This document shows, piece by piece, positions 1 to 64,000 of a stretch of DNA of 64,000 bases (position 1 is the first letter of the stretch; each line of letters opens with the position of its first letter). Position numbers and translations under genes: made by a program. Source of the stretch: an uncultured cyanobacterium (lineage in GTDB: Bacteria > Cyanobacteriota > Cyanobacteriia > Cyanobacteriales > CAWUOF01); NCBI GenBank assembly GCA_963744145.1, contig CAVUSO010000001.1, forward strand, positions 3,360,001 through 3,424,000, read 5' to 3'. Below the pieces are notes generated by a model. That model made no database searches. It was not told the origin of the DNA and saw nothing but the letters and a program-made list of their open reading frames with translations.

Positions 1-973
1 AATGATAATCTCGTTTAGGTAGAAAGTTTAAATTTTCTCTACCATTCAAGACTATAAAACTAAAAAACAGCGACAGCATTATCGCTTGCATCAAAACTAT
101 AAATAATAGCAAGACCATATAAGATGCCCAACCAGGAATTGCTAAATTAGTTGCCAACCTAATAATTATTACTATACTTATTGCTGTGAAAGCGAATCCA
201 ATTAGCATAACAGTTACCATTAATAGCCTAACTCCAACCACATCTCCATTAACAGAAATTGCGCTTAAACCATGAGTTACTAAGGAGACAAAATTCATTT
301 TTGGTTTGCCAGCCAAGCGCATTCCCCTACTACTAGCAATTTCTGTATAAGGAACTTTCGCTTTCAACAAACCGACAGCATAATGATTCCACAATTCCGA
401 AACAACTACCAATCTGCAAAGAATTTTGTAGGGAATTATGCTAAAATTGCCCACCTGAATATTATGTCCAGTAAGTAACTTATATAATTGTTTGTAAAAG
501 ATATAAAATAGCTTAAACAACAAAATTTCTGATCGCTTACTCCTTCGAGCAAAAACTGCCTTTTTATATTCTTCCCTTTGGCATTTTTGAATTAGGCGAA
601 TCACATCTCTTGGTTCATCTTCCCCATCGCCATCCATCACCACCACAGCTTGGTAATATAAATTTGCTTCAATATAAGCTAAACCAATGGCGATCGCTCT
701 TTGATGACCAATATTTCTCCGTAACTCTAAAATGTCGATCCTTTGAATAGCCCTTAATCGATTGCAGATAAAATCCTGATAAATGGGAATATTAGAAGCA
801 TCATCTACAATTAAAACATCAGCTTGGATGCTTTTATGGTACAAATGCTCATCTAAGCCAATTAGCAATAACTCTACCGCTTTCCAGTCATTAAACACTG
901 GAATCATGATTAAAATAGACTGATTTTCATTCTTAGGGCGTTCTTTAGTTGATTTCTCAAACACAAAAGACAT
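1..973 (-). CDS. Glycosyltransferase family 2 protein (runs off window start)
   Basis: Not in the ORF track. Manual translation from ATG 973 gives ILIMIPVFNDW...VLIVDDAS...RNIGHQRAIAIGL...VVVMDADGED (GT2 motifs) and a hydrophobic C-terminal part. Confidence 0.85.
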   Translation of the reverse strand, partial: MSFVFEKSTKERPKNENQSILIMIPVFNDWKAVELLLIGLDEHLYHKSIQADVLIVDDASNIPIYQDFICNRLRAIQRIDILELRRNIGHQRAIAIGLAYIEANLYYQAVVVMDGDGEDEPRDVIRLIQKCQREEYKKAVFARRSKRSEILLFKLFYIFYKQLYKLLTGHNIQVGNFSIIPYKILCRLVVVSELWNHYAVGLLKAKVPYTEIASSRGMRLAGKPKMNFVSLVTHGLSAISVNGDVVGVRLLMVTVMLIGFAFTAISIVIIIRLATNLAIPGWASYMVLLLFIVLMQAIMLSLFFSFIVLNGRENLNFLPKRDYH

Positions 974-1028
974 ATCACTCTCTCACCTTTTCCTACTCCT
1001 CAAGAATGAAGTGTGGGCTGAAGTCCAA

Positions 1029-1769
1029 CTACCTGCCTAATTTCATTAAGACTCCTGGCTCGGTTTGGATGGGTACTATATCTAAAATATCCAGTTCCGC
1101 ACAATATTTTAGGTCTTCAATAATATTTAAACGTTGCAGACGTTTACCGTGACTAGCATGATAGAACATATTTAAGAGATTGTCTTGCCACTGACGAAAC
1201 AGGGCGATCGCTTCGATTACTTCATCGTTACCAGCAAAATCACTTAATGGATATCCAATTTCTGTGATTAACTGGTCAGCGATCGCACCAGCACAAGCTG
1301 TATCTTCGAGGGAAAAACTTCCTTCCCAACCCGAACCCACAATCCAAACTGTGGCTGGTTTTTGCTCAATGATATAATTTACAACTGCCTCACGATTAAT
1401 CAATGCTCCAGCTAAAACTATTGGTGCTTTTTGGATACACTGGAGCGCACGAGTGCCGTTAGTGGTACTAATAAATAATCGACAACCTTGAACTCGTTCG
1501 GGGGTACAGTCTAGCGGTGAATTACCGAAATCGCAATCAGCAACTTTTGCTCCACCTCTTTCACCAGCACGAATCCGTTTATCAGCGGGCCACTTGGCGC
1601 TCTGCTCCATTAATTCTTGCAAGTCGCTAAAGACTTGCACAGCTTCAGCACCAGCATTTAAAGCAGTAGCAATGGTACTTGTGGCTCGGAGGACATCAAC
1701 AGCGATCGCGCATTCGGGTACGCTATCCGTTGGGGTTAGTTCTGGTGTATGATATATAAATAATTTCAC
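1029..1769 (-). CDS. comB: 2-phosphosulfolactate phosphatase family protein
   Basis: Motifs [36 protein letters not shown]. Likely GTG start at 1769. Confidence 0.9.
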
Positions 1770-1795
1770 GCTTTTTGCTTGCAACTAATAATCAA

Positions 1796-1880
1796 CGGAG
1801 AAGGGGAGATTCGAACTCCCGGAACCTTTCGGTTCACTCGATTTCAAGTCGAGCGCAATCGACCACTCTGCCACCTCTCC
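1796..1880 (-). tRNA. tRNA-Ser(UGA)
   Basis: Reverse complement GGAGAGGTGGCAGAGTGGTCGATTGCGCTCGACTTGAAATCGAG...GTTCGAATCTCCCCTTCTCCG. Anticodon TGA, long variable arm, TTCGAAT T-loop. Confidence 0.97.
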
Positions 1881-1973
1881 AAACTGAAATATGCGATCCG
1901 ACTATATCACATCTAGTTGGTACTTTCTCTCAAATTGGCAAGAAAATTTATTCCTGAGTTTTTTTAAAATATT

Positions 1974-2903
1974 CTAGGCTAGTGGCACGATAGTCGGCGA
2001 TCGCCGATACAGAGTTTGCTCGGATTTAATTGTCAAGTCTGACCCCACCCAGACCAAGGAGATCCGTGCAACAGTTTCCCCTTCCAACCAGACGAGGGAA
2101 AAATTACGTTGTTTGGCAGCTCCACTGTTGATAATGCGCGGGACACTAGCAGCATTTAAGTAAATTGTCCGTTCTGGACTCAGATGAACTGCTTTGCGCT
2201 GTTGGGTTTTACTATGACGTAAACGATGGTGCATATGTCCAAAAGCAACCAGGGGAATCACTTTACCATAGTCACGGGTAATGGCGATCGCTTCAGCCAA
2301 ATCTGGATCACCAAAATCCCCACCCATAGGTTGCCAATCTCTCCCACAGGGATCTTCGGGGCGATCGCCTAAACCTAGTGGGCCATTATGTCCTAAGAAA
2401 ATCACTTTTGCATAAGTTGTCTTCTGAACTGCATCCATAATCCGTTCCGTCGATTCAACGAAACTATTTATTCCTAACCATTCTTGATAAAACTGTCCAT
2501 ATTTCCATTCTTGTCCCCCCCAAGTAAAGGGACGACCACCTACTACTGATAAACCTAGTTCGGGAAAATCTAGGTGACTATAACCGACATGGGTATGGCC
2601 CAATAATTCTAGTTGTTGTTTTAACCAGTCTTCAGTTTGCCGATTATAGGGACATTTACTTCTGCCCCAGTCTGTCGCTGTATACCATGCGTCGTGGTTT
2701 CCCAAGATTACAGCTTTGGGTATGTCTAGCGCGGCGATCGCTTGGACTACTGACACTGCTTCATTGCCAAAATCGCCCACAAATAACACTAAATCAACAC
2801 CCAAGTGCTGAAGAGCAATACCATCTTCCTCTTCCCACTGATCATGGACATCCCCAACTACTGCTATTTTAATTGGGCGATCTAAATTGGTCTGACTATT
2901 CAT
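1974..2903 (-). CDS. Calcineurin-like metallophosphoesterase (DevT/TIGR04168-like)
   Basis: Metallophosphoesterase motifs GDVHD, VGDFGNE, LGNHD, GHMHH. Confidence 0.85.
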   Translation of the reverse strand: MNSQTNLDRPIKIAVVGDVHDQWEEEDGIALQHLGVDLVLFVGDFGNEAVSVVQAIAALDIPKAVILGNHDAWYTATDWGRSKCPYNRQTEDWLKQQLELLGHTHVGYSHLDFPELGLSVVGGRPFTWGGQEWKYGQFYQEWLGINSFVESTERIMDAVQKTTYAKVIFLGHNGPLGLGDRPEDPCGRDWQPMGGDFGDPDLAEAIAITRDYGKVIPLVAFGHMHHRLRHSKTQQRKAVHLSPERTIYLNAASVPRIINSGAAKQRNFSLVWLEGETVARISLVWVGSDLTIKSEQTLYRRSPTIVPLA

Positions 2904-3112
2904 GCCATCTTTACTTTTGCTGTTCCTTCATCCAGAATAGACAAGCTCAACTAGTTTTTCCAACTAATTTTCAAATAGTAATTAATACTTATATAAATAA
3001 TCGGGGTCATAAAACTTGACTCTGATCAGTTTGATCATCTTAATGATCGTACAGTGCGATCGCCTGAAGTTTGAACTGTGCGATCGCGTTTGCTAAGATG
3101 ATCTGTAGTTTG

Positions 3113-3191
3113 GGATTGATCTGTGGGGTGAGGGCAGGTTGATGATGATTACTCATTTGTGACAGAATTGATCGGTGAACCTGCCCCTACA
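3113..3191. repeat. REP-like hairpin (gggcaggtt...aacctgcccctac)
   Basis: Inverted arms ending in CCCCTAC. The same family occurs at 37233-37531 and 45099-45316. Confidence 0.7.
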
Positions 3192-3510
3192 ATAGGGTTG
3201 ATTGTTTAATTTTCTTTTTGATGCGATCGCATCCATTAATAATTATAAAATATATAGTTCATCAAACAGAAATATACTGGTGATCAATTAATTTGGTCTA
3301 ATTGTCCTATTGCTGCTAAATTAGTTATCGGTGAAGTGTCACTAACAATAATCACAAATCGCCCAATTTTTTCAGAGTTTCCAAGTCATATTGTAAATCT
3401 TCAACTTTTATCATTATTTTACTGAAAATGCAAGCTTTTTATGTTGGGATGGGTATAGTTTTGTCTAATTTAGACTTTTGGTGTGAATAAACCAGTAATA
3501 ATGATAAAAT

Positions 3511-6183
3511 TTGATCAGAACTCTACTCAAACAAAATCCCTTGTTACCTATGTCTACGAGTAAAGGATTTCGGGAACAACAGAAGATTATCGCATATTTG
3601 TTACTACATCCTAAACGGTTGGCAATTATAGAAGCTTGTCTAATCGGGATTGTTTCTGGATTAGCAGGTGTATTTTTTAGACAAGGAGTAGGATGGCTAG
3701 GCACATGGCGAGTTACCCCTCCTTTTGCGCTATCATCTTTGTTGTGGTTCCCTATAGTTGGATTAATTGGGGGCTTACTTTCTGGCTGGTTGGTAGAAAT
3801 ATTCGCACCAGAAGCATCAGGTGGAGGGATTATCCAAGTCAAAGCTGTCCTTGCTAATGTGCCAATGCCCTTAAATATGAGGATTGCTCTGATTAAAGCT
3901 GTAAGCTCTATCCTGGCACTAGGTTCAGGATTTACCTTAGGATCTGAAGCTCCCATCATCCAAATTGGTTCCGCCTTAGCTGCTCAATTAAGTCGTATTT
4001 TTCCCACTTCTCCAGATTACAGACGCCAATTAATTGCTGCTGGTGCAAGTGCTGGGTTAGCCGCTGAATTTAATACCCCGATGGGTGGTGTAATATTTGT
4101 GGTTGAAGAACTATTACATGATGTCTCCGGATTAACTCTTGGTCCAGCAATTATTGCGTCTTTTATTGGTGCAGTAATTTCCCGTATTTTAGGTGGAAAA
4201 AATCTCAACTTAGCTTTAAATTTAACCATCCATAATACCAGTTTTTCTGCTCACGAAATCCCCTGTTACATAATTTTGGGAGTACTGGCTGGATTGTTAG
4301 GGGGACTATTCAATCAAGGGATATTAGCAAGTTTTGCATTAAATAAACGTCTAGGGTTGACTACTAGTATTCGTGTTGGGTTAGCTGGTTTGATCTCTGG
4401 TTTAGTATTAGCAATGCTCCCAGAAGTCTTCCGAGATAACGCTGGATTAAGAGAATTTCTAATTAATGGTGAAGCTAATTGGACGATTACCAGCATTGCC
4501 TTTATTGTTCATTTTGTTCTTACTTTAGTTGCTGCTGGTTCAGGAGCGCCAGGAGGCTTATTGACTCCTTCTTTAATTTTGGGATCTGCCCTAGGATATC
4601 TAGTGGGATTTGCCCAAGTAAATTTGTTAGGAATAGGGTGGCCAACTACCTATGCTTTAGTTGGAATGGGAGCTTTTTTTACCGCTGTATCAAGAGCGCC
4701 AATTACCGCGATTGTTATGGTTTTTGAAATTACGACAAATTTTAATTTAGTTTTGCCCCTAATGATTGTCTCTATAGTTGCATATCTAGTCGCTGAGAAA
4801 GTTCATAGTGGATCACTTTATGATCACCTGTTAGAATTGAATGGAATTAACTTAAAAAAAGAAAAAATAGCTAATGACATTTTAATTGAACTCACAGCCA
4901 ATGATGTAATGCAAAGTCGAGTAGAAACTTTAAGCAGTAGTTTATCAATCCAAGAAGTTATTCAAGCTTTTTCTCGATCGCATCATCGCGGTTTTCCCAT
5001 AGTCAATGATGACCAACTGGTCGGGATTGTCACTCAAACCGATTTAGCTAATGCGGAGAAACTTCATTTACTACCAGATACACCAGTCAGTCAGATTATG
5101 ACTCCTCATCCCGTAACGGTGAACTCAACCGATACCCTCAGCCAAGTATTATATTTACTCAATCGTTACAAACTAAGTCGATTACCAGTTACAGATGGGA
5201 AAAAATTAGTCGGAATTATTACTCGTACCGATATAATTCGGGCACAATCCGATCGACTAACTGGTGAAATTGGTCAAGTCGGTCCCCATCCAGAACCTTC
5301 TTACTGTGTTTATCAAACAAGGGCAGCATCTGTGGGACAAGGACGATTATTAGTTCCCTTGAGTAATAGCCAAACCGCACCAGTATTACTACGATTAGCC
5401 GCAGCTATAGCACGCGATCGCAATTACGAACTAGAATGCTTGCAAATCATCTCCATTCCTCGACATAATTCCCCAACTCTTACCCCAGTTAGAACCACTA
5501 CTTCCCGTCGTCTGCTACAACAAGGGGAACGAGTAGGAAAGGAATGGGATATACCTGTACATACTCAAATACGGGTAGCACATGATCGCGCCCAAGCAAT
5601 TTTAGAAACCATCAAAGATCGACATATAGACTTAATCTTAATGGGCTGGAGCGGCACTACACCTACCCCCGGTCGGATCTTCGGTAACATTGTCGATACA
5701 ATAATTCGCCAAGCAGATTGCGACGTACTTTTGGTAAAATTTAGCGAAAAATTGATTAATTTGGATCAACACGATTACTCCCAATTGGGTTTAAACCGTT
5801 GGTTAGTGCCAATTCGCGGTGGTCCAAATGTCGCCCGAACTTTAGAGCTTTTACCTGCATTAATCGCGATTAGCGATACCCCAGAAATTCGGTTGTGTCA
5901 GGTATTTGAACGTAGTAACGAACATCCTGACACCACAGAACTAGATCAAGCTACCCAGTTACTCCAGGGTCAACTCAGCTGTCCAATTTTTTCTTTATCC
6001 GTTTGTTCCACTTCAGTTCCGGAAGCAATAATTGATATGACCCAGAAAGACCAATGCGATGTAATAGTCTTAGGAGCAAGTCGCGAAGGGTTATTACAAC
6101 AGGTAATTAAAGGGAATATTCCCGAAGCGATCGCCCGTGGTGTTAACAGCACCATCATTTTAGTGCGTGGTGCGATACGCTAG
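3511..6183 (+). CDS. ClC-family chloride channel/antiporter with CBS pair and two USP-like domains
   Basis: ClC motifs (LGSEAP, AAEFNTPMGG, GAPGGLLTPSL, RAPITAIVMVFE), CBS repeats and a USP-like tail. Start may be ATG 3550. Confidence 0.9.
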   Translation: MIRTLLKQNPLLPMSTSKGFREQQKIIAYLLLHPKRLAIIEACLIGIVSGLAGVFFRQGVGWLGTWRVTPPFALSSLLWFPIVGLIGGLLSGWLVEIFAPEASGGGIIQVKAVLANVPMPLNMRIALIKAVSSILALGSGFTLGSEAPIIQIGSALAAQLSRIFPTSPDYRRQLIAAGASAGLAAEFNTPMGGVIFVVEELLHDVSGLTLGPAIIASFIGAVISRILGGKNLNLALNLTIHNTSFSAHEIPCYIILGVLAGLLGGLFNQGILASFALNKRLGLTTSIRVGLAGLISGLVLAMLPEVFRDNAGLREFLINGEANWTITSIAFIVHFVLTLVAAGSGAPGGLLTPSLILGSALGYLVGFAQVNLLGIGWPTTYALVGMGAFFTAVSRAPITAIVMVFEITTNFNLVLPLMIVSIVAYLVAEKVHSGSLYDHLLELNGINLKKEKIANDILIELTANDVMQSRVETLSSSLSIQEVIQAFSRSHHRGFPIVNDDQLVGIVTQTDLANAEKLHLLPDTPVSQIMTPHPVTVNSTDTLSQVLYLLNRYKLSRLPVTDGKKLVGIITRTDIIRAQSDRLTGEIGQVGPHPEPSYCVYQTRAASVGQGRLLVPLSNSQTAPVLLRLAAAIARDRNYELECLQIISIPRHNSPTLTPVRTTTSRRLLQQGERVGKEWDIPVHTQIRVAHDRAQAILETIKDRHIDLILMGWSGTTPTPGRIFGNIVDTIIRQADCDVLLVKFSEKLINLDQHDYSQLGLNRWLVPIRGGPNVARTLELLPALIAISDTPEIRLCQVFERSNEHPDTTELDQATQLLQGQLSCPIFSLSVCSTSVPEAIIDMTQKDQCDVIVLGASREGLLQQVIKGNIPEAIARGVNSTIILVRGAIR

Positions 6184-6218
6184 AAAATAATCAAGAAAAC
6201 TAATATAAAGCTAGATCC

Positions 6219-6827
6219 ATGATTCCCACAGTTATTGAACAGTCTGGCCGTGGTGAACGCGCCTTTGATATCTATTCGCGACTCCTCCGAGAGCGGATTG
6301 TCTTTTTGGGACAACAGATAGATGCCGATCTGGCTAACTTGATCGTGGCTCAGTTGCTGTTTTTAGATGCCGAAGATCCGGAAAAAGATATTTACCTTTA
6401 TATCAATTCACCCGGAGGGTCGGTGACGGCTGGCATGGGCATTTTTGATACCATGAATCATATTCGCCCGGAGGTTTCCACGATCTGTATTGGTTTGGCT
6501 GCTAGTATGGGAGCATTTCTGTTGAGTGCTGGTGCCAAAGGTAAGCGCATGAGTTTGCCCCATTCCCGGATTATGATCCATCAACCCCTCGGTGGCGCTC
6601 AAGGACAAGCAACAGATATTGAAATCCAAGCCAAAGAAATTTTGTACCACAAACGACGCTTGAATGAATTACTAGCGGCTAATACGAATCAGCCCCTAGT
6701 TAAAATCGAAGAGGATACGGACAGAGATTTCTATATGTCAGCCAAGGAAGCAATGGAATATGGTCTGGTTGATCAAGTAATTGACCGTCGTCCTTCTGCT
6801 ACCCGTCCTGTAGCTGCCGTCAGCTAG
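6219..6827 (+). CDS. clpP: ATP-dependent Clp protease proteolytic subunit
   Basis: [25 protein letters not shown] (catalytic Ser), MIHQPLGG. Confidence 0.97.
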
Positions 6828-6857
6828 CGAGCAAAAATCAGTCCGGAGTAATTTTCC

Positions 6858-6889
6858 AGTAGGGGCGTAACCAAGGTTGCGCCCCTTAC
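6858..6889. repeat. REP-like palindrome between convergent genes (possible terminator)
   Basis: gtaggggcgtaacc-aa-ggttgcgcccctta hairpin with a GTAG start. Confidence 0.6.
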
Positions 6890-6907
6890 CATTTCCAACT
6901 CCTGAAT

Positions 6908-7852
6908 TTAAGGTGTGGGTAAAGATTCCAAATGGTGGAGAAATTGCAATAACTCGGCGTGACTTAGCAGTGCTCGCAAGGTCTTACCCTTACCATAGGT
7001 GCGTTCTAGGTAATTTTTTCCTTCTTCAGGAGTCCAACCCAGACGCTTCAGCTCGATATCAGTAGCGCCGATCGCCTCCATACAATTTAAGAAATTGATC
7101 ACTTCAGCATCATTAAGTTCATGGAGAGAGTGCTTGCGATAAGTTTTTTCTAAGTAACTACGTTTTTGTTTATCACTCCAACCGAATTGTTTTAGTAGCC
7201 CATTGATTTTCGCGATCGCATCACTAAGATCAGTCATAGTTTCACCCGGAACAGTATTAATTTCACTGATCACGGGATTTTGATTAATTAGCGGATCACT
7301 AATCTGGCTCAGGATTTCTGTTGATGGACTGCTGATTTCGCTCACCACAGTATATTCAGGAATAATTGTCTCAATTGGTTCAGTTTCCCCATGATCAGCA
7401 GGTAAATTGATGTCTGACTCCAATGGTTGGTTAACTTCTAGTTGCGGATCTGATTGAGCAGAAATACTCGACCAAGTAGGAGAAGACCAATCTTTTGCCG
7501 TTGTACTCGTGAGGGGAGCTGGCCAAACTCCCTCGGGAATTTCTTTTGTTTCTGAAGTTGAAGTAAACAAATCTGGAGAAAAAGAAGTATTGTTTGTAGA
7601 AGGTGCCGTTCTTGATATTTCTGAGGAAGCGGATCGTCCCGGGGCAATGGGCTGAATACTTAAAACCTCCAAAGCCCTAATGCGAGCTCGGTTTTCTGCT
7701 ATTTCGATCGCGTCATCAGCAGCTAGACCTGTGGCTAAAGTAACGCCATCTACGATCACTGAAGCTCGCACTACATAAATTCCTTGGTTAATTTTCACTA
7801 ACTCAGAAATTAAACTGCCCGTAGGATAATGGTTTCGGAATTGTGCAAACAT
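6908..7852 (-). CDS. Conserved cyanobacterial hypothetical protein
   Basis: 314-aa ORF with an ordered N-terminal domain, a low-complexity linker and two C-terminal (F/L)GW..YLE.TY repeats. Confidence 0.7.
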   Translation of the reverse strand: MFAQFRNHYPTGSLISELVKINQGIYVVRASVIVDGVTLATGLAADDAIEIAENRARIRALEVLSIQPIAPGRSASSEISRTAPSTNNTSFSPDLFTSTSETKEIPEGVWPAPLTSTTAKDWSSPTWSSISAQSDPQLEVNQPLESDINLPADHGETEPIETIIPEYTVVSEISSPSTEILSQISDPLINQNPVISEINTVPGETMTDLSDAIAKINGLLKQFGWSDKQKRSYLEKTYRKHSLHELNDAEVINFLNCMEAIGATDIELKRLGWTPEEGKNYLERTYGKGKTLRALLSHAELLQFLHHLESLPTP

Positions 7853-8046
7853 AAAACTCCCGGAATGTTTCCTAAAGTACGCACTAAAACTAAAATTAGA
7901 TCAAGAGTAATCACTCTAATCTGGCAAGATTGAGCGTGTGAGTGTGTTTAATCCCACTTTTGATCATTTTGGGCGAGCAAGCAGGTCTAAAAAACCCAAA
8001 TTATCGCCTAGGTAACCGAGTTAAGAGAACAAGGACTATTCGCTAC

Positions 8047-10383
8047 ATGGAATTTTCGATCGCGACACTGCTTTCCAATTTTGCAGATGATAAATTGGTT
8101 GCCCCTAAAATCTTGGAGAAGAAATTAGGATGTCAAGATGAAACTAGTCTTGATAAGTTGCAAATTGCTTTAGATGTACTCGAGAAAATCGGCTTATTAA
8201 TTAAAGAAAAAGGCCGTTATCGACGAGTAGGTGAAGAAGGGATCGTTGAAGCTAAACTCCGCTGTTCGAGCAAAGGTTTTTGCTTTGCGATTCAAGATAC
8301 GGAAGGTGCCGAAGATATATATATTCGTGAATGTCATCTGAGTAATGCTTGGAATGGCGATCGGGTGTTGGTGAAAATTATCAAAGAAGGTAGTCGTCGT
8401 CGCTCTCCGGAAGGAGAGGTCCGGTTAATTTTAGAACGCGGTAATCCTTCAGTTTTAGCACGGGTGAAACAAACTGAAGTCGGCTATCGAGCGGTTCCTT
8501 TAGATGATCGCCTGTTATTTGAACTCCAACTGAAAGCCAATGGCAATAACTTAGAAGAAGCGATCGATCATTTAGTACATGTCGAAGTTCTGCGCTACCC
8601 TTTAGGACAAAATCTGCCCCTAGGTCGCATCGCTAAGATTCTCGGAATTGATGCTGAAGCAGCTAATGATCTAGATATCGTTTGCTGTAAACATGATTTA
8701 CCCCGCAGTTTTCCTCCCCTGGTGATTGCGACTGGTAATGAGTTATCAAAAACAGTCCGGAAGGTGAATTTTAAAAATAGATTAGATCTACGTGATGTGT
8801 TTACGATCGCTTTTGTAGCTGAAAAAGAAATCAAAACCCAAGAGTCAGCGACGGAAATTACTGCTGCTAGTTATCCGATCGAACACGCGATCACTCTGGA
8901 AACTACTCACCAAACTGGTCAATGGCGTTTAGGTATTCATGTTACGGATGTTTCTCATTTTGTTCAACCTGAAGAAAAATTAGATCGAGAAAGCTTAAAA
9001 CGTGGCACTTCTGTACATCTAGGAGAAACCATCTTACCGATGTTACCTAAATATGTCAGTAGTGAAGTTTGTTCTTTATTACCAGAACAAGATCGATTGG
9101 CAATTTCGGTGTTGATCACTTTAAATGCGAAGGGACAGGTGTTAGAATTTGAAATTCAACCAACGGTCATCCATTTAGATGAATTAATCACCTATGAAAA
9201 AGCCACAGCAATTTTAGAACGTCGTGAGACTAATCGCATTCTGAGTCCGCTTTTGGAGCAACTTTTAGCACTCAGTATTCGTTTACAAGAACAGCGACAT
9301 CAACGTGGTGCTTTTGCCCTAAATTTGCCAGATAGTAAAAATCCCTATGAAGATGAAGGGCTGATTGGTGCGACGATCGTCTATCCCTCTCCTTCAATCA
9401 GGGCAATGATTACAGAGTTAATGATTCTAACTAATCAGCTTGTCGGAGAACATTTAAATGCGCTAGGAGTACCAACAATTTATCGAGTTCAACCTGCTCC
9501 TGATCCGGATGATGTGCAAGAGTTAATTAAATTGGCTAGCACTCTCGGGATTAATTTGCAATTGGAAAGTGAAGATACAGTTAATACTCAAGATATAAAA
9601 TTTTTTACCGAAGAGTTTGCTAAATCTCAAGCAGACAGAGTGTTAACTTATCAGTTACAATCCCTCCTTAGACCAGCACTTTACAGCACAACTCCCAAAC
9701 CTCATTTTGGACTAGCGTTGCATTCGGGATATACTCATTTTACTTCACCCATTCAACGTTATCCAGATTTGTTGGTGCAACGCTCCTTACAAGCAGTGTT
9801 TGAATTAGGTCGCGATCGCCGTACTACTCGGGCTAAAGAAAGGGTTAATTTGCGTCATAGTTCTTGTCACGGTAAAATTAACTGGAATGTATTACCTCCA
9901 GAAGTTCATCATGAATTAGAATCACGTTTGTCTGCTCAGATTGTCCATCTTACTGATCGAGAAAAAGTCGCTTTTGAAGCTCAAGCAGATCTAAGTGGAT
10001 TACAAAAAGCTGGGTTGATGAAAGAACGTACAGGGGAAACTTTTCCAGGATTAATTACAGGTGTTCAGTCTTATGGTTTCTTTGTCGAAATTGAACTCCC
10101 TGGTCCGAAAAATGAACCCCTGAGAGTCGAAGGACTGGTTCATGTTTCCTCGCTCAAAGATGACTGGTATGAATATCGTTCTCGACAAATGACTCTGGTT
10201 GGTCGGAAAAATCGTGCTTCCTATCGATTGGGCGATCGAGTAGAAGTTCAAGTTAAAAGCGTAGATTACTATCGTCAGCAAATAGACTTAGCTGTCGTCA
10301 GTGGTGGTAGTCAAGATGCGGATGATTATGATGATGCGCCTAATTCCGATTTGTCTTTTGACAACGATCCCTATGATTTTTAA
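8047..10383 (+). CDS. Ribonuclease R/II family protein (Zam-like)
   Basis: Cold-shock domain (KGFCFA), RNB domain (HFGLA...YTHFTSPIQRYPDL) and S1 domain. ATG 8047. Confidence 0.92.
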   Translation: MEFSIATLLSNFADDKLVAPKILEKKLGCQDETSLDKLQIALDVLEKIGLLIKEKGRYRRVGEEGIVEAKLRCSSKGFCFAIQDTEGAEDIYIRECHLSNAWNGDRVLVKIIKEGSRRRSPEGEVRLILERGNPSVLARVKQTEVGYRAVPLDDRLLFELQLKANGNNLEEAIDHLVHVEVLRYPLGQNLPLGRIAKILGIDAEAANDLDIVCCKHDLPRSFPPLVIATGNELSKTVRKVNFKNRLDLRDVFTIAFVAEKEIKTQESATEITAASYPIEHAITLETTHQTGQWRLGIHVTDVSHFVQPEEKLDRESLKRGTSVHLGETILPMLPKYVSSEVCSLLPEQDRLAISVLITLNAKGQVLEFEIQPTVIHLDELITYEKATAILERRETNRILSPLLEQLLALSIRLQEQRHQRGAFALNLPDSKNPYEDEGLIGATIVYPSPSIRAMITELMILTNQLVGEHLNALGVPTIYRVQPAPDPDDVQELIKLASTLGINLQLESEDTVNTQDIKFFTEEFAKSQADRVLTYQLQSLLRPALYSTTPKPHFGLALHSGYTHFTSPIQRYPDLLVQRSLQAVFELGRDRRTTRAKERVNLRHSSCHGKINWNVLPPEVHHELESRLSAQIVHLTDREKVAFEAQADLSGLQKAGLMKERTGETFPGLITGVQSYGFFVEIELPGPKNEPLRVEGLVHVSSLKDDWYEYRSRQMTLVGRKNRASYRLGDRVEVQVKSVDYYRQQIDLAVVSGGSQDADDYDDAPNSDLSFDNDPYDF

Positions 10384-10636
10384 TCGTTAGTAGTTAGACT
10401 TTAGTAGTTATTTTTTTGCTGCTAATGTCTATCTGCTCACAAAAAACATGGGTTTGTGGGAAGCTCAGGTTCTTTAGACCGTTCGACTACGCTCACTTAG
10501 AGCCTGAGAGGGAAACGACCCAAGTGGTTTTAACCACCAGAGAATATTTCTTAATCTTACCATTGCTTTTGTAGAAAAGACTTACTTTTTTCTCGACATT
10601 AAGCTATGATGTATATAGAGAAAGGAAAGTAATCAA

Positions 10637-12047
10637 ATGGTCAAAAAAAAGAAAACAGAAAAGAAGCCCCGTAGGGGGCGTATTGCAATACGCCCGTACT
10701 TAGGTGTTCAGCAAAATTTAATTAATGCTGGTTCAGAGTTAAAAGCAATTCTTGAATTTATTTGTTCAGAGTCCAATAAACTACACAATTGTGCTACCTA
10801 TTACGCTCGTCAAATCTGGTTCAAAACTCGCAGATTTGTAACGAAGTTTGAGATCGGGGCACACCTAATACAAACTAAAAATAGACATTTTTCTGCCCTA
10901 CCATCCGATGCCGCAACACAAACTTGTAATGCCGTAGGTGAGTCAATTAGTTCCTTCGCCAAATTACGAGAACTTTGGCTGAGTGGTCAACTCGAAACTA
11001 AACCCAACTTGCCCAATTATCGGAAAACAGGTGGCTATCAATTAATTGCCTATCCGAAACGATCGCTAAGGTTAATTGATGGAAAGATTAGATTTCCTTT
11101 AGGGTTGCAAATCAACGCTTGGTTTGGCATCAAAGAGTTTTTCCTACCAAAGCCAGTACGGGCGTATTGCAATACGCCCCTAGATTTTGAGTCTGTTAGA
11201 GAAGTCAGAATCCTCCCAAGAAATGGATGTTTTTATGCAGAGTTTGTCTACCCAAACTTAGTCGAAAAACCTGTTCTAGACCCAGCTAAATGCTTAGGGT
11301 TAGATCACGGTTTAAACAACTGGCTAACAGCCGTTAGTAATGTGGGCACAAGTTTTATTATTGATGGCAAACACTTAAAATCTGTTAACCAATGGTACAA
11401 CAAACAAATAGCCAAACTCAAAGCTGGTAAACCAGAGGGGTTTTGGTCTAATCGTCTGGCAGCAATGACTGAAAAACGAAACAGACAGATGAGGGATGCT
11501 ATCAACAAAGCGGCTCGGTTAGTGATAAACCATTGTTTGAATAATGGGATAGGAACTTTAGTATTTGGTTGGAATAAAGGACAAAAAGATAGCATTGAGT
11601 TAGGTAAGAAAACTAATCAGTACGGGCGTATTGCAATACGCCCCTACCAAATACCTACGGCTAGACTCAAAGCAAGACTTGAACAACTTGGTAAATTGTT
11701 CGGCATTAAGTTTGAAGAAACTGAAGAAAGCTACACAAGTAAAGCTAGTTTTTTAGACGCTGACCCCATGTACGGGCGTATTGCAATACGCCCCTACGAT
11801 GGTGAAAAACCTTTTATAATGGACAGCATCAGGAAAAAGAGTTAAACGAGGCTTGTATGTCAGTTCTAAAGGCATTCAAGTTAATGCCGATTGCAACGGT
11901 GCAGCTAATATTTTGAGAAAAGTAGCGGTGAATCTTGGGCTAGTCCTAAGTGAAATCAGTAGAGGTGTCTTGTACGCGCCTTTGAAGGGGCGTATTGCAA
12001 TACGCCCGTACAGACTCTGGACTATTCAAGAATCTCCGTGTCTTTAG
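10637..12047 (+). pseudogene. tnpB: TnpB RNA-guided nuclease, frameshifted near 11812-11819, with five REP-derived inserts
   Basis: RuvC-I LGLDHGLNN, EESYTSKAS, RuvC-III NADCNGAANI and C-terminal QESPCL. The frame shifts between GEKP and WTASGKRVKRGLY. Confidence 0.9.
10671..12011. repeat. Five copies of palindrome GTAGGGGCGTATTGCAATACGCCCGTAC (10671, 11156, 11620, 11770, 11986)
   Basis: The 20-bp perfect palindromic core GGGCGTATTGCAATACGCCC is identical in all copies. Both orientations occur. Confidence 0.95.
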
Positions 12048-12093
12048 ACCTGAGAGTATCAATGATCAACTCTTACCAATAAAAACTTACAAA

Positions 12094-12720
12094 TTGCAAC
12101 ATCATCCTTTAATTTTGGGAATTTCTGGAGCATCTGGTCTGATCTATGCTGTCCGTTCCCTGAAATTTTTATTGCAGGCAAATTATCCAATTGAGTTAGT
12201 CGCCTCGAAAGCAAGTTATTTGCTCTGGCAAAGTGAGTATGGGCTAAAAATGCCCGCCCAAATGCCTAAACAGGAGGAATTTTGGCGTCAACAAGCGGGT
12301 GTAGAAAATAGTGGTAAGCTGACCTGTCATTTTTGGCATAATGTGGGCGCTAATATTGCTAGTGGTTCCTTTCGCACACTGGGGATGATAGTGATTCCTT
12401 GCAGTATGAGTACAGTAGCTAAACTAGCAGTAGGGATGAGTTCTGATTTATTGGAACGAGCTGCTGATGTCCAACTCAAAGAAGGTCGTCCCTTGGTGAT
12501 TGTACCGCGCGAAACTCCCTTGAGTCTGATTCATCTCCGGAATTTGACTGCTTTAGCCGAAGCTGGTGCCCGAATTGTCCCAGCAATTCCTGCTTGGTAT
12601 CATCAACCCCAGACTATTGAGGATTTGGTCGATTTTGTGGTTGCTCGCGCTTTAGATCAGCTCAATATTGATTGTGTTCCCCTGCGTCGGTGGGAAGGAC
12701 TTGCTCCTGATGCTGATTAA
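12094..12720 (+). CDS. ubiX: Flavin prenyltransferase
   Basis: LILGISGASG, ANIASGS, PCSMST, RAADVQLKEGRPLVIVPRETP. Probable TTG start at 12094; the ORF-track start lies inside the IS. Confidence 0.93.
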   Translation: MQHHPLILGISGASGLIYAVRSLKFLLQANYPIELVASKASYLLWQSEYGLKMPAQMPKQEEFWRQQAGVENSGKLTCHFWHNVGANIASGSFRTLGMIVIPCSMSTVAKLAVGMSSDLLERAADVQLKEGRPLVIVPRETPLSLIHLRNLTALAEAGARIVPAIPAWYHQPQTIEDLVDFVVARALDQLNIDCVPLRRWEGLAPDAD

Positions 12721-12786
12721 TGTTTGATTCTTTTCCGGTGAGCAAACCATCAGATTTAACTACTCAAGTTGAGAAAGGAGATTCTC

Positions 12787-13476
12787 ATGTCTAGTATGCG
12801 GATTGTGTTAATCATTACAGTGGTAGCGATCGCGGTTTTTTGTGCCCAGAATTGGCAAGAATCCATCACATTAGTGTTTTTGGGGATGCAAACGGTGCCA
12901 TTACCCCTAGGATTGTTAATTTTAATTTCGATGATTGCTGGTGGATGTACTTCCTTGCTGTTCTCTGGTTTGTTCCAACTCTCCAATTATTTGTCTGCTC
13001 GTGGGCGATCGCGCTTAGAAGAACCGCTACCATCGACCCCCCGGTCCACTATTTTTTCTGGAAATCGGGGTGGGAAAACTCCTTCATCCACTCCTCGCGA
13101 TCGGTCTAGCAATGATCCTCCCCCATTTTCACCACCAAATCGAGTCCAAGTAGATTTACCTAATCATCCCCAAGATGATGATGATGATTTTGAGGAGGAG
13201 CTTGAGTCAGAACATCCTCATCGTCAATCAGCAGAATTTCATCAAGAACCTACCAACTACGAAGTTACTCAAGCACCACAAGCTAGTTCTTGGTCTGGGT
13301 CAGTTTATTCTTTTAGTTACAAACAACCCACTGATTCAGCAGTGGGCAAAACCGAGTCTGTTTATGATGCAGATTATAAGGTGATTAAACCCCCAGTTAA
13401 ACCAATTGCTGAATCTGAGGACGATTGGGAACAGAAACCGAAAAAAACTGATCATGATGACGACGATTGGATCTAA
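12787..13476 (+). CDS. LapA/DUF1049-family membrane protein with acidic tail
   Basis: Two N-terminal hydrophobic helices around QN...ITLVFLG, then a D/E-rich tail. Confidence 0.7.
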   Translation: MSSMRIVLIITVVAIAVFCAQNWQESITLVFLGMQTVPLPLGLLILISMIAGGCTSLLFSGLFQLSNYLSARGRSRLEEPLPSTPRSTIFSGNRGGKTPSSTPRDRSSNDPPPFSPPNRVQVDLPNHPQDDDDDFEEELESEHPHRQSAEFHQEPTNYEVTQAPQASSWSGSVYSFSYKQPTDSAVGKTESVYDADYKVIKPPVKPIAESEDDWEQKPKKTDHDDDDWI

Positions 13477-13591
13477 GACATTGAGCCATTTGGTGATCCA
13501 GACTGTTAGAGATGCTGCTCAATGTCAATCTTCTGATATTTACACCAATATTTAGCTCTCGGGAGATTTTCCTATATTAATCCTCGGATTT

Positions 13592-13846
13592 TTATTCAGC
13601 CGGGAAATTGTTGGTCGCTTCGTTTAGCAGAGCCCGCATATGTTCAGCTGCCACTCGAATATGCTGAATATATTCTCCTTGTTCCTCATCTTCTGCACTT
13701 TCTGAGTTAATAGCTTCGAGAAACTCAACCGATAGCAAAATCGTATTGAGACAAGTCCGAAATTCGTAGGACATTAAGTTATAAAAATGAGCTTTAAGTT
13801 TGGTAGATTCTTGTTCTTGTGTCATCTGGGCTTGCATGGAAATCAC
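13592..13846 (-). CDS. Stand-alone HisKA-like dimerisation domain protein (H-box His replaced by Tyr)
   Basis: LKAHFYNLMSYEFRTCLNTI resembles the H-box consensus KSxFxxxMSHEFRTPL. Confidence 0.65.
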   Translation of the reverse strand: MISMQAQMTQEQESTKLKAHFYNLMSYEFRTCLNTILLSVEFLEAINSESAEDEEQGEYIQHIRVAAEHMRALLNEATNNFPAE

Positions 13847-14095
13847 TCAACTCGCTGATCCCAATATCCATTATTTTTGATGGGAAAGCAATGATTTCAA
13901 ACTGGCTGACAGGTGATGCTTATCTGTGATCTGATTGATGGAAAACTCTGAATTTATGTGACTGAGCGATCCCGATCAGGTGATTTTCAGCTCGGAGCTG
14001 GGATGACACAATCGAGTCCGGTAAGTGATCCAGATCATCGATTTTGGCCAATCAAAGTGGCAGACCGAAGTCTGCCCAACTACATTACTATTGTA

Positions 14096-14791
14096 TTAGT
14101 CCGATCTGCGGATTGCTTCTAAGATCCGAGAGAAATAAAACTTAGTGCTGGTCATTGCTTGACGCTGAACTGAAAAACCATTATTTTCCAGAATCTTCAC
14201 GATCTCAGCTTCGCGGTGCTGGTAAGCACGAGTGGTTTTACTTGGTCCTGGAAACAACTCACCAATTTTCTTGAGTATGCTTAAAGCGAAAGTTTTTGGT
14301 GCAAAGCTTAAAATCAAACGAGATTGGGATCGGGAACTAAGATGACTAATCATCTGGGCCATTTGCTGGTCTGGATAGTGGATCAGGACATCTAAACAAA
14401 TAACTGTATGATAACGACCACTCAAAGCTTCTAAATCCTGTGCCATGAAAGTCAGGTTATAATTAAACTTGCCTAAATTTGTCTGGGATCTAAGGTAAGC
14501 TTCTGCTACCATTTTCTCGGAAATATCACTACCGTAGACGATCGCCCCTAATTCTGCTAAAGGAATACTCAGACTACCCACTCCACACCCTGCATCACAA
14601 ATAGTCAGTCCCGGTAAATTTCCATCCGCGGTTAACCATCTGACCACTGTATCCACTGTCTGCTGATGTCCTTTGCGGATATCTCGTTGGACTTTACTTA
14701 CCTCTCCATCACCATAAATTCGTCGCCAACGCTCGAACCCCGTGGCGTTAAAGTAATCTTTGACAATGGTTTTATCGTCGAATCCGTTCAT
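14096..14791 (-). CDS. chlM: Mg-protoporphyrin IX methyltransferase
   Basis: YFNATGFERWRRIYG, CDAGCGVGSL, CLDVLIHYP, FPGPSKTTRAY. Confidence 0.96.
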   Translation of the reverse strand: MNGFDDKTIVKDYFNATGFERWRRIYGDGEVSKVQRDIRKGHQQTVDTVVRWLTADGNLPGLTICDAGCGVGSLSIPLAELGAIVYGSDISEKMVAEAYLRSQTNLGKFNYNLTFMAQDLEALSGRYHTVICLDVLIHYPDQQMAQMISHLSSRSQSRLILSFAPKTFALSILKKIGELFPGPSKTTRAYQHREAEIVKILENNGFSVQRQAMTSTKFYFSRILEAIRRSD

Positions 14792-14960
14792 TAATTTCTC
14801 TCAATTTCCAATTCCCGATATTTTCATCATATTCCCTAACTGTCTGTTCTTGTTGTCACTAATGCTCAGATATTAAAAAAAAAGATCGGTATGTCAATTA
14901 CGATTAAGTTGTGATATATAATTCAGAAAGAAAAAAAATTCATCCTAGCAGGAAAAACTC

Positions 14961-15293
14961 ATGTCTGAATTTCACGATTTTTTGAAGTATCAATTTGCAT
15001 ACGTTGCAATTGGCGAATTTAAGGAAGGTAAATTTTCGGATGCAGAAAAACTTTTTGAAAAAGCTGTATCAACTTTTACCCAAGGTTTTAAAAGGGCTTA
15101 TCTACTGCAAGAACCAGGAACAGACAAAGGAATTGCCATAATTATATGGGATAGTAAAGAAGATATGGAAGCTAATAAAAGCGAAATGTATGACGCAATC
15201 TTAAAGGAAATGAATCCCTTATTTCTGAAGGCACCCGTGATCAATTGTTACGAAATCTTGAATGAAATTAGACCAAAAATTGGAGTAGAATAG
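14961..15293 (+). CDS. Antibiotic-biosynthesis monooxygenase (ABM)-like protein
   Basis: 110 aa with a GFKRAYLL...IIWDSKED pattern. Confidence 0.65.
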   Translation: MSEFHDFLKYQFAYVAIGEFKEGKFSDAEKLFEKAVSTFTQGFKRAYLLQEPGTDKGIAIIIWDSKEDMEANKSEMYDAILKEMNPLFLKAPVINCYEILNEIRPKIGVE

Positions 15294-15339
15294 TTTTGAT
15301 CTTAGTCGTCTAAGATCAAAGCATGAATTAGGAGCATAA

Positions 15340-16593
15340 TTAGCTAATTAGTGGGCAAGAAAATAATCTTTGCCAGTTGAGAGTTCGTGGGGATGACTTT
15401 AACTCCCAACGTAATAGTTGTGTAGCTGGTTGTCCCTTCGAGAGCCCAGGAAGACCGATGGCTCGTCTTGGTACTTCTGTCCCAAGCGCGATCGCTCTTC
15501 CTACTTCACAAATTCCCCATTTGACTAAATTCTGTATCCCCATTAATAGTGGTAAGGCTGTCCCAGCTAAGATCCCATTTTGTAACTTGGTATGATAGTC
15601 TAGTCTAATCCACGCTGTGCCGTCTTTCACTTCAATCTGTCGGGTGTCCCAAGGATAGGTCCCATCAGGTAGTCCTAAAGGTGCCAGTGCATCACTGACG
15701 AGAAAGACTCCTTGCTGATCCGAACTAGCACGTAAGAGTAAATTAATCATCATGGGATTAACGTGCTGTCCATCGGCAATTAAGCCACATTGCACTCCGG
15801 GATTGAGCATTGCTGCTGCTAATAAACCTGGTTCACGATGATGTAATGGGGGCATCGCATTAAAAGCATGGGTTACCATCGTCGCACCCAGATCAAATGC
15901 TTGCTGTGCTTGCAATTCGGTCGCCAGAGAATGTCCTAAACTAACAATAATTCCCTGCGATCGCAAATAAGGAATTACTTCTGAGTGGGGAGCTAACTCT
16001 GGTGCTAAGGTAATAATTTTAATAATCTTGAGATAATCTCCACAAACTCGCTTGACATTTTCTAGCGTCAGTGGTAAAAGATATCTTTCTGGATGAGCGC
16101 CACGTTTATCAAAATTAATAAAAGGACCTTCAAGATGAACTCCCAGAATATTTGCGGTTGGGGTTGGTTGGAGTCGGTGAGCTGAAGTATGGATAAAATT
16201 AGCGAGGATACTGAGGGATCGGTGAATATTCTCGACAGAAGTTGTGACCAAAGTTGGCAAAAATCCATCCACTCCTTGGTTCCATAACAATTGACAGATT
16301 TCCTGTAACCGAGAAAAATTGGCGGAATTGAGATCTGTAAAAGCTAGACCCAAGGCTCCATTAATTTGTAAATCAACACCACCTAAAGAAATCCAGTCTC
16401 CTTCCACATCGATCACCTCAACATCGGTGGAGACTAACTGAGTTATGGGCTCAATAGCTTGAATTATGCCCTGACAAATCAAAATCTGGTGTAAACCTGG
16501 CACAGTAGGTAAGCGAGCGTTGATAATATTTAGCGGTGCAGTTGGAGTGGGAATACTTGGCTCTGTCATCATTTTTAATTTTTCTGTCAACAT
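15340..16593 (-). CDS. nagA: N-acetylglucosamine-6-phosphate deacetylase
   Basis: DLQINGA, GVHLEGPF, RGAHP, TLAPE, THAFNAM, IADGQHV. Confidence 0.95.
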   Translation of the reverse strand: MLTEKLKMMTEPSIPTPTAPLNIINARLPTVPGLHQILICQGIIQAIEPITQLVSTDVEVIDVEGDWISLGGVDLQINGALGLAFTDLNSANFSRLQEICQLLWNQGVDGFLPTLVTTSVENIHRSLSILANFIHTSAHRLQPTPTANILGVHLEGPFINFDKRGAHPERYLLPLTLENVKRVCGDYLKIIKIITLAPELAPHSEVIPYLRSQGIIVSLGHSLATELQAQQAFDLGATMVTHAFNAMPPLHHREPGLLAAAMLNPGVQCGLIADGQHVNPMMINLLLRASSDQQGVFLVSDALAPLGLPDGTYPWDTRQIEVKDGTAWIRLDYHTKLQNGILAGTALPLLMGIQNLVKWGICEVGRAIALGTEVPRRAIGLPGLSKGQPATQLLRWELKSSPRTLNWQRLFSCPLIS

Positions 16594-16654
16594 GAATATT
16601 GTGGATGAAGATCACCTAAAATTTAAAGTCTGCCTTGATAATTAATTACTACAG

Positions 16655-17170
16655 ATGGTTCAAGCATTAATTGGTATTATTATGGGAAGCGATTCCGATT
16701 TGCCAACCATGAAAGAAGCGATCGCGGTAGCTGAAAATTTTCAGGTACCTTGGGAAGTTGCCATTGTTTCTGCCCATCGAACTCCTCAACGCATGGTAGA
16801 ATATGCTGAACAAGCTTGTGAGCGGGGCTTAAAAGTAATTATTGCTGGAGCTGGAGGTGCAGCACATTTACCAGGGATGGTAGCTGCTTTGACGCCTTTA
16901 CCAGTGATTGGAGTTCCCGTACCTAGTCGTTATTTACAAGGAATGGATTCTCTCTATTCCATTGTCCAAATGCCCGCAGGTATCCCAGTTGCGACTGTGG
17001 CGATCGGTAATGCTCAGAATGCTGGTTTACTAGCGATCCAAATCTTAGCAACTTATCGGCCAGAATTATTGGAGCGCGTACAGCAATATCGACGGGATTT
17101 AGCCCAATCTGTGCTTGATAAACAAACCCGTCTGGAAAACTTAGGTTATCAAGACTACCATCAGATTTAA
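16655..17170 (+). CDS. purE: N5-carboxyaminoimidazole ribonucleotide mutase
   Basis: [40 protein letters not shown]. Confidence 0.97.
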
Positions 17171-17574
17171 CAATGGGGACTCTTATTCCAGATCCTTTCT
17201 AACATTTCAATTTGTTCTTGGAGACTAGCTGTTTGTGGATAGCGATTTTTTTTGGCTCGCGATCGACTGAACATATAGCCCATCACTGTGGCACCAATCA
17301 CAATGGTGATCAAAATTTGATTAATCTGTCCGAGCTGGTTTTCTTGACTAGGTTGGATATTGCTCTGAGGTAGTTTTTGGGGTAGTAATAATTGCGGTTG
17401 AGTACATTGTTTACTATTAGCATTATTATTGCTGCTTAATTCATTTACCCAATTCTGCGCTTCCAGGGAATTGCTTTGGTTTTCTACATTAGTAGCGATC
17501 GCGGGTGTTCCGATGGATAACAATCCTACCGTTGCCAAGCAAACATTTAAACAATTTAGCAGTTTGATTTTCAT
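17167..17574 (-). CDS. Hypothetical exported/membrane protein
   Basis: Signal-peptide-like N-terminus and one C-terminal TM helix followed by basic residues. Confidence 0.6.
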
Positions 17575-18086
17575 AGTTAATTGAGTAGATGATAATTATT
17601 TGGCGTAATTAATAAGAGCCTTTAAACGGTGATATTTGGAAAACCAATCACTTATTTTTGAGTAAATCACATATGTTTTCCTGACCAAAATTTTCTAGAT
17701 TTTCTTAATATTAAATTTTCAGTATAACCAGTTAAGGCGGGACATGATTGCTAGGTAAGGATTGGACTATGCTCATCCAGGTGTTTTGACTTACTGGTTT
17801 TACGGTTTTTGTGAATACTCCTATTGGTAAATTGGCATATATATTTTACTACATTAATGATAAATATAATTTTCAGGTTTGTCAAGCCAGTCAATCATTT
17901 GCTGATCGCTGACCAAAATTTGCTTGGGCGATCGCCGGACTAAACTTAACAAAAATAAACAAATATTTATATAGCTTTACATTTGGGGAAATTTTTTTGG
18001 TTGAGCAGAAACTAATAACAAATTTATCGGTGATAATTTGATATTTTTGACAGTTGCTAAAATGCCAATTTTTGAATTTCGAGAAC

Positions 18087-18125
18087 CTTTAAGCATCTTT
18101 AAGCATCTTTAAGCATCTTTAAGCA
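18087..18125. repeat. 10-bp tandem repeat (CTTTAAGCAT) x about 4
   Basis: Read directly from the intergenic region upstream of amt. Confidence 0.9.
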
Positions 18126-18256
18126 AAATTTAGAATTGTGTAAAAAGTGAACAATAAGGTTAGCAAACCACTTCAGTAAAGCGACCTGAACTTGATCAAC
18201 AAAAATCAATTTATTAGGGGTGAGGGGTTTCACCCCCTATAGTTTAAATGGGTTTA

Positions 18257-18272
18257 TGTAACTTCTGATACA
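18257..18272 (+). promoter_or_regulatory. NtcA binding site upstream of amt
   Basis: TGTA-ACTTCTGA-TACA fits GTA-N8-TAC, with a -10-like TGCAAT 23 nt downstream. amt genes are established NtcA targets. Confidence 0.85.
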
Positions 18273-18334
18273 GAATTACCTTGAATAGAATTGCTGCAAT
18301 TCAATGTCACATATGTAAAAATTTGTATGCAACG

Positions 18335-19921
18335 ATGGAAGAACAAAAACGATTGTTGAAAAAAATTCTGATGACCGGGGTCCTGGCACTATGGCTAGTA
18401 GTATGCCCACTGATGGGTCAAGCGATGGCTCAAGACCAACCGGCGACAGCGACTCCCAGTCCCGCAGTAGTTAGCCCTTCACCGACAGGAGCAACACCAA
18501 CACCAGGAGCTTTACCTAATGCTCCGATCGTACCAACACCAGGAGCAACAGCGACACCAGGAGCAGCACCAGCAGCAGGAGAAACCCCTGCGGCACCACC
18601 AGGAACACCAGCACCTCCCAAAATCGATACAGGTGATACAGCTTGGATGCTAGTTTCCTCAGCCCTGGTGCTATTAATGACCCCTGGTCTGGCATTTTTC
18701 TACGGAGGACTGGTGCGATCGCGCAATGTGCTCAACACCATGATGATGAGTTTAATCCTCATGGCCTTAGTAGGAGTTACTTGGGTACTATGGGGTTATA
18801 GCCTATCCTTTGCAGTTACAGTTCCAGCGAACCCCCCTGATTCGTGGTTTGGGGAAGGAATAGAAAAATTCATAGGTAACTTGAACTGGATATTTTTAAA
18901 CAGCGTAACTGCGGATAAACCAGATATTGTGGGTTACGCACCGACGATTCCTCATCAGGTTTACATGGTCTACCAGATGATGTTTGCGATCATCACCCCA
19001 GCGTTAATTTCCGGGGCGATCGTCGAGCGGGTCAGCTTTAAAGCATATTTCTGGTTTATCATTCTTTGGTCTACCTTTATCTACTGCCCCTTAGCCCACT
19101 GGGTTTGGGGTAAAGGTTGGCTGAACGCGATGGGAGCTTTGGACTTTGCGGGTGGAACCGTTGTGCATATTAGTTCCGGTGTTTCTGCGTTAGTCGCCGC
19201 TTGGGTAATTGGTTCGCGGAAAAGCTTTATGGTCAAACCCGCAGCACCCCATAACGTGCCCTATGTTTTACTAGGAATCGGACTACTGTGGTTTGGTTGG
19301 TTCGGGTTTAATGGTGGTAGTGCTTTAGCATCAGGTGCTTTAGCGACCGTTGCTTTTGTGGCGACAATGATTGCTACTGCTTCGGCTGGTTTAACCTGGG
19401 TAATTATTGAATGGGTACTCAGAGGTAAACCAACCGCAGTTGGGATCGCGAGCGGATTTCTGGCTGGATTAGTTGGTATTACTCCAGCCGCAGGTTTTGT
19501 CAATCCGATTGGGGCAATTCTGGTAGGTTCTCTGACCTCTGTTGCTTGCTTCTTTGCCGTTAGTATCAGAGCCAAATTACAGTTTGATGACTCGCTTGAT
19601 ACCTACCCGGTTCACGGTGTTGGTGGTACAGTCGGGGCAATCCTTACAGGTGTTTTTGCCACCAAAGCAGTTAATAGCGCTGGTGCTGATGGTTTGATTG
19701 CTGGTAATCCTGGTCAAGTAGGTATCCAACTAGCTGGTGTGGTAGCAACCTATATCATTGCTGCAATTGGCACTTTTATTATCCTTAAGGTCTTAGCAGC
19801 ATTTATGGATTTGCGTGTCAAATCTGAGGCTGAAGACCAAGGGTTAGATATCAATGAGCATGGTGAAGAAGGTTATGGTGAAGAATTTACTTCGGGTTTC
19901 AGTTTTTCTAAGGAATCATAA
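18335..19921 (+). CDS. amt: Ammonium transporter
   Basis: DTAWMLVSSALVLLMTPGLAFFYGG, DFAGGTVVH, WFGWFGFNGGS, DDSLDTYPVHG. Signal peptide plus P/A/T-rich linker. ATG 18335. Confidence 0.96.
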   Translation: MEEQKRLLKKILMTGVLALWLVVCPLMGQAMAQDQPATATPSPAVVSPSPTGATPTPGALPNAPIVPTPGATATPGAAPAAGETPAAPPGTPAPPKIDTGDTAWMLVSSALVLLMTPGLAFFYGGLVRSRNVLNTMMMSLILMALVGVTWVLWGYSLSFAVTVPANPPDSWFGEGIEKFIGNLNWIFLNSVTADKPDIVGYAPTIPHQVYMVYQMMFAIITPALISGAIVERVSFKAYFWFIILWSTFIYCPLAHWVWGKGWLNAMGALDFAGGTVVHISSGVSALVAAWVIGSRKSFMVKPAAPHNVPYVLLGIGLLWFGWFGFNGGSALASGALATVAFVATMIATASAGLTWVIIEWVLRGKPTAVGIASGFLAGLVGITPAAGFVNPIGAILVGSLTSVACFFAVSIRAKLQFDDSLDTYPVHGVGGTVGAILTGVFATKAVNSAGADGLIAGNPGQVGIQLAGVVATYIIAAIGTFIILKVLAAFMDLRVKSEAEDQGLDINEHGEEGYGEEFTSGFSFSKES

Positions 19922-19971
19922 TTCCTCAATTTTCCTGTGAAAAACTGTACTTAAGATCAAATTCAACTTAG

Positions 19972-20007
19972 TCCACTGATTAGTTAGCTGATCAGTGGAT
20001 TTCTTTT
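19972..20007 (+). terminator. Rho-independent terminator after amt
   Basis: tccactgattag-ttag-ctgatcagtgga followed by tttctttt. Confidence 0.7.
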
Positions 20008-20189
20008 GGAGGAGAACGAACAGCAATTTAAGCAATTATTTTTCTGCTCAGAGTTAATGATTATTTATCCAGCGGTTAAGATTGGCTTGCTCGCATTTAT
20101 TTCAACAGAGTAACATTAAATCCCCAGAAGTATAGTTTTATTAATTGAGTATGACAGTAGCTCTTGAACAAGCCCATCTAATCAACTAG

Positions 20190-21028
20190 TATCTACAGGA
20201 GCGATCGCGGAATTGAATACTCTAGGTCTGGCATTTAATCAAATGGCAAATCAGTTGAAAACTGCTTTTACTAGTTTAGAACAAAAAGTCCAAGCACGAA
20301 CTGCCGAACTTGCCGAAGCTAAAGAATATGCTGAAGTCGCCAATCAAGCTAAAAGCGAATTTCTAGCAAATATGAGCCATGAATTACGCATACCTCTGAA
20401 TGGGATTTTGGGTTATGCTCAAATTATGCAACGGGCAACTGATCTTAATCAACATCGTAAAGGTGTGAATGTGATTGAACAAGCTAGCAATTTGCTGTCA
20501 ACTGGTGAGCATGATGGGGAGTGCAATTCAAGTCAGTAGTAGTTTAGGAGTAGGAAATATTTTTTGGTTTGAAGTTGATTTACCACTCTCCAATAATTGG
20601 ATGAATATCGCAACTATGTCTAAACAAGGCAAAATTATTGGTTATGCTGGTGAGCGGAAGAAAATTATGATCGTCGATGATAAACTAGTTAATCGGATCG
20701 TGATTGCAGAGGTCTTAAAACCCCTAGGGTTTCTGATTGCTGAGTCGGAAAATGGGCAGGAAGGATTAAAAAAAAATGGCTCTATTTCAAGCAGATTTAA
20801 TTATTACTGATATGGCGATGTCCGAGATGAATAGTTATGAATTTGTTCGTCAGGTTCGTCCAGATTACACTCAGGATTTACCAGTGATCGTCGCTAGTGC
20901 TAGTAGCAAAAAGACTAGCAAGCATCAATAACCAATATCAAGGATTTCGCGATCGCATCTGTACTTTAGTTGCAGAATTTAATGAAAATGGGATGGTCGA
21001 ATTTCTAGCAGGGGGTCAAACAAAATAA
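20190..21028 (+). pseudogene. Decayed, internally deleted paralog of the adjacent hybrid histidine kinase
   Basis: HAMP, HisKA, REC and C-terminal fragments are collinear with 21189-24260 ([13 protein letters not shown]; ends ggtcaaacaaaataa), with frameshifts and deletions. Confidence 0.85.
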
Positions 21029-21188
21029 TTAACACCTCTTCTTGGTTCTGGCAAAACTTTTTAGGAAATTTTCTCAATTGACCAAATATATATCTACCTA
21101 TTGGTGATTTACTAATTAAATAATTTAGACGCCTTTGCAAACCAATGATATTATAGAGGTATTCGGCAAAGATTAGATCAACAAAAAT

Positions 21189-24100
21189 ATGAAATTACAT
21201 CTACACTTGGTCTTGATAGTTCCGTTTGTATTACAAATCTTTGCAGCAGTAGGATTAACCGGATGGTTGTCCCTACGGAACGGACAAAAGACATTGGAAA
21301 ACCTTGTTACTGAATTGCAGAAGGAGATCGGTAATCGGATCGAACAACGTTTGAATAATTTTTTAGAAAAACCTTATATTGTTAATCAAAATATTCTCGA
21401 TGCTGTTGATCTAGGATATATTGATCTGAAAAAACCTCGCAGTGTACAGTCTTATTTTTTAAAAGAAATAAAACTCTTCTCACAAGTTAGTTATATTCAA
21501 ATTGGTAACGAGAAAAAAGAATTTTATGGGCTTGAGCGTCTAGATGATGGCAGTTTTAATGTAGAAATTTGCGATCGCAACACTAATTATAATTTATACA
21601 CCTACGCAACGGATAAGCAAGATCATCTGACTAACAAGTTATTACATATTGTTCCTAACTATAATCCTCGTCTTCGTCCGTGGTATATTGCTCCTGCGAC
21701 CCAGAAGAAATCAAGTTGGACTAATATTTATACTTATCCCAATCATTCGCGACTAGCTATTACTCTAGGAGTTCCTGTTTACAATGAAACCAAAAAATTG
21801 CTGGGAGTGATTGCTACAGATTTGGTTTTATTAGATATTAATAAATTTCTCAGTCATTTGCAACTGAGTAAGTCAGGTCAAACTTTTATTTTAGAACGCT
21901 CTGGACTATTAGTAGCTACTTCGACCCCAGAAAACCCTTTTTATTTCAGTGAAAAAGAGCAAAAATTTCAACGACTTCCAGCAATTAATAGTCACAATCA
22001 GTTAACCCAATTAGCAGCTAAATTCTTACAGCAACACTTTCAAGACTTACACCAAATTGTCAGACCAGAACAACTCAGCTTTCAAATGAATGGTGAGCAA
22101 CAATTTTTACAAATATTACCCTATCAAGATCAATTTGGCTTAAATTGGTTGATCGTGATTGTTGTACCTCAAAGTGATTTTATAGCTGAAATTAATGCTA
22201 ATATAAATACTACTATTTGGCTCTGTTTAGGGGCTTTAAGTATCGCCACAGTAATGGGAATTTATACTTCACGGTGGATTAAGCACACAATTTTACGTCT
22301 GATTGAGTCAGCTCAGGCGATCGCTGAAGGTAATTTATATCAACAGGTATCGGGAGGTGCGATCGCGGAGCTAAATACTTTAGCTAGCGTATTTAACCAG
22401 ATGGCAATTCAATTGCAAGAATCTTTTTTTACTCTCGAACAGCGAGTACAAGAACGCACTGAAGCGCTCCTCATTAGCCAAGAACGGTTACAATTAGTAA
22501 ATGAGAGTGTCAATGATGGAATTTGGGATTGGAAAATATCCTCCAATGAAGTATATTTTTCACCCCAATGGAAAAAAATGTTGGGGTATGAGGAAAATGA
22601 AATTCCTCACCAATTTTCAAGTTGGGAAAATTTACTCCATCCTGATGATTTACCAGAAGCAAAAAGATTGGTTGTAGATCATCTCGAAGGGAGAACTGAA
22701 AACTTCCATATTGAATTTCGGATGCGTCATAAAATGGGTCATTATCCCTGGATTTTGTCTCGGGCTAAAGTTGTAGTAAGAGATCCGAAAGGAAGAGCGA
22801 TCCGAATGGTCGGATCTCATACCGATATTACCGATCGCAAACAAATTGATTTAGAATTGCAACAAGCTAAGGAAACTGCGGAAATTGCTAATCAAGCAAA
22901 GAGTGAATTTTTAGCGAATATGAGCCATGAATTACGCACTCCTCTAAATGGAATTCTTGGTTATGCTCAAATTATGCAACGTACCCCTGACCTCAACCAA
23001 TGTCGTCAAGGTGTTGAAGTAATTGCTCAAGCAGGTTCTTACTTACTGACTCTCATTAATGATATTTTAGATTTGGCAAAAATTGAAGCAAGGAAAATGG
23101 AGTTATTACCAAAAGACTTACATTTTCCTTCCTTTTTAGTAGGGATATTGGAAATCGCCAAAGTCGGAGCAGAAAGCAAAGATATCGTTTTCCATTTTAT
23201 TGAACCAGTTAATCTCCCCAAGTGGGTAGTTGTAGATGAAAAACGTTTACGTCAAGTGTTACTTAACTTATTAGGCAATGCAATTAAGTTTACCAATCGC
23301 GGTAGCGTTACATTTAAAATTGAAGTCTTATCGCAAAGTGATTATAGCAGTAAAGTTCGATTTAATATCCAAGATACAGGTATTGGGATGAGCCCCGAAC
23401 AATTAGCAAAAATATTTTTGCCTTTTGAACAAGTTGGTTCTAAATCCCGTCGGTTAGAAGGTACTGGTTTAGGATTAACAATTTGTCGTCAAATAGTCAC
23501 TATGATGGGTAGTGAAATCCAAGTCAGTAGTAATTTAGGAACAGGAAGTACCTTCTGGTTTGAAATTGAATTAACTCACTCTAATCAATGGATTAATGCT
23601 GCTACTATATCGGAAAAAGGCAGAATTATTGGTTATGTTAATCCCCCAAAGAAAATTTTAATAGTTGATGATAAATCTGTCAATCGCACGCTGATAATGG
23701 AAGTATTGAAACCGCTCGGATTCTTGATTACCGAAGCGGAAAATGGACTGAAAGGGTTAAGTAAAGTTGCCAAATTTATCCCAGATTTAATTATTACAGA
23801 TATTGTCATGCCGGAAATGGATGGTTACGAATTTGTTCGTGCTATTCGTGAATCTTACGATCCAGAATTACCGATTATTGCTTCTAGTGCTAGTGTATCT
23901 TTAGCCGATAAAAGTTCAGCGATCGCATCGGGCTGTAATGATTTTATCGAAAAACCGATCGATATTGAAAAATTACTCAAAGTGATGCAAAAATATTTAA
24001 ACTTAGAATGGATCTATGCTGAACCTCAAGTTGAAATTGAATCACCATTATCAGAAATAATTTTCCCCACGCTAGCTGAGTTAACCATACTTTATCAAGC

Positions 24101-24260
24101 GATTAAGATTGGTGATATTATGACGATCGAAACAGAAGCCAAAAGACTAGCGACCATCAATTCCCAATATCAAAGATTTTGCGATCGCATCTGTACTTTA
24201 GCCGCAGAATTTGATGAACCTGGAATCGTCGAATTCCTGGGTCACGGTCAAACAAAATAG
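21189..24260 (+). CDS. Hybrid sensor histidine kinase (Cache-HAMP-PAS-HisKA-HATPase-REC)
   Basis: RPWY Cache motif, PAS (DGIWDW, LHPDD), MSHELRTPL, N/G boxes, receiver D residues. Confidence 0.95.
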   Translation: MKLHLHLVLIVPFVLQIFAAVGLTGWLSLRNGQKTLENLVTELQKEIGNRIEQRLNNFLEKPYIVNQNILDAVDLGYIDLKKPRSVQSYFLKEIKLFSQVSYIQIGNEKKEFYGLERLDDGSFNVEICDRNTNYNLYTYATDKQDHLTNKLLHIVPNYNPRLRPWYIAPATQKKSSWTNIYTYPNHSRLAITLGVPVYNETKKLLGVIATDLVLLDINKFLSHLQLSKSGQTFILERSGLLVATSTPENPFYFSEKEQKFQRLPAINSHNQLTQLAAKFLQQHFQDLHQIVRPEQLSFQMNGEQQFLQILPYQDQFGLNWLIVIVVPQSDFIAEINANINTTIWLCLGALSIATVMGIYTSRWIKHTILRLIESAQAIAEGNLYQQVSGGAIAELNTLASVFNQMAIQLQESFFTLEQRVQERTEALLISQERLQLVNESVNDGIWDWKISSNEVYFSPQWKKMLGYEENEIPHQFSSWENLLHPDDLPEAKRLVVDHLEGRTENFHIEFRMRHKMGHYPWILSRAKVVVRDPKGRAIRMVGSHTDITDRKQIDLELQQAKETAEIANQAKSEFLANMSHELRTPLNGILGYAQIMQRTPDLNQCRQGVEVIAQAGSYLLTLINDILDLAKIEARKMELLPKDLHFPSFLVGILEIAKVGAESKDIVFHFIEPVNLPKWVVVDEKRLRQVLLNLLGNAIKFTNRGSVTFKIEVLSQSDYSSKVRFNIQDTGIGMSPEQLAKIFLPFEQVGSKSRRLEGTGLGLTICRQIVTMMGSEIQVSSNLGTGSTFWFEIELTHSNQWINAATISEKGRIIGYVNPPKKILIVDDKSVNRTLIMEVLKPLGFLITEAENGLKGLSKVAKFIPDLIITDIVMPEMDGYEFVRAIRESYDPELPIIASSASVSLADKSSAIASGCNDFIEKPIDIEKLLKVMQKYLNLEWIYAEPQVEIESPLSEIIFPTLAELTILYQAIKIGDIMTIETEAKRLATINSQYQRFCDRICTLAAEFDEPGIVEFLGHGQTK

Positions 24261-24367
24261 GTATGTAGTAGCGATAAGAGCGTCGCTCTCATCGAAACTA
24301 CACTGGGCTGATCTAAACCATATTAACAGCAATTTTTAGTAAGAACAAAAGAAACTTGGGAATGGGT

Positions 24368-25402
24368 CTATTCTAAGACTTCTTTAATTTTAGCTACATC
24401 CAAAGCACGACCAATCATCACTAAACTAGTTTTTCGTAATTCATCAGCTTTCCAAGGACGATCATAAAAATATTCAAAACGAGATCCCACTCCTTGCAAC
24501 ACCAAACGCATTGGTTTATGATTGACTGCAACAAACCCTTTAATGCGATAAATTTCCTGATGTTGGACTAAATTTTGCAATTTTTCTACCAGTGTCTTTG
24601 GTTCAAACGTTTGCTCGACGACAAAATGAACCGAATTAATTTCCTCATCATGATCATGTTCTTCCTCATGATCATGGTGACTAGGACGAAGGTCTAAATT
24701 ATCTTCAACTGTAGCATTAAATCCTAGTAGTAAGTCTGGATTAATCTGACCATCTTGACAAGCTACGATTTTTACACCAGGTTGTAATTGTGTTTGTAAC
24801 CATTGCTCTACTTTGGTACGGGTTTGGGAATCAACTAAGTCTACTTTAGTTAGTAGCACTAAATCAGCACATCCTAATTGATCCTCAAATAGTTCTTCGA
24901 TTGGTGTTTCGTGATCTAAACTATCATCTGCTTGTCGTTGAGCATTTAATGCGTTTAGATCGCTAACTATTCTTCCTGATGCTACTGCTTCGCAATCTAC
25001 TACGGTAACTACACCATCAACTGTAGCACCTGTGCGAATTTCTGGCCAGCGGAAAGCTTGAATTAAGGGTTTTGGTAATGCTAATCCTGATGTTTCAATT
25101 AAAATACAATCGATGCTCGATCGCTTTTTGAGAATTTCTTGCATTGTGGGCAAAAATTCTTCCTGGACGGTACAGCATAAACAACCATTAGTAAGTTCGA
25201 CGATATTATTAGCGAGTTCTTCTTCATCTTCGCAAATGTTGCAAGATCGCAACAAATCTCCATCAATCCCTATTTCACCAAATTCATTAACTAAAACTGC
25301 GATTCTGCGTCCTTGATTATTTTGCAATTGTTGTCGAATTAAGGTAGTTTTACCGGCACCGAGAAATCCGGTAATTATGGTCACTGGTATTTTAGCACTC
25401 AT
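24368..25402 (-). CDS. cobW: Cobalamin biosynthesis GTPase CobW
   Basis: GFLGAGKTT, NEFGE, GCLCCT, ETSGLALPKPL, His-rich loop. Confidence 0.93.
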   Translation of the reverse strand: MSAKIPVTIITGFLGAGKTTLIRQQLQNNQGRRIAVLVNEFGEIGIDGDLLRSCNICEDEEELANNIVELTNGCLCCTVQEEFLPTMQEILKKRSSIDCILIETSGLALPKPLIQAFRWPEIRTGATVDGVVTVVDCEAVASGRIVSDLNALNAQRQADDSLDHETPIEELFEDQLGCADLVLLTKVDLVDSQTRTKVEQWLQTQLQPGVKIVACQDGQINPDLLLGFNATVEDNLDLRPSHHDHEEEHDHDEEINSVHFVVEQTFEPKTLVEKLQNLVQHQEIYRIKGFVAVNHKPMRLVLQGVGSRFEYFYDRPWKADELRKTSLVMIGRALDVAKIKEVLE

Positions 25403-25417
25403 AAATCTCCTGACTTT

Positions 25418-25816
25418 TTATTCTAGCGGTGGGATTTTTGCCAAAATCCCTTTCTTTAAAGGTTCTGGTCGTTCTGACCAAGGTAATAAACCATCCTGTT
25501 TACCCATGTATTGACTAGCACATTGTAATACTGCATCTGCTGTTTCTGGTAATTTTTCTGCGGTAACAGGTAAATTACCAAATAGATAAGTATATTTTCC
25601 CTGAGCAGCAAAGGAAATTGCACAAGCATGACTACAAGCACTCATACATTCTACTGCTTGAATGGGAAATTGTTCTTTTAATTCCCAGTTTTGGTGCAGT
25701 ATCGTTAATTGCTCTAATAATTGCTGACCACCACTTTTACCGATGCGTTTTCCCTCTTGCCAAACTGAAGCGCAAGTGGTACAAACGAATAAAATATGTT
25801 GCGTTGTTTTGCTCAT
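25418..25816 (-). CDS. DUF1636 family metal-binding protein
   Basis: FVCTTC, VECMSAC, KYTYLFG, W.ERPEPLKKGILAKIPP; adjacent to cobW. Confidence 0.85.
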   Translation of the reverse strand: MSKTTQHILFVCTTCASVWQEGKRIGKSGGQQLLEQLTILHQNWELKEQFPIQAVECMSACSHACAISFAAQGKYTYLFGNLPVTAEKLPETADAVLQCASQYMGKQDGLLPWSERPEPLKKGILAKIPPLE

Positions 25817-25818
25817 AT

Positions 25819-27573
25819 TTAACATAATAACTCCTCTAATTTTTGCTCATTCCAGAGGGACTGATATAAACCATGTTCTTGCAATAGTTCTGCATGACTA
25901 CCAATTTGAATAATTTCACCACGATCCATGACAAAAATTCGATCAGCAGTTGCCGCAGCTGACATTTGGTGAGAAATAAAAATAACCGTTTGGCGATCGC
26001 GTTTAAAACTCAAATTCTTCAAAATATCTGTGGCTGTCTGATTATCCACGCTTGAAAGAGCATCATCTAAAATTAAGATTGGTGCATCGATCAGTAATGC
26101 TCTTGCTAATGCTGTTCTTTGTCTTTGTCCTCCCGACAGAGTTATACCTCGTTCGCCAACGATCGTATCATATTGTTGGGGAAAGTTGATAATTTCTGTA
26201 TAAATTTGTGCTTGTTTAGCGACATTTTCTACTTCGGCTAGTTCAACTAGGGGATTACCATAACGGATGTTATTTTGGATCGTAGTGCTAAACAGAAAAC
26301 TATCTTGGGGTACATAAGCGATCGCACTTCGTAAATCTTCTAGTTGCAATTCGGTTATATCATATCCATCCAAGAATAGTTGTCCTGACTCTAACTCTAA
26401 TAAACGTGGAATTATGTTCGCTAAAGTGGTTTTTCCTGCCCCAATTGGCCCAACAATTGCAACTGTTTCTCCTGGTACAATTTCAAAGCTGATATTTTTT
26501 AATATAGGTGCTTTTGCTCCTGGATAGGTAAAAGTCAAATTATTGGCTTTTAACAGTCCTTTTACTGGTTTTGGTAATGCGATCGCATGAGGACTATTTT
26601 TAATTTTTGGCTCCACGGTCATAATTGATTCTACCCGATCAATACTTACTTCCCCTCGTTGGTAAGCAGTAATCGTAAAACCTAGTAACGCGGTGGGAAA
26701 AACTAAACGTTCTACATATAAGATGAGCGCTAAAAAGTTACCGACAGTAATCTCACCGCTCGCGATCGTTCTCCCTCCAAAAACTAGTAAGATTAAGAAA
26801 CTTGTACTTGCTAACCCGATCAAAATGGGAAATAATATAGATCGAGTTTGCGCGAGGCTAATATTAGCTTCTAATAGCTCCTGATTCATTAACCCAAAAG
26901 CACGACGTTCGTTTTCTTCTTGGGTGTAGATTTTAATCGAAGCAATACCACTAATATCTTCTTGAATCAGATCGCTTAAGTTAGATAGTTTTTCTTGGAC
27001 TTCTAGTTGTTGATTCCTTAACCGATCGCTAAATAAGTGGACTAACAGTAGCATTAATGGATAAACTGTGATCGCTAATAGGGTTAATCTCACGTTAATC
27101 CATAACATTACTGGTAAAGTCAAAGCATAAGCAAATGTTGTGTTAGCAAGACTCAGCAGTGCAAATCCTACCAAACGTCGAATATTATCAACATCGCTAG
27201 TGGCACGATTAATTAAATCTCCAGCAGTATTAGTAGCAAAATAAGATGGTTCCAGAGTTAATAGATGTTCAAAAATCCTTTGCTTTAAATCAAATTCTAC
27301 CTGTCTTCCTAGTCCAAATAATAATAATCGTGAGACAATTCTAATCACCCACATGATGCTAGCTAAGATAAAAATTAGCACCGCATAATTCAAAACTTTG
27401 TTAAAACTAAAAGTTATTTGCAGATCGTCAATAGTTTGACGAATCAGGAGCGGAATATAAACACCAAGTCCATTTACCACTAAGAGTGAGAAAATACCAA
27501 GTCCCAATTTCCATTTATGGGGACGTAGATAACCAATCAGTTTTTGGAATCGATAACTACTAGCGGTTGTCAT
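25819..27573 (-). CDS. ABC transporter, fused permease and ATP-binding domains
   Basis: TM domain plus Walker A GPIGAGKT, LSGGQRQR, ILDD. Confidence 0.93.
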   Translation of the reverse strand: MTTASSYRFQKLIGYLRPHKWKLGLGIFSLLVVNGLGVYIPLLIRQTIDDLQITFSFNKVLNYAVLIFILASIMWVIRIVSRLLLFGLGRQVEFDLKQRIFEHLLTLEPSYFATNTAGDLINRATSDVDNIRRLVGFALLSLANTTFAYALTLPVMLWINVRLTLLAITVYPLMLLLVHLFSDRLRNQQLEVQEKLSNLSDLIQEDISGIASIKIYTQEENERRAFGLMNQELLEANISLAQTRSILFPILIGLASTSFLILLVFGGRTIASGEITVGNFLALILYVERLVFPTALLGFTITAYQRGEVSIDRVESIMTVEPKIKNSPHAIALPKPVKGLLKANNLTFTYPGAKAPILKNISFEIVPGETVAIVGPIGAGKTTLANIIPRLLELESGQLFLDGYDITELQLEDLRSAIAYVPQDSFLFSTTIQNNIRYGNPLVELAEVENVAKQAQIYTEIINFPQQYDTIVGERGITLSGGQRQRTALARALLIDAPILILDDALSSVDNQTATDILKNLSFKRDRQTVIFISHQMSAAATADRIFVMDRGEIIQIGSHAELLQEHGLYQSLWNEQKLEELLC

Positions 27574-27737
27574 AGAGGGAATTGGGAATTAATAACTGAA
27601 CAGGGTATGGGCTAAGTTTCCATTATAAATTATATCATGATCAAGATTACCTAACCAAGTATGACAATAATTAGGTAAGTTTGATTTAGGCGATCGCTTA
27701 CTAAAATTAGCTTTGTGATCGGATCAATAATTCTATA

Positions 27738-28124
27738 TTACCGCTCTAAAAACTCCATTACTTCTAATATAACCTCAGCAATATCTGGTTTTTTGCAAGC
27801 AATTACTTGATCAGGAAGATGTTTATGGTGTGGAAAACTGGGCAAGTTAGGAAAATGCGGTGTGCTATCATAGCGAAAAATCAAATTATTTTGTTCGTCT
27901 TGGAAATGATATCGATAATCTATGTAGATAATCTGGTTATTTGCAAGGACTAGAATTTCACTAATTGCTAATAAATATTTAATGGCAAAGCGTATTCTCA
28001 TGCGAAAATTAGCTCTCTCTGTCGTTAAAATGACTGCATTGTATTCCTCAACGTAGGCATTATAACAGTTAAGAAAAAGTTGCTCAATTTTATCAAAATA
28101 GGCAGAGAAAACTTTAGGCGACAT
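27738..28124 (-). CDS. DUF6516/TumE-like toxin
   Basis: YRYHFQD...FRYDSTPHFPNLPSFPHHKH motif; overlaps the small upstream gene. Confidence 0.75.
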   Translation of the reverse strand: MSPKVFSAYFDKIEQLFLNCYNAYVEEYNAVILTTERANFRMRIRFAIKYLLAISEILVLANNQIIYIDYRYHFQDEQNNLIFRYDSTPHFPNLPSFPHHKHLPDQVIACKKPDIAEVILEVMEFLER

Positions 28125-28344
28125 TTCTGAGTTTACTCTCTAGGTATTGATGTAAAGCTAAATAATGTTGATAATTTCCTGCCCATTCAATCAACTCTTC
28201 ATCATCAGTTGTTTTCCCTTGACTATATTTAGTAAAAAACTCTTCTGAATCCATTTGATATTTTATTTCATAGATATTTAGCTGTTTGACAGTGCCAACC
28301 AGTGCATCTAATGGTGATGTGTATTCAATAATTTGCTTACGCAT
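28114..28344 (-). CDS. TumA-like antitoxin
   Basis: 76 aa, YEIKYQMDSEEFF...LIEWAGNYQHY; overlaps the toxin start. Confidence 0.7.
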   Translation of the reverse strand: MRKQIIEYTSPLDALVGTVKQLNIYEIKYQMDSEEFFTKYSQGKTTDDEELIEWAGNYQHYLALHQYLESKLRNVA

Positions 28345-28442
28345 GGTTTTATTTACTTAATTTTAACTCAAGTTGATGATTTTATCCTAATTATACTAAA
28401 TACTTGCAAAATGGCTAGAACCTAAATATTTTTAGCAAATCA

Positions 28443-28514
28443 AGCGGGCGATGGGACTCGAACCCACGACGTTTAGCTTGGGAAGCTAACATTCTACCAC
28501 TGAATTACGCCCGC
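28443..28514 (-). tRNA. tRNA-Gly(CCC)
   Basis: Reverse complement GCGGGCGTAATTCAGTGGTAGAATGTTAGCTTCCCAAGCTAA...GTTCGAGTCCCATCGCCCGCT. Anticodon CCC. Confidence 0.97.
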
Positions 28515-28559
28515 GTCAAGTAAAATGGTTATAGTTTTTCGTAAAAACTAATTATAACA

Positions 28560-28745
28560 CAATCCGGTTCAGTTAACCGTAGGGGCAAAGCATTTCGGCA
28601 AATCAATAATTGCCCAAACGCTTGCCCTGAGTTTACCCTGAGCCTTGCCCTGAGCGTAGTCGAAGGGGTAGCCGAAGGGCGTAGTCGAAGGGAAGAAGAA
28701 TATTACCGAAATGCTTTGCCCTCAATCTATGCAGCCAACAGATCA
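28560..28745. repeat. Partial MITE/REP composite
   Basis: CAATCCGGTTCAGTTAA end, then hairpin gtaggggcaaagcatttcgg...ccgaaatgctttgccct enclosing gtagtcgaaggg units. Confidence 0.7.
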
Positions 28746-28810
28746 ACTATAATACAATCCGGTTCAGTTAAGAATATTTTTGGGGATCTCGGCAGAAGAA
28801 GGGTGAAGCA

Positions 28811-29580
28811 GTTAGAGAGTCGATGGTAGGGTGTCCCCTACCATCTCTCCTTCAAAACCGTGCTTGCGACTTTCACCGCACACGGCTCCTGAGTAAAGTA
28901 ATCCTTGTCATAGATACGATATTGTGGAGTGCTCCTACGATACCGCTTGACACATTCTGGTTTACCCCTGTATCCCCACCTTCAGTTTGCACCTTGGTAT
29001 TAGGCTTATCTAGGGTGACTAAAAACTGTGCCGTTTACCTCACCCGGTGCTGTCAGCAGATCTCTGTCATTACGGCAGAGCTTTGGCTTCTGCAACCATC
29101 CCTCACACTCACAACTTCCGGTTAGCTACCTACTTGTGTGACAAGAGCTGTGAGTGCTTTACTTCGTTCCGATTACACATTGTTTGAACTTTTAGCGTGA
29201 TGCTTTCCACCGGGTTTATTGGCAGTGCTAATCAGTCAATCCGAAAATTGCTGATGCCTAATCCTTGCCTTTTGGCTTGGTCAATCAGCCATTTGACCAT
29301 CTATTATAACGATGGTTCAGACGCATCTTCACTTGCGTTACACATCAGTTCTTGCTTGACAGCTACCCCAGTTGGCTAAGAGTATTTCTGCCTTTTATCC
29401 CCGCTTTATCCTGCTGGTTGCTACCCAACACAATATGGGATATGCTTTCACTCCTGCACTTGGAGGCCCTGACTTGGGGAGGAACCCCGCACAAGGATAT
29501 GTAATCAGTTGTCAAGGTTCTGTGGAACCAGGCTAACCGTCCCTAAGTATTTCTACTCATTTAGGTTAAACGAATCGCAC
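28811..29580 (-). ncRNA. ORF-less group II intron (IIB-like), 770 nt
   Basis: 5' end GTGCGATTCG. Domain V GAGCCGTGTGCGGTGAAAGTCGCAAGCACGGTTT. Domain VI hairpin ending CTAAC. EBS1/EBS2 loops complementary to the flank. No RT ORF. Confidence 0.92.
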
Positions 29581-29600
29581 TTCGGGTATAATATTACTGC

Positions 29601-29732
29601 CCCCTTCGACTCTGCTCAGGGCAAGCTTCGACTCCGCCCCCTTCGACTCCGCCCTTCGACTACGCCCTTCGACTACGCTCAGGGTAAACTCAGGGTAAAC
29701 TCAGGGTAAACTCAGGGTAAACTCAGGGTAAA
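29601..29732. repeat. CCCTTCGACT units and 11-bp tandem (CTCAGGGTAAA) x5
   Basis: Read directly. Related units are at 28625-28692 (inverted) and 10482-10495. Confidence 0.85.
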
Positions 29733-29801
29733 GTTTGATCGCTCAATTGTCGCCCAAATGCTTCGCCCCTACGCTTAACTGAACCGTATTGTCTTATAGC
29801 C

Positions 29802-32800
29802 CTATTTTCTGATTTTAATTTTACCATTTTGATGTTCCGCTGAGGGTTGTAGTAATTTTTTCTGCCCCAATTGGCTGTTCGCTCTGAATATTTTTTCTTT
29901 CCAACCACCGCGCAAAAATTGTTCCAATCCCTGTTGGAAACTATCAATATAGGTAAATAATACTGGAACTACTACTAAAGTCAGCAGTGTCGAAGTAGTA
30001 AAACCCCCAATTACGGCGATCGCCATCGGAGCCCGGATCTGGGAACCAGCACCAATCCCTAACGCGATCGGCATCATTCCCGATATGGTGGAAACTGAAG
30101 TCATCATAATTGGACGTAAACGTGATACTCCAGATTCTAGTACCGCTTGCGATCGCGACATTCCTTCCGCTTGATTACTTAATGCACAATCTACTAATAA
30201 GATCGCATTTTTGGTCACCAATCCCATTAGTAACACAATTCCAATTAGCGCAAATAGCCCTAATTCTTTTTGCATTACCATCAATCCCATTAAAGCACCA
30301 CCGACAGATAAAGGTAAAGCTACTAAAATAGTTAACGGAATCAAAAATCCGTTATATAATAGCACTAAAATTGCATAAATACATAATATTGCCATACCGA
30401 GTGCCCCCAAAAAGCGCCCAAAAATGTCTTGCATGATTTTCGCATCCCCTGCTGACTGCTGAGAAACATCGGTCGGGAGAGGATTTAAAGCTGGTAAAAC
30501 TTTTATTTTATCTAGAGCATCTCCTAATGATATCCCTTGTAAATTGGCTTCAACTGATACCTGACGAGCGCGATCGTAACGGTCGATTTTAGCTGGACCG
30601 CTGCCCAAGGTAATATTTGCGACAGCCGATAAAGGAACCATTTGTCTCGTTTGACTAGGAATCTGAATATTTTTCAAAATATCCAAATTGTTGCGAAATT
30701 CCTCAGCTAATAAAACCCGAATGGGAATTTGTCGATCGGGTAAATCAAACTTAGCTAAATTAGCGTCAATATCTCCTAATGTTGCTAAAGAAGCTGTATG
30801 AGCGATCGCAGATACAGAAACCCCTAGATCTGCTGCTCTTGCTGGGTCTGGTTTGATTAAAATCTCTGGTTGAACTAAACTAGCACTAGAATATACTTCC
30901 ACTAGACCGGAAATTTCTCGCATTTGTCGTTCTAAATTTTCAGCAGTTTGATTCAGAGCAGTTGCATTTTCGCTTTTCAGTAGAATTGTTACATCTTTAT
31001 TATTACCCGCTCCACCACCACTTAAAAAACCAATATGAGCCCCAGGTATTTCTTGAAATTGCGATCGCATTTCCTGCTCAAATTGCTGCTGAGAAATCTT
31101 TCTTTCTTCTCGCGGTGTCAGATTAACATAAAGCGTACCTGAATTGACATTGATATTACCATTTTCATTATTCCCTGCTGTAGCTAAAACACCTGTAACA
31201 ATCGGATTTTCCCGTAATAATTTAGTGAGTCTGTTCATGACTTTTTCCGTGTCATTAACAGTAGAACCTGGAGGTAGTTCAATTGTCACTGTACTTAACC
31301 CAATATCGCCACTATTAAATAAACCTTTAGGAATTAATGGAACTAGCATCAAGCTACCAATAAAGAAAACTATCGCGATCGCTAAAGTTGTTAATCTATG
31401 TCTTAATGACCAACTCAGTAAACTACGATAAGGATGAAATTGTGTTGGGAAAATCCCAAATTTTTTACCTAACTTATCTTTTTGGTGATGTTGATGTTTC
31501 GTACCCCTCATTACAAATGCTCCTAACATCGGGGTCATGGTTCGAGCTACTAAAACAGAAAATGAAGTAGATACCGCTACTGTTACTCCAAACGGTCCAA
31601 AAAATTGACCAGGAATTCCCCCCATAAAAGCTACGGGTAAGAATACTGCAATAATTGTTGCACTTGATGCTAATACAGCAAACCCAATTTCAGCTGAGGA
31701 ATCTAAGGATGCTTGTTCTGGACTTTTTCCCATTTCCAGATGTTGATCAATATTTTCTACTTCTACTACTGTATCATCTACCAAGTTACCCACTGTCAGT
31801 GCTAATGCTAACAAAGTCATTCCATTGAGAGTGTAACCTAGTAGGTTCATGACCGCATAAGTGGGAATAATTGATAGGGGTAAAGAAACTGCTGTAATTA
31901 AAGTTGGTCTCCAATCGCGCAAAAATATTAAAATTGCTATTACTGCGAGAATCGAAGCTTCGATTAAAGAGTGAATCGAAGCTTCATAAGCATCTATGAT
32001 CTCAGTAGCTTTAGTGAAAATAAGTTGAAATTTAATATCTGATGGGAGAGTTTTTTCTAAGTCCTGGATTGCGGTGCGTACTCCATGTTCGACACTAACC
32101 AGGGTACTACCTGTACTTCTGAGGATGGAAAAAGCAACTACTGGTTTACCTATGTCTAATTCAGAATTAAGGAGCGAGGATTTTTCTTTAGCTCCTTTAC
32201 CAACAGCAAAACGAGCTATTTGACGAGTTTCTGCTTGTCCATCTGTAACTTTTGCTAAACTTTCTAAGGATACTGCTGCACCACTAGGAAGGGTAATCTG
32301 ATATTTTCGTAATTTTTCTATACTATCCGCACTACCCAAAGTTCGGATACTCTGTTCACTACCACTTAAAGTTGATCTTCCTCCAGGTAAGTTAGTATTA
32401 AAAGCGCGAATTTGATCATTAACTTGAGTAGCAGTAATTCCTAAAGCTTGTAAGCGATCGGGATTGAGTTCGATCCTGATTTCTCGATCGATCCCTCCGA
32501 CGCGCTGAATCTGAGCAACTCCGGAAACTGCTAAGAGAGCGCGGGTAATTCTTCGATCTACTAAATCACTTAATTCTTCAACCGATCGCTGTTCTGATAC
32601 GACCGCGTAGGTCATAATAGAACCACCAGCAAATTCTAGTCTTTTGATGACTGGATCGTTAATATCTTGGGGGAGATTTTGTCTAATTTGAGCGATCGCA
32701 TTCCGCACATCATTAGTAGCGCGATCGCTATTAGTTCCCAGCACAAAATTTATCACTGTGGTAGATATCCCATCTTTAACTGTTGAGGTGAGGAAATCGA

Positions 32801-33035
32801 TATTTCCTAAACTAGCAACAGCATCTTCAACTTTTTTAGTTACTTGAGATTCTAATTCAGCTGGTCCAGCTCCTGTTTGAGTTACAGTAACGGAAACTGC
32901 TGGAACATCTATATTTGGATTAGAGTCAATCCCTAATTGAGTAAAAGACATCCAACCTACCATAGTCAATATTAAAAACATTACAATAGTAGGTAGAGGT
33001 TTTTTGATTGCCCAAGCAGAAAGATTAAAAGACAT
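29802..33035 (-). CDS. RND efflux permease (AcrB family)
   Basis: 1077 aa; LVDDTVVEVEN, KNAILLVD, RLRPIMMT. Confidence 0.95.
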   Translation of the reverse strand: MSFNLSAWAIKKPLPTIVMFLILTMVGWMSFTQLGIDSNPNIDVPAVSVTVTQTGAGPAELESQVTKKVEDAVASLGNIDFLTSTVKDGISTTVINFVLGTNSDRATNDVRNAIAQIRQNLPQDINDPVIKRLEFAGGSIMTYAVVSEQRSVEELSDLVDRRITRALLAVSGVAQIQRVGGIDREIRIELNPDRLQALGITATQVNDQIRAFNTNLPGGRSTLSGSEQSIRTLGSADSIEKLRKYQITLPSGAAVSLESLAKVTDGQAETRQIARFAVGKGAKEKSSLLNSELDIGKPVVAFSILRSTGSTLVSVEHGVRTAIQDLEKTLPSDIKFQLIFTKATEIIDAYEASIHSLIEASILAVIAILIFLRDWRPTLITAVSLPLSIIPTYAVMNLLGYTLNGMTLLALALTVGNLVDDTVVEVENIDQHLEMGKSPEQASLDSSAEIGFAVLASSATIIAVFLPVAFMGGIPGQFFGPFGVTVAVSTSFSVLVARTMTPMLGAFVMRGTKHQHHQKDKLGKKFGIFPTQFHPYRSLLSWSLRHRLTTLAIAIVFFIGSLMLVPLIPKGLFNSGDIGLSTVTIELPPGSTVNDTEKVMNRLTKLLRENPIVTGVLATAGNNENGNINVNSGTLYVNLTPREERKISQQQFEQEMRSQFQEIPGAHIGFLSGGGAGNNKDVTILLKSENATALNQTAENLERQMREISGLVEVYSSASLVQPEILIKPDPARAADLGVSVSAIAHTASLATLGDIDANLAKFDLPDRQIPIRVLLAEEFRNNLDILKNIQIPSQTRQMVPLSAVANITLGSGPAKIDRYDRARQVSVEANLQGISLGDALDKIKVLPALNPLPTDVSQQSAGDAKIMQDIFGRFLGALGMAILCIYAILVLLYNGFLIPLTILVALPLSVGGALMGLMVMQKELGLFALIGIVLLMGLVTKNAILLVDCALSNQAEGMSRSQAVLESGVSRLRPIMMTSVSTISGMMPIALGIGAGSQIRAPMAIAVIGGFTTSTLLTLVVVPVLFTYIDSFQQGLEQFLRGGWKEKIFRANSQLGQKKLLQPSAEHQNGKIKIRK

Positions 33036-33061
33036 AGGTAATATATGATAATTTTGATAGA

Positions 33062-34612
33062 TTATTCAGATACGATTTTGACGCGATCGCCATCTTTGAG
33101 ATATCCTGCTCCAGAAACTACAACTTGATCTTTTAACTCTAAACCAGATTTAATCGCTACTTTAGCATTAGCTAGATCACCTATTCCGGAACTGATAATT
33201 TCTCCAACTTGGACTTTTTGAGCTTGGACTTTATCTTCACCAACTAATCGATAAACTATTCCACTTCCATCGTTTTGTGGTAAAACAGATTTTACTGGAA
33301 TAGCAATCCCAAGAGTAGAATTTGTCTTAATTGCCGCACGTAAAAACATCCCTGGACGTAATATATTACTAGCAGGAAGATCAATCTTTACCGTTGCTAA
33401 TCGATTTTGAGCATCAACTAAAGCCGCAATTTCTCTAACCGTTCCCTGGATTTTGATCCGACTATCAGCATCAGAACTAATTCGGACTCCTGCTCCGATT
33501 TTGATTTGAGCTAATTGAGTTTCCGGAATTTTTGCTTGTAATTCTAACCGACCATCTTTAATAATCGAAAAAAGTTTTTGTGTATTGCTACTCACATCAC
33601 CAATCCGAGCGATTCTTTCTGCTATTATACCTTGACTGGGCGATCGTACTAAGGTTTGTTCTTGCTGAGTTTCTAACTGTTGAACTCTTGCTTGACTACT
33701 CCGGACATCAGCTTGGGCACTATTTAAGTTGGCTTGGGCACTATCGATATTCGCTTGAGCATTGGTAATATTAGCTTGGGCACTACTAATTTTTGCTTTA
33801 GCACTGCTAATATTAGCTTGAGCCACATGAACTGTTTCTTGGGCTGTAGCTGCATCAGTCGTGCGATTTTCTCCTTCTTGACGACTAATTGCACCTTGGT
33901 CAGATAAATCTTGATAGCGTTTTCGTTCCACTTCAGCTTGAGCTAATTTAGTCTGACTTTGAGCTAAAGTTGCTTGAGCTTGTTCTAGGTTAGCTTCTGT
34001 TTCTGCTTTATTTGCCAAACTTTGCTCTAAAGTTGCTTGAGCTTGACTTAGGGCTGCTTCTTTTTGTTTGACAATCGCCCGATTTGATTCTACAGTAGCT
34101 TTAGCTTGGTCAATTTGCGATCGCAAAACTGCATCATCAAGAATGGCCATAATTTGACCAGTCTCTACTACATCTCCGTCATCGACTAAAACTTGTTTTA
34201 TTTGCAATCCACTGGCTTGAGGTAATACTGGTAAAAGATCATAAGCTGCAACTGTACCAGTAGCATCCAGGGTAATATCAATTGTAGCTGTTTCCACCTT
34301 AGCAACTGTAACTGTTTGAGTCGAGCCAGATGTAGGTGTCTTACTAGAATCTGCGGTTGATTTTACTTCTGGTTTGGTCACGGTCAGTCCAATTAAGGAC
34401 ATTCCGACCATCCCGATCACCATTCCTATACCTACCCCAATCGCGATCGCACCCGTTATCCCTAGCTTTCGAGTTGGTTGATGATGCTTGAGTAGTGGTG
34501 GGGGATTAGTTGATTTTAATTCCTGGTCTTCAGTGGGACGATCTAGCAACTCTTCTCCCCTGATGTCAGTCTCTTGATCAACATCGATTTTTGTGAATTT
34601 CACCGATTCCAC
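33062..34612 (-). CDS. RND periplasmic adaptor (HlyD/MFP)
   Basis: N-terminal TM, lipoyl half motifs and a long coiled coil; upstream of the RND permease. Confidence 0.92.
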   Translation of the reverse strand: MESVKFTKIDVDQETDIRGEELLDRPTEDQELKSTNPPPLLKHHQPTRKLGITGAIAIGVGIGMVIGMVGMSLIGLTVTKPEVKSTADSSKTPTSGSTQTVTVAKVETATIDITLDATGTVAAYDLLPVLPQASGLQIKQVLVDDGDVVETGQIMAILDDAVLRSQIDQAKATVESNRAIVKQKEAALSQAQATLEQSLANKAETEANLEQAQATLAQSQTKLAQAEVERKRYQDLSDQGAISRQEGENRTTDAATAQETVHVAQANISSAKAKISSAQANITNAQANIDSAQANLNSAQADVRSSQARVQQLETQQEQTLVRSPSQGIIAERIARIGDVSSNTQKLFSIIKDGRLELQAKIPETQLAQIKIGAGVRISSDADSRIKIQGTVREIAALVDAQNRLATVKIDLPASNILRPGMFLRAAIKTNSTLGIAIPVKSVLPQNDGSGIVYRLVGEDKVQAQKVQVGEIISSGIGDLANAKVAIKSGLELKDQVVVSGAGYLKDGDRVKIVSE

Positions 34613-34844
34613 CTCTTCAACTGCTCAAGCTCTTTTCACCTACATTTTTATTATAACTTTATATTTTGCAAAAAAACTTTGTAAATTAGACCTCTGGCAA
34701 AAATAATTAGGACAGATCCATTGTGGGATAGGTATCTTCCCTATCCCATAAATTATGCAAAGGAACAATCCATCCAGCTTTATGATGTAAATTGAGTAAA
34801 ATTGGACAAATTACCTGAATATTTTGGTAAAAGGACAGCATCTA

Positions 34845-35981
34845 ATGAAAAAAAAGACCAATAATCGTTTTTTTTCACCCTTACAACAATTGTTACTTAC
34901 TTGGCTGCTAATATTACTAGCAGGTTGGCTGACCTTGATCGTCCTGGACTATTTTGGTAAATTAATTAGCATTTTAGTCAGTGCTGGTCTAATCGCCTAT
35001 TTGCTGAACTATGCAGTGGTGAAACTGGAACCATTTTTATCCCGTGGGTTCGCAGCGGCTTTGGTATATTTACTAGCGGGGATTGCGATCGCTGTGATTG
35101 GATTAACTATTGTCCCACCAGTTTTGAACCAAGCACAACAATTTACAGTCAGAATCCCAGAATTATTAGAATCTGGACAGCAACAATTAGCAGAGTTTCA
35201 AATTTGGAGTCGAGCCCGTAATTTACCCTTTGACGTTGAAATTTTACAGCAGCAATTATTAGTGCAAGTCCAAACCCAAGTCCAATCAATCGCTGCTCAA
35301 GGTTTTGGGTTGGTACTTGGTACTTTTAATGGTGTCCTGGATTTAATCATTGTGTTAGTTATTTCCTTTTATATGCTACTAGATAGCAACCGCATCTGGC
35401 GCAGTATGACCATTATTTTGTCCCCCACAATTCGGGAATGTTTGACGGAGTCTTTACAATATAACCTCCAGAGATTTATTTCTGGACAGCTATTATTAGG
35501 ACTGTTTATGGCAATTACTTTAACCTTAGCTTTTTTCTGGTTGAAAGTGCCATTTTTCTTACTATTTGCAGTTTTTATTGGGTTGTTAGAAATAATTCCT
35601 TTTGTGGGGGCAACGTTAGGAATTGCTGCTGTAACAATTATTGTCGTATTTATTGACTGGTGGTTAGCTTTAGAAGTTTTAGGAGTAGCGATCGCGATTC
35701 AGCAAGTGAAAGATAATTTAGTCACCCCGAGAATTATGGGCAATTTGACTGGGTTATCTCCGGTAGTTATTTTCATAGCTTTGTTATTAGGAGCAAAAGT
35801 AGGTGGGTTATTAGGTGTAATCTTAGCTATTCCTCTAACTGGTGTGGTAAAAAGTATTGCCGAAATCGTCTTCGATCCCAATCTTCCCCCCCAAACAGGA
35901 TCTTTTTTCCATAATCCGCTCATCCCCGATCCACCGACACAATTACTGGAATCTAATCAGGAAACTAACCAGTCAGAATAA
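34845..35981 (+). CDS. AI-2E family transporter
   Basis: Multi-TM protein; IIPFVGA, KDNLVTPRIMG, GGLLGVILAIP. Confidence 0.9.
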   Translation: MKKKTNNRFFSPLQQLLLTWLLILLAGWLTLIVLDYFGKLISILVSAGLIAYLLNYAVVKLEPFLSRGFAAALVYLLAGIAIAVIGLTIVPPVLNQAQQFTVRIPELLESGQQQLAEFQIWSRARNLPFDVEILQQQLLVQVQTQVQSIAAQGFGLVLGTFNGVLDLIIVLVISFYMLLDSNRIWRSMTIILSPTIRECLTESLQYNLQRFISGQLLLGLFMAITLTLAFFWLKVPFFLLFAVFIGLLEIIPFVGATLGIAAVTIIVVFIDWWLALEVLGVAIAIQQVKDNLVTPRIMGNLTGLSPVVIFIALLLGAKVGGLLGVILAIPLTGVVKSIAEIVFDPNLPPQTGSFFHNPLIPDPPTQLLESNQETNQSE

Positions 35982-36016
35982 AATTTAATTACCATTACCC
36001 CTTACCTATAACATAT

Positions 36017-37084
36017 ATGAATTGGTGGCAAAAGCTTAAAAAAAATCCTCTCTCTCAGTTAGGCATTTTTTTACTGATCACTTTTTATGTAGTCGTAATT
36101 GCCGCGGATTTTGTGGCACCTTACGATCCTTACGTTTCTCAACCTAATGGTTCCCTCTTACCACCTACTCATATTTATTGGTTTAATCAAAATCAAAAAT
36201 TTATCGGACCACATATCTATCCGACCACTCAAGGACCAGTTAATTTAGACACGGGCGATCGAGAACTGAAAGAAAATAAACAAAAACCTGCACCTTTACG
36301 CTTATTTGTCAAGGGAATACCTTATAAAATTTTGGGAATTATTCCTGTCGATCGACATCTTTTTGGTGCAGATGGGGAAGCGAAATTGAATATTCTGGGT
36401 ACAGATGAACAAGCTAGAGATCAATTTAGTCGTATTTTATATGGAGGTCGAATCAGTCTCAGTATCGGTTTAGTGGGAATATTAATTTCCTTTCCTTTGG
36501 GTTTATTAGTCGGGGGAATTTCTGGTTATTTTGGTGGCATAACCGATGCAATTTTAATGCGCTTAGTCGAAGTGCTAATGACAATCCCTAGTTTATATCT
36601 ATTAGTTGCTCTTGCTGCTGTATTACCTCCCGGATTAAGTAGCGTGCAAAAGTTTTTACTAATTGTCATTATTACTTCCTTTATCAGATGGGCAGGTTTA
36701 GCCAGAGTAATTCGGGGACAGGTACTTTCAATTAAAGAAAGAGAATTCGTGCAAGCAGGAAAAGCGATGGGGGGTTCACCTTTATATATTATTGTGCGTC
36801 ATGTTTTACCCCAAACAGCTAGTTACATAATTATCTCAGCAACTTTATCAATTCCTGATTTTATTATCTCTGAATCAGTTTTGAGTTTATTAGGTTTAGG
36901 AATTCAACAGCCTGATCCTTCCTGGGGTAATCTATTATCACTAGCAACAAATGCTTCGATTTTAGTATTACAACCTTGGTTAATTTGGCCACCAGCCATC
37001 TTAATTATTTTAACCGTATTAGCATTTAATCTGTTAGGAGATGGATTGCGCGATGCTCTCGATCCTCGGAGTTTACAGCGTTAG
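36017..37084 (+). CDS. Peptide ABC transporter permease (OppC/DppC-like)
   Basis: LGTDEQARD, ARVIRGQVLS, PDPSWG, FNLLGDGLRDALDP. Confidence 0.92.
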   Translation: MNWWQKLKKNPLSQLGIFLLITFYVVVIAADFVAPYDPYVSQPNGSLLPPTHIYWFNQNQKFIGPHIYPTTQGPVNLDTGDRELKENKQKPAPLRLFVKGIPYKILGIIPVDRHLFGADGEAKLNILGTDEQARDQFSRILYGGRISLSIGLVGILISFPLGLLVGGISGYFGGITDAILMRLVEVLMTIPSLYLLVALAAVLPPGLSSVQKFLLIVIITSFIRWAGLARVIRGQVLSIKEREFVQAGKAMGGSPLYIIVRHVLPQTASYIIISATLSIPDFIISESVLSLLGLGIQQPDPSWGNLLSLATNASILVLQPWLIWPPAILIILTVLAFNLLGDGLRDALDPRSLQR

Positions 37085-37093
37085 AAAATTTAA

Positions 37094-37210
37094 CACTTTT
37101 TAGCAAGACAATATGCAGGGTCTAAAAAATCCAAAATTGCCTTGTTAGTTCTAGATGGTCTATCCCTAGACCAATGGTTAGTATTGCGAAAAGTGCTGGT
37201 TACTCAAGAG
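37094..37210 (+). pseudogene. Internal remnant of a PglZ (BREX) phosphatase gene
   Basis: Manual translation HFLARQYAGSKKSKIALLVLDGLSLDQWLVLRKVL resembles the PglZ metal-binding strand. No start codon. Confidence 0.65.
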
Positions 37211-37232
37211 TATCTAAAAGGAATTTCATCTC

Positions 37233-37531
37233 ATACCAATTCACCATGAAGATACATTGATGTATATTGATCTGTGGGTGAGGGTGGGTTTTGATGATTA
37301 GTAGGTAAATGTCAAACATCTCGGTGAACCCGGGCGGGTTTTTCTAATTAATTGGTAAATTTCAAAAATCTGGGCGAACCCGCCCCTACTACAGAAATCC
37401 GCAAATTGAGGATAAAATTGGTAGGGGCAGGTTCACCAGTCAATTTTGCCACCAACAGATCACCATTATAAACCTGCCCTGACCTAACAGATCAACCTCA
37501 GATTAAGTGCAATTTCATAGTTAATTGGTAT
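37233..37531. mobile_element. MITE-like element with REP hairpins
   Basis: Imperfect TIR ATACCAATT(C/A)AC(C/T)ATGAA. Internal gtaggggcaggttcacc and aacccgcccctac. Sibling at 45099-45316. Confidence 0.7.
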
Positions 37532-37665
37532 CACATATATTCCTTTAAATCTTCGAGTGGTTGATTGAAATCATCAGACATAAATATTTGACCAACCCAA
37601 CTACCGTAACCATGAATTTCTTCAAGATTTTCTTGAGATGATTCACTTTTTGCATATTTTTCAAG
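37531..37665 (-). pseudogene. C-terminal fragment of a DUF2281-type antitoxin
   Basis: LEKYAK...HGYGSWVGQIFMSDDFNQPLEDLKEYM*. The usual N-terminal helix and a partner toxin are absent. Confidence 0.65.
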
Positions 37666-37829
37666 TGGCCAAATTTTCGGTAGTCCCTGCAAGATAGTAC
37701 AGGTACGAAAAATTAATAGTTTCGCATCGCATTCTGGTCGGATCAGAAAAATAGAGGGGTAGTAAATTTATGCAATTGGACTATATTATGGCATAATACT
37801 ACTATAGTTTAGAAAAATAACAGAGTAAG

Positions 37830-39179
37830 ATGGGATTAGACATCAGGAAATTTTACGAAGTTACTGACCCAAATAAGACGCTATTTGTGCAAGATCCAGA
37901 GGATAGGAAATATTATATCGATTTTGCCTCAGTCCGGGGTGGTAAGATTATTGAGAAATTGAAAAAGAAAATTTCCTTTTTATCCCCAGATCAACCTACC
38001 TGTGCTTTGTTTACAGGTCATATTGGTTGTGGGAAATCAACGGAATTATTGCGACTTAAAGCTGAGTTGGAACAGGAAGGTTTTCATGTTGTTTATTTTG
38101 AGTCCAGTGAAGACTTGGAAATGACTGATGTGGATATACCTGATATTTTACTCGCGATCGCGAAAAGAATTAGTCAAAGTCTAGAGAATATAGTGATAGC
38201 AGAACCGAAACGGTTATGGGATTTGCTCAAACAAACAGTTGATATTTTAGAGTTAAAAGTGGAAGGTAATGTCCCTGCAATTGGGAAAGTGGGAATAGGG
38301 GTGGATACAGAAAAAGCAAAAATGTCTCTTTCCTTTGGAATTGGGGAAATTACTACTAAGGTTAAAAGTGATGCTAAATTGCGGGAAAAATTGAACCAGT
38401 ATCTGGGACCACAAAAAAGTCATTTGATTACAGAGATTAATCGTGAGTTGATTGTACCTGCGATCGCGAAGCTGAAACAACATGGTAAAAAAGGATTAGT
38501 AGTAATTGTAGATAACTTGGATCGGATTGATAGTAGACAAAAAGCCTGGGGTCGTCCACAACAGGAATATTTATTTGTAGATCAAGCTGAATTCCTCACT
38601 AAACTTCAGTGTCATTTAGTATATACAATGCCCTTATCATTAAAATTTTCTAATGATTATGGGTTATTAAGTCAACGTTTTCCGGATGATCCTAAAGTAT
38701 TACCAATGGTTCCTGTGAAATCACGGGATGGTCAAGAGTATCAACCTGGGATAGTTTTATTAAAACAATTAGTTTTAGCTAGAGCTTTTCCTGAATTAGA
38801 TGAACAGGAACGTCTTGGTAAAATTTTGGAAATATTTGAGAATGAAACTACTTTAAATCATCTCTGCTATGCGAGTGGTGGTCATGTTCGAGATTTATTA
38901 AGATTATTAAATACTTGGATTGGTGAAGAATTAAGTCTTCCCCTCTCTTTGGCAACTCTTCATGATATCATTCGGGCTAGACGTAATGAAATGACTATGC
39001 CAATATCTGATCATGAATGGGAATTGTTACGTCAGGTTCGTGAAAGAAAAAAAGTTAGTGATGATCTTGGGTATCAAATCCTAATTCGGAGTAGGTTAGT
39101 ATTTGAATATCGAGATGAAAGAGGTGAGTCTTGGTTTGATATTAATCCGATTTTAGCAGAAGCAAGAGAACTAAATTAA
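37830..39179 (+). CDS. P-loop AAA-type ATPase
   Basis: Walker A GHIGCGKST, Walker B VVIVDNLD, SGGHVRDLL. Confidence 0.88.
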   Translation: MGLDIRKFYEVTDPNKTLFVQDPEDRKYYIDFASVRGGKIIEKLKKKISFLSPDQPTCALFTGHIGCGKSTELLRLKAELEQEGFHVVYFESSEDLEMTDVDIPDILLAIAKRISQSLENIVIAEPKRLWDLLKQTVDILELKVEGNVPAIGKVGIGVDTEKAKMSLSFGIGEITTKVKSDAKLREKLNQYLGPQKSHLITEINRELIVPAIAKLKQHGKKGLVVIVDNLDRIDSRQKAWGRPQQEYLFVDQAEFLTKLQCHLVYTMPLSLKFSNDYGLLSQRFPDDPKVLPMVPVKSRDGQEYQPGIVLLKQLVLARAFPELDEQERLGKILEIFENETTLNHLCYASGGHVRDLLRLLNTWIGEELSLPLSLATLHDIIRARRNEMTMPISDHEWELLRQVRERKKVSDDLGYQILIRSRLVFEYRDERGESWFDINPILAEARELN

Positions 39180-39313
39180 ATTGATCCGAACATAAACAAT
39201 TAAATTTGTAGGGGGTGCGTTAATCGATCAATTCTGATCCATCCAGATAACTATCATAAACCCACTCCGATCGCTAATGAAATACAATTTTATCATAAAT
39301 TGGTAATCCCATT

Positions 39314-42300
39314 ATGAATAATTCACCCCCACCAGAGCAGCAAAATTCTTCAGATATTATTTTTTATAATGAAAAATCTTTACAGCAATTAGCTTGGGGG
39401 ATTGATGCTTCAGTCGGAAATTTTAAACTGTTTTTAGCTCGTTGTAATTATCCGGAATTGCGATCGCGGTTCATTAGTAAGTTGCAAGAGCTAACCAGTT
39501 TGAAGATCCGGGTAATGGAATTGAAACCAACTGATCCAACTTTGTTGAGTAAAATTCAACAAGAATTGAATGGTAGTTCTCCTGATGCTTTAATGGTGAC
39601 GGGGTTGGAGTTGGTAGAAGATCTGGAAAATTTGTTGATCACAACTAATCAAGTCAGAGAAGAATTTCGGAAGTTAAAGTTTTCGCTGGTGTTGTGGATT
39701 GATGATGAAATTCTCAAGCAAATATTGCGGATTGCACCGGATTTTGAAAGTTGGGCAATTACCATAAATTTTGCGGGTTCTCCTAATTATTTGCGCCAAA
39801 AAATTAGAGAGATTACGGATACTTTTTTTTGCCAAATTTGGAAGTTTGATATAAATAAAGCTATTATCAGCAATAGTGATTACAAAGAATTAGAATTAGC
39901 TTGGCAAGATTTACAAAAACAGGGAGAAGATTTAGAACCGCATTTACAAGCTAGTTTAAAATTTTTACAGGGGAGAAAAGCTCATAAAAAAGATCAGTTT
40001 GGGCAGGCGTTAAAACATTATCAAGATTGTGAAAGTTTTTGGCAAGGAAATTCGGAAAGATTGGGAGTTACTCTATTTTCTTTGGGACTGTGTTATCAGC
40101 GTCAAGGGGAAATAGCTGGAGAAAAATATCGAGCAACAGTACAGAGTTATTTTGACCGGGGTATCGAGGTATTTACTGAAGGAGATCGCCAAGATTTGGT
40201 AGCTATATTTATTAATTATTTAGGTGCTTTGCTGGAAAAACTTGAGGTTTGGGATGAGTTAGAATTGGTTGCTCAAAAGTCTTTAGAATTACAGAAAAAT
40301 TATGAGTATCCACTAAAGTTAGCTCAAGCATTAGGGTTTTTAGCTCAAGTTTATTTGGCGCGATCACAGTGGGAAAAATGTCAAGAATACGCTCAACAAG
40401 CTTTGGATATTGTCAAAGAACATGGGGAGGAATATCAGCAAAATTTATATTTGTTGTTATTAGCGCGTTCTGTCGAGAATTTGGATAAACCTCAAGTGGC
40501 GATCGCGTATTTAGAAACAGCGCGGAAGCATGGTGTGGGGAATAATTCTCCTCAGATTTATATTGAGATTTTAAATAAGTTACATGATATTTATTTTCAA
40601 AAACAAGAATATTTATTAGCATTTGAAGTTAAATTAGAGCGGTTATCAATTGAACAACAGTATGGGTTACGTGCTTTTGTCGGTGCAGGTTGGATTAAAC
40701 CCCAACGAGAGATCAAAGAAACCTTAAATCACAATAAAACCACCGAAAACATCGCTCCAGAAATAGTTAGTTCTGGTCGATTAGATGATCTAAAGGAATT
40801 AAAAGAACGGATTACGGATAATAATGCTAAATTAATTATTATTCATGGTTATTCAGGAGTGGGGAAAAGTTCCCTAGTGAATGGGGGATTGTTACCACAA
40901 TTACACCAGGAAACTAGAGGTAGTTGTGATATTTTACCAATCTCAATCCGAGCTTATAATAATTGGATTGAAGAGTTAGGAAGGTTGCTCTATCAAGCAC
41001 TTTTAGAAAAAGGCAAATCTCATCAGGAAAATTTAACTTCTTTAGCTGCAATCATCGAAGAATTACAGAAAACTTCAGACCGAAATTTGTGGATAGTATT
41101 AATTTTTGATCAGTTTGAAGAATTCTTTTTCTTTTGTGCCCATGCTAAACAAAGACGAGACTTTTTTGTGTTTCTCGAACAATGTTTAAATACCTCTAAT
41201 GTGAAAGTAGTTTTATCATTGCGACAAGACTATTTACATTATTTATTAGAAGGGAATCAGGTCATCAAAAGTATCCATCATGATATTCTGGGGAAAAATA
41301 TTCGTTATCCCCTGGGTAATTTTTCTGTAGCTAGTGCTGAAGCAATTATCAAAAATTTAACCCAACGCGCTCAGTTTAATTTAGAAGAGGATTTAATTAA
41401 GCAACTGGTAGCAGATTTAGCGGAAGATTTAGGAGAAGTGCGTCCCATTGAATTGCAAATAGTTGGGGCACAAATGCAAACGGAAAAAATTACTACTCTC
41501 AAACAATATCAGGAAAAAGGTACAAAAGAAGAATTAGTTAAGCGTTATTTAGATGCGATCGTTGATGATTGTGGTGAAGAAAATCGCCAAATTGCTGAAT
41601 TAGTTCTCTATTTTCTCACTGATGATAAAGGAACTCGACCTTTAAAAACTCGGACTGAATTAGAAAGGGATTTGCCAGATTTAGTTAAGGAAAAATTAGA
41701 CCTAGTAAAATTAGATTTAGTATTGCAGATATTTGTGAAATCAGGGTTAGTTTTGTTATTACCAGACAATCCAGAACAACGCTATCAATTAGTCCATGAT
41801 TATTTAGCTGAATTCATTCGTCAGCAACAGGAACCACATTTAAAACAGTTGCAAGAAAAGTTAGATAGGGAAACCCAAAAAAGAATAGCTGCTGAAGGTA
41901 AGTTGGAACAGGAAAGAGAAGACACTATCAGGAAAACTACCCAACTAAATAAACTACTGCAACTAGCTTTAATGGGTTCTATAGGTAAGTTGGAACAGGA
42001 AAGAGAAGACACTATCAGGAAAACTACCCAACTAAATAAACTACTGCAACTAGCTTTAATGGGTTCTATTACTATTGGTGTTGCTTTAGGTATTTCAGGA
42101 TTATTTGGCTGGAATTTTGCCCAAGAAGCACAAATACAGCAAAAAAAAGCACAAATACAGGAAATTAACGCACTCAGTAATTCCAGTGAATTACTGTATA
42201 GCTCTGGACAAACTTTAGATGCTTTAAAAGAAGCTCTAAAAGCAGGAGGAAAATTACAATTCACTCAAAATTCCCCCCTAGATACTGAAATATTAGCAAT

Positions 42301-44962
42301 TACTGCTTTACAACAGGCATTATACTTGCAACCACAATACATCGCTAGAGAACGTAACCGCTTAGAAGATCATACCGGAGCAGTTAGCAGTGTTGCATTG
42401 AGTAGTGATGGCAAGACCCTGGCCTCTGGGAGTTATGACAATACCATCAAACTCTGGGATGTGGCGACGGGCAAACTCCTGCAAACTCTCTCCGGTCACA
42501 GCAGTTGGGTCTTGAGTGTGGCCTGGAGTAGTGATGGCAAGACCCTGGCCTCTGGGAGTGATGACAATACTATCAAACTCTGGGATGTGGCGACGGGCAA
42601 ACTCCTGCAAACTCTCTCCGGCCACAGCAGTAGTGTCTATAGCGTGGCCTGGAGTAGTGATGGCAAGACCCTGGCCTCTGGGAGTTATGACAATACCATC
42701 AAACTCTGGGATGTGGCGACGGGCAAACTCCTGCAAACTCTCTCCGGTCACAGCAGTTGGGTCTTGAGTGTGGCCTGGAGTAGTGATGGCAAGACCCTGG
42801 CCTCTGGGAGTTATGACAATACTATCAAACTCTGGGATGTGGCGACGGGCAAACTCCTGCAAACTCTCTCCGGCCACAGCAGTTGGGTCTTGAGTGTGGC
42901 CTGGAGTAGTGATGGCAAGACCCTGGCCTCTGGGAGTGATGACAAGACCATCAAACTCTGGGATGTGGCGACGGGCAAACTCCTGCAAACTCTCTCCGGC
43001 CACAGCAGTAGTGTCTATAGCGTGGCCTGGAGTAGTGATGGCAAGACCCTGGCCTCTGGAAGTTATGACAATACTATCAAACTCTGGGATGTGGCGACGG
43101 GCAAACTCCTGCAAACTCTCTCCGGTCACAGCAGTAGTGTCTTGAGTGTGGCCTGGAGTAGTGATGGCAAGACCCTGGCCTCTGGGAGTTATGACAAGAC
43201 CATCAAACTCTGGGATGTGGCGACGGGCAAACTCCTGCAAACTCTCTCCGGCCACAGCAGTAGGGTCTTGAGTGTGGCCTGGAGTAGTGATGGCAAGACC
43301 CTGGCCTCTGGGAGTGATGACAAGACCATCAAACTCTGGGATGTGGCGACGGGCAAACTCCTGCAAACTCTCTCCGGCCACAGCAGTAGGGTCTTGAGTG
43401 TGGCCTGGAGTAGTGATGGCAAGACCCTGGCCTCTGGGAGTGATGACAAGACCATCAAACTCTGGGATGTGGCGACGGGCAAACTCCTGCAAACTCTCTC
43501 CGGCCACAGCAGTAGTGTCTTGAGTGTGGCCTGGAGTAGTGATGGCAAGACCCTGGCCTCTGGGAGTTATGACAATACCATCAAACTCTGGGATGTGGCG
43601 ACGGGCAAACTCCTGCAAACTCTCTCCGGTCACAGCAGTTGGGTCTTGAGTGTGGCCTGGAGTAGTGATGGCAAGACCCTGGCCTCTGGGAGTTATGACA
43701 ATACTATCAAACTCTGGGATGTGGCGACGGGCAAACTCCTGCAAACTCTCTCCGGCCACAGCAGTTGGGTCTTGAGTGTGGCCTGGAGTAGTGATGGCAA
43801 GACCCTGGCCTCTGGGAGTGATGACAAGACCATCAAACTCTGGGATGTGGCGACGGGCAAACTCCTGCAAACTCTCTCCGGCCACAGCAGTAGTGTCTAT
43901 AGCGTGGCCTGGAGTAGTGATGGCAAGACCCTGGCCTCTGGGAGTGAAGACAAGACCATCAAACTCTGGGATGTGGCGACGGGCAAACTCCTGCAAACTC
44001 TCTCCGGCCACAGCAGTAGGGTCTATAGCGTGGCCTGGAGTAGTGATGGCAAGACCCTGGCCTCTGGGAGTTATGACAAGACAATTATTTTATGGAATTT
44101 AGATTTAAAGGATTTAGATTTAAAGGATTTATTAGGTAAAGGTTGCCAATTTATAGATAATTTCCTAGTTATTCATCCTGATATACTGTCAGAGGTGGAG
44201 GCATGTCAAACACCTACTCTTCGCACTGAAGCAGCTAAAGTTTTTGTTTTACAAGGGGAAAAATTAGCTAGGCAACAGGATCGGAATAATGCTATTAAGA
44301 ATTTTCAGAACGCCCTCAAATGGAATCCCCAATTAAATTTTGATGCCCAACGCAAAGCCCAGCAATTAGTAAATGCTGCATTTTATTTGCAACGTGGAGG
44401 AGAAAAGTTAAGTAAGGAGAATGGTAATCTGCAAGATGCGATCGCTGATATAGAAAAGGCATTAAAAATAGACCCAGATTTAGATGTTAATCAAAGACTA
44501 AATGTTGCTTTACTGTTGATTAAATCGGCAAATAATATTTTAAAAAAAGATCCGATAAAAGACTTTATTAAAGATAATATACATGACTCTATTTTTGCCA
44601 TTACAGAGGCGCAAAAGCCAGCCATTACAGAAGCACAAAAGCTAGTGCCAAGTTTAACTATTAACAAAGACAAAGTATGGAATAGTCTTTGCTGGTATTC
44701 CAGCATTAAAGGTTTTGCTAAGGATGTTATGTTAGCTTGTGAAAAAGCTGTGGAACTTGAACCTGATAATGAAGGGTTTCGAGATAGTCGCGGTTTAGCG
44801 AGGGCATTAACTGGTAATATTGAAGGAGCTATTGAGGATTTTCAAGTATATATTGATAAGACTAATGATCAAATCAAGAAAGAACAGCGACAAGGTTGGG
44901 TTAAGGCTCTCCAATCTGGTCAGAATCCTTTTACTAAGCAAGAGCTTGATAGTTTATTATAA
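39314..44962 (+). CDS. STAND (nSTAND1-like) NTPase with N-terminal TPR, 14 WD40 repeats and C-terminal TPR
   Basis: GYSGVGKSS, LIFDQFEEFF, VRPIELQIVG, YQLVHDYL, 14 x 42-aa GH...WD repeats, C-terminal DSRGLARAL. Confidence 0.92.
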   Translation: MNNSPPPEQQNSSDIIFYNEKSLQQLAWGIDASVGNFKLFLARCNYPELRSRFISKLQELTSLKIRVMELKPTDPTLLSKIQQELNGSSPDALMVTGLELVEDLENLLITTNQVREEFRKLKFSLVLWIDDEILKQILRIAPDFESWAITINFAGSPNYLRQKIREITDTFFCQIWKFDINKAIISNSDYKELELAWQDLQKQGEDLEPHLQASLKFLQGRKAHKKDQFGQALKHYQDCESFWQGNSERLGVTLFSLGLCYQRQGEIAGEKYRATVQSYFDRGIEVFTEGDRQDLVAIFINYLGALLEKLEVWDELELVAQKSLELQKNYEYPLKLAQALGFLAQVYLARSQWEKCQEYAQQALDIVKEHGEEYQQNLYLLLLARSVENLDKPQVAIAYLETARKHGVGNNSPQIYIEILNKLHDIYFQKQEYLLAFEVKLERLSIEQQYGLRAFVGAGWIKPQREIKETLNHNKTTENIAPEIVSSGRLDDLKELKERITDNNAKLIIIHGYSGVGKSSLVNGGLLPQLHQETRGSCDILPISIRAYNNWIEELGRLLYQALLEKGKSHQENLTSLAAIIEELQKTSDRNLWIVLIFDQFEEFFFFCAHAKQRRDFFVFLEQCLNTSNVKVVLSLRQDYLHYLLEGNQVIKSIHHDILGKNIRYPLGNFSVASAEAIIKNLTQRAQFNLEEDLIKQLVADLAEDLGEVRPIELQIVGAQMQTEKITTLKQYQEKGTKEELVKRYLDAIVDDCGEENRQIAELVLYFLTDDKGTRPLKTRTELERDLPDLVKEKLDLVKLDLVLQIFVKSGLVLLLPDNPEQRYQLVHDYLAEFIRQQQEPHLKQLQEKLDRETQKRIAAEGKLEQEREDTIRKTTQLNKLLQLALMGSIGKLEQEREDTIRKTTQLNKLLQLALMGSITIGVALGISGLFGWNFAQEAQIQQKKAQIQEINALSNSSELLYSSGQTLDALKEALKAGGKLQFTQNSPLDTEILAITALQQALYLQPQYIARERNRLEDHTGAVSSVALSSDGKTLASGSYDNTIKLWDVATGKLLQTLSGHSSWVLSVAWSSDGKTLASGSDDNTIKLWDVATGKLLQTLSGHSSSVYSVAWSSDGKTLASGSYDNTIKLWDVATGKLLQTLSGHSSWVLSVAWSSDGKTLASGSYDNTIKLWDVATGKLLQTLSGHSSWVLSVAWSSDGKTLASGSDDKTIKLWDVATGKLLQTLSGHSSSVYSVAWSSDGKTLASGSYDNTIKLWDVATGKLLQTLSGHSSSVLSVAWSSDGKTLASGSYDKTIKLWDVATGKLLQTLSGHSSRVLSVAWSSDGKTLASGSDDKTIKLWDVATGKLLQTLSGHSSRVLSVAWSSDGKTLASGSDDKTIKLWDVATGKLLQTLSGHSSSVLSVAWSSDGKTLASGSYDNTIKLWDVATGKLLQTLSGHSSWVLSVAWSSDGKTLASGSYDNTIKLWDVATGKLLQTLSGHSSWVLSVAWSSDGKTLASGSDDKTIKLWDVATGKLLQTLSGHSSSVYSVAWSSDGKTLASGSEDKTIKLWDVATGKLLQTLSGHSSRVYSVAWSSDGKTLASGSYDKTIILWNLDLKDLDLKDLLGKGCQFIDNFLVIHPDILSEVEACQTPTLRTEAAKVFVLQGEKLARQQDRNNAIKNFQNALKWNPQLNFDAQRKAQQLVNAAFYLQRGGEKLSKENGNLQDAIADIEKALKIDPDLDVNQRLNVALLLIKSANNILKKDPIKDFIKDNIHDSIFAITEAQKPAITEAQKLVPSLTINKDKVWNSLCWYSSIKGFAKDVMLACEKAVELEPDNEGFRDSRGLARALTGNIEGAIEDFQVYIDKTNDQIKKEQRQGWVKALQSGQNPFTKQELDSLL
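41897..42070 (+). repeat. 87-bp in-frame tandem duplication
   Basis: GKLEQEREDTIRKTTQLNKLLQLALMGSI occurs twice with near-identical DNA. Confidence 0.95.
42364..44097 (+). repeat. 126-bp tandem repeat x14 (WD40 array)
   Basis: Near-identical units, visibly more GC-rich than the rest of the gene. Confidence 0.97.
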
Positions 44963-44984
44963 TGAATGATCAATCATATATGTC

Positions 44985-45392
44985 TGCGATCGGTTTGATA
45001 ATTGGGGTGCGATCACGTTAATTTCAGAGAGTGCGATGCTTGAGTAATTAGAGTGCGATCGCGTTTGATAATTAGGGTGCGATCGCGTTAATTTGATCAT
45101 ACCAATAGACGATAAAGATACATTAATAAGATTGATCTGTGGGTGGGGGTGGGTTTTTATGATTAGTGGGTAGATTGCCAAAATCTGGGTGAACCCACCC
45201 CTACAGAAATTGGCAAATTGAGGATAAAATTGATAGAAAAATATGTGATTAAATTGGTAGGGGCAGGTTCACCAATTAATTTTTTACATACAGATCAGTA
45301 TCATAAACCTGCCCCGGTTCGATCATCAAGTGCGATCGGGTTAATTTCCGAGAGTGCGAGGTTTGATAATTGGGGTGCGATCGCGTTCATTT
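44985..45392. repeat. HIP1-containing short repeats flanking a REP/MITE copy (45099-45316)
   Basis: Several tttgataattggggtgcgatc(g/a)cgtt units. The central part aligns by eye with 37233-37480. Confidence 0.7.
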
Positions 45393-45425
45393 GATAAGAT
45401 CAATCCGTTGTGCTTTTCAATCAAC

Positions 45426-46451
45426 CTAAACTACAATTAATTCTTTTACTGGTTGATTAAACCATCCTTGCTCTTTTAACCTTTGCCAAGCGTTACGGAG
45501 ATGATGAGGTTTGAATATTTGCCGTTTGCGGTCGCTCCAATCATGTACTAATGCGATCGCTACTTTTGGATCTTCTGCTGCCTGGAGATTTTCTTTAGTT
45601 ACCCAATGAATACTCGACAAAGATTCCATACCATAAGGATCTTCAAAACCATTGATGAGTTCACTAACTTGTTCTAAACGCTTCTTAGCGACTGAATCTA
45701 AATAGATATTGGTAACCTCCAAAGCTCTAGGTAATATTTCAATTTCACCATCAAGATTTCCTTTCTTATATCCCTTAATATAATGACCTTCTAGAAGCTG
45801 CATGACATAGTTTAGATTATTTGAATATGGACCATATTGATGTTTAACATACTCTAAGTTTAATGGCTCCCCTGCTTCTTGGAGAAAATAAGCTAATTTC
45901 TGGCATTCCAAACTACTTAATTCATACCCAGCTATTGTATAGATATCTAACGAATTAAGGAATAAAGTACGGGCACGATTCATTACTGGTTTTATTGTTG
46001 TTTCTGTTTCAAATAGAACCACATTTACCTCTGGTAATTCTGCAAAAGCTGACACAATTAATGGTTTAACTTCCTGCCAATCTAAACAACCATTACCACA
46101 ACCCAATGGAGGAATAGCAATTGAACTAACACCTAACCTTTTTACATCAGCAACTAAAGACTTTAATCCAGTTTTAATATCCTCTATGTTTGATTTATTC
46201 TTCCAATGACGTTTAGTAGGAAAGTTAATAATATATTTAGGATTAATAATATTATTAGTAGGAAAAATTAACATTTTCCCTGGTTGTACCATGCCTCGAT
46301 TACAGGCTTGTTTATAGAAGATGAAATTTTCAGGAAATGCTAGTTTGAATTGTAGTGCAATACCTTTACCCATTACACCCACACAGTTAACGGTATTAAC
46401 TAATACCTCCGTTTTTTCTTTAATCAGATTACCTTGTTTAAATTCAATCAT
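45426..46451 (-). CDS. darG: Macrodomain antitoxin DarG
   Basis: VNTVNCVGVMGKGIALQFK, IINFPTKRHW, PPLGCGNG; C-terminal QKLAYFLQ...YGPYS. Confidence 0.92.
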   Translation of the reverse strand: MIEFKQGNLIKEKTEVLVNTVNCVGVMGKGIALQFKLAFPENFIFYKQACNRGMVQPGKMLIFPTNNIINPKYIINFPTKRHWKNKSNIEDIKTGLKSLVADVKRLGVSSIAIPPLGCGNGCLDWQEVKPLIVSAFAELPEVNVVLFETETTIKPVMNRARTLFLNSLDIYTIAGYELSSLECQKLAYFLQEAGEPLNLEYVKHQYGPYSNNLNYVMQLLEGHYIKGYKKGNLDGEIEILPRALEVTNIYLDSVAKKRLEQVSELINGFEDPYGMESLSSIHWVTKENLQAAEDPKVAIALVHDWSDRKRQIFKPHHLRNAWQRLKEQGWFNQPVKELIVV

Positions 46452-47082
46452 CTCTGTAATACCACTCAGATTTAACTTTAACAGGGGTTTGGGAATTAAA
46501 GGTTTTTAATATTTCCTCAACCTGTGATTTCATTATATCATCAATCACCCCTATTCCCCTAATTAACTTCCAAGGACAGAATTCATGAATCAAAAACTCT
46601 GCTTGTCTTCTCCATTTCCGGTTAGGATTATCTATGTTGTTATGCCAATATTTGGACTTCATTAATTCCCAATCAATTACATCATCAAGATTATTAAGAT
46701 TATCAAAGAATTCTGTATTGATCATTATTGCATGACCGTCAGTGAATACAAAAGCTAACCCTGAGTTTTGGATTGCTTGAATTGTAACCACTAAATAGAT
46801 AATTGATTTCTGACCATCACTATAACCTTTAACTTTTCCTTTATGAATAGCATATAACATAGGAGAACGGGGGGCAAAATAAAATGGAATATAATCGTGT
46901 AATAAACCACCATTACCACAAGGAATAGAAATTTTAGAACGTCTTCCTTGAATGCGTTCATGAGCAATATCTAGATAATTAATTTGTTCCTCTATAAGTT
47001 TGTTGTTAGAAATTAATCCACCATGTTCTAGAATAGATTTTAAATTGTCTATATGAGTGATATGGTAGATATTTCTAGACAT
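46444..47082 (-). CDS. darT: DNA ADP-ribosyltransferase toxin DarT (DUF4433)
   Basis: YHITHIDNL, HDYIPFYFAPRSPML, FTDGHA, RQAEFL (catalytic Glu); overlaps darG. Confidence 0.92.
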   Translation of the reverse strand: MSRNIYHITHIDNLKSILEHGGLISNNKLIEEQINYLDIAHERIQGRRSKISIPCGNGGLLHDYIPFYFAPRSPMLYAIHKGKVKGYSDGQKSIIYLVVTIQAIQNSGLAFVFTDGHAIMINTEFFDNLNNLDDVIDWELMKSKYWHNNIDNPNRKWRRQAEFLIHEFCPWKLIRGIGVIDDIMKSQVEEILKTFNSQTPVKVKSEWYYRDD

Positions 47083-47114
47083 TCTTTTTCAGCTAATGAC
47101 AAACCGATATTATC

Positions 47115-47942
47115 TTAAAGTATTTCATTTATCTCCTTAGTCACATCATAATTAACCCAAAGTATTTCAGTTCTGGGCTGCTTAACTGAACTACATTGCT
47201 TTGATGGGGCTTCGAGCCAATGCCAATCTTTATAGAGCTGATCTAATAATTCGCAACGATAACCCGATAAGGCAACTTTACCTTTAACATTAGTCAATAT
47301 TTCAGCTAATTCTCGATGATGATTATCCGTCATTTCGTACCCATAAGCATGAGCATCACCACGAGAATCATGGGGGTAAGGAGGATCGCAATAGAATAGA
47401 GTTTCTGCACTATCATATCTTTGAATAGTCTCGATCGCTGGTGCATTTTCGATCTGAACCCGCAAAAGCCTTTGCACAATTTCTGACAATCCCTCAACGC
47501 TTCCCAACCAACGCGAAACTGCACCAGCCATTCCAGCTCTACTGGTTAGTTTGCAATGTGCCCATCTTCCCGCACTAGCTGTTTGCGCTAGACCTGTTCG
47601 CACTTGTCGCGCACGCACAAAAAAACGACGTGCCCTTTCTAATTCCGAAAGACCTTCAATTGATTCTGTAGCTGCAATTCTCAGTTCTTCTCTCGAAAAT
47701 GGTGTGAGTCCGAGCGCACGGATGAGTTCTTCCTGTTGAGTGCGAAGAACGCGAAAAAAGTTTACCACTTCTCCGTCAATATCGTTGTAAGTTTCAATTG
47801 GGGCAGGTTCACGATTGAGGAGAACCGCAGCAGATCCCGCAAATGGTTCACAGTAATGGGTTGCTTTCGGTAATAAAGGAAGAAGCCAGTTTAAATGATT
47901 AAATTTGCCACCATACCATCCAAAAGCGATGAGCTTGCCCAT
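47115..47942 (-). CDS. Dam-like (D12 class) DNA adenine methyltransferase
   Basis: WYGGK, EPFAGSAAV, YND, YCDPPY. Confidence 0.92.
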   Translation of the reverse strand: MGKLIAFGWYGGKFNHLNWLLPLLPKATHYCEPFAGSAAVLLNREPAPIETYNDIDGEVVNFFRVLRTQQEELIRALGLTPFSREELRIAATESIEGLSELERARRFFVRARQVRTGLAQTASAGRWAHCKLTSRAGMAGAVSRWLGSVEGLSEIVQRLLRVQIENAPAIETIQRYDSAETLFYCDPPYPHDSRGDAHAYGYEMTDNHHRELAEILTNVKGKVALSGYRCELLDQLYKDWHWLEAPSKQCSSVKQPRTEILWVNYDVTKEINEIL

Positions 47943-47980
47943 TTGTCTTGCCAGAGTAATGTGTTTTCCTACCTATTTTA

Positions 47981-48075
47981 GTCAATTTTGCCAATGGGAA
48001 AAATCAACATCCACACCAATCTGTCCAACAACCGATAAAATAAAGCTTATGTCAGTTTGTGCAAAGGTTCTATGT
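47981..48075 (+). repeat. Diverged copy of the purL leader and start codon (direct repeat of 50393-50492)
   Basis: Shared blocks in the same order: GTCAATTTTGCCAAT, GAAAAATCAAC, AACCGATA.AATAAA, TGCAAAGGTTCTATGT. Confidence 0.8.
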
Positions 48076-48167
48076 TTCGATGACTCAGCAGAGTTGACAA
48101 AAAGTTACAAGTGGATGATAATTATCTGTTTAGGCTTGATGACGTTTTAAGTATATAGTTAGAACTT

Positions 48168-49412
48168 ATGGTACAGGCAGAAAAACCGATCGCGATCGAT
48201 TTGTTTGCTGGGGCAGGAGGTTTTGGGTTAGGCTTTGAAATGGCAGGTTTCTCTGTACCTCTATCTGTTGAAATTGATGCCTGGGCTGCTGATACACTAC
48301 GTTATAACCGTCCTAACATGACAGTTGTTCAAGGTGATATCCGTGATTTTAATACAGAAATAAGTGTGAAAGAAATTTGTATTTTTAAACCCGATATTAT
48401 TATTGGTGGACCTCCGTGCCAAGGATTTAGTGTTGCTGGACCAGCCCAAAAGGATTTTCAAGACCCTCGAAACAGTTTGTTTATTAACTTTGCTCAATGG
48501 ATCAGTTTTCTGGAACCCAAAGCATTTGTGATGGAGAATGTTAAGGGATTATTATCACGAAAAAATCCTGAAGGTATAAAGGTTATAGATATTATTAAAA
48601 GAACTTTCCAAGATATTGGTTATTTCGTGGAAGTGTGGATTTTAAATGCTGCTGAATATGGTGTACCGCAGCTGAGAGAGCGGATTTTTATTGTTGGTAA
48701 CAAAATCGGTAAAGAATTAAATATTCCGAGCAAAACACATTCACTAGACCTATTACATTTAAGTAGATATCAACTATCAGTTTTAGATGATAATCATATA
48801 CTTCCTGCTTTAAACTTATGGGATGCAATATCAGATTTACCAGAACTGAATCCAAGGGAAGGAAATGAGGAGCAATCTTATTCTGGATCACCTCATAATA
48901 ATTATCAAAAGTGGGTTAGAAATAGTAGCAATATACTTTATAATCATGTCGCAATGGAACATTCAGAGCGGATTGTCGAACGTTTCAGACATATTAATTG
49001 GGGGGAATCAAGTTCCGATGTACCGAAAGAACATGGAGCTAGACGACGTAATAGTAATGGTGAATTATCGCATAAAAGCTATGATCAAAATAATCGGCGC
49101 TTAAATCCTTATCAACCATCACATACAATTGCAGCTTCATTTTATGCTAATTTTATTCATCCTTTCCAACATCGAAATTTAACCGCCCGTGAAGGAGCGA
49201 GAATTCAATCTTTTCCTGACAATTATCGTTTTTTAGGAAAGAAAACTGTTGTGTCTCATAAATTATTACAGAGAGAAGGAAGATTGGATGAGAAGTTTCT
49301 TTGTCAGTATAATCAAATTGGTAATGCTGTCCCACCTCTTCTGGCTCAAGCGATCGCTATTCATCTTCAAAAACAATTAAATCTATGTCAACAAATGATC
49401 GAAACCCACTAG
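48168..49412 (+). CDS. DNA (cytosine-5) methyltransferase
   Basis: DLFAGAGG, GGPPCQGFS, MENVKG, PQLRERIF, QIGNAVPP. Confidence 0.96.
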   Translation: MVQAEKPIAIDLFAGAGGFGLGFEMAGFSVPLSVEIDAWAADTLRYNRPNMTVVQGDIRDFNTEISVKEICIFKPDIIIGGPPCQGFSVAGPAQKDFQDPRNSLFINFAQWISFLEPKAFVMENVKGLLSRKNPEGIKVIDIIKRTFQDIGYFVEVWILNAAEYGVPQLRERIFIVGNKIGKELNIPSKTHSLDLLHLSRYQLSVLDDNHILPALNLWDAISDLPELNPREGNEEQSYSGSPHNNYQKWVRNSSNILYNHVAMEHSERIVERFRHINWGESSSDVPKEHGARRRNSNGELSHKSYDQNNRRLNPYQPSHTIAASFYANFIHPFQHRNLTAREGARIQSFPDNYRFLGKKTVVSHKLLQREGRLDEKFLCQYNQIGNAVPPLLAQAIAIHLQKQLNLCQQMIETH

Positions 49413-50362
49413 TTCATGGATCTAATCTTGAGCAAAAAGAAAATCATCGTACTAAATATCGAGATCCTGATAGTATCAAATATCTCAGAGAAATCAGAAT
49501 CGAGTATGATAAATGGCATACAGCTAACATGGATTTGATTGGACCAACATCGAAGTCTACTGAGCAGGATGATGTAATTATTGCTAGAAGAGTAGAACTT
49601 CTGACAAAATATAAAGATTTTTTAGATCAACAGCATTATGCTGAAAAATTTGATTCACGTTCAAACCTTCATTCTAGTATTTTGGAAGAATTTCTTTATT
49701 ATTTATTTAAAGACTTAGTGCGAGATTTTGGAGAAACCACTCTTATTGGTAAGTCACATACTTTTAAAGATATCTTCTTTGTCCCACCAAAATATTCGGA
49801 AATGCTCAAGCGACCCTATGCACGAATTGAGAAAAAAGATCATGATTTTGTGATTGGTGTAACTATTCAAGCATCATTTGAAGCATTTTGTCTCCCAGGA
49901 CAGGATGAAAACTCTGGTGAAATAATTACCCTTTCAAAAGAAGAACTAGATAAAGATTCTGAAATAACAGTTAATGGTAATACTGAAACGCATATTTTTG
50001 ATATTCCAGTTATTGTAATTGAGTGTAAAACATATCTAGATAAAACTATGCTTGAGGGTTCTTCCCGCGCAGCAGAAGACTTAAAAGCTAGAAATCCTAA
50101 TAGCTTATACATTGTAATAATGGAGTGGATCAAATTAACTAGTGATGTAAATTTGCGAAAATATAAAGTTGACCAAATTTATGTACTACGTCAACAGAAA
50201 AATACTGACAGAGAATTTAGATATGAAGAGAAATATATTAAAAATCCTATTAACCCAATTGTTATACAACATCTTTTTACGAAGGTCCGAAACCATTTAA
50301 CAATGGACTGGACTGGTGGTATTGAGTTTGGTGTACAGCGTGGATGGTTAATTAATGAATAG
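49385..50362 (+). CDS. Bpu10I-family restriction endonuclease
   Basis: SSILEEF, KDHDFVIG, IECKTYLDKTML, IYVLR; overlaps the m5C MTase. Confidence 0.85.
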   Translation: MSTNDRNPLVHGSNLEQKENHRTKYRDPDSIKYLREIRIEYDKWHTANMDLIGPTSKSTEQDDVIIARRVELLTKYKDFLDQQHYAEKFDSRSNLHSSILEEFLYYLFKDLVRDFGETTLIGKSHTFKDIFFVPPKYSEMLKRPYARIEKKDHDFVIGVTIQASFEAFCLPGQDENSGEIITLSKEELDKDSEITVNGNTETHIFDIPVIVIECKTYLDKTMLEGSSRAAEDLKARNPNSLYIVIMEWIKLTSDVNLRKYKVDQIYVLRQQKNTDREFRYEEKYIKNPINPIVIQHLFTKVRNHLTMDWTGGIEFGVQRGWLINE

Positions 50363-50488
50363 ATTGGGCTTGTACTCTATCCCAAAACAGAAGTCAATTT
50401 TGCCAATTGGTGAAAAATCAACTATATACACCCTAAATTGCACCATAACCGATACAATAAACTTTGTGCTAACTGCTGCAAAGGTTCT

Positions 50489-52819
50489 ATGTCTACCACA
50501 TCTCCTTTCTCTCCTAAACAAATTGCTGCCGAGCGGCTAACTCTAGCTGAATATGACGAAATTGTCAAGCGTCTTGGACGTCATCCCAATCGCGCTGAAT
50601 TGGGAATGTTTGGGGTGATGTGGTCGGAGCATTGTTGTTATAAGAATTCTCGACCTCTATTAAAACAATTTCCCACCCAGGGCGATCGCATTCTGGTTGG
50701 ACCAGGAGAAAATGCAGGAGTAGTAGACTTAGGTGATGGACTCCGATTAGCTTTTAAAATTGAATCCCACAATCACCCTTCCGCAGTTGAACCGTTTCAA
50801 GGAGCAGCAACTGGTGTTGGTGGTATTCTCCGTGATATCTTTACGATGGGAGCACGTCCGATCGCTGTTCTCAATTCCCTTCGTTTTGGTTCCCTAGAAG
50901 ATCCTCGCACCCGCAGACTATTTAGTGGAGTAATATCAGGAATCTCTCACTATGGTAATTGTGTAGGTGTGCCCACAGTTGGAGGTGAAATTTATTTTGA
51001 TCCAGCATATAGTGGTAATCCCCTCGTCAATGTAATGGCTTTAGGATTAATGGAAACTCCGGAAATTGTCAAATCTGGTGCATCCGGAATTGGTAATCCT
51101 GTCCTTTATGTGGGTTCGACTACGGGTCGAGATGGCATGGGAGGAGCAGCTTTTGCCAGTGTAGAATTGAGTAGTGCTGCTAAAGATGAGCGTCCTGCTG
51201 TGCAAGTAGGTGATCCGTTCTTAGAAAAATCCTTAATTGAAGCTTGTTTAGAAGCATTTAAAACAGGTGCAGTAGTTGCAGCACAGGATATGGGAGCTGC
51301 TGGAATTACCTGTTCCACTTCAGAAATGGCTGCAAAAGGTGGTGTAGGAATTGATTTTGATTTAGATAAAATTCCAGTTCGGGAAATGGGAATGGTTCCC
51401 TATGAATATTTGCTGTCTGAATCCCAAGAACGGATGTTATTTGTTGCTCATCAAGGAAGAGAACAAGAATTAATTGATATTTTTCATCGCTGGGGATTAC
51501 AAGCAGTAGTAGCAGGAACAGTTATTGCTGAACCGATCGTGCGGATTTGGTTTGAAGGTAAAATTGCTGCCCAAATTCCCGCTACTGCTTTAGCTGATAA
51601 TACTCCCATTTATGAGCGGGAATTATTGCCAAATCCCCCAGAATATGCAACTAAAGCTTGGGAATGGCAAATAAATTCTTTACCAAATTGGACTAAATAT
51701 GGGATTAAAATTGCTGGCAGTATGAAAACTGCTAATGAGATTTTACTTCAGTTATTAGAGACACCAACGATCGCTTCTAAGAATTGGGTTTATCGTCAAT
51801 ATGACCATCAAGTCCAAAATAATACTGTAATTCTACCAGGTGATGCGGATGCGGCAGTAATCAGATTGCGTCCGTTAGAAACTTTAGAGCCAAAATCTAA
51901 ATCTTATCCTGGAGTTGCAGCTACGGTTGATTGTAATGGACGTTATGTTTATCTTGATCCTTATGAAGGAGCAAAAGCTGTAGTAGCTGAAGCAGCTCGA
52001 AATCTGAGTTGTGTTGGTGCTGAACCTTTAGCTGTAACTGATAATCTTAATTTTGGTTCTCCGGAAAAACCAATTGGTTATTGGCAATTAGCTTCTGCTT
52101 GTCGAGGAATTGCAGTAGCTTGTCAAGAATTGGGTACTCCTGTTACTGGTGGCAATGTATCTCTTTATAATGAGACTTTAGATGCTCATGGTCAACCAAC
52201 CTCAATTTATCCCACTCCAGTGATCGGAATGGTGGGGTTAATTCCCGATTTGACGAAAATTTGTGGTCAAGGTTGGACAACCCCAGGAGATATTATTTAT
52301 TTATTAGGATTACCTTGGGGAACTGAACTGAGTTTAGGTGCTTCTGAGTATTTAGCAACGATTCATGGTGTAGTTGCAGGAAAACCCCCCATTGTAGATT
52401 TTGAGTTAGAACGACAAGTCCAAACTGCTTGTCGGACCGGAATTCGTCAAGGTTGGATTAATTCTGCTCACGATTGTGCTGAGGGAGGAGTCGCGATCGC
52501 ACTAGCTGAATCCTGTATTAGTGGTAATTTAGGTGCAGAAATTCATCTCCCATCCCAACTATCAATCCGGACTGATACACTTTTGTTTGCTGAAGGTGGA
52601 GCCAGAATTTTAGTTTCCGTAAAACCAGAAAAAATTGCTAGCTGGGAATCTGATCTAGCAACAGTTTTGGGTGAAAATTGGCAGAAAATTGGTTTAGTGG
52701 GAACGATCAATGGATCTTTAAGGGTTCTTACGGTTGATAACCTACCCTTAATCGACGTTACTATAGAAAATATACGCGATCGCTGGTACTACGCGATCGA
52801 ACGTCGTTTAGCGATTTAG
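50489..52819 (+). CDS. purL: Phosphoribosylformylglycinamidine synthase subunit PurL
   Basis: [43 protein letters not shown] 50489. Confidence 0.97.
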
Positions 52820-52944
52820 TCCATTTTTGTGCCCAATTGTCTTTATGTTAAGAAATTATTAAGTTGAGTTATATTAAGGGAGTCTCTCAGCTTAAGTGTC
52901 AATTCCCCAGATTTACCGCTAATGTCAGGAGCTAAATTTTCATA

Positions 52945-54438
52945 ATGAATAATAATCACCCATTGGACTCAGATCAGGTTAGATCGGATTTTACCGAGTA
53001 TCTTGAAGAGCGAGTCGATAAACCCGAGGAAGCTTGTGGTGTTTTTGGGATCTATGCACCAGGTGAAGATGTTGCCAAAATGACTTACTTTGGATTATAT
53101 GCTTTACAGCATCGAGGTCAGGAATCAGCAGGAATTGCTACCTTTACCGCAGATCAGATGCACCTCCATAAGGATATGGGTCTAGTATCCCAGGTCTTTA
53201 ATGAATCTATTCTTAATGAACTTACAGGTAACCTCGCGATCGGTCATACCCGTTATTCTACTACAGGCTCGAGCCGAGTAGTCAATGCCCAACCTGCGGT
53301 AGTTTCCACTCGCTTAGGTCCATTAGCTTTAGCACATAATGGTAATATTGTCAATACTAGCGAACTACGGACAGAGTTATTAAGCCGAAATTGTAATTTT
53401 GTCAGCACCACAGATTCAGAAATGATCGCGATCGCGATCGGACAAGAAGTAGATGAAGGTAAAGATTGGTTAGATGCAGCGATCGCGGCTTTTCATCGAT
53501 GTCATGGAGCCTTTAGTTTAGCGATCGCGACCCCATTAGGATTGATGGGAGCCCGTGATCCCCATGGAATTCGTCCTCTAGTAATTGGCAAATTAACTAC
53601 CAACCCTAAACATTATGTGCTTGCTTCAGAAACTTGTGGATTAGATATTATTGGCGCACAATATATCCGCGATGTCGAACCAGGGGAATTAGTTTGGATT
53701 AATGAAGAAGGTTTGGCTTCGTTTTTCTGGGCAGAAAAACCCAAACAGAAGCTTTGTATTTTTGAAATGATTTATTTTGCCCGACCTGATAGTATTATGA
53801 ATGATGAAAGTTTATATAGCTATCGACTCCGCATCGGACGTTTATTAGCAGCAGAATCTCCAGCAGATGTGGATGTAGTGATTGGAGTTCCTGATTCGGG
53901 TATTCCCGCAGCGATCGGTTATTCCCAAGGTTCAGGTATTCCTTATGCAGAGGGATTAATCAAAAATCGCTATGTAGGGAGAACTTTTATTGAACCGACC
54001 CAAGCTATGCGCGAATCGGGAATTAAGATGAAACTTAACCCACTGAAAGATGTATTAGAAGGAAAACGAGTTCTGATTGTTGATGACTCAATTGTGCGCG
54101 GTACAACTAGTCGCAAAATTGTCAAAGCTTTACGAGATGCTGGTGCTACTGAAGTCCATATGCGCGTTTCTTCCCCTCCAGTTACCCATCCCTGCTTTTA
54201 TGGAATTGATACTGATTCCCAAGATCAATTAATCGCAGCAACTAAATCAATCGAAGCGATCGCTGCTCAAATTGGTGTAGATTCTCTAGCTTTCTTGAGT
54301 TGGGAAGGAATGCTCAAAGCTACTGGGGAAAATCCTCATAATTTTTGTTCTGCTTGTTTTACTGGTGATTATCCGATCGCCATTCCAGAAATGGTGAAAC
54401 GCTCTAAGCTAATGTTAGAAAAAGCAGGTAAATCCTAA
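52945..54438 (+). CDS. purF: Amidophosphoribosyltransferase
   Basis: EEACGVFG, LQHRGQES, GHTRYST, VDDSIVRGTT. Confidence 0.97.
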   Translation: MNNNHPLDSDQVRSDFTEYLEERVDKPEEACGVFGIYAPGEDVAKMTYFGLYALQHRGQESAGIATFTADQMHLHKDMGLVSQVFNESILNELTGNLAIGHTRYSTTGSSRVVNAQPAVVSTRLGPLALAHNGNIVNTSELRTELLSRNCNFVSTTDSEMIAIAIGQEVDEGKDWLDAAIAAFHRCHGAFSLAIATPLGLMGARDPHGIRPLVIGKLTTNPKHYVLASETCGLDIIGAQYIRDVEPGELVWINEEGLASFFWAEKPKQKLCIFEMIYFARPDSIMNDESLYSYRLRIGRLLAAESPADVDVVIGVPDSGIPAAIGYSQGSGIPYAEGLIKNRYVGRTFIEPTQAMRESGIKMKLNPLKDVLEGKRVLIVDDSIVRGTTSRKIVKALRDAGATEVHMRVSSPPVTHPCFYGIDTDSQDQLIAATKSIEAIAAQIGVDSLAFLSWEGMLKATGENPHNFCSACFTGDYPIAIPEMVKRSKLMLEKAGKS

Positions 54439-54448
54439 ACGTAACTCC

Positions 54449-54471
54449 AGGGGCAGATCCTGATCTGCCCC
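54449..54471. terminator. Hairpin between convergent purF and chorismate lyase genes
   Basis: ggggcagatc-ct-gatctgcccc. Confidence 0.55.
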
Positions 54472-54474
54472 GCG

Positions 54475-55092
54475 CTATTTGGCTGTCGGTCCCAAATATT
54501 TAGTTAAATAAGGAGAAAAAACTTCATAAATTAGAGTTAACGGTTTGCCATGATGCCAAAATAAATAGTGACGACCCCAAAAAGGTCCTTTGTAGCCAAA
54601 ACCAACTTCTAAGACAACTGAGTTACCATAATAAATACCTTGCACATCTCGATACAACTCGGTGCGAAGACGAGCTAAACTAGCCCAAATCGGTAAGGAA
54701 CGATTCTGTAAATATTCATCCACATGACTTGCTTCCCACCAAGAAGTAGCATAAGCTAACCTTTGACCAGAAGTAGTGCGTAACCAAACTTGTCTTCTTA
54801 ATCTTGGTCCTGGAACTACTTGAATTAATTTCGGAGCATGATCTTCATCCATCCCCACTAAAGACATATCAATCACATCTACTTCCGTTGGTTCACCAGT
54901 TAACAATTGCAAATGACGGGTAGGAGAACCATCACCTAGCATTAATATTTGCCAAGCAGGTGCTAACTGATGATGGGGTAACCCTTGTTGAAATGTTTCT
55001 TCTCCTGCTTCCCAGACCGGATCGAGATAATACCAAGATGTTGAGTTTATCAATATGGGTTCCCACCAATTTGCCAGAAGGTAAAATAGCAA
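54475..55092 (-). CDS. Chorismate lyase (DUF98/Ycf21 type)
   Basis: LGDGSPTRHL, RRQVWL, LAYATSWW, GRHYLFW, IYEVFSP. Start uncertain. Confidence 0.85.
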   Translation of the reverse strand: MLFYLLANWWEPILINSTSWYYLDPVWEAGEETFQQGLPHHQLAPAWQILMLGDGSPTRHLQLLTGEPTEVDVIDMSLVGMDEDHAPKLIQVVPGPRLRRQVWLRTTSGQRLAYATSWWEASHVDEYLQNRSLPIWASLARLRTELYRDVQGIYYGNSVVLEVGFGYKGPFWGRHYLFWHHGKPLTLIYEVFSPYLTKYLGPTAK

Positions 55093-55098
55093 TCTAGC

Positions 55099-56899
55099 TT
55101 ATTTGCTAGATTTATCGTTTTTTGATAGAGAAATTTTGGGAACTTCTTTCACAACATCAGTTGGTTTTTGTACTTTTGCTGCTGTTGTTTGATTTGACTC
55201 TGGCAATTTGATTGGTTCAGCTAGCTTTGGTATGGTTGTTGCTAGTTTCTTTGGTTCTTCCAAGGGAACTAACTGGGGTGGAATGGGAATTCCATTGACA
55301 ATTGCGGGAAATTGAAACGGGGGTATAATTATTTCTTCTTTTTGATTTTGCTTGACTTCAACTTTACTCGCTGGTGGCTTTAATTCTTTAGTCAATTGAG
55401 CAACTTGGAAGTTTTTGACAAAGTGACCTAAAGCATATTCTAATTGATTACCAGGATCAATTGTTAACCAACCTTGTGAGGTCATTTGTCGGATTTCAAA
55501 GTGGAGATGGGGACCAGTAGAATAACCCGTACTTCCCACTCGACCAATTACTTTTCCTTGTTGAATTTCATCTCCTGGTTTCACAAATATTTCTGACATA
55601 TGACCATAGAGAGTTTCTAAACTTCCTTGCTTATGTTGGATCACTACTGCTAATCCATAACCTCCTAACCAGTCAGCAGTCTCTACTTTACCTGAATAAG
55701 CTGCTAATACTGGTGTACCCGCAGGTGCTCCTAAATCTGTACCAGAATGAAACTGTTGTTGACCAGAAATAGGATCAGTTCTCCAACCAAAAGCTGAAGT
55801 AATTGCTGCCGGAATTGAGAGCGGGAAAATGATATTATTGCCATTACCTAGTTGACCATTCAGATGCGGGGTTAAATTAGAAGATGCTCCCCAATCAGGT
55901 AGACTATTCAAATAAGTATTTTGGGCATTCAGATTAATTCCATTCGGACTCACATTTAATGGACCGACATTAATTGGTTCGATCGCGATCTCCGAACTTG
56001 GTTCAGATATAGTCTCTGGTGTTTCGGAAACTGCTGACGCTGAATCATTAGTTTCTGAATACTCTGCTGGAGGGTCGTTGGTTTCCGTTTCAGCATCACC
56101 TGGTTGATTATTCATTGCGATCGGCGCTTTCCAAGGAGTCGTTTCCGTTGGTACTGGTTCTGCTGCTACATAACGCTTCTGATGGACTGGTGGTGGTGTC
56201 CAAGCAGGTGGTGGTTCTGGGACTACATCATGCTCCTGAATGACTGGTGGGGGTTCTGGGACTACTTCTGCTCCAGGACTAGGATCATCTGGTTGATGAT
56301 CAACTGCAACTGGTGGTGTCCAAGGAGTGGTTTCCTCTGGGGGTGGGGGTGAGGGTGGTGCCCCATTGCAAGAATTAGAAACATCTTGTCCACCTTGGAC
56401 AACTGTTTGACAGCCCGTTGAGCGTTCATCGAATACTACACTAGAGGGGGCATCATCGTTTTTGGTAGCCCCAGTGCTATAATCAGTAGGATCAATATAG
56501 GCATTATTATTATAATCTACCTGATTGCCACCAATTGAAGGTTCAGGAATGGCAGATGGCTCAGGTGCTACATAAGCTGAGTGATGTTCAGGAATTGGTT
56601 CTTCTTGAACAGCAGGATTCGCGGGGAGATTCTGGAGAAGACCACTGAGGTGGTGGGGGAGCGATCGCAGTTTGGGGTGCGGTCGCAGTTGGAGCTGGTT
56701 CCCGAGAGTGAAAATCAAGTGCTGGTCCGGAATCTTGGTTAGGATGGACAACTACATCGGGTGAGGTTGGTGTTTTTGCCCAAACCACCCCACTACTAAA
56801 AATACCTAAACAGCCGAGCCAACTCACTCCCTGCACAATTCGGGAACATTGCCAAAAAACCTTTTCAGGAGTACGAGCAGAGTCGGGTTGCTGGTTCAT
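55099..56899 (-). pseudogene. M23 family peptidase split by a single frameshift near 56623-56626
   Basis: The signal-peptide ORF (ATG 56899) joins the downstream frame carrying HSGTD, YGH and GPHLHFE if one G of the GGGG run is removed. Confidence 0.8.
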
Positions 56900-56945
56900 A
56901 AATATCAATATCCTCAAACTTTTAATTTGCACAAAGTAGGTTTGA

Positions 56946-57797
56946 TCAAGCACCCAGATCGTCAGAGTCATAGCCGAGACTAATTGTACCTGGTTTTAGA
57001 TAAATTTCTGAGCAATTTGGATTGGGTGAGGAAAGAAGTTGCACTCTTAATTCTCCCGTCGGTGTAATTCCCAAGACTACTCCCTGATTTCCTTCCACTC
57101 TAACTAAGCGACCGATGCTAGTTAGGAGTTCTTGGTAAGATTTTAACAGGGGATCTAGGTGGTCTTGAAAAGCTTGTTGGTATCCACAAATCAAGCCTTG
57201 TAATGTGCAAGCTGCTAACATTTCGATGGAGTTTAGGTGATGATTGATCTCGACCGTCTCAGTGAAATAAGATTGTAGATTAATTCCTGTTTCTGGAACA
57301 GGATTAGTCCAGTTAATCCCTACTCCGATCACAGCTTTAGTAATTCTTTCCTGATAGATTTTGGTTTCAGTAAGGATTCCCCCTAATTTACGTCCAGCGA
57401 GGATGAGATCATTGGGCCATTTAATCTCCACTGGTAATAGTCGATCGCGATAAGCTTGGGCAATGCCCCAGGCACTGCTAATAGTTAATAGCATAGCCTG
57501 GTCGATCCCAATTTGCGGTGCGATCGCCATTGATAAGTATAATCCTCCAGGAGCAGAAAGCCATTGACGTCCCCATTGTCCTTTACCAGCGTTTTGCTGA
57601 AGCGCAATTACTACTGTTCCTGGTCCAGCACCTTGTTCTAGCAAGTCCCAGAGAGTCTCGTTGGTGGAGTTAAGTCTCTCGAACAGGTGGAGCGAAAGTT
57701 GACCATCAGCCGAAAGTATTGCGGGATGAAGAATTTTGGGATTATCCCTGAGCATCCCTGCTAGGGCATTTTCTAATTTTTGGCGATCGAATTCCAC
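56946..57797 (-). CDS. birA: Biotin--[acetyl-CoA carboxylase] ligase
   Basis: STNE, AGKGQWGRQW, IKWPNDL, KLGGILTE, GVGIN. Confidence 0.93.
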   Translation of the reverse strand: MEFDRQKLENALAGMLRDNPKILHPAILSADGQLSLHLFERLNSTNETLWDLLEQGAGPGTVVIALQQNAGKGQWGRQWLSAPGGLYLSMAIAPQIGIDQAMLLTISSAWGIAQAYRDRLLPVEIKWPNDLILAGRKLGGILTETKIYQERITKAVIGVGINWTNPVPETGINLQSYFTETVEINHHLNSIEMLAACTLQGLICGYQQAFQDHLDPLLKSYQELLTSIGRLVRVEGNQGVVLGITPTGELRVQLLSSPNPNCSEIYLKPGTISLGYDSDDLGA

Positions 57798-57883
57798 AAG
57801 ATTAAAAAATAAACCGCTTGTTAAGATAACACAAATCTTGAAAGAAGTAGTGAGAACTAAATACTGGATTTATTTATGTCCAA

Positions 57884-60800
57884 CTACTGAACCGGGGATT
57901 CAAACCAATCAGGATCATCACGAATAGCTGTAGCTTGCTGTTTACCCAGTAAAATCCGTCCTAAACGAAAGAAATATGTGGTCATTGCTGGGCGATCGCT
58001 CAATTTTCCCACGCTGATTTCCATTACTTCAAATCCCTTATTTTCCAGTTCCTCCCGCATCACGCGATCGCGCTGTTGTCGATCTGGATCTCCATGTAAG
58101 TGTTTACTCATCCCATCTAGGTAAATACAGATCCCTTCACTCCGTTCATTTGGGTCTTCATAAAAGAAATCAGGGGTAGTAATTCCTAATGGTTTCCCCA
58201 AATCAATAGTTTTTTGACAAATCGGAGTTGGGAAACCAGCTCTGATTAACATATCCCGCAGAATTGTTTCTTGATTATTCACTGGTTGCGCGGCTGAACT
58301 TACTTCAGGATTAGGTAATTGGGGAGGAATATCGTGACTGAAGCTTAATTCATGTCCCCATTCATTGATTTTTTCCCTGGCTCGATGGCGGTTTAAGTAA
58401 TGATGATAATAAGAGTTACGATAAGTAAATAAGCAATCAATACAAGCTGTATGACAAGCCGAAGGACAACGCACTACCACAGCTAAAGCCGCAGAAGTAA
58501 CATCTATCCATCGTTCTATAATTTGCTCTAATAATCCTGAACCACCTGGCATAGGATCGTATAGTAACACATCTACCTTTTGTTGACCAGGATAGGCGAT
58601 CGCTAGTAATTGTAAATCCTCCATTTCCATGTCTAAAACCTGGGCAGCACCAAAGCGAATTGCTTCGGCAATACTATAAGCTTCTTCTCGATTTTCACAA
58701 TCTTGGATACTTAAAGCATCGGCAATAACATCCGCAAAGAAACCTACTGATTCTACAGGTTTACTGCATCTTTCTTGGTGGTCTTTAGCAAATTGTTCCC
58801 GATCAGCTTGAGCTGCTAAAGGTGAGCGACTTTGACCACATACTAAACAAACGGGATAGCCTAAATTTCCGCTATTAACTAAACTTGCTGCTCCCATATT
58901 TACTAAGCGCAGATGTACTCCTTGACGTAGTTGGATAGTTCGATTTTGCCAATGATAAGCTTTACCTCCACTATGACGGTTTTGTTCGTAACCAATCACC
59001 GAGACTGGTAGTTGAAAACGGTAATTTTCTTCATCGGTGATGTGAGACTGATGGGGTAAATCTACGTCGCAGATGGGAACTGCACAAAGAGTTGTTGTCC
59101 CTAACCCTAACCTAGTTTCATTGACATTTACTCCTATTTCTGTTATGGCTTGATTGGCTAGGTCAATTTGAAATTGGGTAATCTGTTGTTGCGGTTCTAA
59201 ATGGAAAAAACGCGGGATAAAGCGATTACCATTAGCATAAATAAAGTTACCGGGAACATATTCACGCAGTGCCATTGCAGCGACCCGCGGTAACTCGAAA
59301 TCGGAGATATCTACTAAATGTCTTGGTACTTGTGCAGCCCCTAACACTGAACCAACTTCTAAGCCATAACCAGGGAGAAAACCTTCTGTTCCTAAGACAC
59401 TATAAGTATTACTATCATCATATCCTGCTGCTTCTAATTTACTCCGAGTTTGAATACCTTTAAGTTTTTTAACTAATCGGTTACAACGCGATCGCAAAGC
59501 TTCTTCATCTGGATCTAAAGTACCCTTTTTTTTGCGAACATTTTCCAGTCTTTCCATTTGCTCTAATGCCCATTGAAGTCTGCGCCAAATCCTTTTGATT
59601 ATGTCTGTAAGTTGGGCACTTATATTTTGAATATATTCATGTAATATTGAGTTTGATATAATATTTTTAAATTCCGATGGCCAACCTGGTGAGAAACAGG
59701 TATAAACATGATTGAAAATAGCAGTTTCATGTTTAGTTATTAAGGTATTAAGGTGATCTACTGATAAAGGAAGTGAACGGAGATGATTTTGCTCATCAAA
59801 AAAGTATTTTTTGACTTGATGAGGGAAACAGTCATCTAATATTTGTTTAATTTCTTGACGTTCTATTTCATTCAAATTACTACCAACCCGCGACAATTGA
59901 TGTAAAATTGTCAGGATAGCAGCATGAACGTGTTTTCTTACCATTAGACTATTACGGAGATTAAATCGAGGTGGTAAGATGACACCTTGTAGGAGTTTTA
60001 ATGGATCATTAAAATAGGCGCGATCGTGACTTGCTTGGCGACAATATGTTAAATTTACTGCCATCTGATGTTGACGACCTGCACGACCTGCACGTTGCCA
60101 ATAATTAGCAGGTAAGGGTGGCACATTTCGCATTAAAATTGCATCAAGGGAACCAATATTTATGCCCATTTCTAAGGTTGGAGTACAAACCAAAGTATTA
60201 ATTAGTTCGTTATTACCCTTGAATATATTTTCTAAAAACTCTCGATCTTTGGCGGGTACTTGAGCAGAATGTTCCCGAGGACGAATCATCGCAAATTGCT
60301 GATCTAATACCATTAAATTATAATCATCAGGATTTTCGATTTGAAACTGAAGATTACCATGACAACGCCAAGTCATGCAGACCATTTTCGGAGTAGCATG
60401 AGTGTAAGGACGACGGCAAATTTGACAGCGATAAACACCTTGATGGGGAGCAATGCGTAATTTATCGGCATCAATTTGGCGGACATCTGTACACTTAGGA
60501 ATAGCACGGTTACGCCAACCAGTGAGAGTGACAGGAACAAGTAATTTTAGGTCTTCATTGAGAAGTTGCCAAAGTTCATCATAGAATTCGGGGATAATTT
60601 CTTTGGAGATACCCCAACGAGATGCTGCTTGACGTGCCAAGGTATCACCTTTATTACTCAACCATTGTTGCACCCGGTTTTCATCATCAGATCCAGTACG
60701 TTGCAGTTTTAAAGCTTTGGGAATACCTGGAAGTAGAGGTAAATAACCACGCTGAATTTCAAAGTCTCCTTCTTGCCAATATTTGGAAAAAATATGTCCT

Positions 60801-63286
60801 TCTCGATCTAGTAAAATGTTACCTCGGCGGTTAATATCTAAAAGTACAGTAATCCCGTTGACTAAATCTTGGGCAGGTATTCCGGTTAAGTTTGACCATT
60901 TATTGATAAATGGTAAGTCTAGGGAAAGTCCAGCATATTGAATTTGGATTCTTCCCCAAGGTTCTAATCCAATACGTTGTTTTACTCCGGTAGTAATTTC
61001 TCTGAGTACCTGAATTCTTAAAAAACGTTTGCGTTCTTCGTTGTGTTTGACCCCTTCTGCTTCTTTACGGTGAACTTGCCAAACTTCAGAAATTAAACTA
61101 CGGCTTAGTTCGTCGTCTTGATTTAATAAATTATCTAAATAAGCTGTTAAATCACCAATGGAAATAGCACCATCTTTAATGCGATCGCACATCAAACTTC
61201 TGAGTCGATAACGTCTAGCGTGATCTTGCATCCAACCAGCTTGAAATGCTGCATCTTGACGGTTATCAGCAAATACTAATAGACGACGACGTTTAGCATG
61301 ATGAATCATATTTTGTGCCAAAACATGAACATCAGAAACTGTTACAGCCCGAACATCACGAGTCGGTTCTCTAAATCCACCTACACCTAAACGACCAAGT
61401 GCTTGACAAGTGACACAAGATGTAAGTTTACCAGGAGTTTTACTTTTTTGACGAACAACTAAAAGAGTAACAAAATCACCTTTTCGACCGCAACCATCAC
61501 AATTATGACTTGAAATTGAATGCAGAGTCCCACAATATCTACAAAAATAAATTTGGCTAGTAGAATGAGGATAATCTTCATCATTAGTAATTAATCGATC
61601 AAGCAGGATCACTCGATTTCCTCCTCTTTCTGTACTTAATGGTGGCCAAATTACCCGATTTTTAACTAATTGACCACCTGTGGGGAGTTGATCTTTTTCA
61701 AAAAACTTGAAATCAGCAACTTCATGGGTAAAATAATGTTGTCCACAGGTAGTACAGGTAATGATAGGTAATCGGAATAAGTCGCTACTTTTTGGATCAT
61801 TAGTTGCATCTTCCGCAGATAACCAAAGTTGAGGATTATTGGATTCTTGCTCAGTCGGAAAAGTTACTACTGCACCCCCAACACCACGAATAAAACCATG
61901 AATTACAGGACGTAATAAAGGGCGTTGTTCTTGACGAGAAGCTGCGCCCAATGCTAACCATAATAATACTTCTGCTTCGGAAACAGGTCGATTAATTCTT
62001 CTGGCTAAATCTGCTAGTAACTCTGTTAATAAACGAGGTATTTTTAATGCTTCACTGAGTTGATAAACCAATTCGTTTGCTGCTAGATGTTGATAAAGAC
62101 TTTCTTGCCAATTTTTAGAAGCGATCGCTTGTCCTGTCATCCCTTGAAAAACTGCTCTAATTATATCTCCTGCTTGTTCTGCTGTTTCTAATGCTTCTAA
62201 AACATTCTTTAAATGTACGTTAGGATTTCCTGCTAAGGTCGGAGGTACGGTTTTAGAAGTTACCCAGCGATCGGGTTCATATTCTTCTGTAACTAACACG
62301 ACTTGCTCCTTTTCCACAGCAAAAAATCGAGATGCAAAATCTCGTCCTGCATCTTTTTCTTGACGGGGATCAGCAATAGTAGCAGAAGTAGCAATACAGG
62401 TAACTTCGGTACTATTTTTACCACAAAAAGCCCGCAGACGACGAATTAAACAGGCAGTTTCTGCACCTGCTGCACCTGTAAAAGTATGTGCTTCGTCAAA
62501 CACTAAAAATTCCAATAGTCCTTGGTTAAATAGTTCTACATCTCGTTGACGAGTAAGGAGTAATTCTAATTGTTTGACATTAGTTAAGAGAATCCGAGGA
62601 GGTTCTTTCCGCATCTCTTCTCGTGATGCTCGTTCTTCAGGAGGATAAATATTGTAAGTTTCTTGATTTTTAGCAACTTTTTCAATCGCTTTTTGATAAT
62701 CTAACTTAGAAGAACCTGATTTAAGATGTTTTCCCGTTACTTCTTCTGCTTTTTCAGGAGTTTTACCAACATACATTCCAAAAGTAATCCCACTACCCGC
62801 TAGTAATTCTCGTAAACGTCCCAATTGGTCTTCTGCTAAAGCATTCATGGGATAGACAATCACCGCGACAATACCTGGGGATATTGCTTGATCGCGTAAT
62901 TGCAAACAACGACTAATAATCGGATAGAGAAAACATTCAGTTTTACCTGATCCGGTTCCGGTAGAAATAATTGTAGTTTTGCCATTAACAATTTCTCTAA
63001 TTGCTGTTTCTTGGTGTCCGTAAACATAAGGATAAGTAGCAATTTGAGTGAAATGAGGATGAAGAATATGTTGAGAAATTAGATCCGTAATACTTGCACC
63101 TTGGCGAAAACTACGACTTAAACTAATATATGGTCCTTTAAATAAAGGAGTACGTCGAGTTTCCTCTAAATTGAGAAGTTGACGCATTTGATCATAAAGA
63201 TTTTTATCAGCGAAGGGATAGGCTGTGACTTGATATTTGAGAAAGTCACTGACAATTTTTTCAGTATAGATGATCGGATTAAGCAT
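57884..63286 (-). CDS. Large SF2 DEAD/DEAH helicase with DUF1998 and a C-terminal nuclease-like domain
   Basis: TGTGSGKT, YPMNALA, DEAH, SAT, TPTLEMGINIG, QRAGRAGR, YDPMPGGSG with Cys cluster, PDFFY...IYLDG. Confidence 0.9.
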   Translation of the reverse strand: MLNPIIYTEKIVSDFLKYQVTAYPFADKNLYDQMRQLLNLEETRRTPLFKGPYISLSRSFRQGASITDLISQHILHPHFTQIATYPYVYGHQETAIREIVNGKTTIISTGTGSGKTECFLYPIISRCLQLRDQAISPGIVAVIVYPMNALAEDQLGRLRELLAGSGITFGMYVGKTPEKAEEVTGKHLKSGSSKLDYQKAIEKVAKNQETYNIYPPEERASREEMRKEPPRILLTNVKQLELLLTRQRDVELFNQGLLEFLVFDEAHTFTGAAGAETACLIRRLRAFCGKNSTEVTCIATSATIADPRQEKDAGRDFASRFFAVEKEQVVLVTEEYEPDRWVTSKTVPPTLAGNPNVHLKNVLEALETAEQAGDIIRAVFQGMTGQAIASKNWQESLYQHLAANELVYQLSEALKIPRLLTELLADLARRINRPVSEAEVLLWLALGAASRQEQRPLLRPVIHGFIRGVGGAVVTFPTEQESNNPQLWLSAEDATNDPKSSDLFRLPIITCTTCGQHYFTHEVADFKFFEKDQLPTGGQLVKNRVIWPPLSTERGGNRVILLDRLITNDEDYPHSTSQIYFCRYCGTLHSISSHNCDGCGRKGDFVTLLVVRQKSKTPGKLTSCVTCQALGRLGVGGFREPTRDVRAVTVSDVHVLAQNMIHHAKRRRLLVFADNRQDAAFQAGWMQDHARRYRLRSLMCDRIKDGAISIGDLTAYLDNLLNQDDELSRSLISEVWQVHRKEAEGVKHNEERKRFLRIQVLREITTGVKQRIGLEPWGRIQIQYAGLSLDLPFINKWSNLTGIPAQDLVNGITVLLDINRRGNILLDREGHIFSKYWQEGDFEIQRGYLPLLPGIPKALKLQRTGSDDENRVQQWLSNKGDTLARQAASRWGISKEIIPEFYDELWQLLNEDLKLLVPVTLTGWRNRAIPKCTDVRQIDADKLRIAPHQGVYRCQICRRPYTHATPKMVCMTWRCHGNLQFQIENPDDYNLMVLDQQFAMIRPREHSAQVPAKDREFLENIFKGNNELINTLVCTPTLEMGINIGSLDAILMRNVPPLPANYWQRAGRAGRQHQMAVNLTYCRQASHDRAYFNDPLKLLQGVILPPRFNLRNSLMVRKHVHAAILTILHQLSRVGSNLNEIERQEIKQILDDCFPHQVKKYFFDEQNHLRSLPLSVDHLNTLITKHETAIFNHVYTCFSPGWPSEFKNIISNSILHEYIQNISAQLTDIIKRIWRRLQWALEQMERLENVRKKKGTLDPDEEALRSRCNRLVKKLKGIQTRSKLEAAGYDDSNTYSVLGTEGFLPGYGLEVGSVLGAAQVPRHLVDISDFELPRVAAMALREYVPGNFIYANGNRFIPRFFHLEPQQQITQFQIDLANQAITEIGVNVNETRLGLGTTTLCAVPICDVDLPHQSHITDEENYRFQLPVSVIGYEQNRHSGGKAYHWQNRTIQLRQGVHLRLVNMGAASLVNSGNLGYPVCLVCGQSRSPLAAQADREQFAKDHQERCSKPVESVGFFADVIADALSIQDCENREEAYSIAEAIRFGAAQVLDMEMEDLQLLAIAYPGQQKVDVLLYDPMPGGSGLLEQIIERWIDVTSAALAVVVRCPSACHTACIDCLFTYRNSYYHHYLNRHRAREKINEWGHELSFSHDIPPQLPNPEVSSAAQPVNNQETILRDMLIRAGFPTPICQKTIDLGKPLGITTPDFFYEDPNERSEGICIYLDGMSKHLHGDPDRQQRDRVMREELENKGFEVMEISVGKLSDRPAMTTYFFRLGRILLGKQQATAIRDDPDWFESPVQ

Positions 63287-63400
63287 AGGTTAAAAATAAA
63301 ATCTGATATCTATTATAATTGCTCAATCCCCCAAAACGGATAAGCGTGCTGTCTAAATTTAGTTGTGGGGTTAATCATTGCATCCAAAAGCTTAACTGGA

Positions 63401-64000
63401 ATGACTGTATTTCGTTATGACCAATTTGCCAAAGACTACCTGAAGGAGCTATTATTGCCCTTGGGAGAGGTAGAAACCAGCCGTAATATTGCTGGTGAAG
63501 TACGGGAAATCGATGTTTGGTTTGTCCCAACCTTACCAGCTACCGATACAACTGGATTGGGATTATTAGGACGTTTGGCAGCTAGGTCGGCAATCTTTGA
63601 ACCATTTCACAATGGTGTAAGTATTAGGGAAGTACGAAGGTGCATGGGTAAGCTGTTTGATGTTTTTGCTTTTTTAGAACGTCAAGGAAAACGAAATAAG
63701 ACCCAGGGGGAGGAGACAGATTTACCTCATCTATGGATTATCTCGTCCACAGCATCGGTAGCCCTATTAACAGGTTTTGGTGCTAGGATTGATGAACATC
63801 AATGGGGTGGGGGAGTTTATGTGTTGCCTGGACATTTGAAAACGGGAATTGTGGTGATTCATCAGTTACCAGCAATTCCAGAAACTTTGTGGTTAAGACT
63901 TTTAGGAAAGGGAAAAGTTCAGCAACGGGCAATTGATGAATTGACCATACTTCCAGAAAATGACCCTTACCGGGGTGTGGTGTTGGGGCTGTTAAGTAAC
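63401..64000 (+). CDS. Conserved cyanobacterial multicopy hypothetical protein (partial)
   Basis: Manual translation MTVFRYDQFAKDYLKELL...EVREIDVWF...IFEPF...PETLWLRLLGKGKVQQRAI, open to the window end. Confidence 0.75.
   Translation, partial: MTVFRYDQFAKDYLKELLLPLGEVETSRNIAGEVREIDVWFVPTLPATDTTGLGLLGRLAARSAIFEPFHNGVSIREVRRCMGKLFDVFAFLERQGKRNKTQGEETDLPHLWIISSTASVALLTGFGARIDEHQWGGGVYVLPGHLKTGIVVIHQLPAIPETLWLRLLGKGKVQQRAIDELTILPENDPYRGVVLGLLSN

What the first reader, a model, noticed from the sequence alone, without database searches (positions are those of the whole stretch)
10637..12047. tnpB colonised five times, always in frame, by one REP-like palindrome
Seen: five copies of GTAGGGGCGTATTGCAATACGCCCGTAC lie within 1.4 kb (10671, 11156, 11620, 11770, 11986), in both orientations. 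They read GRIAIRPY (four times) or VRAYCNTP (once). None breaks the frame, and I saw no copy elsewhere in the 64 kb. From recalled homolog motifs (KTNQ-KFV-QIPT, LP.P-SN-LDF), the copies appear to replace 1-3 codons rather than simply insert, and there is no obvious target duplication. Established: GTAG-headed REPs are processed by RAYT HUH enzymes related to IS200/IS605 TnpA, and small dispersed repeats enter cyanobacterial ORFs. Inference: either a mechanism writes this hairpin preferentially into IS605-type DNA/RNA (for example its ssDNA intermediate), or TnpB stayed under selection while acquiring peptide loops. The last copy lies where the omega-RNA normally overlaps the gene end. This is my strongest candidate for an undescribed process.
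Basis: partly seen in the sequence, partly recalled or inferred. Interest (0 to 1): 0.82.

Follow-up and report, generated by a model that had tools for sequence, protein, structure and literature searches.

The report
REP hairpins inside a tnpB gene
A 28-base palindromic repeat of a known bacterial kind (a REP, the hairpin handled by RAYT enzymes) has landed five times in one transposon gene without breaking its reading frame. The many filled and empty sites in this genome show that it lands at a short AAGTT motif.

Summary
In detail: five perfect copies of a 20-nt palindrome with 4-nt feet lie in a 1.4-kb IS200/IS605-family tnpB, and each changes the length by +18 or +21 nt. The gene is nevertheless broken by a separate +1 frameshift at 11812-11817.

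The repeat is a "double-foot" GTAG REP of the RAYT (TnpA_REP) subclass 2.4 type, which is a described class. In-frame REPs inside genes are also already in print. The genome holds 167 copies.

In a related genome, the same palindrome flanks and sits inside a RAYT gene. This genome has no close relative of that RAYT.

Comparing filled sites with insert-free paralogs gave two results:
- The REP replaces a short patch centred on AAGTT, and its orientation follows the motif.
- The net length change ranges from +14 to +23 nt. It is a multiple of three in TnpB/IscB genes (12 of 13) but not in DDE transposase remnants (1 of 6).

Frame-keeping therefore comes from selection, not from the insertion mechanism. 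All five window sites map to loops or tails of a TnpB model.

Copies are enriched in insertion-sequence genes of several kinds, not only IS605. An IS605-specific writing mechanism is not supported.

Earlier notes of this scan on the same genome had already found subclass 2.4 REPtrons.

The parts
10442..12062 (+). IS200/IS605-family element carrying tnpB only (no tnpA). The ends are inferred from where similarity to 12 paralogs starts and stops: the left end follows TCACA and the right end closes with GTATCAA.
   Evidence: Alignment of 13 copies. PF01385 match at window 11261-11569. NCBIfam NF040570 guided_TnpB scores 121.7 bits against a cut-off of 100.
10637..11845 (+). tnpB ORF, first part (402 aa), ended early by the frameshift.
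11812..11817 (+). 6-nt patch (TTTTAT) where paralogs have 5 nt (CGAAG, CACAG or CGCAG). It causes a +1 frameshift that makes this copy a pseudogene, unless it is an assembly error.
   Evidence: Alignment and tblastn offsets. Not checked by reads.
11820..12047 (+). tnpB C-terminal part in the shifted frame (WTASGKRVKRGLY... to QESPCL stop). The ORF listing gives 11853..12047.
10671..10699 (+). REP copy 1, GTAG-G-core-GTAC (29 nt). It replaces 8 nt (AAGTACCG), net +21. The extra G keeps the TAG of the head out of frame. It lies in the N-terminal tail of TnpB.
11156..11183 (-). REP copy 2, read GTAC-core-CTAG on the + strand. It replaces ACTAAC(C/T), net +18, and removes the invariant residue N166. 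The target holds AACTT. It lies in a loop between two strands.
11620..11647 (-). REP copy 3, GTAC-core-CTAC. It replaces AAACTTTGTC, net +18, and removes the near-invariant residues F315 and V316. It lies at the end of a low-confidence loop before helix 317-334. Paralog c6642 has the same site filled.
11770..11797 (-). REP copy 4, GTAC-core-CTAC plus G. It replaces CCCAACTT, net +21. It lies in the low-confidence loop 346-363 where a Zn finger sits in other TnpB and Cas12f proteins. The intact paralog c4591 has the same site filled.
11984..12011 (+). REP copy 5, GAAG-core-GTAC. The target is TTGAAGTTCAG, net +21. It lies in the C-terminal tail of TnpB, 51 nt from the 3' end of the IS, inside the stretch where the guide (omega) RNA scaffold is expected. 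Paralogs c4591 and c6642 have the same site filled.
10481..10504 (+). 24-nt copy of a different small dispersed repeat (TCGACTACGCTCA type, 171 genome copies). It splits the loop of the left-end hairpin CTCAG-N11-CTGAG.

Best explanation
The five palindromes are copies of a 28-nt 'double-foot' REP: a GTAG foot, an 8-10 bp GC-rich stem, and a complementary CTAC foot. This is the type that goes with RAYT / TnpA_REP enzymes of subclass 2.4.

Shown here:
- The family has 167 copies in this genome.
- New copies replace a short patch of target DNA, about 5-14 nt if the unit is taken as 28 nt, centred on AAGTT.
- The orientation of the REP follows the orientation of the motif, and there is no target duplication.
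- The same sites have been filled repeatedly in different paralogs.
- The net length change is not fixed (+14 to +23 nt).
- The core has no stop codon in any frame. The only possible stop is the TAG of the GTAG foot.

In genes that are kept by selection, only insertions that add a multiple of three, avoid that TAG and fall in loops survive. This is why this tnpB lineage shows five in-frame peptide loops.

Inferred, not shown: the reaction is done on single-stranded DNA by a RAYT-type HUH enzyme whose cleavage sites are chosen by the GTAG/GTAC feet. The target centre is C|T on one strand and G|T on the other. These are the dinucleotides reported for GTAG and GTAC guides.

The high density in tnpB is best read as a combination of four things: many target motifs, tolerance of loops in a long-lived non-essential ORF, clustering of REPs near existing REPs, and age of the copy. 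It is not best read as IS605-specific targeting.

The window copy itself is now a pseudogene.
For: Identity of the repeat:
- The core is a perfect 20-nt palindrome. There are 167 copies with at most 3 mismatches, 87 of them exact. The commonest feet are GTAG..CTAC (44), GTAG..GTAC (24) and GTAC..CTAC (23).
- In G007, three exact copies lie upstream of, inside (in frame, between HuH and Y) and at the 3' end of a 196-aa RAYT. NCBIfam's best hit for it is REP-associated tyrosine transposase.
- This matches the published description of subclass 2.4 (PMC6006769, passages). That paper's Table S1 lists 28-nt GTAGGGGC...GCCCCTAC palindromes and GTAGGGGCGTATTGCATACGCCC.

Target motif:
- Of 38 distinct empty-site sequences for asymmetric copies, 17 hold exact AAGTT in the REP's orientation and 1 holds it in the opposite orientation. 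The null is 3.6%, binomial P = 4e-15.
- Most of the rest hold near variants (AAGTA, GAGTT, TAGTA).
- The five window sites read CAAGTAC, TAAGTTA, AAAGTTT, TAAGTTG and GAAGTTC.

Selection, not mechanism, keeps the frame:
- Net changes run from +14 to +23.
- Counted by gene family, multiples of three are 12 of 13 in TnpB/IscB (P = 1.7e-5 at 1/3, my arithmetic), 1 of 6 in DDE transposases and 0 of 2 in Y1 TnpA.
- dN/dS is 0.19 between the window copy and its nearest paralog.
- Paralog c4591 is an intact 448-aa ORF with inserts 4 and 5.
- In the AlphaFold model (pLDDT 78.6), all five sites are coil or tail. Of the 6 unfilled exact motif sites in the gene, 4 lie in helices or strands.

Recurrence at the same sites:
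- Carriers of the two Uma2 sites are scattered over a 41-paralog tree, needing at least 3 changes each.
- Flanks of the shared tnpB sites resemble the REP-free paralog. For the left flank of site 5, identity is 81/83 to c6249 against 74/83 and 73/83 to the carriers.

Enzyme logic: published cleavage at C|T for a GTAG guide and at G|T or G|A for a GTAC guide (PMC8266576, passages).

This REP family is distinct within the genome: 18-20% of its GTAG-headed copies lie in ORFs of 150 aa or more, against 0-2% for the large REP families that flank the two resident RAYTs.
Against: - No RAYT in this genome is flanked by this REP. The two RAYT homologs are only 42% identical to the G007 enzyme and are flanked by other GTAGGGGC-headed repeats. 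The enzyme is therefore not identified, and the family may be orphaned.
- The junctions are not simple single C|T joints. In many events the whole 28-nt unit is present and extra target bases are lost or changed. A replication template switch or repair-type capture fits them about as well.
- Sites 2 and 3 remove invariant or near-invariant residues (N166; F315, V316). Those two inserts may not have been compatible with function.
- For the window copy alone, five of five in frame has a chance probability of about 0.4%, so it is not overwhelming evidence.
- My first tally (14 of 14 against 4 of 23) sorted cases by whether the ORF is intact. That is partly circular, so the by-family tally is the one to trust.
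- Density in the window gene (3.5 per kb) is about 38 times that of non-coding-like DNA (0.092 per kb). Tolerance alone does not explain this.
- Identical junctions at shared sites could still come from very short-patch gene conversion.
Confidence: 0.7

Rival explanations
1. The REP is written preferentially into IS200/IS605-family DNA, for example into its single-stranded transposition intermediate. The idea rests on RAYT and IS200 TnpA being related enzymes that act on ssDNA hairpins.
For: - TnpB loci have the joint-highest density: 20 copies in 28 loci, 0.40 per kb against a genome mean of 0.022. Y1 TnpA loci have 0.30 and IscB loci 0.21.
- In the window copy, 4 of the gene's 11 exact AAGTT/AACTT sites are filled, against 0.6% occupancy genome-wide (167 copies, 27,402 sites).
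- TnpB inserts survive despite a frame filter, so the raw hit rate must be higher than the density suggests.
Against: - ISL3 loci, which encode a DDE transposase with a double-strand mechanism, have the same density: 5 copies in 7 loci, 0.40 per kb. DDE_Tnp_1 and DDE_3 loci have 0.10-0.11 per kb.
- Eight Uma2 genes, two kinases, a YcaO gene and a DUF1822 gene also carry copies.
- In 40 ORFs that span this exact REP in other phyla, none is a TnpB.
- REP-bearing tnpB copies are all single-copy. The multi-copy, apparently active ones (5 identical copies with tnpA and 3 near-identical copies) carry none.
- The carriers also have a disrupted left-end hairpin, which suggests old, immobile copies.
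Confidence: 0.15
2. The copies arise without a dedicated enzyme. One route is double template switching of a stalled polymerase onto another REP. Another is capture of REP hairpin DNA during repair, guided by microhomology between the REP feet (TAG...TAC) and AAG|T(T/A)C in the target.
For: - The target resembles the two feet joined without the core (TAG|TAC against AAG|TTC or AAG|TAC).
- Junctions vary by 1-10 nt and sometimes carry an extra base, for example the G in copy 1.
- Foot variants such as GAAG/CTTC are partly target-derived and partly copied with the element.
- No cognate RAYT is present in the genome.
Against: - The same 28-mer co-occurs with one RAYT clade across phyla. In 4 of 5 sampled genomes that hold it, a RAYT 52-62% identical to the G007 enzyme is present.
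- Strict orientation with respect to a 5-nt motif, and repeated filling of the same sites with identical junctions, look more like a site-specific enzyme.
Confidence: 0.12
3. Only a few insertions happened. The window copy collected its REPs from other paralogs by gene conversion, so 'five colonisations of one gene' overstates the number of events.
For: - Sites 3, 4 and 5 are shared with c6642 and/or c4591 with identical junctions.
- Similarity of the window copy to its paralogs varies along the gene.
Against: - The 80-nt flanks of the shared sites are not closer to the REP-carrying paralogs than to the REP-free c6249.
- Sites 1 and 2 are unique to the window copy.
- Uma2 carriers are scattered on their tree.
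Confidence: 0.1
4. The peptides are native to this TnpB lineage, or the inserts are assembly artefacts.
For: None beyond the fact that read support could be checked for only one insert.
Against: - 0 of the 119 other best homologs hold GRIAIRP, AYCNTP or VLQYA.
- 12 paralogs give clean empty sites.
- A contig from a public run bridges insert 1 exactly.
- The same palindrome occurs 167 times in the genome.
Confidence: 0.02

Closest known systems
Double-foot REPs of TnpA_REP (RAYT) subclass 2.4, Quentin et al. 2018 (PMC6006769; passages and Table S1 seen)
   Same: - 5' GT[AG]G foot, three G-C pairs at the stem base and a 3' C[TC]AC foot.
- 28-nt perfect palindromes with a GTAGGGGC head.
- Abundant in cyanobacteria.
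- REPs inserted in frame inside the RAYT gene between HuH and Y, as seen here in G007.
   Different: - Here the family has no cognate RAYT in the genome.
- 62 of 167 copies lie in ORFs of 100 aa or more, mostly in genes of mobile elements.
- A target motif can be read from the filled and empty sites.
- This exact sequence was not found in their table.
Intragenic GTAG/CGTC REPs, Di Nocera et al. 2013 (PMC3733652; passages seen) and Rickettsia palindromic elements (cited there)
   Same: - Small palindromes lying inside ORFs without breaking them.
- Sometimes two per gene.
- Read in that paper as neutral inserts in loops, with disruptive ones removed by selection.
   Different: - Hosts reported there are mainly DNA replication and repair genes.
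- The passages and supplements I searched name no transposase or TnpB host.
- No target motif and no replacement of target bases appear in the passages read.
- RPEs are longer and CGTC-tagged.
Small dispersed repeats (SDR) of Nostoc, Elhai et al. 2008, Genome Res 18:1484. The paper is not held. It is known to me only by recall and through citing papers.
   Same: By recall: 21-27 nt hairpin repeats in filamentous cyanobacteria that insert into genes, MITEs and IS elements and appear mobile by an unknown mechanism.
   Different: - This could not be tested.
- A citing paper says SDR5 may insert at HIP1 (GCGATCGC) and that SDRs were confined to Nostocaceae.
- Here the target is AAGTT and the genome belongs to a different, small family.
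IS200/IS605 TnpA and E. coli / Marinomonas TnpA_REP biochemistry (Corneloup et al. 2021, PMC8266576; passages seen)
   Same: - Hairpin plus a 5' tetranucleotide guide that selects the cleavage dinucleotide: C|T for GTAG, and G|T or G|A for GTAC.
- The centre of the target found here is C|T on one strand and G|T on the other.
   Different: - No integration into a target has been shown for any RAYT in the passages read.
- The junctions here lose target bases, which canonical IS608-type insertion does not do.

Membership tests
GTAG-type REP of RAYT subclass 2.4 (double foot) | Palindromic stem-loop of 20-40 nt with a 5' GT[AG]G foot | tested here: met
   The core is a perfect 20-nt palindrome. 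A GTAG head was the commonest among the 167 copies. In the window, copy 1 has a GTAG head and copy 5 a GAAG head on the + strand. Copies 3 and 4 read GTAG on the - strand, and copy 2 reads CTAG there.
GTAG-type REP of RAYT subclass 2.4 (double foot) | Complementary 3' foot C[TC]AC | tested here: met
   44 copies read GTAG..CTAC. All five window copies are the asymmetric form with one GTAC foot, which puts a C-C mismatch at the stem base.
GTAG-type REP of RAYT subclass 2.4 (double foot) | Dispersed in many copies in the genome | tested here: met
   167 copies in 127 clusters.
GTAG-type REP of RAYT subclass 2.4 (double foot) | Copies flank a cognate RAYT gene (REPtron) | tested here: not met
   Not met in this genome. 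The two RAYT homologs (42% identity) are flanked by other REP families. It is met elsewhere: G007 and 2 of 80 public loci. 4 of 5 sampled carrier genomes encode a RAYT 52-62% identical to the G007 enzyme.
GTAG-type REP of RAYT subclass 2.4 (double foot) | Extragenic location (the 'E' of REP) | tested here: not met
   62 of 167 copies are spanned by a stop-to-stop ORF of 100 aa or more. Intragenic REPs are, however, described for this class.
RNA-guided nuclease TnpB (IS200/IS605 accessory gene) | Sequence membership | tested here: met
   NF040570 scores 121.7 bits against a cut-off of 100. PF01385 scores 68.4 bits.
RNA-guided nuclease TnpB (IS200/IS605 accessory gene) | Canonical RuvC D-E-D triad and Zn finger | tested here: inconclusive
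   The first Asp (GLDHG) and last Asp (NAD) are present. Where AsCas12f (8j12) has Glu, the whole family has Gly (FGWN), and the CxxC pairs are absent. This rests on a weak profile alignment, E = 0.015. A relocated Glu is possible; that is my recall and was not tested.
RNA-guided nuclease TnpB (IS200/IS605 accessory gene) | Uninterrupted ORF | tested here: not met
   +1 frameshift at 11812-11817. Paralog c4591, which has two REPs, is intact.
MITE | Terminal inverted repeats plus target-site duplication | tested here: not met
   No duplication was seen at any of the 46 distinct empty-site comparisons. Target bases are lost instead.
SDR elements of Nostoc (Elhai 2008) | Sequence families SDR1-8 and their insertion behaviour | not testable with these tools
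   The paper is not held. A full-text search for the 20-mer found 0 papers.

The most novel reading that the evidence does not exclude
A single REP hairpin of 28 nt, not a REPIN doublet, is a complete mobile unit. It is integrated by a RAYT-type enzyme through a cut-out-and-replace reaction at AAGTT, with the orientation set by the motif.

The same 28-mer, identical to the base, is spread over at least 18 phylum-level groups together with one RAYT clade.

In this genome it has repeatedly hit the same sites in TnpB, IscB and Uma2 genes. That makes them natural reporters of REP integration and adds peptide loops to RNA-guided nucleases that remain under selection.
Probability: 0.3. Interest if true: 0.7.

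Novelty: new member of a known kind. Interest (0 to 1): 0.45.

Why it matters
How REPs spread is an old open question. The papers I could read say the dissemination mechanism is poorly understood, and they report no target site.

This genome offers about 40 natural pairs of filled and empty sites. They give a target motif (AAGTT), an orientation rule and the junctions. All of these can be tested directly with purified RAYT in the published cleavage and strand-transfer assay.

The finding also shows that TnpB and IscB tolerate 6-7 residue net gains in particular loops. An intact TnpB with two such loops exists here. This is practical information for engineering these small nucleases.

For the scan itself, the lesson is that a run of in-frame palindromes in a gene is the expected footprint of a stop-free REP filtered by selection. 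It is not a sign of a new writing mechanism.

Tried and rejected
- IS605-specific targeting: rejected as the main reading, because ISL3 and other DDE loci are enriched too.
- GAAG heads as mutations that avoid the in-frame TAG: dropped. GAAG-headed copies occur in all three frames, and the head is partly target-derived.
- A simple C|T single-joint model: it does not fit many junctions.
- First in-frame tally by ORF intactness (14 of 14 against 4 of 23, Fisher P = 5e-7): kept only as a secondary figure because the sorting is partly circular.
- Strand bias relative to replication: GC skew is flat and asymmetric copies split 40:39, so there is no test of a lagging-strand preference.
- Rfam: no family matched in 10300-12300.
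- RNA folds of the 3' end with and without copy 5 gave no clear answer on whether the guide-RNA scaffold tolerates it.
- PDB sequence search with one paralog found nothing. The profile search gave only a weak hit.
- Sequencing runs: no RNA holder is listed. Only contigs of one soil-metagenome study were available, and they are too fragmented to bridge copies 2-5 or the frameshift.
- Elhai 2008 could not be read, so overlap with the SDR families is untested.
- The supplements of PMC3733652 held no match for 'transposase'.
The look-up by place was used instead.
Full report
**1. The observation**

The 28-nt pattern occurs at five places in the window and nowhere else. The count is 9 matches over both strands, against 0 expected in 100 shuffles. 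The units are 10671-10699, 11156-11183, 11620-11647, 11770-11797 and 11984-12011.

All five 20-nt cores, GGGCGTATTGCAATACGCCC, are exact, and the core is its own reverse complement. The host is an IS200/IS605-family tnpB (NF040570 121.7 bits against a cut-off of 100; PF01385).

At 11812-11817 the window has 6 nt where all aligned paralogs have 5. This copy is therefore frameshifted for a reason that has nothing to do with the palindromes.

**2. Inserts against empty sites**

The window lies at C1:3360001-3424000 of a 7.70-Mb genome with 39% G+C. tblastn found 12 further copies of this tnpB. Aligned with the window copy, nine of them have none of the palindromes.

Against them, the five window inserts add +21, +18, +18, +21 and +21 nt and remove 1-4 codons of the original gene. 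There is no target duplication.

- Sites 4 and 5 are also filled in paralog c4591, an intact 448-aa ORF.
- Sites 3 and 5 are also filled in c6642. That copy is dead and also carries a sixth, frame-breaking insert (+22) and a MITE-like element.
- Of the 120 best database homologs, only the window's own protein holds the palindrome peptides.

Read support could be checked only through contigs of one soil-metagenome study. One 201-nt contig bridges insert 1 without a difference. Nothing listed bridges the other inserts or the frameshift.

**3. What the repeat is**

The genome holds 167 copies with at most 3 mismatches, 87 of them exact. The commonest form is the fully symmetric GTAG-core-CTAC (44 copies). 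The asymmetric forms GTAG..GTAC, GTAC..CTAC and GAAG..GTAC make up most of the rest.

Among 41 genomes of the same order, the exact core occurs only here and in G007, which has 3 copies. In G007 the three copies lie upstream of, inside and at the 3' end of a 196-aa ORF with the HuH (NHLHG) and Tyr (YYE) motifs of a RAYT. The internal copy is in frame. NCBIfam's best hit for that ORF is REP-associated tyrosine transposase, 66 bits against a cut-off of 80.

This is the arrangement that Quentin et al. 2018 describe for TnpA_REP subclass 2.4. They report REPs with a 5' GT[AG]G and a 3' C[TC]AC 'double foot', abundant in cyanobacteria, with REPs inserted in frame within the RAYT gene between HuH and Y (PMC6006769, passages). 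Their Table S1 lists 28-nt GTAGGGGC...GCCCCTAC palindromes and a near-identical GTAGGGGCGTATTGCATACGCCC.

Di Nocera et al. 2013 had already reported GTAG REPs inside ORFs, sometimes twice in one gene. They read them as inserts in loops, with disruptive ones removed by selection (PMC3733652, passages). The class and its in-frame behaviour are therefore known.

This genome has two RAYT homologs, at 6661747-6662280 and 4373058-4373594. Both are only 42% identical to the G007 enzyme and are flanked by other GTAGGGGC-headed repeat families. Earlier notes of this scan on the same genome reached the same reading of those loci. No RAYT here is flanked by the palindrome of the finding.

**4. Where the copies sit**

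62 of 167 copies are spanned by a stop-to-stop ORF of 100 aa or more. These fall in 52 ORFs, which cluster into 30 groups. I sent 34 representative ORFs to Pfam; the two ORFs of the IS element at 5991082-5993021 were not sent and were read. The 34 ORFs gave these hosts:

- several TnpB families;
- an IscB with two copies;
- an IS607 resolvase and its neighbouring ORF;
- ISL3, IS4-like, IS630 and IS1 transposases;
- Uma2 nuclease paralogs (8 in all);
- two sensor kinases;
- a YcaO protein;
- a DUF1822 protein;
- a 431-aa ORF of an 8-copy element.

A Y1 TnpA in the 5991 element also carries a copy at its 3' end.

Copy density per kb:

| Compartment | Copies per kb | Detail |
|---|---|---|
| TnpB loci | 0.40 | 20 copies, 11 of 28 loci hit |
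| Y1 TnpA loci | 0.30 | |
| IscB loci | 0.21 | |
| ISL3 loci | 0.40 | 5 copies, 4 of 7 loci hit |
| DDE_Tnp_1 loci | 0.10 | |
| DDE_3 loci | 0.11 | |
| Genome mean | 0.022 | |
| Non-coding-like DNA | 0.092 | |
| Coding-like DNA | 0.0095 | |

The enrichment is thus general to insertion-sequence genes, not special to IS605.

Copies are also clustered: 40 have a neighbour within 2.5 kb, against 8.6 expected (maximum 21 in 2000 shuffles).

The multi-copy, apparently active IS copies carry none, including five identical IS605 copies with tnpA. The REP-bearing tnpB copies are single-copy. Three of them, plus one REP-free copy, also have the loop of the left-end hairpin split by another small repeat.

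The other large GTAGGGGC-headed families of this genome are almost never intragenic (0-2% against 18-20%).

**5. Target and junctions**

For every copy, I searched the genome for paralogous DNA in which the two flanks are adjacent. This gave 46 distinct empty-site sequences.

Oriented so that the REP reads GTAG..GTAC, 17 of the 38 sites belonging to asymmetric copies hold exact AAGTT, and 1 holds it in the opposite orientation. The null is 3.6% in random windows of the same lengths, P = 4e-15. The one exception is site 4, where most paralogs do have the motif in the expected orientation. Most other sites hold AAGTA, GAGTT or TAGTA.

All five window sites fit: CAAGTAC, TAAGTTA, AAAGTTT, TAAGTTG and GAAGTTC. 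The two + and three - orientations of the inserts follow the motif.

The insert-free gene has 11 exact AAGTT/AACTT sites, 8.3 per kb against 3.6 per kb genome-wide. Four are filled in the window copy and a fifth in c6642.

The REP replaces the motif and a few neighbouring bases. Taking the unit as 28 nt, 5-14 nt of target are lost, and the net change runs from +14 to +23.

Published work on RAYTs shows cleavage at C|T chosen by the last bases of the GTAG guide, and at G|T or G|A when the guide is changed to GTAC (PMC8266576, passages). The centre of the target here is C|T on one strand and G|T on the other, and the asymmetric REP carries GTAG on one strand and GTAC on the other. I take this as a lead for a RAYT-type reaction, not as proof, because many junctions cannot be drawn as a single C|T joint.

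In the papers I could search or read, I found no target site for REP or REPIN insertion. Elhai et al. 2008 could not be read.

**6. Why the frame is kept**

The core has no stop codon in any of the six frames. The only possible stop is the TAG of the GTAG foot in one frame, read directly from the sequence. In copy 1 an extra G moves that TAG out of frame.

My first tally (14 of 14 in intact ORFs against 4 of 23 elsewhere) sorted cases by ORF intactness, which is partly circular. Counted by gene family instead, the results are as follows.

- **TnpB/IscB: 12 of 13 multiples of three** (P = 1.7e-5 at 1/3, my arithmetic).
  - Nine were measured from empty sites: window sites 1-5, two in IscB, and one each at 5991769 and 6307450.
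  - Three were inferred from Pfam domains lying on both sides in one frame: L011, L012 and L023.
  - The exception is c6642's own insert, +22.
- **DDE transposases: 1 of 6.**
- **Y1 TnpA: 0 of 2.**

These counts rest.

Three further results agree with selection:

- dN/dS among the tnpB paralogs is 0.10-0.19, and 0.19 for the window copy against its nearest relative.
- In an AlphaFold2 model of a REP-free paralog (47-sequence alignment, pLDDT 78.6, pTM 0.70), all five sites are coil or tail, and three lie in or beside segments with pLDDT under 50.
- Of the six unfilled exact motif sites, four lie in helices or strands. The frame-breaking insert of the dead copy lies in a helix.

Against a simple 'still functional' reading, sites 2 and 3 remove invariant N166 and near-invariant F315 and V316, and the window copy is now frameshifted.

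**7. Recurrence**

Four Uma2 paralogs carry the REP at one site and four at another, with the same junction at the first site and similar ones at the second. On a tree of 41 paralogs built without the REP columns, the carriers are scattered. Each site needs at least 3 changes, and well-supported branches force at least 2.

Around the tnpB sites shared between paralogs, the window's flanks are closest to the REP-free c6249. For the left flank of site 5, identity is 81/83 to c6249 against 74/83 and 73/83 to the carriers. Repeated hits of the same site are therefore more likely than gene conversion, though very short conversion tracts cannot be excluded.

**8. Verdict**

The finding is a real and unusually dense case of a known phenomenon: in-frame REPs in genes, here from a RAYT subclass 2.4 type family. 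The idea of an IS605-specific writing process is not.

What I did not find in print is the AAGTT target with replacement of a short patch, the orientation rule, and TnpB, IscB and Uma2 genes as repeated hosts. The enzyme is not identified, and the genome lacks a close relative of the RAYT that accompanies this REP elsewhere.

Noticed in passing
L046-L125 (public genome records): The exact 20-nt core, mostly as the full 28-mer GTAG..CTAC, occurs in at least 123 stretches from at least 18 phylum-level groups by record title. The groups include Planctomycetota, Atribacterota, several CPR groups, Bacteroidota, Chloroflexota, Nitrospirota, Omnitrophota and Cyanobacteria. Most occurrences are single copies with unrelated flanks. 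4 of 5 sampled carrier genomes encode a RAYT 52-62% identical to the G007 enzyme. An identical REP across phyla is unusual and suggests horizontal spread of one REPtron.
   Followed up: partly
window 11812-11817: A 6-nt patch, TTTTAT, replaces 5 nt (CGAAG, CACAG or CGCAG in the paralogs) and frameshifts tnpB. It involves several substitutions plus one extra base, so it is not a simple homopolymer error. Its origin is unknown.
   Followed up: partly
window 10481-10504: A 24-nt copy of another small dispersed repeat (TCGACTACGCTCA type, 171 genome copies, often tandem) sits in the loop of the left-end hairpin CTCAG-N11-CTGAG of the IS. The same insert is present in paralogs c4591, c6642 and c7311.
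   Followed up: partly
alignment A1; window tnpB around 11540-11560 and 11740-11850: This whole cyanobacterial TnpB family has Gly (FGWN) where AsCas12f has the second RuvC catalytic Glu. It also lacks the Cys pairs of the Zn finger, yet it evolves under purifying selection.
   Followed up: no
G000:C1:4092964-4094346 (L033): An intact 461-aa IscB (NF040563, 443.7 bits) carries two in-frame copies of the same REP, each +21 nt.
   Followed up: partly
G000, eight Uma2 (PF05685) genes, e.g. C1:1348596-1349207 and C1:6338204-6338815: Two sites in this expanded nuclease family, after IE in LLIE|..|TT and in VDIE|..|EVY, have each been filled in four different paralogs, adding GAYCNTPV.
   Followed up: yes
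G000:C1:2734732-2736165 and seven further copies: An 8-copy element with a 431-aa ORF and no Pfam match carries two copies of the REP 174 nt apart. One copy is +17 nt at the 3' end of the ORF and the other is +23 nt downstream. The REPs here spread by hitch-hiking on the element. One REP-free copy of the element exists.
   Followed up: partly
G000:C1:6642022-6642273 region (paralog c6642): A MITE-like insert of about 230 nt, with ATACCAATT/AATTGGTAT ends and a GTAGGGGCGGGTTCACC-type REP pair inside, splits this tnpB copy.
   Followed up: no
proteins P0005, P0006 (Kamptonema and a relative): Homologous TnpBs carry a different 8-residue insert (VGEATLKEL) just after site 4. This suggests that the same loop accepts small inserts in other cyanobacteria.
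   Followed up: no
G000:C1:5991082-5993100 (L001): A full IS605-type element with divergent tnpA and tnpB has the REP at three places: the 3' end of tnpA (+20), the N-terminal part of tnpB (+21) and just past tnpB (+21). At first sight this mimics a RAYT flanked by REPs.
   Followed up: yes

Follow-up and report, generated by a model that had tools for sequence, protein, structure and literature searches.

A 64,000-nt stretch of an uncultured cyanobacterial genome, hereafter the window, contains a 770-nt group II intron that lacks an ORF and interrupts one arm of a dispersed extragenic palindromic repeat. We consider it probable, on the sequence comparisons set out below, that this is a stranded element: single-copy, ORF-less and currently immobile, and drawn from a lineage that was mobile after its ORF had been lost.

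The intron and its palindromic target

The minus-strand intron sequence opens with GTGCG at 29580 (GTGCGATTCG) and closes with CTAAC at 28811 (...CGACTCTCTAAC); the consensus for group II intron ends is 5' GUGYG and 3' AY. The same 5' end is common to 23 relatives, and the 3' CUAAC is shared with four of them that recur below (L007, L036, L038 and L039). RF00029, the Rfam family of group II domains V-VI, scored 59.5 bits over 28814-28890 (-), above its gathering score of 40 (E 4.1e-10), while the Rfam bacterial D1-D4 families gave no match at E values up to 1 in the interval searched, 26000-33000. The single intron-strand ORF of at least 40 aa within the intron is 50 aa long, and the longest antisense ORF (100 aa) matched no Pfam family; the element is therefore ORF-less. 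Alignment with the ORF-containing relatives L038 and L036 shows that ~1,640 nt, with the IEP gene, are absent from domain IV. The first-pass annotation of this DNA had proposed an ORF-less group II intron with no RT ORF, to be checked against Rfam group II models and by folding. Both proposals are upheld by the RF00029 match, the intact ends, a covarying domain I-III fold and an intron-strand ORF of at most 50 aa.

Immediately 5' of EBS1 the family has an invariant U, and the first base of the 3' exon is variable (T or A), a combination that argues against a IIA-type delta pairing, as far as alignments can tell. The element is IIB-like, and full members of its family encode an RT-maturase-HNH protein.

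The 5' exon ends in ...TATTATA-CCCGAA (29593..29581, -). Removing the intron restores CCCGAA/TGCTTCACCC (a slash marks the insertion point here and below), that is, the 16-mer CCCGAATGCTTCACCC. This 16-mer occurs in the 7.70-Mb genome 105 times exactly, 368 times with at most one mismatch and 569 times with at most two; simple arithmetic predicts ~0.004 exact copies by chance. Because the restored 16-mer is repeated genome-wide, both splice sites are fixed to the base and the target can be recognized as a dispersed repeat. A restored hairpin arm beginning CCCGAA had been predicted, with a partner arm at 29753-29772. These genome sites bear out the former, and the partner, GGGGCGAAGCATTTGGG, does lie there, at 29769..29753.

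We found 164 oriented copies of the repeat, 122 of them with the left arm within ~70 nt upstream of the target site, and 120 of these 122 were aligned into a consensus: GTTCAGTTAAGTGTAG-GGGCGAAGCATTCGGG-(~33 nt)-AGTAATATTATA-TCCGAATGCTTCGCCC-TTCTT...CTTAACTGAAC. Within it GTTCAGTTAAG...CTTAACTGAAC are inverted, and conservation runs somewhat past the right end. The hairpin arms of the repeat are usually ~33 nt apart; in the window copy the partner and target arms are separated by the 11-mer and 13-mer arrays, and the 3' arm is split by the intron. Two sequence types appear among the 16-mer sites, and they are the two orientations of one palindromic element. Just 12 of the 565 repeat sites on contig C1 fall in ORFs that measure 150 codons or more from stop to stop, although such ORFs make up 79.6% of that contig. 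The repeat is thus both extragenic and palindromic.

Whether it should be called a REP is a separate matter. The genome has 17 matches to PF01797 (Y1 transposase), and of the 14 places checked, 13 had no repeat core within 600 nt; the remaining one had a single repeat-core match, inside the gene match. With no RAYT-type transposase beside the repeat, we therefore label it REP/MITE-like and not REP, so that of the REP hairpin originally proposed the abundant extragenic palindrome stands and the flanking RAYT does not. A literature search on small dispersed repeats in cyanobacteria returned nothing relevant to this repeat. The loops of both window repeat copies hold tandem 11-, 12- and 13-mer arrays (CTCAGGGTAAA, CTTCGACTACGCC and relatives), and in many other copies in the genome the same arrays replace the left arm; this loop looks like a preferred place for short tandem repeats to insert or expand.

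Coordinates of the intron, its target repeat and its neighbors in the window
Feature	Position	Strand	Basis or remark
ORF-less group II intron, GUGCG...CUAAC	28811..29580	-	770 nt; RF00029 match, ends, ORF scan
Domains V and VI	28814..28890	-	RF00029; sister L007 78/80 identical, intron nt 691-770
Reduced domain IV, intron nt 531-690	28891..29050	-	alignment with L038 and L036; colinear with L007
EBS1 UUCGGA, intron nt 336-341	29240..29245	-	terminal loop of covarying hairpin
EBS2 UAUAAUA, intron nt 273-279	29302..29308	-	5' strand of internal loop
IBS1 CCCGAA; also 5' half of interrupted repeat arm	29581..29586	-	
IBS2 TATTATA	29587..29593	-	within repeat consensus (AGTAATATTATA before arm)
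3' exon start TGCTTCACCC, 3' half of interrupted repeat arm	28801..28810	-	
Partner hairpin arm GGGGCGAAGCATTTGGG	29753..29769	-	
Host repeat copy, inverted ends ~GTTCAGTTAAG...CTTAACTGAAC	28747..29799	-	inverted repeat I3; 120-copy consensus
Tandem arrays in hairpin loop, 13-mer x 3.9 and 11-mer x 5.0	29626..29732	.	
Second repeat copy, inverted, more degenerate, with own tandem arrays	28553..28721	+	inverted repeats I1, I11
Tandem arrays of second repeat copy	28621..28692		
Upstream AcrB/RND transporter gene	29802..33035	-	PF00873, 788.8 bits; ends 221 nt before intron
Downstream tRNA-Gly (CCC)	28443..28514	-	296 nt past intron

The exact junction TATTAKAYCCGAAGTGCGAYTCG had no match in genome contigs and none in metagenome contigs, where the 3' junction was likewise unmatched; the shorter CCGAAGTGCGAYTCGTTTA had three matches, all in MAGs of Nitrospira and Pirellulales where the flanks are unrelated. 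Scanning genome and metagenome contigs for the exact junction thus revealed no intron in the same target elsewhere. None of the listed sequencing runs contained at least half of the sampled words of the stretch. The best, a soil metagenome (X1, 0.34), has some pieces identical to the window, 3' junction included, and may be the sample of origin. Joints across the intron in X1 were considered as an empty allele and rejected, as they come from other copies of the repeat. An RNA run (X17) yielded only relatives ~90% alike, and a DNA run (X4) has a relative in the site AATTCCGGT/TGCACCGGAATT. A contig from X5, ~92% alike, reaches 17 nt into the same 5' exon and is a possible closer relative.

Exon-binding sites, relatives and RNA fold

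The pairing of the intron with its target was assessed in 24 family members aligned over domain I, by comparing each member's own 5' exon with the exons of the others. The 23 loci taken for their intact 5' ends start with GTGCGAYTCGTTTA or, in one case, GTGCGAGTCG, and their 5' exons are all different. Over exon positions -1 to -6, EBS1 forms on average 5.21 of 6 pairs with the own exon and 2.59 with others' exons; for EBS2 the mean longest helix is 5.71 with the own exon and 4.23 with others'. None of 10,000 permutations reached the own value in either test, and both tests are inflated by kinship among the sequences. The signal is nonetheless plain, given the many different EBS1 hexamers. The comparison indicates that EBS1 and EBS2 are real and lie at the exon-binding positions of the intron family, and not outside domain I's EBS positions.

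In the window copy EBS2 pairs with IBS2 at 7/7 positions and EBS1 with CCCGAA at 5/6; EBS1 would pair 6/6 with TCCGAA, the commoner variant of the repeat. For EBS1, the first-pass annotation had named UUUCGG. Its stem-loop and flank match hold good, but the register is one base off, UUCGGA being the reading that the 24 relatives give. Its EBS2, UAUAAUA, does pair 7/7 with TATTATA, but the local stem-loop drawn around it gives way to an internal loop. The helix with covariation behind it is a long-range one, CCAUCG:CGGUGG (alignment columns 291-296:442-447), in which one sequence shows a double change to A-U and four show C-G, and not the local CCAUC/GAUGG stem-loop; EBS2 thus forms the 5' strand of an internal loop.

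Of 401 genomes of the same order searched at the DNA level, 210 gave matches, among them the intron's own. The top relative, L007, belongs to another genus (genome G349), is likewise ORF-less and is 79% identical over all 770 nt: 433/539 positions in domains I-III, 107/164 in the reduced domain IV, which is colinear, and 78/80 in domains V-VI. Because the two share this colinear reduced domain IV and both lack the same ~1,640 nt of the ORF-containing relatives, sequence comparison suggests that they descend from a common ORF-less ancestor. The insertion point of L007 is a different one, ...ATATCAATTCCGGT/TGCACCGTAGGTGCAACCGGAA, within the 5' arm of a perfect 13-bp hairpin, and the EBS1 (AUCGGA) and EBS2 (UAUGAUA) of this sister each differ from the window's by one base, in step with its exon. 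Sisters do occupy other targets, then, and the EBS change with them. The restored L007 site has 68 matches in G349 at no more than one mismatch, against 4 for a reversed control. Many of these TTCCGGTTGCACC-type sites occur as inverted pairs 65-110 nt apart, which points to a second, unrelated palindromic dispersed repeat family, hosting the sister intron.

It is conceivable, though we rate it as rather doubtful, that the window copy belongs, with its closest ORF-less sisters, to a small non-autonomous sublineage that has come to specialise in extragenic palindromic repeats and that moved between GGGYGAAGCATTCGGG-type and TTCCGGTTGCACC-type targets. Retargeting between the repeat families would then have taken a single base change in EBS1 and another in EBS2. 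Were this so, the genome of the window would contain a dormant intron facing ~100 perfectly matching empty sites, and the arrival of a cognate RT-maturase could therefore trigger an insertion burst. As a rule for the whole family, hairpin targets are rejected: the ORF-less L039 occupies an unremarkable, non-hairpin site, and the ORF-less L037 (G170:C6) is nested, its end (...CTCTCTAAC) directly preceding domain V of a second group II intron. With both of these outside hairpin repeats, the preference is at most a trait of a small sub-lineage. In the L037 twintron the RF00029 domain V-VI matches lie at 862-938 and 952-1028, 14 nt apart.

The RNAalifold consensus of a 17-sequence alignment that includes the window copy has 138 pairs, with compensatory changes in 71. 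The window copy retains 132 of the 138, and its 5' and 3' ends and all invariant columns of that alignment are intact; the modelled fold of the intron looks intact. Highly conserved columns deviate at 22/305 in the window copy, 17/300 in L007 and 53/308 in a further relative, L025. Three stem pairs are broken in the window copy and intact in L007, so that, together with the 22 deviating columns, some decay is possible. Between these two copies 33 consensus pairs differ. Fourteen changed on both sides, and 13 of these are paired in both copies; a one-sided change affected 19, of which 10 can still pair in both copies, and pairing is lost at 3 in the window copy and at 6 in L007. Since 13 of the 14 two-sided changes kept their pairing, selection on the fold appears to have gone on after ORF loss.

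These data bear on whether the intron is instead a decaying relic, unable to splice and sitting inert in junk DNA. For good splicing in vivo a maturase is needed by most bacterial group II introns, and none was found in this genome; the conserved-column deviations and the 6 broken pairs also speak for a relic, as does the non-coding site, where there would be no selection for splicing. We nevertheless think a relic unlikely: domains V-VI are almost identical to those of the sister, both ends and the invariant columns are intact, and the deviations are on a par with the sister's and far fewer than those of L025.

Copy number, empty sites and the search for a helper

The window genome is assembled in four contigs and is 96.3% complete. 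BLAST of the intron against it returned a single match, and RF00029 gave one match among 150 scored of 314 candidates. Among the 569 repeat sites, 102 are uninterrupted copies that would pair 7/7 over IBS2 and at least 5/6 over IBS1, and all are empty; 29 of these match the occupied site at every base of IBS2 and IBS1 and at the first three exon positions, and 65 read TATTATA TCCGAA/TGC, with which the pairing is 13/13.

Full members of the family encode IEPs of 572-576 aa with RVT_N, RVT_1, GIIM and HNH domains, such as L036 (572 aa). We found no match to the GIIM maturase domain (PF08388) in the window genome, with 30 candidates scored, and three matches to RVT_1: Drt5, a 275-aa RT and a 336-aa group-II-like RT. 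The 336-aa protein scores 299.8 bits against TIGR04416 and spans only positions 3-271 of that profile's 353, so it has no X domain. Family IEPs searched against the genome hit only this RT, at 31-36% identity, and weakly the 275-aa RT; no cognate IEP was found. The 336-aa RT was considered as the intron's helper and rejected, because it is without an X domain and no intron RNA lies around it, no Rfam family being matched there.

The three RTs have settings of their own. The group-II-like RT (331-336 aa; G000:C1:5091596-5092606, L003 1258-2253) lies directly upstream of Cas1 and Cas2, with neighbors at L003 2286-3344 and 3361-3621 and a DDE transposase fragment upstream; its position before Cas1/Cas2 points to a CRISPR adaptation module in which the RT is a protein of its own. 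Drt5, an antiviral RT, is full-length (C1:3189607-3191091, L004; 659 bits against a cut-off of 550). The 275-aa RT ORF (C1:5012059-5012886, L005), which we take to be DGR-type from a motif, may be truncated.

The repeat had been pictured in the first-pass annotation as a multi-copy landing site for a ribozyme served by an RT in trans, and an RT-encoding relative was to be sought in the genome. In this genome the searches lend that picture no support: they found one copy beside 102 empty sites, no GIIM domain or cognate IEP, and a single group-II-like RT that is CRISPR-linked and lacks the X domain. The helper-less state is uncommon yet not unique among the sampled genomes of the order, 264/401 of which have GIIM. 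Besides the window genome, 29 have a strong intron match (E below 1e-30), and GIIM is present in 28 of them and absent from the other, G397. There a domain I match (L033) has 70% identity at E 3.2e-36, and the genome-wide search found no GIIM; by sequence, G397 may hold another helper-less copy.

The history that we propose is as follows. In a single event an intron ribonucleoprotein would have reverse-spliced into one copy of the extragenic palindromic repeat, in its 3' arm, the site being selected by pairing of EBS2 with IBS2 (7 bp) and of EBS1 with IBS1 (5 bp); we infer this step because the EBS and IBS match. The intron would then not have spread, although ~100 other repeat copies pair equally well or better, and three observations suggest that it is immobile at present: it has one copy, many matching sites are empty, and no IEP was found. 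A single copy is compatible either with insertion into this repeat copy or with arrival together with it.

An active non-autonomous retroelement, moving among the repeat copies with an IEP supplied in trans by an unassembled replicon, an incoming element or an RT of relaxed specificity, is a rival reading. Its EBS pair perfectly or nearly so with 102 empty sites, and the fold looks intact. The four-contig, 96.3% complete assembly makes a helper on an unassembled plasmid possible. Elsewhere, ORF-less relatives coexist with full IEP introns, as in G349, where L007 is accompanied by L038, a relative complete at 2.4 kb whose ORF encodes a 576-aa RVT_N-RVT_1-GIIM-HNH protein; and trans-mobilisation of ORF-less cyanobacterial introns was shown experimentally in the work reported in PMC2882425. 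Against activity stand the one copy facing ~100 equivalent sites and a genome without a GIIM domain or cognate IEP, whose only group-II-like RT is CRISPR-linked and lacks the X domain. The sister L007 is also single-copy in G349, despite the helper and 68 target-like sites. We regard present activity as quite unlikely and favor the stranded element.

The neighborhood of the intron matters for its transcription. As the first-pass annotation had it, the intron shares its strand with the upstream RND gene and the downstream tRNA-Gly, all three being on the minus strand. If read-through from the RND gene transcribes the intron, splicing may still rejoin the repeat arm, given the modelled fold. Takeover by the host, for instance for processing or stabilising the RND operon transcript at its 3' end or the tRNA-Gly precursor, has only position in its favor (the shared strand, 221 nt past the RND gene and 296 nt before the tRNA gene, and no terminator-like site found on that strand between the RND gene and the intron), but is highly improbable, as the same junction is unoccupied in every other species representative scanned and in the sole same-family genome searched the match is confined to domains V-VI, at 74%. 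Just downstream of the tRNA gene (27738-28344, -), a 76-aa ORF of no known family overlaps a 128-aa TumE-family toxin gene, and the two are probably a toxin-antitoxin pair.

Comparison with known systems

We regard the window intron as a well-supported and fairly ordinary stranded mobile element. ORF-less introns, their trans-mobilisation and insertion into other mobile DNA are already known biology. A survey from 2022 counts 888 of 13,041 introns as lacking an IEP (PMC8919778).

The nearest parallel among cyanobacteria is Thermosynechococcus elongatus, whose ORF-less introns are described as mobilised in trans (Mohr, Ghanem and Lambowitz, 2010, PMC2882425). Like TeI3 as presented there, the window intron is an ORF-less cyanobacterial derivative that arose by deletion in domain IV, its EBS pair well with the flanking IBS, and changes in the EBS open new targets; TeI3 introns, too, are mostly intergenic or within other mobile DNA. 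Unlike TeI3, for which that paper lists 17 introns and six potentially active IEPs, the window genome has one copy and no IEP that we could find. Family F4 of TeI3 has a conserved site in the IS200-like ISEL1 (PMC2882425), an insertion sequence, whereas the target here is a short hairpin repeat.

Insertion at hairpins also recalls class C (IIC) introns, which the review in PMC4424553 places at terminator hairpins and attC sites, in that a multi-copy DNA hairpin motif is targeted. The window intron differs from class C as characterized there in having an EBS2, a 13-nt site match and a family IEP with an HNH domain, and in lying inside a hairpin arm and not after the hairpin; its target recognition looks sequence-based, judging from the pairing. 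Our literature search for group II introns in REP or MITE repeats found only a table entry for Pseudomonas putida KT2440, in which 2 of 9 group II intron copies are REP-associated (PMC1525189). These copies resemble the window intron in being group II introns at an extragenic palindromic repeat, a comparison made by that table entry alone, which gives neither ORF-less status nor EBS/IBS.

In the account of the 2015 review, bacterial introns without an ORF are rare, nearly all of them have a related IEP in the same genome, and C.te.I1 of Clostridium tetani is the sole known bacterial ORF-less intron in an IEP-free genome (PMC4424553). The window intron is like C.te.I1, as portrayed there, in being a solitary ORF-less intron with no IEP-related helper in its genome; it differs in phylum and, we assume, in intron lineage. 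It offers a clean second type of case, one that is solitary, helper-less, predicted to be structurally intact and surrounded by ~100 empty cognate sites, and with it a natural test bed for whether the RNA splices alone and whether protein is the sole limit on its spread.
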